Source of the DNA: an uncultured archaeon
Lineage (GTDB): Archaea; Asgardarchaeota; Lokiarchaeia; Sigyniarchaeales; SOKP01
Direction: 5' to 3'
Length of the DNA: 15,400 bases
Assembly (NCBI GenBank): GCA_964447495.1
Contig: CAYUTF010000076.1
Coordinates: 1 to 15,400, forward strand
Shown: positions 1 to 15,400 of the stretch, one piece after another
Layout: each line of letters starts with the position of its first letter
Numbering within the stretch: the first letter of the stretch is position 1
The notes under the pieces: model-generated
The model's database searches: none
What the model was told of the DNA's origin: nothing
The model's input: only the letters and a program-made list of their open reading frames with translations
Made by a program: the position numbers and the translations under genes

Positions 1-605
1 TTAAAGAAAATGCTATTGTAGTACCCGTACCCGATTCTGGTAGAAGTGTTGCTGTCGGCTATGCTAAAGAAGCTAAATTACCATATGTAGAAGGGTTAAT
101 GAAAAATCGTTATATATGGCGTACATTCATCCTTCCTGGTCAAAATTTGCGTAAAGCAGCAGTAAAAGAAAAATTGAATCCTATAAAAAGTTTTATTGAA
201 GGAAAAGATGTGATTCTTTTAGATGACTCAATAGTGCGTGGAACTACTATGAAACAAATTGTTCATTTGCTAAAACAACGAGGTGGTGCAAAACGAATTC
301 ATTTACGGATTAGTTGCCCCCCAATTATAAGTCCTTGCTACATGGGAATAGATTTTCCAACAAAAAAAGAGTTGATTGCAGCACGATTCTATAAAACCTA
401 TGGCGATTCTTATATCGAAGAGATACGAAAACATATTGGAGCAGATTCAATTTTGTATCAAACTAAAGAAGATCTATCAAGGGCAATAACTAAAAACGCA
501 AATCAATTATGTATGGCATGCTTAACAGGAAAATATCCTTTAAAGTCGGTTGAAAAGCTAAGAGAAATTGAGGACTCTATTGCTAAGGGCCGAGTAAATT
601 GTTAA
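1..605 (+). CDS. purF: Amidophosphoribosyltransferase, 3' part (5' end lies outside the window)
   Basis: The frame is open upstream of the called ATG at 99 (from nt 3: [33 protein letters not shown]). It has the PVPDSG motif, flexible loop [12 protein letters not shown]-binding motif [23 protein letters not shown] and the C-terminal Fe-S ligand motif [11 protein letters not shown]. Confidence 0.93.
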
Positions 606-609
606 ACCT

Positions 610-2007
610 TTATTCTACTCCATCCCAACAGTAAGTACATAAACAAGATTTTGGTAATCCTATTGCTTTAACAAGGTTCTCAAGTCTTTGATATTTTAAG
701 CTAGTTAATTTTAATTTCTGGCGAATAATATCTACCATTGCATTATAGTTTTCCGATTCGGGATCGATGAAATCTGCGGGATCATCAATGTTTTTCCCAA
801 TTAATTCTTTTATTGCCCATCTTCCTGCTAAATCTAATTCTGATCGTGATTGTGAGAAATTTAAGAATTTACAACCATAAATTAAGGGAGGACATGCAGG
901 TCGCATATGAACTTCTTTAGCTCCGTAATCAAATAATCTTTGAATGGTTCTTCGAAGTTGCGTCCCTCTTACAATGGAATCTTCACAAAATAATAGGCGT
1001 TTCCCTTCAATATACTCTTTTATTGGTATGAGTTTCATTTTTGCAACTAAATCGCGGGTAGATTGCTCTTGTGGCATAAAACTTCGTGGCCATGTGGGGG
1101 TATACTTCACAAAAGGGCGTAAAAAAGGTAATTTGGACTCATTTGCATAACCTAATGCGTGCCCAGTTCCGGAGTCAGGAATTCCTGCAACTAGATCGAT
1201 ATCTACAGCATCATTTTTAGCTAAGTAAGAGCCACATTTATATCTAACTGTCTCTACATTAATTCCTTCATAGTTTGAAGCGGGATAACCATAATATACC
1301 CATAAAAATGCACATATCTGTAACAGGTCTCCTGGTGGTATAACCTGTTTTAGGCTATTTTCATTAATATAAATAACTTCTCCTGGTCCAAGATACTTTA
1401 ATATTTCATATCCAAGGTTAGGAAAAGCACAAGTTTCCATTGCAACGGCATAAGAATTATCTTTCTTTCCAATAACTAAGGGTGTTCTTCCCAACCTGTC
1501 TCTTGCAGCATATATGCCTTCTTCTGTTAAGATCAACATTGTACAAGAACCATCTATCGATTCTTGCACTGCTTTAATGCCTTTTTCAAAGCTTTCTTCT
1601 TGGGTTATTATTGTTGCTACCATCTCCGTTGGATTTATCATACCTCCATGCATTTCTGAGAAATGGGCACCGTTTTTAAGTACCTCCTTTGCTAACTCCT
1701 CTAAATTATTGATTTTTCCCACTGTTGAGATAGCAAATACCCCTAAATGAGAGCTTATAATTAAAGGTTGGTCATCGTAATCGCTAATGACTCCAATTCC
1801 TTTATTTCCATGCATTTTTCTGATGTCATTCTTGAACTTAGAACGAAATTGTGTTGTCCGAATATCCTTAATGAATCTTTGAAAACCACCCGAATTTTTT
1901 ACAGCCAAACCCCCTCTCACCGTTCCTAAATGAGAATGATAATCGGTCCCATAGAAAAGTTCTTGTAAACAATCCTCACTCGAAAAAACGCCAAAAAGAC
2001 CACCCAT
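610..2007 (-). CDS. purF: Amidophosphoribosyltransferase-like protein (PurF paralog lacking the N-terminal nucleophile Cys)
   Basis: 465 aa with an Ntn-type N-terminal domain (ARDRLGRTPL) and a PRTase domain (GIPDSG, RSFMPQ, FCEDSIVRGT, RPACPP, C-terminal CTYCWDG). It begins MGGLFG instead of MCG. Confidence 0.85.
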   Translation of the reverse strand: MGGLFGVFSSEDCLQELFYGTDYHSHLGTVRGGLAVKNSGGFQRFIKDIRTTQFRSKFKNDIRKMHGNKGIGVISDYDDQPLIISSHLGVFAISTVGKINNLEELAKEVLKNGAHFSEMHGGMINPTEMVATIITQEESFEKGIKAVQESIDGSCTMLILTEEGIYAARDRLGRTPLVIGKKDNSYAVAMETCAFPNLGYEILKYLGPGEVIYINENSLKQVIPPGDLLQICAFLWVYYGYPASNYEGINVETVRYKCGSYLAKNDAVDIDLVAGIPDSGTGHALGYANESKLPFLRPFVKYTPTWPRSFMPQEQSTRDLVAKMKLIPIKEYIEGKRLLFCEDSIVRGTQLRRTIQRLFDYGAKEVHMRPACPPLIYGCKFLNFSQSRSELDLAGRWAIKELIGKNIDDPADFIDPESENYNAMVDIIRQKLKLTSLKYQRLENLVKAIGLPKSCLCTYCWDGVE

Positions 2008-2173
2008 GATATATCCACTATTTAAATTATCAGAACAAAATTTTTAAATTAATTTATTAATCTGATAAGAAAAATATTTTATATTCAAATTAAAAAACGT
2101 TTTTACATAAATGTGATTCAATTTCTAAATGAAAGTGATATTTTTTTAAACAAAAATAATTTAATTTAATTGA

Positions 2174-3469
2174 ATGAATGTATCAGCAATTATTTTTATA
2201 TTAATTTTATTCGCAATTTTAATGGCTTTCTTTTCCCAAGAAAGATACGATTATTTTCCTATAGCTTTAATCATAGGAGCTATTGCTGTAATATCAATGC
2301 TTACCTTTTTTAATGTTGAGGAACAAGAGATACTCGGCTTCATTAATTTTAGCACTTTAATCTTTATTTTTGCTATGCAGATAATTATTTATTATGCAAC
2401 ATCAGACCGTGTATTAGAATATATTTCTATCAAACTGATTCATATTACAAAAGGGAATAATCGGTTACTTTTTTATATGATTTGTGTGTTTACTGCTACA
2501 TTGGTTGCCTTTATTGAGGATATGACTCTTTCAATAATTCTAATGCCCTTAATCTACAGAACTTGTCAAGTCTTAAAGATACCTGCGGGTACGTACATGA
2601 TGGGTATGACAATATCAATTAATATTGGGGCAATACTTACGCCAATCTCAAGTTTAAAAAATTTAATAATCGGTCAGGAATTTGGGTGGGGTTTTGGAGA
2701 ATATTTTGCTAATATGGGTATACTTTACTTAATTACATTAATAACAACTATTTTCTTGATGGATCGCTTCATATTAAAAAAAGAGGAATCTCCAACGGAA
2801 TTTAACAAGAAGCTATTGTTATCATTTCTCGATCCTGGGATCGTAATTGAGAATAAAAAACACTTTATAACAACAGCTATAATCATTCTTGCCACTTTTG
2901 CGTTCATGTTATTAGGTTTTGCCCCTTCTCTTGTTGCAATCATATCTGCTGCGATTCTCCTAATTATTCATATGAAGAGCTCTGATTTCTCAGAAGTTAA
3001 GAAAGATATTTCGTGGAAAATTATAATACTTTTTGCAATATTATTCATTCTCTCGAATTCCTTGACAAAATTTGGATTTTCAGATTTAATTGCAACGATT
3101 TTAGGAAATATAATAAATGATAATATTTTCATTGCGGTGTTGATAACATTAAGCATCTCTTCACTTTTATCAGCATTTCTTGCGGGGACTCCCGTTACAA
3201 TCATCCTTCTTCCGATTTTTTCAGCAATTGTAGCAGAAAGCATTTTTCCTAATCCCATAATCATTGCTTTCATAAGTGGTGTCAATTTAGCAGGGAATTT
3301 CTTGCCGCAAGGTTCTGCCTGCGATATGCTCACTTTAACATTGGCTAAAAAATATAAAGTATCTAATCTAAATTACAATCGATTATTAAAAAATGGGTTT
3401 CTTTTCGCATCCTTACACTTCTTAATTGTATTGGGATACACAATGATTTATGCCTTAATATTAAGCTAA
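2174..3469 (+). CDS. Ion transporter (IT) superfamily permease, ArsB/NhaD/SLC13-like; substrate unknown
   Basis: 431 aa with about 11-12 hydrophobic segments in two halves. Motifs SINIGAILTPISSLKNLII and GVNLAGNFLPQGSACDML resemble the NxGGxxTPxGxPxN hairpins of ArsB/NhaD permeases. Confidence 0.8.
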   Translation: MNVSAIIFILILFAILMAFFSQERYDYFPIALIIGAIAVISMLTFFNVEEQEILGFINFSTLIFIFAMQIIIYYATSDRVLEYISIKLIHITKGNNRLLFYMICVFTATLVAFIEDMTLSIILMPLIYRTCQVLKIPAGTYMMGMTISINIGAILTPISSLKNLIIGQEFGWGFGEYFANMGILYLITLITTIFLMDRFILKKEESPTEFNKKLLLSFLDPGIVIENKKHFITTAIIILATFAFMLLGFAPSLVAIISAAILLIIHMKSSDFSEVKKDISWKIIILFAILFILSNSLTKFGFSDLIATILGNIINDNIFIAVLITLSISSLLSAFLAGTPVTIILLPIFSAIVAESIFPNPIIIAFISGVNLAGNFLPQGSACDMLTLTLAKKYKVSNLNYNRLLKNGFLFASLHFLIVLGYTMIYALILS

Positions 3470-3507
3470 TAGAAAACCCATAGATAAAAAATATGGAAAA
3501 TTTTAAT

Positions 3508-3615
3508 TTATACACCCGGAATTTTTTCATGTTCTAAATATTTCATGGTTATCGCATCATTTGGGCACGTTACCGCACACAAACCGCACCCTACACATCT
3601 ATTTATATCAATTAT
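3508..3615 (-). pseudogene. 4Fe-4S ferredoxin-motif coding segment without an ATG/GTG/TTG start before the motif, in frame after the hypF stop (gene remnant or readthrough extension)
   Basis: Manual translation of the minus strand gives IIDINRCVGCGLCAVTCPNDAITMKYLEHEKIPGV*, with a complete CxxCxxCxxxCP motif. It forms a GC-richer patch in an AT-rich spacer. Confidence 0.7.
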
Positions 3616-6015
3616 TTATTTTTCCTTTTGATATTTATAAATGCCTCCAATTAATTGCCCAATACTGATCCCAGCATCCCCCGGAGGAACAAGATTATGT
3701 TCTAAAAACTGGAATCCCGCATCTTGCACTTCTTTCTTGATTGTGGTTGAGAAAGAATAATTATATGCCACCCCTCCCGTTAGTCCAATATAGGGTATAT
3801 TTTTCGATTTTGCTGCGAATATAGCTTCTTTTGCAAAACCCTTGGCAATCTCAATTTGAAATTTACTTGCAATATCTTCTTTTATTATTTGTTTATCATT
3901 AAGCAAATCTATAATGTCTAAAAATAAGGTCGAGATATTACTTAAAGAACTTCCTTTTAAAGTTAATGGCACATTATCGGGGTTTCCTCTGGATGCTAAT
4001 GCTTCGAGTCGCATCGCAGGCTCTCCTCTATAGGTCTTCACATTGCAGGCACCTAATAAATAAGATACGGTATCAAAAATTCTCCCTGTCGAGGTAGTAA
4101 AAGGAATATTTTTGTGAGGAAATTTTCCGTTGGCTTCTTGCCATTGAGCAATTATTGCGTTCAACTCATCATTGCCATATTCTAAATCTTTTTTAATATT
4201 TAGTTGATTAAAATAAACCCGAGCTTCTTCGATTCCCAGCTTTCGTAGCAATATTGAAGCTAACATTCGAGCAGGATATTTTGTACATCGATCTCCCCCA
4301 ATCATAGGCTGTGGTTCTAATGCACCTACACGTTCATAAACATCATAAGAACACTTTAATATCTCTCCACCCCATATTGTATTTATCTTTTTATTCTCTG
4401 CGTATCCTACACCATCAGTAGCAATAGCAATGATTTCTTTATCCAAATGTATATCATTTTCAGCCATTAAACCCAAAGTGTGAGCAAAATGATGTTGTAT
4501 TGGGTAAATCGGTATATCAAACTTCAAGGATAACTCTTTGGCATACTTAGTAGTGATAAAAACTGGATGAGCATCACACGTAATGAATTTAATCTCTTCA
4601 TCTTTTATTTGCAACAGATTTTTCATGTGAAATAGAGCATTATTGAGAAATTCATACGTCTCTAAATGAGTAACATTTCCAATATGTTGAGTAGGAAATA
4701 TACGATTTTTTCTTAATACCGCTCCAGTAACTGCCAATTCAGGTCCAACAGCTAAGGCTGCCGGTATGGATACTTCAAAGGGTAATGACAAGTATTCTGG
4801 TACATAACCCCGCGATCTTCTAATCAATTTAACCGTTGTGTCATGAACTCTAAGAACACTATCATCGGCTCTTTGAAAAATTGGCCGATTATGAAGTAAA
4901 AATGCATCGGCAATATCTCCTAACTGCCGGAATATATCTTCATTATCTAAGCTCATTGGTATACTTGATTTATTGCCACTTGTGTAGATTAGTGGAATAT
5001 CTCCTACATAATCAAACAAAAGATAATGAATTCCTGAATAAGGGAGCATTACACCTACATTATTTAATCCAGGAGCAACTTGTTCACTAATATTTGAAAA
5101 ATGTGCATCCTTTTTTCTTTCTAATAAGACTATAGGTCGGCGAAAAGATGTTAAAAGTTCGTTTTCCATATCTGAAATAATAAAATCATCTTGAAGAATA
5201 TTAAGATTAGGGACCATTAATGCAAACGGTTTGTTTTTTCGTTTACCTTTCCTTTTTCTGAGTTTCAGTATGATATCATCATTATCTGCTAAACAAACTA
5301 AATGCACACCCCCTATTCCTTTAATCGCAATAATTTCTCCTTTTAATATTCTTTTAGAAGTTTCCTCGAGAATTTTCTCAATTTGATCTGTTATGATTAG
5401 TTCGCTGTTTTGATTGTAAAGCGAATAATTTGGACCACAAACCGAGCAAGCAAATGTTTGCGCATGAAAGCGTCTATTGTTAAAATCAGAATATTCTTCA
5501 ATGCAGGATTGTGGTTCTGCTTCTGAACAAAAGGGAAACTCCTTCATAGTTGTGCGAACGCGATCATATGGTAATTCTTTCACGGTGGTAAATCGAGGGC
5601 CGCATACAGCACAAGCTATGAAAGGATAATTATGATATTTCTTCAAGTTAGTATCTCTCATGTCTCTTAAACAATCATCACAAATTGCGATATCAGGGGG
5701 TAATGTCAAACTTATTCCTCTTCCTTGCTCGCTTTTTCTAATCTCAAGTGTATCATATTCAAGAGAATCCTCTATATCTTTAACAGATATTGATTCTATG
5801 AAGGAAATATTTGGTTTTTTAAATTTGACGTCTTTTATGAATTGTTCAATTTCGGTTGAATTACCCTGCAATAATAATCGTACTCCCGCATTTCCTCTAT
5901 TTAGGATGTATCCATTTAAACCGATAGAACGAGCTAGGTTAAACAAAAATGGTCGAAAGCCCACACCTTGCACTATTCCAATTATGTTAATTTCTACGGT
6001 TCTATTGATCTTCAA
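3616..6015 (-). CDS. hypF: Hydrogenase maturation carbamoyltransferase HypF
   Basis: 799 aa, TTG start. Acylphosphatase-like GIVQGVGFRPF, zinc fingers (CDDC...CAVCGPRF; C...C...CSVCGP), KGIGGVHL, CDAHP, QHHFAH, DGVGY, GDAGISIGQ. Confidence 0.97.
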   Translation of the reverse strand: MKINRTVEINIIGIVQGVGFRPFLFNLARSIGLNGYILNRGNAGVRLLLQGNSTEIEQFIKDVKFKKPNISFIESISVKDIEDSLEYDTLEIRKSEQGRGISLTLPPDIAICDDCLRDMRDTNLKKYHNYPFIACAVCGPRFTTVKELPYDRVRTTMKEFPFCSEAEPQSCIEEYSDFNNRRFHAQTFACSVCGPNYSLYNQNSELIITDQIEKILEETSKRILKGEIIAIKGIGGVHLVCLADNDDIILKLRKRKGKRKNKPFALMVPNLNILQDDFIISDMENELLTSFRRPIVLLERKKDAHFSNISEQVAPGLNNVGVMLPYSGIHYLLFDYVGDIPLIYTSGNKSSIPMSLDNEDIFRQLGDIADAFLLHNRPIFQRADDSVLRVHDTTVKLIRRSRGYVPEYLSLPFEVSIPAALAVGPELAVTGAVLRKNRIFPTQHIGNVTHLETYEFLNNALFHMKNLLQIKDEEIKFITCDAHPVFITTKYAKELSLKFDIPIYPIQHHFAHTLGLMAENDIHLDKEIIAIATDGVGYAENKKINTIWGGEILKCSYDVYERVGALEPQPMIGGDRCTKYPARMLASILLRKLGIEEARVYFNQLNIKKDLEYGNDELNAIIAQWQEANGKFPHKNIPFTTSTGRIFDTVSYLLGACNVKTYRGEPAMRLEALASRGNPDNVPLTLKGSSLSNISTLFLDIIDLLNDKQIIKEDIASKFQIEIAKGFAKEAIFAAKSKNIPYIGLTGGVAYNYSFSTTIKKEVQDAGFQFLEHNLVPPGDAGISIGQLIGGIYKYQKEK

Positions 6016-6039
6016 AAAGCGTTCCTAACTTCAGTAATG

Positions 6040-6050
6040 TTTATATAAAG
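6040..6050 (-). promoter_or_regulatory. Putative archaeal TATA box for hypF
   Basis: The minus strand reads CTTTATATAAA about 25-35 nt upstream of the TTG at 6015, inside a 121-nt hypD-hypF spacer. The AT-rich background lowers specificity. Confidence 0.4.
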
Positions 6051-6136
6051 CTTAATTTACATAATTATTTCTACATAAAAAAGGTATTAATTACTATACA
6101 TAACCTTGTGAAAATTAAATATTAAACTTACTAGTC

Positions 6137-7231
6137 TCACTCTTTATAATACTTATAATAAATACTACATGTTCCTTCCATAGATACCATACAAGGTCCA
6201 ATCGGATTAAGAGGAGTGCATTTTTCTCGAAATAGTTTACATTCATAAGGATACAACTTTCCAACCATGACTAAATGACAAGAACATCCGGGGGGAATAT
6301 CTTGAGATTTGGGAAGTTGTACATCAAATTTCTTATCCGCATCATATTCTTCGTATTTTTTTTTAATTGCTAAACCGCCATCGAGTATTCTACCTATTCC
6401 TCTCCATGGTGAAGATACACTTTCGAATACGTCATTTATTATCCCTTGGGCTTTCTTGTTTCCTTCCGGTTTTACCACTCGAGAATATTCATTCAATGTT
6501 TCGAATTTAGATTCTTTCTTTTGATTTAAGAGCATCAAAATCGCCAGTAAAACATCATTAGGTTCAAATCCCGTAATTACATTTGGGACTTTATAGGCGT
6601 CTGAAAAGATGTAGAAGGGCTGGAGTCCTATAATCGTCGCAACATGACCGGGAGAAATAAACCCATCAATATTCAGTTGGGATTGAGAAATTAATAATTC
6701 TAAAGCAGCAGGGATTAATTTATGAGCACAAATTACTGAAAAATTGGAAGGAGGGCCGTTTTGAATTTCATATCCGATTAAAGGCACAGTAGTTTCGAAA
6801 CCAATGGCAAAAAAAATCACCTCTTTTTGAGGATTTTCTTTTGCTATTTTAACCGCATCATGGGGGCCATACACTATCCGCACATCAGCTCCTTTAGCTT
6901 TTAGCTCTGCGAGAGAAATATTGGTAGCTGGGACGCGTATCATATCCCCAAAAGTAGTAATTATGGTATCTTTGCGTTTACCTAGCTCAACAGCTTTATC
7001 GATATCTGCAGCAGGGCAAACACATACTGGACACCCGGGACCTGAAAGAATTTCGATATTTTTGGGCAATAATGAGCGCAAACCATATTTTGAAATAGTG
7101 TGTTCATGAGTTCCGCACACATGCATGATCCGGCACGATCGATTAAAACTCTTAATGACTTTATTAATGTTTTCTACTATTTTTTTTGTGAAAGCTTCAC
7201 TTCTTAATAATTCAGTTCCAGGGATCTTCAT
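6137..7231 (-). CDS. hypD: Hydrogenase maturation protein HypD
   Basis: Motifs MHVCGTH, GPGCPVC, GFETT, PGHV, GFEP and the C-terminal GPCMVSMEGTC. Confidence 0.98.
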   Translation of the reverse strand: MKIPGTELLRSEAFTKKIVENINKVIKSFNRSCRIMHVCGTHEHTISKYGLRSLLPKNIEILSGPGCPVCVCPAADIDKAVELGKRKDTIITTFGDMIRVPATNISLAELKAKGADVRIVYGPHDAVKIAKENPQKEVIFFAIGFETTVPLIGYEIQNGPPSNFSVICAHKLIPAALELLISQSQLNIDGFISPGHVATIIGLQPFYIFSDAYKVPNVITGFEPNDVLLAILMLLNQKKESKFETLNEYSRVVKPEGNKKAQGIINDVFESVSSPWRGIGRILDGGLAIKKKYEEYDADKKFDVQLPKSQDIPPGCSCHLVMVGKLYPYECKLFREKCTPLNPIGPCMVSMEGTCSIYYKYYKE

Positions 7232-7246
7232 TGTATTCTCTCCTAA

Positions 7247-8299
7247 TTAACAAATTCGAGGAATTGGCTCCCCTAAGGGCATATCAATGAATCGAGTACC
7301 GCCTACTAAAGTTTTTAATAGCACTTTTTTAGGATTTTCTGAATCTACTTCTCCAATTATTTCTGCATCCTCTCCTATTTTAGTTGATTTGATTTTGTTC
7401 AGTATTTCTTCTGCCTTATCTGGAGATACAGATAAAAGAGCTTTTCCTTCACATGCCATAGTGTAGGTGTCTAAACCTAGCATGTCACAGATAGCATTAA
7501 CTTGTTTTTTTATAGGAACTTTTTGTTCCTCAATTATGATGCTTACATTTGATTTATTCGCCCAATCATTCAATGCACCAGCTATTCCACCTCGCGTTGG
7601 ATCTTTCATGGCGTGAATATGGTTATTTTGAATGTGCTCTTTAAGTATATTGTATATCTCCAATAATGATCCAACATCTGATTTCAGATCCGATGAAATA
7701 TTTAACCCCTCTCGACTTCCAATTAGAGCGGCTCCATGATCACCAATACTTCCGGTAACAATGATTTTATCTCCTTTTTGGAGATTATTATCTAAAACTC
7801 TGATATGTTTATCTTTCAACCCAATACCGGTTGTAGCCATTATGATCTTATCGAGACTCCCCCGTGGCATAACCTTTGTATCACCTGCTATGATGGCGAT
7901 ATTTGCTTCTCTAGCCGTATAATTAAATGAATTGACGATTTTTTCTAAGGAGTCAAAAGGGAACCCCTCTTCAATTATAATAACGGAAGTGATTGCAAGA
8001 GGTTCAGCACCCATCATAATTAAATCATTCACAGTTCCACAAATGCTAAGAATACCCAAATTTCCGCCTGGAAAAAAAAGAGGGTGGACTGTATGCCCAT
8101 CTGCTGTTACTACAATTTCCTGGTCATAATCTTCTAACGGAATTGTGGCTCCATCGTCCAGCTCTTCGACCCCTATTCCCTTATTAACATTCTTATATGT
8201 AATGTTTTGTGTAATAAAATTAATTAATTCTCCTTGTAATACTCCACCAGCTCCATGCGCTAAACGAATGACACTTGAGCTAACTTTTTTCATACTCAT
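7247..8299 (-). CDS. hypE: Hydrogenase maturation carbamoyl dehydratase HypE
   Basis: LAHGAGG, GTVNDL, GDTKV, MKDPTRGG and the diagnostic C-terminal PRIC. The start could be 8299 or 8293. Confidence 0.98.
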   Translation of the reverse strand: MSMKKVSSSVIRLAHGAGGVLQGELINFITQNITYKNVNKGIGVEELDDGATIPLEDYDQEIVVTADGHTVHPLFFPGGNLGILSICGTVNDLIMMGAEPLAITSVIIIEEGFPFDSLEKIVNSFNYTAREANIAIIAGDTKVMPRGSLDKIIMATTGIGLKDKHIRVLDNNLQKGDKIIVTGSIGDHGAALIGSREGLNISSDLKSDVGSLLEIYNILKEHIQNNHIHAMKDPTRGGIAGALNDWANKSNVSIIIEEQKVPIKKQVNAICDMLGLDTYTMACEGKALLSVSPDKAEEILNKIKSTKIGEDAEIIGEVDSENPKKVLLKTLVGGTRFIDMPLGEPIPRIC

Positions 8300-8628
8300 A
8301 CTTGAAAATAAGAAGCAAAAATTATAAGAATTTAGTTTCTAGAATGTAATGTGATTTCTTTTTCTAAAGCGAGATTGAAATTAAAATCAACTTAGATTAT
8401 ATGAATATCTATTCAAAAAAATCTCTTATCTAATCTTCTTAAATTAGCTTTTAAGGGATTATGAATAATGATTCACTACAAATAAGTAAAATCTGTCTCT
8501 TAAATAAACAAAAGCAGAAGCTTTTTTATAAAATTATGATTAAATATAAACAACTAATTTTTAAAAATAAATTAGCTAATTTAGGAAATTAAAAATTAAA
8601 ATAAAAAAAATTAAATGAGAGATACAAA
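8300..8628. promoter_or_regulatory. Divergent promoter region between hypEDF and the vhuGAU-hdrCB operon
   Basis: 329-nt very AT-rich spacer between divergent starts. TTATAA lies about 25 nt upstream of hypE (8322-8327, minus strand). Several TATA-like boxes occur on the plus strand, e.g. palindromic TTTTATAAAA at 8524-8533. Exact elements cannot be resolved. Confidence 0.5.
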
Positions 8629-9981
8629 ATGGTAAAAGTAGCTTTTATGCAATGTAGCGATTGTTGGGGATGTCATCAATCCTTATTGAATGCACATTAA
8701 GGAAAACATATTTTCTTAAGCAAAAATCTAGGATTGTTGCCAGTCCTTCCAGCGCTCGATATTGTATACTGGCCAGCTGTTGTTGACTTCAAACACGATT
8801 CATTGAAAGCACGACCCGACGGTGATATTCTCGTTGGGTTTGTTGAAGGCTCGCTTCGGACTAATGAAGATGTGGAAAATGCCAAACTCATGAGAGCAAA
8901 GTGTCAGTTAATTATCTCTTTTGGGTCTTGTTCGTGTTATGGAAATGTTCACGGACTTGCTAACCAATGGGACATTCAAAAGGTAATTAATCGAAAGTTT
9001 GTAGAAGCTGAGAGTATTACTGATGCTTCACCTCATGAACCTAAAGAGCACATGCCGGGATTTAGAGGTAAAATCGTGCCTTTAGACGATGTGATAAAAA
9101 TAGATGCATATATTGCCGGATGTCCGCCTAAACCTGAAGCAATTATAAGTGCTGTGCAATTCTTACTTGGACAGAAGCCATTTCCTATGAATGACTCTTC
9201 GTTTTGTAATGATTGCGCTCTGAATAATGAAAACTGTCTATTAGAAAAAGGCAAATTATGCTTTGGTCCGATTACCAGTACGGGTTGCTCCTTAAAATGT
9301 ACCAGTAAGGGTGACCCATGTGTAGGATGTTTTGGACCCTCTAAGACGGTTTCAAACAGAGCAGGAAAATTATTAGGGATGGCAGGAAACTTAAATCAAT
9401 TGAGTACTGGTGACAAAAAGAATTTGTATGAATTCTTATCTCTATTTTTAAATGTGCCATTAATGGCTGGATTCGATCTAGCTGGTGATATCTTAAAGCA
9501 AATTAAGATTAAGGGAGAAACACGAACTGCTTTAGCGAATTTGCCTTCGGAAACTGAACAGATCGCGTCAAAAGTCATGGCATTCTTACGGGATCATAGG
9601 GATTTCACAGAAATTTCGAATGTATGCGATACCTGTCCGAGAATCATCAATTCGTCATCTACAATGACAAGAGTCAAGCGTGATTATGAGAGTCTTCCCA
9701 ATATGGATGATTGTTTAATTGAACAAGGATACATCTGCATGGGACCTGTCACAAAAGCTGGTTGTGGTGGATTATGTATGAGAGTAAACGCACCCTGCAC
9801 TGGGTGTTTTGGACAAACTGAATGGGTGGCAGACCAAGCATCTCGATTTGCTGATGTGGTTACTAAGGGATTTAATGTTGCTTTATCGAAAGAAGAATTA
9901 TTAAACCAAGTAAAAGATCACCTTGGTACCTTCCAAAAGTTTACTTTAGCATCAAATAAATCATATAAAGGAGGAGAATAG
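8629..9981 (+). CDS. mvhG: F420-non-reducing (group 3c) hydrogenase small Fe-S subunit VhuG/MvhG; two exons, 8629-8695 and 8726-9981 (440 aa if spliced)
   Basis: ATG 8629 gives MVKVAFMQCSDCWGCHQSLLNAH, which carries the proximal-cluster CxxC absent from the called ORF. An in-frame TAA follows at 8698. The same frame continues with VEGS, FGSCSCYG, GCPP and two Cys-rich Fe-S modules. Confidence 0.9.
8696..8725 (+). other. Candidate 30-nt archaeal BHB-type intron in vhuG mRNA
   Basis: Sequence ATTAAGGAAAACATATTTTCTTAAGCAAAA contains the in-frame stop and an internal hairpin. It is flanked by two 3-nt bulges around a short central helix and an exon-exon helix. Removal gives ...AAT GCA CAT CTA GGA TTG... 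(NAHLGL). Confidence 0.75.
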
Positions 9982-9986
9982 ATAAA

Positions 9987-11291
9987 ATGGTAAAAGAAAT
10001 AGAAGTTGAACCGGTCACTCGTCTTGAGGGCCACGGTGGTTTAAGAATTGTGCTAGGCGATGATGGGAAGGTTAAAGATGCGCAATTTAATATTACCTCT
10101 ACTAGATTTTTTGAAAAATTTTGTGAAGGGCGCTATTGCGAACACGTACCTCGAATCACTCCAAGAATTTGTGGTATCTGTCCGATTCCTCATCATCTCA
10201 CTCCTACGAAAGCGGTTGAGGATGCATGGGGTGTAAAGATTCCCGAGCCCGCCTATAAGCTTCGTCAACTACTACAGAACGCAAAACAATACTCATCACA
10301 CCTATTACATTTTTATGCGCTGGCCGCACCAGACTTTCTTTTGGGGCCTTTTGCGGATCCCGCATTACGAAATGTGGTGCATGTGATTAATAAGATGCCA
10401 GAAGTCGGAGCGATGGCTTTGAAAATGATGGATTTCGGTCAGAAGCTCTGCGCAGAAATTGGAGGAAAATCAGTGCATCCTATAAGTGCAATTGTAGGTG
10501 GCATGAAAAAACCCATGGATGAGGACGCCCGTGATAGATTCTTGAAACAAATTGATGAGCAGATTGAGTTTACTAAGAAAACGGTGGAAATTGGTTTAAA
10601 AGTAGTCGATGATTATTGGGATGTTATTGCAAACGTAGGGGTAGTACCCACATATTACCTTGGCATGACGAAAAACGGTGTACATGATATTTATGATGGA
10701 GATATTCGCATAGTCACGCCTGATGGTAAAAAGATTGATTATGATGTTCATAAATATCTGGATGTACTTGGTGAACACATTCCCGATCATTCATACGCCA
10801 CACACATGTATTATAAACCTGCTGGCTATCCTGAAGGTATATATCGAGCAAATTGCTTGGCAATGATTAACGCAGCCGATAAGATGGCAACACCCTTAGC
10901 GGATGGAGCGTTAAAGGCATTTCGAGAGAAAACTGGCCCGATATCGCATCACACATTCGCTTATCACTGGGCTCGAATAATTGAAACTGTAGAATCAATA
11001 GAAATGATTGCAACTCTCTTAAAGGATCCTGATATTGTCAATCCCGATTGTAAAACGTTAGATGTCGAGCCTAGAGAAGGTATGGGTGTTGGTGTTACTG
11101 AAGCTCCCCGAGGACTCTTACTCTATAACATCTGGAGTGATGCAGAGGGCATTTGTAAGAAATTAAACTTATTAGTTGCCACCAATCATAACATAGCGGG
11201 AATAGAAAAGACTCTAATGCATACAGCGAAGCAAGTTTTCGAAGACAAAGCCTTAGAGGGATTAAAATTACCAGACCCCTGGATAAAATAA
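9987..11291 (+). CDS. mvhA: F420-non-reducing hydrogenase large subunit VhuA/MvhA, lacking the C-terminal metal-binding motif
   Basis: EPVTRLEGHG, RFFEKF, L1 motif PRICGICP and EAPRG are present. It ends ...LPDPWIK with no DPCxxCxxH (L2) motif. An SD-like GGAGGAG precedes the start. Confidence 0.95.
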   Translation: MVKEIEVEPVTRLEGHGGLRIVLGDDGKVKDAQFNITSTRFFEKFCEGRYCEHVPRITPRICGICPIPHHLTPTKAVEDAWGVKIPEPAYKLRQLLQNAKQYSSHLLHFYALAAPDFLLGPFADPALRNVVHVINKMPEVGAMALKMMDFGQKLCAEIGGKSVHPISAIVGGMKKPMDEDARDRFLKQIDEQIEFTKKTVEIGLKVVDDYWDVIANVGVVPTYYLGMTKNGVHDIYDGDIRIVTPDGKKIDYDVHKYLDVLGEHIPDHSYATHMYYKPAGYPEGIYRANCLAMINAADKMATPLADGALKAFREKTGPISHHTFAYHWARIIETVESIEMIATLLKDPDIVNPDCKTLDVEPREGMGVGVTEAPRGLLLYNIWSDAEGICKKLNLLVATNHNIAGIEKTLMHTAKQVFEDKALEGLKLPDPWIK

Positions 11292-11328
11292 AATTTTTTA
11301 AAAAAATAACAAAAGCGTGACGAAAAGA

Positions 11329-11481
11329 ATGAGTGAAGACGTACCTGAAGGAGTGGTAAATCTCTTAGAAATGATAGTCCGCTGTTTTGACTGCTGACTA
11401 TCGTGTGCCGCACACATCACAGTTGTTGATGAAGAGGGCACGGAGATTTACTCTCGTAAGTTGAATGTTGGCCTTGGATGA
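11329..11481 (+). CDS. vhuU: Selenoprotein VhuU, small hydrogenase subunit supplying the L2 Ni-binding motif (50 aa, Sec at TGA 11395-11397)
   Basis: Manual translation gives MSEDVPEGVVNLLEMIVRCFDC-U-LSCAAHITVVDEEGTEIYSRKLNVGLG*. This matches the N-x-x-E-M-x-x-R-x-[YF]-D-P-[CU]-x-S-C-A-x-H large-subunit C-terminus, except Cys for Pro. The TGA falls exactly at the Ni-ligand position. Confidence 0.93.
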
Positions 11482-11517
11482 TTGTCTAATAAAAATAAGA
11501 GATTAGGCATGACTGCC
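11470..11517 (+). promoter_or_regulatory. Eukaryote-like SECIS element of vhuU
   Basis: AUGAU (11478-11482) / UGAC (11510-11513) core, 8-bp stem UGUCUAAU/AUUAGGCA, apical loop starting AAAAA (11491-11501), and a short lower GGC/GCC stem. Confidence 0.8.
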
Positions 11518-11573
11518 CTGTGTGGGTACAAGCCAATAAAATATGAAATAAATTGGAATGAAAAAACAAAAAT

Positions 11574-12086
11574 GTGAAAAAAATGTCGATAGATTTTGAA
11601 TTTAGAAAACAAGTAATGGATCATCATATCGGGTCTGATTTAATCAAATACTGTTATCAATGCAGTCGCTGTGCTGATAATTGTCCTGTAACTAAAGTTT
11701 CTGCGGATTTTTATGGAACCACTGGTTATAATCCAAGAAGTAATATATTAAACGCTTTATTGGGTTATAAGGAAGCGATTTTTAATGCAGATCCTTTAGT
11801 GATATGGGGTTGTACTGTATGTGATACATGCGATGAAGTATGTCCACAACATATTGAACTAACAGAGATTTTTACATTCCTTAAAAACGAGAGTGTTAAA
11901 AAAGGAAAGGCTCCCGAGTATTTAATCGGGCAAGCAAAAGCAATATTCGATAGTGCTAAGGCTATTCCTTCTCAACCAGCGATCGAAAGACGACGAGAAC
12001 AAATGGGACTTCCTCCTGTTATTGCTCCAAATGCAACCGAAGTCCAGACTTTAATGAAAAATATTGGATCAGATAAGTATTTATAA
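11574..12086 (+). CDS. hdrC: Heterodisulfide reductase subunit C
   Basis: Two 4Fe-4S motifs, CYQCSRCADNCP and WGCTVCDTCDEVCP, plus an RREQMGLP tail. It lies directly upstream of hdrB. The start is either GTG 11574 or ATG 11583. Confidence 0.92.
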   Translation: MKKMSIDFEFRKQVMDHHIGSDLIKYCYQCSRCADNCPVTKVSADFYGTTGYNPRSNILNALLGYKEAIFNADPLVIWGCTVCDTCDEVCPQHIELTEIFTFLKNESVKKGKAPEYLIGQAKAIFDSAKAIPSQPAIERRREQMGLPPVIAPNATEVQTLMKNIGSDKYL

Positions 12087-12104
12087 CAAAACGGGGGAAA
12101 AAGA

Positions 12105-12977
12105 ATGACAGAATATAAAATGTTTGAAGGTTGTACTATAGGGAATCGGATTCCCTTTATTGAAGCTGCGTCGAGAAAGGTTTTTGATAAAGTAGGAATA
12201 GAGACGTCACAAGCGCCATTTACATGCTGTCCTGATCCAACTGGAATGAAAAGTTTTGATAATAATGCGTGGCTGGCTATTGGGGCTTTAAATCTGTGTC
12301 TTGCTGAAAAAGAGGGAAAACCCATTATATCATTATGTAACGGATGTACCAATACCTTGCGAGGTGTACAGTATCAATTAAAGCATGATTCTTTGATGAA
12401 AGAAAAAGTCAATAAGGAGCTTGCCAAAGTTGGAAAACATTTTGAGGGATCAATAGAAGTTAGGCATTTTGTGGATGTACTACACGAAAACCTCGATAAA
12501 GTGAAAGCAGCAATTACGAAACCATTGAGTGGTCTGAAAGTGGCGGTTCATCCTGGATGCCATTATATGCGTCCAGCAGAGTGGATGGAATCGGATGATC
12601 CCCTAAGACCTGTCGTATTGAAAAAATTGGTTACTGCAAGTGGAGCGACGCTAGTTGAATATGAAGAAGAAGTTCTTTGTTGTGGCTCAGCAGTTACAAA
12701 TGCATATGAAGAACATGGATTAGCTAATCTTAAAATTAAGATGGACAGTATTAAGCGATCAGGTGCGGATGTGATTTGCGTAAATTGTCCTGCCTGCTTC
12801 CAACAGTTTGATACTAGACAACGAGATTTAAGTAAAAAGTACGAAACCGAATACGATATTCCTGTTCTTTATATTACAGAATTATATGCTTTAGCAATGG
12901 GATACAGTGCTGATGAGATAGGGCTTAAATTTCACAGAACTCGAATGAAATCCGTATTAGAAAAATTGGGTTTATAA
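12105..12977 (+). CDS. hdrB: Heterodisulfide reductase subunit B
   Basis: Two CCG domains: FEGC...TCCP...LCNGC and HPGCH...LCCGS...NCPACFQQFD, followed by IPVLYITEL. Confidence 0.95.
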   Translation: MTEYKMFEGCTIGNRIPFIEAASRKVFDKVGIETSQAPFTCCPDPTGMKSFDNNAWLAIGALNLCLAEKEGKPIISLCNGCTNTLRGVQYQLKHDSLMKEKVNKELAKVGKHFEGSIEVRHFVDVLHENLDKVKAAITKPLSGLKVAVHPGCHYMRPAEWMESDDPLRPVVLKKLVTASGATLVEYEEEVLCCGSAVTNAYEEHGLANLKIKMDSIKRSGADVICVNCPACFQQFDTRQRDLSKKYETEYDIPVLYITELYALAMGYSADEIGLKFHRTRMKSVLEKLGL

Positions 12978-12984
12978 TAGACCC

Positions 12985-13022
12985 TTTATTTATTTATTTT
13001 TTTTATTATTTTTTTTTATTTA
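12985..13022 (+). terminator. Putative archaeal oligo-T terminator of the vhu-hdr operon
   Basis: Long T-rich tract with T8 and T9 runs starting 8 nt after the hdrB stop. Confidence 0.6.
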
Positions 13023-13173
13023 ATTAAATGATTAAGTTATCCTAAGTTGGGATAATCCGAAAAAATAAAAATAAAAATAACCTCTAATTAAATTATCAAA
13101 CGTTTATCTAATATTAATCCCTTTTTTCCAATTATTTTCAATTAATAAAGCAAAAAAAGTAGGTTTAAAAATA

Positions 13174-13953
13174 ATGTCGTTTAGTTCAAAAAGAGAGCCT
13201 CCATGGTTTTTTCAATATATAGAGAGTTATTCCCATATTCTATTAGATATTAAATTTGACAAATTTGATATCACTCGAGACAAAATTGATTTTTCAATAC
13301 ACTTGGATGTTCGTGGATTCGAAGGGTTATTATTTTATATTTATAAACCGCGACCAAGTCAAATTGAGTTTGATGTCGTAAATCAAAAGGAGGTTAACGT
13401 ACATAAACTTGAAGATTTGCATGTTGATATTATGAATAAGAAATCTCCTAGACGTTCCCTTGATTTTATAATTATTCCTTTTGGATACTTTAAAGAATCG
13501 AACAAGTTTATTCCTTCGGTTTATACTGGAAGAGTGGAAAATACATACCAGATTTATACTTGGTCGCCTTCTCTGTTATTTAAAAATGTAAAATCGATTA
13601 TTAAAATTTCAAATAAATATAATGAATTAATCCCTTATGATGATGTAGAGAGATACTATTACAACTTTGACGCGTCGTTTAAAGCCAATAAAACTGAACA
13701 CTTGTTTAATTTAATAAACCTTTTAGTATCGTTTGATAATTTAGAAGGAATCGAACCGATAGTCTCTGAAATTAAAAGATTAATTTCAAAAACCAATGAA
13801 TTTCTCTTTGAATTATCTCAAAAAGAGATTCCGATCGAGATGCAAAATCTATTAAGAGAACTAGAACGATTAAAATTTAACCTAGACAATTTGAGTAAAG
13901 AAGAGATATTTAATTGGTTAGATGATCTTATCTCCTTTTATTACCATAAGTGA
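13174..13953 (+). CDS. Hypothetical protein (259 aa, soluble, helical C-terminus)
   Basis: Long ORF with ATG start in an AT-rich genome. No motif recognised. Confidence 0.75.
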   Translation: MSFSSKREPPWFFQYIESYSHILLDIKFDKFDITRDKIDFSIHLDVRGFEGLLFYIYKPRPSQIEFDVVNQKEVNVHKLEDLHVDIMNKKSPRRSLDFIIIPFGYFKESNKFIPSVYTGRVENTYQIYTWSPSLLFKNVKSIIKISNKYNELIPYDDVERYYYNFDASFKANKTEHLFNLINLLVSFDNLEGIEPIVSEIKRLISKTNEFLFELSQKEIPIEMQNLLRELERLKFNLDNLSKEEIFNWLDDLISFYYHK

Positions 13954-13983
13954 TAATAGGATCTTTTGATATGAAGAAAAAAA

Positions 13984-14553
13984 TTATTTTAATTTATTTC
14001 TAATGATACTAATCACTAAGAGTATTAGGGCTATAAAGAAGAATCCTATTCCTACAAAGAGTAATGCAAATTTAATCACAGCACTTATAGAAGCTAAGAA
14101 TGGTACAATGGAACCGAAGCTAGTTGGATTTTGAAGCATAATAAGTAAATTAATATTTTCGATAAGGTCAAAAATTCCTGCGATGAGGGGGGTCATACAC
14201 ATAAATAATCCTAGTTTCTGCAATCGTCCATTTAGAATACGAGATACGAGTAAAATACATCCAAAGATAAAAAAGCCATAACCAATTATATACAAAAAGT
14301 CCCAATATACACCTAAAGCTTGAGCTTCCATTCCTAAAGCACCCCAACTGGCGAATATGATAAATATTTTCTCAGGAGTCCATGCAAGTTCAAAATCTAA
14401 GACGTTATATGTGGAAACTAATGATGATAAGGGGGCAAATACTAATTGATTAACCAATATGAAGATTAAAAGCGCTATAATCGTGATTATTAATAGAAAA
14501 ATCGTTCGGGGAAAATGCAATAATTTTTCTAAGAACATACAAGATTTCCTCAT
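13984..14553 (-). CDS. Hypothetical membrane protein (about 4 TM segments)
   Basis: 189 aa with hydrophobic segments and polar motifs DFELAWT, WDFLYIIGY, AGIFDLIEN, KF. The start may be the later Met (MFLEK). Confidence 0.8.
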   Translation of the reverse strand: MRKSCMFLEKLLHFPRTIFLLIITIIALLIFILVNQLVFAPLSSLVSTYNVLDFELAWTPEKIFIIFASWGALGMEAQALGVYWDFLYIIGYGFFIFGCILLVSRILNGRLQKLGLFMCMTPLIAGIFDLIENINLLIMLQNPTSFGSIVPFLASISAVIKFALLFVGIGFFFIALILLVISIIRNKLK

Positions 14554-14655
14554 TTTGCAATTTATTTGTTATTAATAATAATTTTGCGATATTTATTAAA
14601 AAAATTATTTAATTTTTTCTCTATTATAATAATTAATTTTTTTTAGCAGACTAGA

Positions 14656-14665
14656 TTATAAAAAA
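14656..14665 (+). promoter_or_regulatory. Putative TATA box for hypC
   Basis: TTATAAAAAA about 27-36 nt upstream of ATG 14692. Confidence 0.35.
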
Positions 14666-14691
14666 TAGTTTCTAAAACATTTTATAATATT

Positions 14692-14940
14692 ATGTGTCTT
14701 GCAATTCCTGGAAAAATAATAGAGATAAATGAAGATAGTACAACTGCTTTAGTTGATTTTGATGGTTTGCAGCAAAATGTGATTATTGCATTATTATTAA
14801 ACCCAACAGTGGGAAATTATGTCATAGTCCATGCAGGATATGCTATTGAACAGATGAATGAAACAGAAGCATTAGAAGCCATTGAGCAATGGAAAGAGAT
14901 CGCGCAAGATCAAGACCTTAACCTATCAGATATGCTTTAA
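14692..14940 (+). CDS. hypC: Hydrogenase maturation chaperone HypC
   Basis: N-terminal MCLAIPGKI and VGNYVIVHAGYAI; 82 aa. Confidence 0.98.
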   Translation: MCLAIPGKIIEINEDSTTALVDFDGLQQNVIIALLLNPTVGNYVIVHAGYAIEQMNETEALEAIEQWKEIAQDQDLNLSDML

Positions 14941-14965
14941 TTAAAAACAAATATGGTATTGATTA

Positions 14966-15151
14966 TTATTTCTTCTTTTTCTCTAAGGAAGTTAACACTA
15001 AATATTTTGCATTAAAGAAAATAGTTAAACCTAAGAAAAATAATATTACAAAATTCAAAAGTATGTGAGTATTTCCAAGAATGTTAAATAATATCGCAAT
15101 TACTAAGCAAAACATTCCTGCAGCCAATAAATTTTCTCTTCTCTTAACCAT
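14966..15151 (-). CDS. Small hypothetical membrane protein (2 TM)
   Basis: 61 aa with two hydrophobic helices and basic ends. A strong SD-like GGGGGTGA lies just upstream of the ATG. Confidence 0.7.
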   Translation of the reverse strand: MVKRRENLLAAGMFCLVIAILFNILGNTHILLNFVILFFLGLTIFFNAKYLVLTSLEKKKK

Positions 15152-15400
15152 ATTCTCACCCCCTCTTTATACCAATTTTAATTACTTTTTTAATTTTGAT
15201 TCCCTCAATTACTAGATATAAAATGTAGGTATTTAGGGAAAGTCTATATAGACTATATAGATAAATGCAATCTTATATAGAAATGGTTTAGCTTTCTTCT
15301 ATTTTAGTTATAAGTCAAAAAGCTCTAGTTTTAATTGTTTTAATTTAGAAAAAAGTAGTTTTAAAGATTTTACTGCCTCTGATTCAGGGTCAAAATCAAA

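What the first reader, a model, noticed from the sequence alone, without database searches (positions are those of the whole stretch)
8674..8739. Candidate bulge-helix-bulge intron interrupting the hydrogenase small-subunit mRNA
Seen in sequence: vhuG starts at 8629 with the essential CWGC ligands, meets TAA at 8698, and resumes in the same frame. The RNA can fold into five parts. (a) An exon-exon helix CAAUCCU(8677-8683)/AGGAUUG(8730-8736), plus GA(8688-8689)/UC(8727-8728). (b) A central helix UGC(8691-8693)/GCA(8720-8722) with an A-A mismatch (8690/8723) at the fourth position. (c) A 3-nt bulge ACA (8694-8696) on the 5' strand. (d) A 3-nt bulge AAA (8724-8726) on the 3' strand. (e) An intron hairpin UUAA-G-GAAAA[CAUA]UUUUC-UUAA. 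Established: the archaeal tRNA splicing endonuclease EndA cuts BHB motifs after the second nucleotide of each bulge and RtcB ligates; mRNA substrates are rare (cbf5 is the classic case). Applying that rule removes exactly 8696-8725 (30 nt), deletes the stop and yields a seamless SLLNAH-LGLLPVLP. The cut sites predicted from structure match the sites needed to restore the protein, which is hard to attribute to chance. Inference: a spliced, tRNA-type intron in a core energy-metabolism gene of a probable Asgard archaeon. Unspliced mRNA would give only a 23-aa peptide, so splicing could gate hydrogenase expression. Caveat: the central helix is relaxed (3 bp plus a mismatch).
Basis: partly seen in the sequence, partly recalled or inferred. 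Interest (0 to 1): 0.95.

Follow-up and report, generated by a model that had tools for sequence, protein, structure and literature searches.

The report
tRNA-type mini-intron in Asgard hydrogenase gene
A 30-base intron of the type normally found in archaeal tRNAs interrupts a hydrogenase gene of an Asgard archaeon, and related genomes carry similar mini-introns at three nearby sites, making this a rare case of protein-gene splicing in archaea.

Summary
The [NiFe]-hydrogenase small-subunit gene (8629-9981) carries an in-frame TAA at 8698. Removing 8696-8725 (30 nt) gives a 440-aa protein. In 16 of 19 aligned homologues the gap is exactly these 10 codons.

The RNA folds as described: 3 bp plus an A·A central helix, two 3-nt bulges and a 9-bp intron hairpin.

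Of 38 related genome loci inspected, 10 carry inserts of 28-32 nt. These lie at this site or at two other sites within the first 25 codons, and one gene has two. With two metagenome variants that makes 13 inserts. Nine are not multiples of three. In all 13, cutting between bulge nucleotides 2 and 3 restores the conserved protein.

Insert-bearing genes remain under strong purifying selection (dN/dS 0.03-0.14; exon 1 shows only synonymous changes). The genome encodes two EndA paralogues and RtcB.

Direct transcript evidence is lacking, because the RNA contigs were ambiguous. A regulatory "gate" role is untested.

I found no report of such introns in Asgard mRNAs or hydrogenase genes. The cbf5 gene of Crenarchaeota is the only coding-sequence precedent I found.

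The parts
8629..8695 (+). Exon 1 of the [NiFe]-hydrogenase small-subunit gene (MvhG/VhuG-like). It encodes 22 codons plus 1 nt, including the N-terminal CWGC motif.
   Evidence: Translation. It is identical at protein level in the 4 sequences bearing the 30-nt insert, with 2-6 synonymous and 0 non-synonymous differences per pair.
8696..8725 (+). 30-nt BHB mini-intron. The boundaries 8697-8726 or 8698-8727 would give the same product.
   Evidence: It corresponds exactly to the 10-column gap in 16 of 19 homologues. It is the only one of the 4 frame-restoring options that has a BHB.
8698..8700 (+). In-frame TAA inside the intron. Translation of unspliced RNA would stop here after 23 residues.
8690..8693 (+). 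5' strand of the central helix H (AUGC). It is exon sequence, part of the Asn and Ala codons.
   Evidence: It pairs with 8720-8723 in 3 of 4 positions, with A8690·A8723 unpaired. It is a full 4 of 4 pairs in G173 and G271.
8694..8696 (+). 5' three-nucleotide bulge (ACA). The predicted cut lies between 8695 and 8696.
   Evidence: The cleavage rule is stated in PMC2738675.
8697..8719 (+). Intron hairpin h' (9 bp, 5-nt loop).
   Evidence: Three of its 9 pairs show changes on both sides in relatives.
8720..8723 (+). 3' strand of the central helix H (GCAA). It is intron sequence.
   Evidence: Relatives have GUAA, GUAU or GCAU here.
8724..8726 (+). 3' three-nucleotide bulge (AAA). The predicted cut lies between 8725 and 8726.
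8677..8689 (+). 5' strand of the exon-exon helix h: GA 8688-8689, plus CAAUCCU 8677-8683 beyond an internal loop.
   Evidence: for the 7-bp part. for the G-C/A-U covariation of 8688 with 8728.
8727..8736 (+). 3' strand of the exon-exon helix h: UC 8727-8728, plus AGGAUUG 8730-8736.
8726..9981 (+). Exon 2 of the small-subunit gene, through the stop codon.
   Evidence: Pfam Oxidored_q6, E 1.6e-18. The spliced ORF is 440 aa against 438-441 aa in homologues.
9987..11291 (+). [NiFe]-hydrogenase large subunit, the next gene in the operon. It is uninterrupted.
   Evidence: Pfam NiFeSe_Hases. No comparable interruptions were seen in the matches from 104 family genomes.

Best explanation
Positions 8696-8725 are a genuine bulge-helix-bulge (BHB) mini-intron in the pre-mRNA of the MvhG/VhuG-like [NiFe]-hydrogenase small subunit of an Asgard archaeon.

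The proposed mechanism is as follows. The transcript folds so that exon nucleotides AUGC (8690-8693) pair with intron nucleotides GCAA (8720-8723). This helix is flanked by two 3-nt bulges on opposite strands, an intron hairpin and an exon-exon helix. The splicing endonuclease EndA, here probably the two-subunit form, cuts between bulge nucleotides 2 and 3 on each strand. RtcB then joins the exons and restores ...NAH|LGLL... and a 440-aa protein.

What is shown: the structure, the exact fit of its predicted cut sites to the homologue-defined junction, a family of such introns at three sites in relatives, purifying selection on insert-bearing genes, and the presence of the enzymes in this genome. 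What is inferred: that cleavage and ligation actually occur on this RNA. Any regulatory role is speculative.
For: (1) Exact 10-codon gap. In 16 of 19 aligned homologues the gap is exactly these 10 codons. The other 3 are truncated gene calls that begin inside an insert at the same place.

(2) Inserts in relatives. Of 38 related genome loci inspected, 10 carry inserts, 27 carry none and 1 is unresolved. With 2 metagenome variants this gives 13 inserts of 28-32 nt at three sites: NAH|LGLL, SD|CWGC and MQ|LSD. One gene carries two.

(3) Frame-shifting lengths. Nine of the 13 insert lengths are not multiples of three. After in-silico removal, all 11 full-length loci give complete ORFs of 436-443 aa.

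(4) BHB register. At each locus the frame-restoring option with the best-paired central helix is the one in BHB register. That helix has 4 of 4 pairs in 8 of the 13 inserts and 3 of 4 in the other 5. The cuts fall between bulge nucleotides 2 and 3. This is the rule reported for cbf5 introns (PMC2738675, passage read).

(5) Covariation. Exon synonymous variants are matched by the intron strand of the central helix: UCCG/CGGA, UCUG/CAGA and ACUC/GAGU. At site B, 87.6% of cells are paired, 4 pairs changed on both sides, and 0 of 500 shuffles reach the observed covariation score. RNAalifold independently recovers the central helix, the 5' bulge and the hairpin.

(6) Selection. dN/dS is 0.03-0.14 among insert-bearing genes, with dS from 0.33 up to about 2. 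Exon 1 shows only synonymous differences.

(7) Not an artefact. The same insert occurs in another species' genome (G232), in 2 metagenome contigs, and in a DNA contig of another run that spans 8461-8799 with 0 differences.

(8) Enzymes. The genome has two EndA paralogues and one RtcB. Asgard archaea are reported to have (alpha-beta)2 EndA with the loop that confers broad specificity (PMC5829648, passages read).

(9) Chance. A BHB this good occurs at about 1.1e-5 of position/length combinations in this genome.
Against: No spliced junction read, cDNA or circular intron was seen.

In the window and its 3 closest variants the central helix has only 3 pairs plus an A·A mismatch, and the immediate exon helix is only 2 bp. 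The motif is therefore relaxed, and the minimum-free-energy fold leaves the 3' cut site in a larger internal loop.

The loop that confers broad specificity on EndA was not checked in this genome's protein.

A crude genome-wide scan found no excess of ORF-restoring BHBs over decoys. CDS introns are therefore not demonstrably common in this genome.

The sample of relatives was partly chosen because their matches looked truncated, so the intron frequency (10 of 38) is biased upward.
Confidence: 0.86

Rival explanations
1. The gene is dead or dying. A 30-nt insertion carrying a stop codon inactivated it, making it a pseudogene.
For: There is an in-frame TAA after 23 codons. Gene callers annotate only the 415-aa downstream ORF (P0002).
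Against: dN/dS is 0.03-0.06 between insert-bearing orthologues whose synonymous sites are saturated. Exon 1 shows only synonymous changes. Frame-shifting inserts of 28, 29, 31 and 32 nt in 8 of the 12 insert-bearing loci all leave complete 436-443-aa ORFs after removal. Only one copy of this gene was found in the genome at E<=1e-60, and intact hypF, hypD and hypE genes and the large subunit lie beside it.
Confidence: 0.03
2. Translation starts downstream, for example at TTG 8734. This would give a functional N-terminally truncated small subunit, and exon 1 would be a separate leader peptide or not translated at all.
For: A 415-aa ORF starts at 8734. Several databases hold such truncated calls (P0002, P0004, P0040, P0105).
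Against: The truncated form would lack the CWGC motif, which is present in all full-length homologues aligned. Exon 1 stays under purifying selection, in frame with the BHB-defined junction. At site A the frame-shifting insert lies before CWGC, so a downstream start there would still have to begin inside conserved sequence.
Confidence: 0.04
3. The interruption is overcome at the ribosome, by stop-codon read-through or by translational bypassing (hopping) over the hairpin, and not by RNA splicing.
For: A stable hairpin directly follows a stop codon, as in known bypass elements (this comparison is recalled, not tested). The 30-nt insert is in frame.
Against: Read-through cannot rescue the 9 of 13 inserts whose length is not a multiple of three. 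Read by eye rather than counted by a tool, the triplet before the landing point (AAU in the window) does not match the take-off codon (CAU). What is conserved across the three sites is the BHB geometry with its 4-bp helix and two 3-nt bulges, which has no role in bypassing.
Confidence: 0.03
4. The insert is an assembly or sequencing artefact.
For: The window comes from a fragmented metagenome-assembled genome of 223 contigs.
Against: The same insert, with small differences, occurs in G232, in metagenome contigs L069 and L114, and in a DNA contig of another run that matches 8461-8799 with no difference or gap.
Confidence: 0.01

Closest known systems
BHB intron in cbf5 (pseudouridine synthase) pre-mRNA of Crenarchaeota (Watanabe 2002, known only from reference lists; Yokobori 2009, PMC2738675, passages read)
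   Same: It is a short intron inside a coding sequence, bounded by a BHB that is often relaxed. The predicted cut lies between bulge residues 2 and 3. The hosts have hetero-oligomeric EndA. Its distribution is patchy, with gains and losses.
   Different: The host gene here is a hydrogenase small subunit and the phylum is Asgard. There are three insertion sites within the first 25 codons, and up to two introns in one gene. Splicing here is not yet shown by cDNA.
BHB introns of Asgard tRNA genes (bioRxiv 10.64898/2026.10.13.758758, passages read; PMC5829648, passages read)
   Same: The lineage, the motif definition and the presumed enzymes are the same: two EndA paralogues, the (alpha-beta)2 form.
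   Different: The substrate here is an mRNA coding region. The exon half of the motif is constrained by codons rather than by the tRNA fold. The preprint's main text contains neither 'mRNA' nor 'hydrogenase'.
BHB intron in the 5' UTR of HVO_1309 mRNA, Haloferax volcanii (PMC7714728, passages read)
   Same: An mRNA is processed by the tRNA splicing endonuclease, and removal matters for expression.
   Different: That intron lies in the untranslated leader, not in the coding sequence, and the host is a euryarchaeon with a different EndA form.
Unconventional cytoplasmic splicing of HAC1/XBP1 mRNA (Ire1 cut, RtcB-type ligation). This comparison is recalled. Only a reference title on RtcB and HAC1 was seen.
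   Same: A small intron is removed from an mRNA by a protein endonuclease acting at stem-loops, followed by RtcB-family ligation. Splicing is needed to make the full protein.
   Different: The endonuclease and the recognition motif are different, and the system is a eukaryotic stress-regulated switch. It is a functional analogy only, not membership.

Membership tests
Archaeal BHB (EndA/RtcB-dependent) intron | [quoted passage not shown] | tested here: met
   Window: bulges ACA and AAA; helix AUGC/GCAA with 3 pairs plus A·A, a relaxed form. The helix has 4 of 4 pairs in 8 of the 13 related inserts and 3 of 4 in the other 5.
Archaeal BHB (EndA/RtcB-dependent) intron | Flanking helices h (exon side) and h' (intron side) | tested here: met
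   h' is 9 bp. h is 2 bp (GA/UC), followed by a 7-bp helix beyond an internal loop. Both show changes on both sides in relatives.
Archaeal BHB (EndA/RtcB-dependent) intron | Cuts between bulge nucleotides 2 and 3 give the functional exon junction | tested here: met
   This was tested in silico only. The rule gives NAH|LGLL in the window and restores the conserved N-terminus for all 13 inserts. The rule itself is as stated in PMC2738675.
Archaeal BHB (EndA/RtcB-dependent) intron | The host encodes the splicing endonuclease and the RtcB ligase | tested here: met
   There are two PF01974 hits above the cut-off and one PF01139 hit in G000. One EndA paralogue best matches chain B of PDB entries 3p1z, 3ajv and 2zyz (E 8e-36 to 8e-28) and the other best matches 1a79. 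The loop that confers broad specificity was not examined.
Archaeal BHB (EndA/RtcB-dependent) intron | Excision and exon ligation are observed in RNA (spliced junction, circular or linear intron) | tested here: inconclusive
   One read-laying run on 3 metatranscriptome runs reported no joint. The one RNA contig that reaches 8703 cannot be told apart from spliced, unspliced or a relative's sequence.
[NiFe]-hydrogenase small subunit, MvhG/VhuG-like (F420-non-reducing type) | Small-subunit domain, N-terminal Cys motif, and adjacency to a large subunit and Hdr-like genes | tested here: met
   Pfam Oxidored_q6 is found. NiFeSe_Hases is found in the next gene, followed by Fer4 and CCG-domain genes, with hypF, hypD and hypE upstream. 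JGI names for homologues read 'F420-non-reducing hydrogenase small subunit'. Whether the gene is of the Mvh or Vhu subtype, and its hydrogenase group, were not tested.

The most novel reading that the evidence does not exclude
BHB mini-introns have been gained repeatedly at the extreme 5' end of the Asgard hydrogenase small-subunit mRNA. There are three sites within 25 codons of this gene, and no comparable interruption in the large-subunit matches from the same genomes. On this reading they act as an EndA-dependent switch. Only spliced mRNA yields more than a 23-residue peptide, so hydrogenase synthesis would be tied to the activity of the tRNA-splicing machinery. That would be regulated protein-gene splicing in the closest archaeal relatives of eukaryotes.
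Probability: 0.15. Interest if true: 0.92.

Novelty: new member of a known kind. Interest (0 to 1): 0.8.

Why it matters
In the literature I could search, introns inside archaeal protein-coding sequences were known only from cbf5 of Crenarchaeota. A 2020 study says so explicitly (PMC7714728). This finding adds a second host gene, one for a core energy-metabolism enzyme, in Asgard archaea, the lineage closest to eukaryotes.

It has several unusual features. There are three insertion sites, one gene carries two introns, and the exon codons co-vary with the intron.

It also has a practical consequence. Gene callers truncate these genes: P0002, P0004, P0040 and P0105 are all N-terminally truncated calls. 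Asgard hydrogenase inventories may therefore mis-annotate functional genes as truncated or broken.

Finally, it offers a compact natural substrate, about 60 nt, for testing the specificity of Asgard EndA on mRNA.

Tried and rejected
Genome-wide search for other CDS introns in G000. A loose BHB scan gave 139,474 candidates. After repeat-rich bins were removed, the number that fuse long open frames was no higher than for decoys with the 3' cut moved by 1-2 nt. For example, with a central helix of 4 pairs, an inner helix of at least 5 bp and length up to 50 nt, 37 true candidates passed at 60 codons or more, against 36-59 for the decoys. This test is too noisy to detect a handful of introns. It shows neither presence nor absence.

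Other copies of the intron. blastn-short found no other copy of the intron in G000.

tRNA calibration. aragorn -i called 15 of 56 tRNAs with introns. Several calls are implausible (670 and 807 nt), and none coincided with my strict BHB candidates at the called position. My attempt to calibrate the cut rule on this genome's own tRNAs therefore failed. I rely instead on PMC2738675.

RNA runs.
- No joint was reported.
- Positions 8704-8747 had no cover in the three RNA runs.
- The X12 contig that covers 8632-8703 has 3 unlisted differences. The first 8 nt after the junction are 6 of 8 identical between the spliced and unspliced forms, so this contig decides nothing.
- An X11 contig continues past 8696 into an intronless sequence with 5 differences from the window. 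This is a relative, not the spliced form.

Other checks.
- Rfam gave no family match in 8500-8900.
- In L033 (G164), no N-terminal exon was found within about 700 nt upstream. It is left unresolved.
- Of the loci returned by the metagenome pattern scan (93 stretches reported), only 3 lie in the hydrogenase gene. The rest are chance matches.
- Supplementary files of papers were not consulted. Those of the 2026 Asgard tRNA preprint could conceivably list non-tRNA inserts.

Full report
WHAT IS IN THE SEQUENCE. The window is contig C76 of a 3.8-Mb genome, 98% complete. The region holds hypF, hypD and hypE on the minus strand. On the plus strand it holds a [NiFe]-hydrogenase small subunit, a large subunit, and HdrC-like and HdrB-like genes. 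The small-subunit frame starts at ATG 8629, encodes MVKVAFMQCSDCWGCHQSLLNAH, meets TAA at 8698, and then continues open in the same frame to 9981. RNAfold of 8670-8745 gives -17.6 kcal/mol, z = -2.95, with 1 of 200 shuffles as stable. No Rfam family matches the region.

THE HOMOLOGUE TEST. I read the stop as X and searched the protein collection. There were 594 hits, and nearly all of the best 120 were 435-444 aa against 450 aa for the read-through. Source names included Promethearchaeota, Lokiarchaeota, Thorarchaeota, Heimdallarchaeota and Hodarchaeota. In an alignment with 19 of these hits, 16 have a gap of exactly the ten columns X-GKHIFLSKN between NAH and LGLL. The other three (P0004, P0040, P0105) are N-terminally truncated gene calls whose first residues are non-homologous and end exactly at LGLL.

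A FAMILY OF MINI-INTRONS. A search of 400 genomes of the phylum found the gene in 142. I inspected the DNA of the 30 best loci and of 8 more chosen because their match started late or held a stop. This second group biases the sample towards interrupted genes. Ten of the 38 loci carry inserts, 27 carry none, and one (G164) lacks a recognisable 5' exon.
- Site B (NAH|LGLL) is occupied in the window, G232, G173 and G271.
- Site A (SD|CWGC) is occupied in G257, G238, G266, G258, G167 and again G271.
- A third site, two codons upstream (MQ|LSD), is occupied in G276.
- A metagenome pattern scan added two further site-B variants, L069 and L114, and a copy of the G271 sequence.
The insert lengths are 30 nt (four inserts), 28, 29, 31 (six inserts) and 32 nt. 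Nine of the 13 would therefore shift the frame.

THE BHB REGISTER. For each locus I listed every deletion that restores the conserved N-terminus, which gave 3-7 options per locus. I then scored each option as a BHB cut between bulge nucleotides 2 and 3. At every locus the option with the best-paired central helix is the one in BHB register, with two 3-nt bulges. At G173 a neighbouring option with 3 of 4 pairs encodes the same protein. The helix has 4 of 4 pairs for 8 inserts. It has 3 of 4 for 5 inserts: the window, its three close variants and G276. The cut position is the rule that Yokobori et al. report for cbf5 introns (PMC2738675, passage read). In G271, removing both inserts gives MAIKVAFMQNSDCWGCHQSLLNAHLGLL.... 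After in-silico removal, all 11 full-length loci give ORFs of 436-443 aa. In the organism's own genome, a BHB as good as the window's occurs at 411 of 38.1 million position/length combinations for lengths 28-32.

COVARIATION. The exon strand of the central helix is coding sequence, and the intron strand follows it. The pairs are UCCG/CGGA, UCUG/CAGA and ACUC/GAGU at site A, and AUGC with GCAU, GUAU, GCAA or GUAA at site B. On the six site-B sequences, 87.6% of cells are paired, against 29-55% when the partners are slid. Four pairs changed on both sides. None of 500 shuffles reaches the observed covariation score. With only six related sequences this is suggestive rather than a probability. One co-varying pair is exon-exon: two synonymous Leu codons change together. 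RNAalifold recovers the central helix, the 5' bulge and the hairpin on its own.

THE GENES ARE ALIVE. Between the window and G232 or L114 the synonymous sites are saturated (dS about 2), yet dN/dS is 0.03-0.04. Among the four sequences with the 30-nt insert, exon 1 shows 2-6 synonymous and 0 non-synonymous differences per pair. Genes with frame-shifting inserts show dN/dS of 0.05-0.14. G000 has only one copy of this gene at E<=1e-60. A pseudogene, or a downstream start that ignores exon 1, does not fit these numbers.

NOT AN ARTEFACT. The insert is present with small differences in another species' genome (G232) and in two metagenome contigs. A DNA contig from a different run matches 8461-8799 without a difference or gap.

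MACHINERY. G000 encodes two EndA-family proteins above the Pfam cut-off and one RtcB. One EndA paralogue best matches chain B of PDB entries 3p1z, 3ajv and 2zyz, and the other best matches 1a79. From recall, the first three entries are crenarchaeal heterotetramers. Published work reports (alpha-beta)2 EndA with the specificity-broadening loop in Asgard archaea, and heavily interrupted Asgard tRNA genes (PMC5829648, passages read; bioRxiv 10.64898/2026.10.13.758758, passages read). I did not check that loop in this genome's protein.

DISTRIBUTION. On a tree of 38 rows, the biased sample described above, site-B introns fall in two separate clades and site-A introns need at least two changes. The pattern is patchy, as described for cbf5. 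The neighbouring large-subunit gene, searched in 135 genomes of the family, matched in 104. Almost all matches were full-length and without stops, and the few partial matches were not examined. The three insertion sites are thus concentrated in the first 25 codons of one gene. I cannot say whether this reflects a function, such as making translation depend on splicing, or a local propensity of this relatively G+C-rich coding stretch to supply the exon half of a BHB.

WHAT IS MISSING. No spliced junction was seen. The window's motif is a relaxed one. Splicing is therefore strongly inferred, not observed.

NOVELTY. Full-text searches returned no report of BHB introns in Asgard mRNAs or in hydrogenase genes. 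The searches combined BHB, Asgard and intron, BHB with introns in protein-coding genes, splicing endonuclease with mRNA and Asgard, hydrogenase with BHB, and BHB with mRNA and cbf5 from 2019 on. A 2020 paper states that cbf5 was the only earlier example of a BHB intron outside tRNA and rRNA, and itself adds one in a 5' UTR (PMC7714728, passages read). Subscription journals and supplementary files were not searched. I class the finding as a new member of a known kind, of high interest to the field.

Noticed in passing
L033 (G164:C188:5800-7800), about 700 nt upstream of the VYWP anchor: This orthologue keeps ...LLNVH|LGLL contiguous, but no CWGC-encoding exon or start codon is recognisable within about 700 nt upstream. 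Possible causes are a much larger insertion, a rearrangement or a truncated gene.
   Followed up: partly
window 9987-11291, and the large-subunit matches: The large-subunit gene is 82-96% identical across almost all of the matches from 104 family genomes and is essentially never interrupted. This contrasts with three intron sites in the first 25 codons of the small-subunit gene. A few matches are partial (for example G244 from residue 12, G166 from residue 63) or hold one TAA (G154, G228). These were not examined.
   Followed up: no
window 8629-9981 (spliced protein 440 aa): Pfam recognises only residues 20-141 of the 415-aa ORF as Oxidored_q6. The remaining roughly 270 residues are rich in conserved Cys motifs and match no Pfam family at the threshold used. 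This is an unusually long small subunit.
   Followed up: no
G000 genome-wide: BHB-like candidates that fuse long open frames pile up at lengths 23, 25, 29, 31, 35, 37 and so on, a period of 6, in a limited number of bins. This points to tandem-repeat regions with long open frames. I removed them as noise and did not look at them.
   Followed up: no
RNA run X11, contig ending at window 8696: A metatranscriptome contig matches exon 1 with 5 differences and continues directly into LGLL-encoding sequence with different codons. An intronless relative of this gene is therefore present in that RNA library.
   Followed up: partly
window 13174-13953 (+): This 259-aa ORF downstream of the Hdr-like genes has no Pfam match at E<=0.001.
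   Followed up: no
P0004, P0040, P0105 and P0002: Public gene calls for insert-bearing orthologues are N-terminally truncated and begin inside the insert. This is a systematic annotation error for these genes. P0004 alone stands for 38 member sequences.
   Followed up: partly
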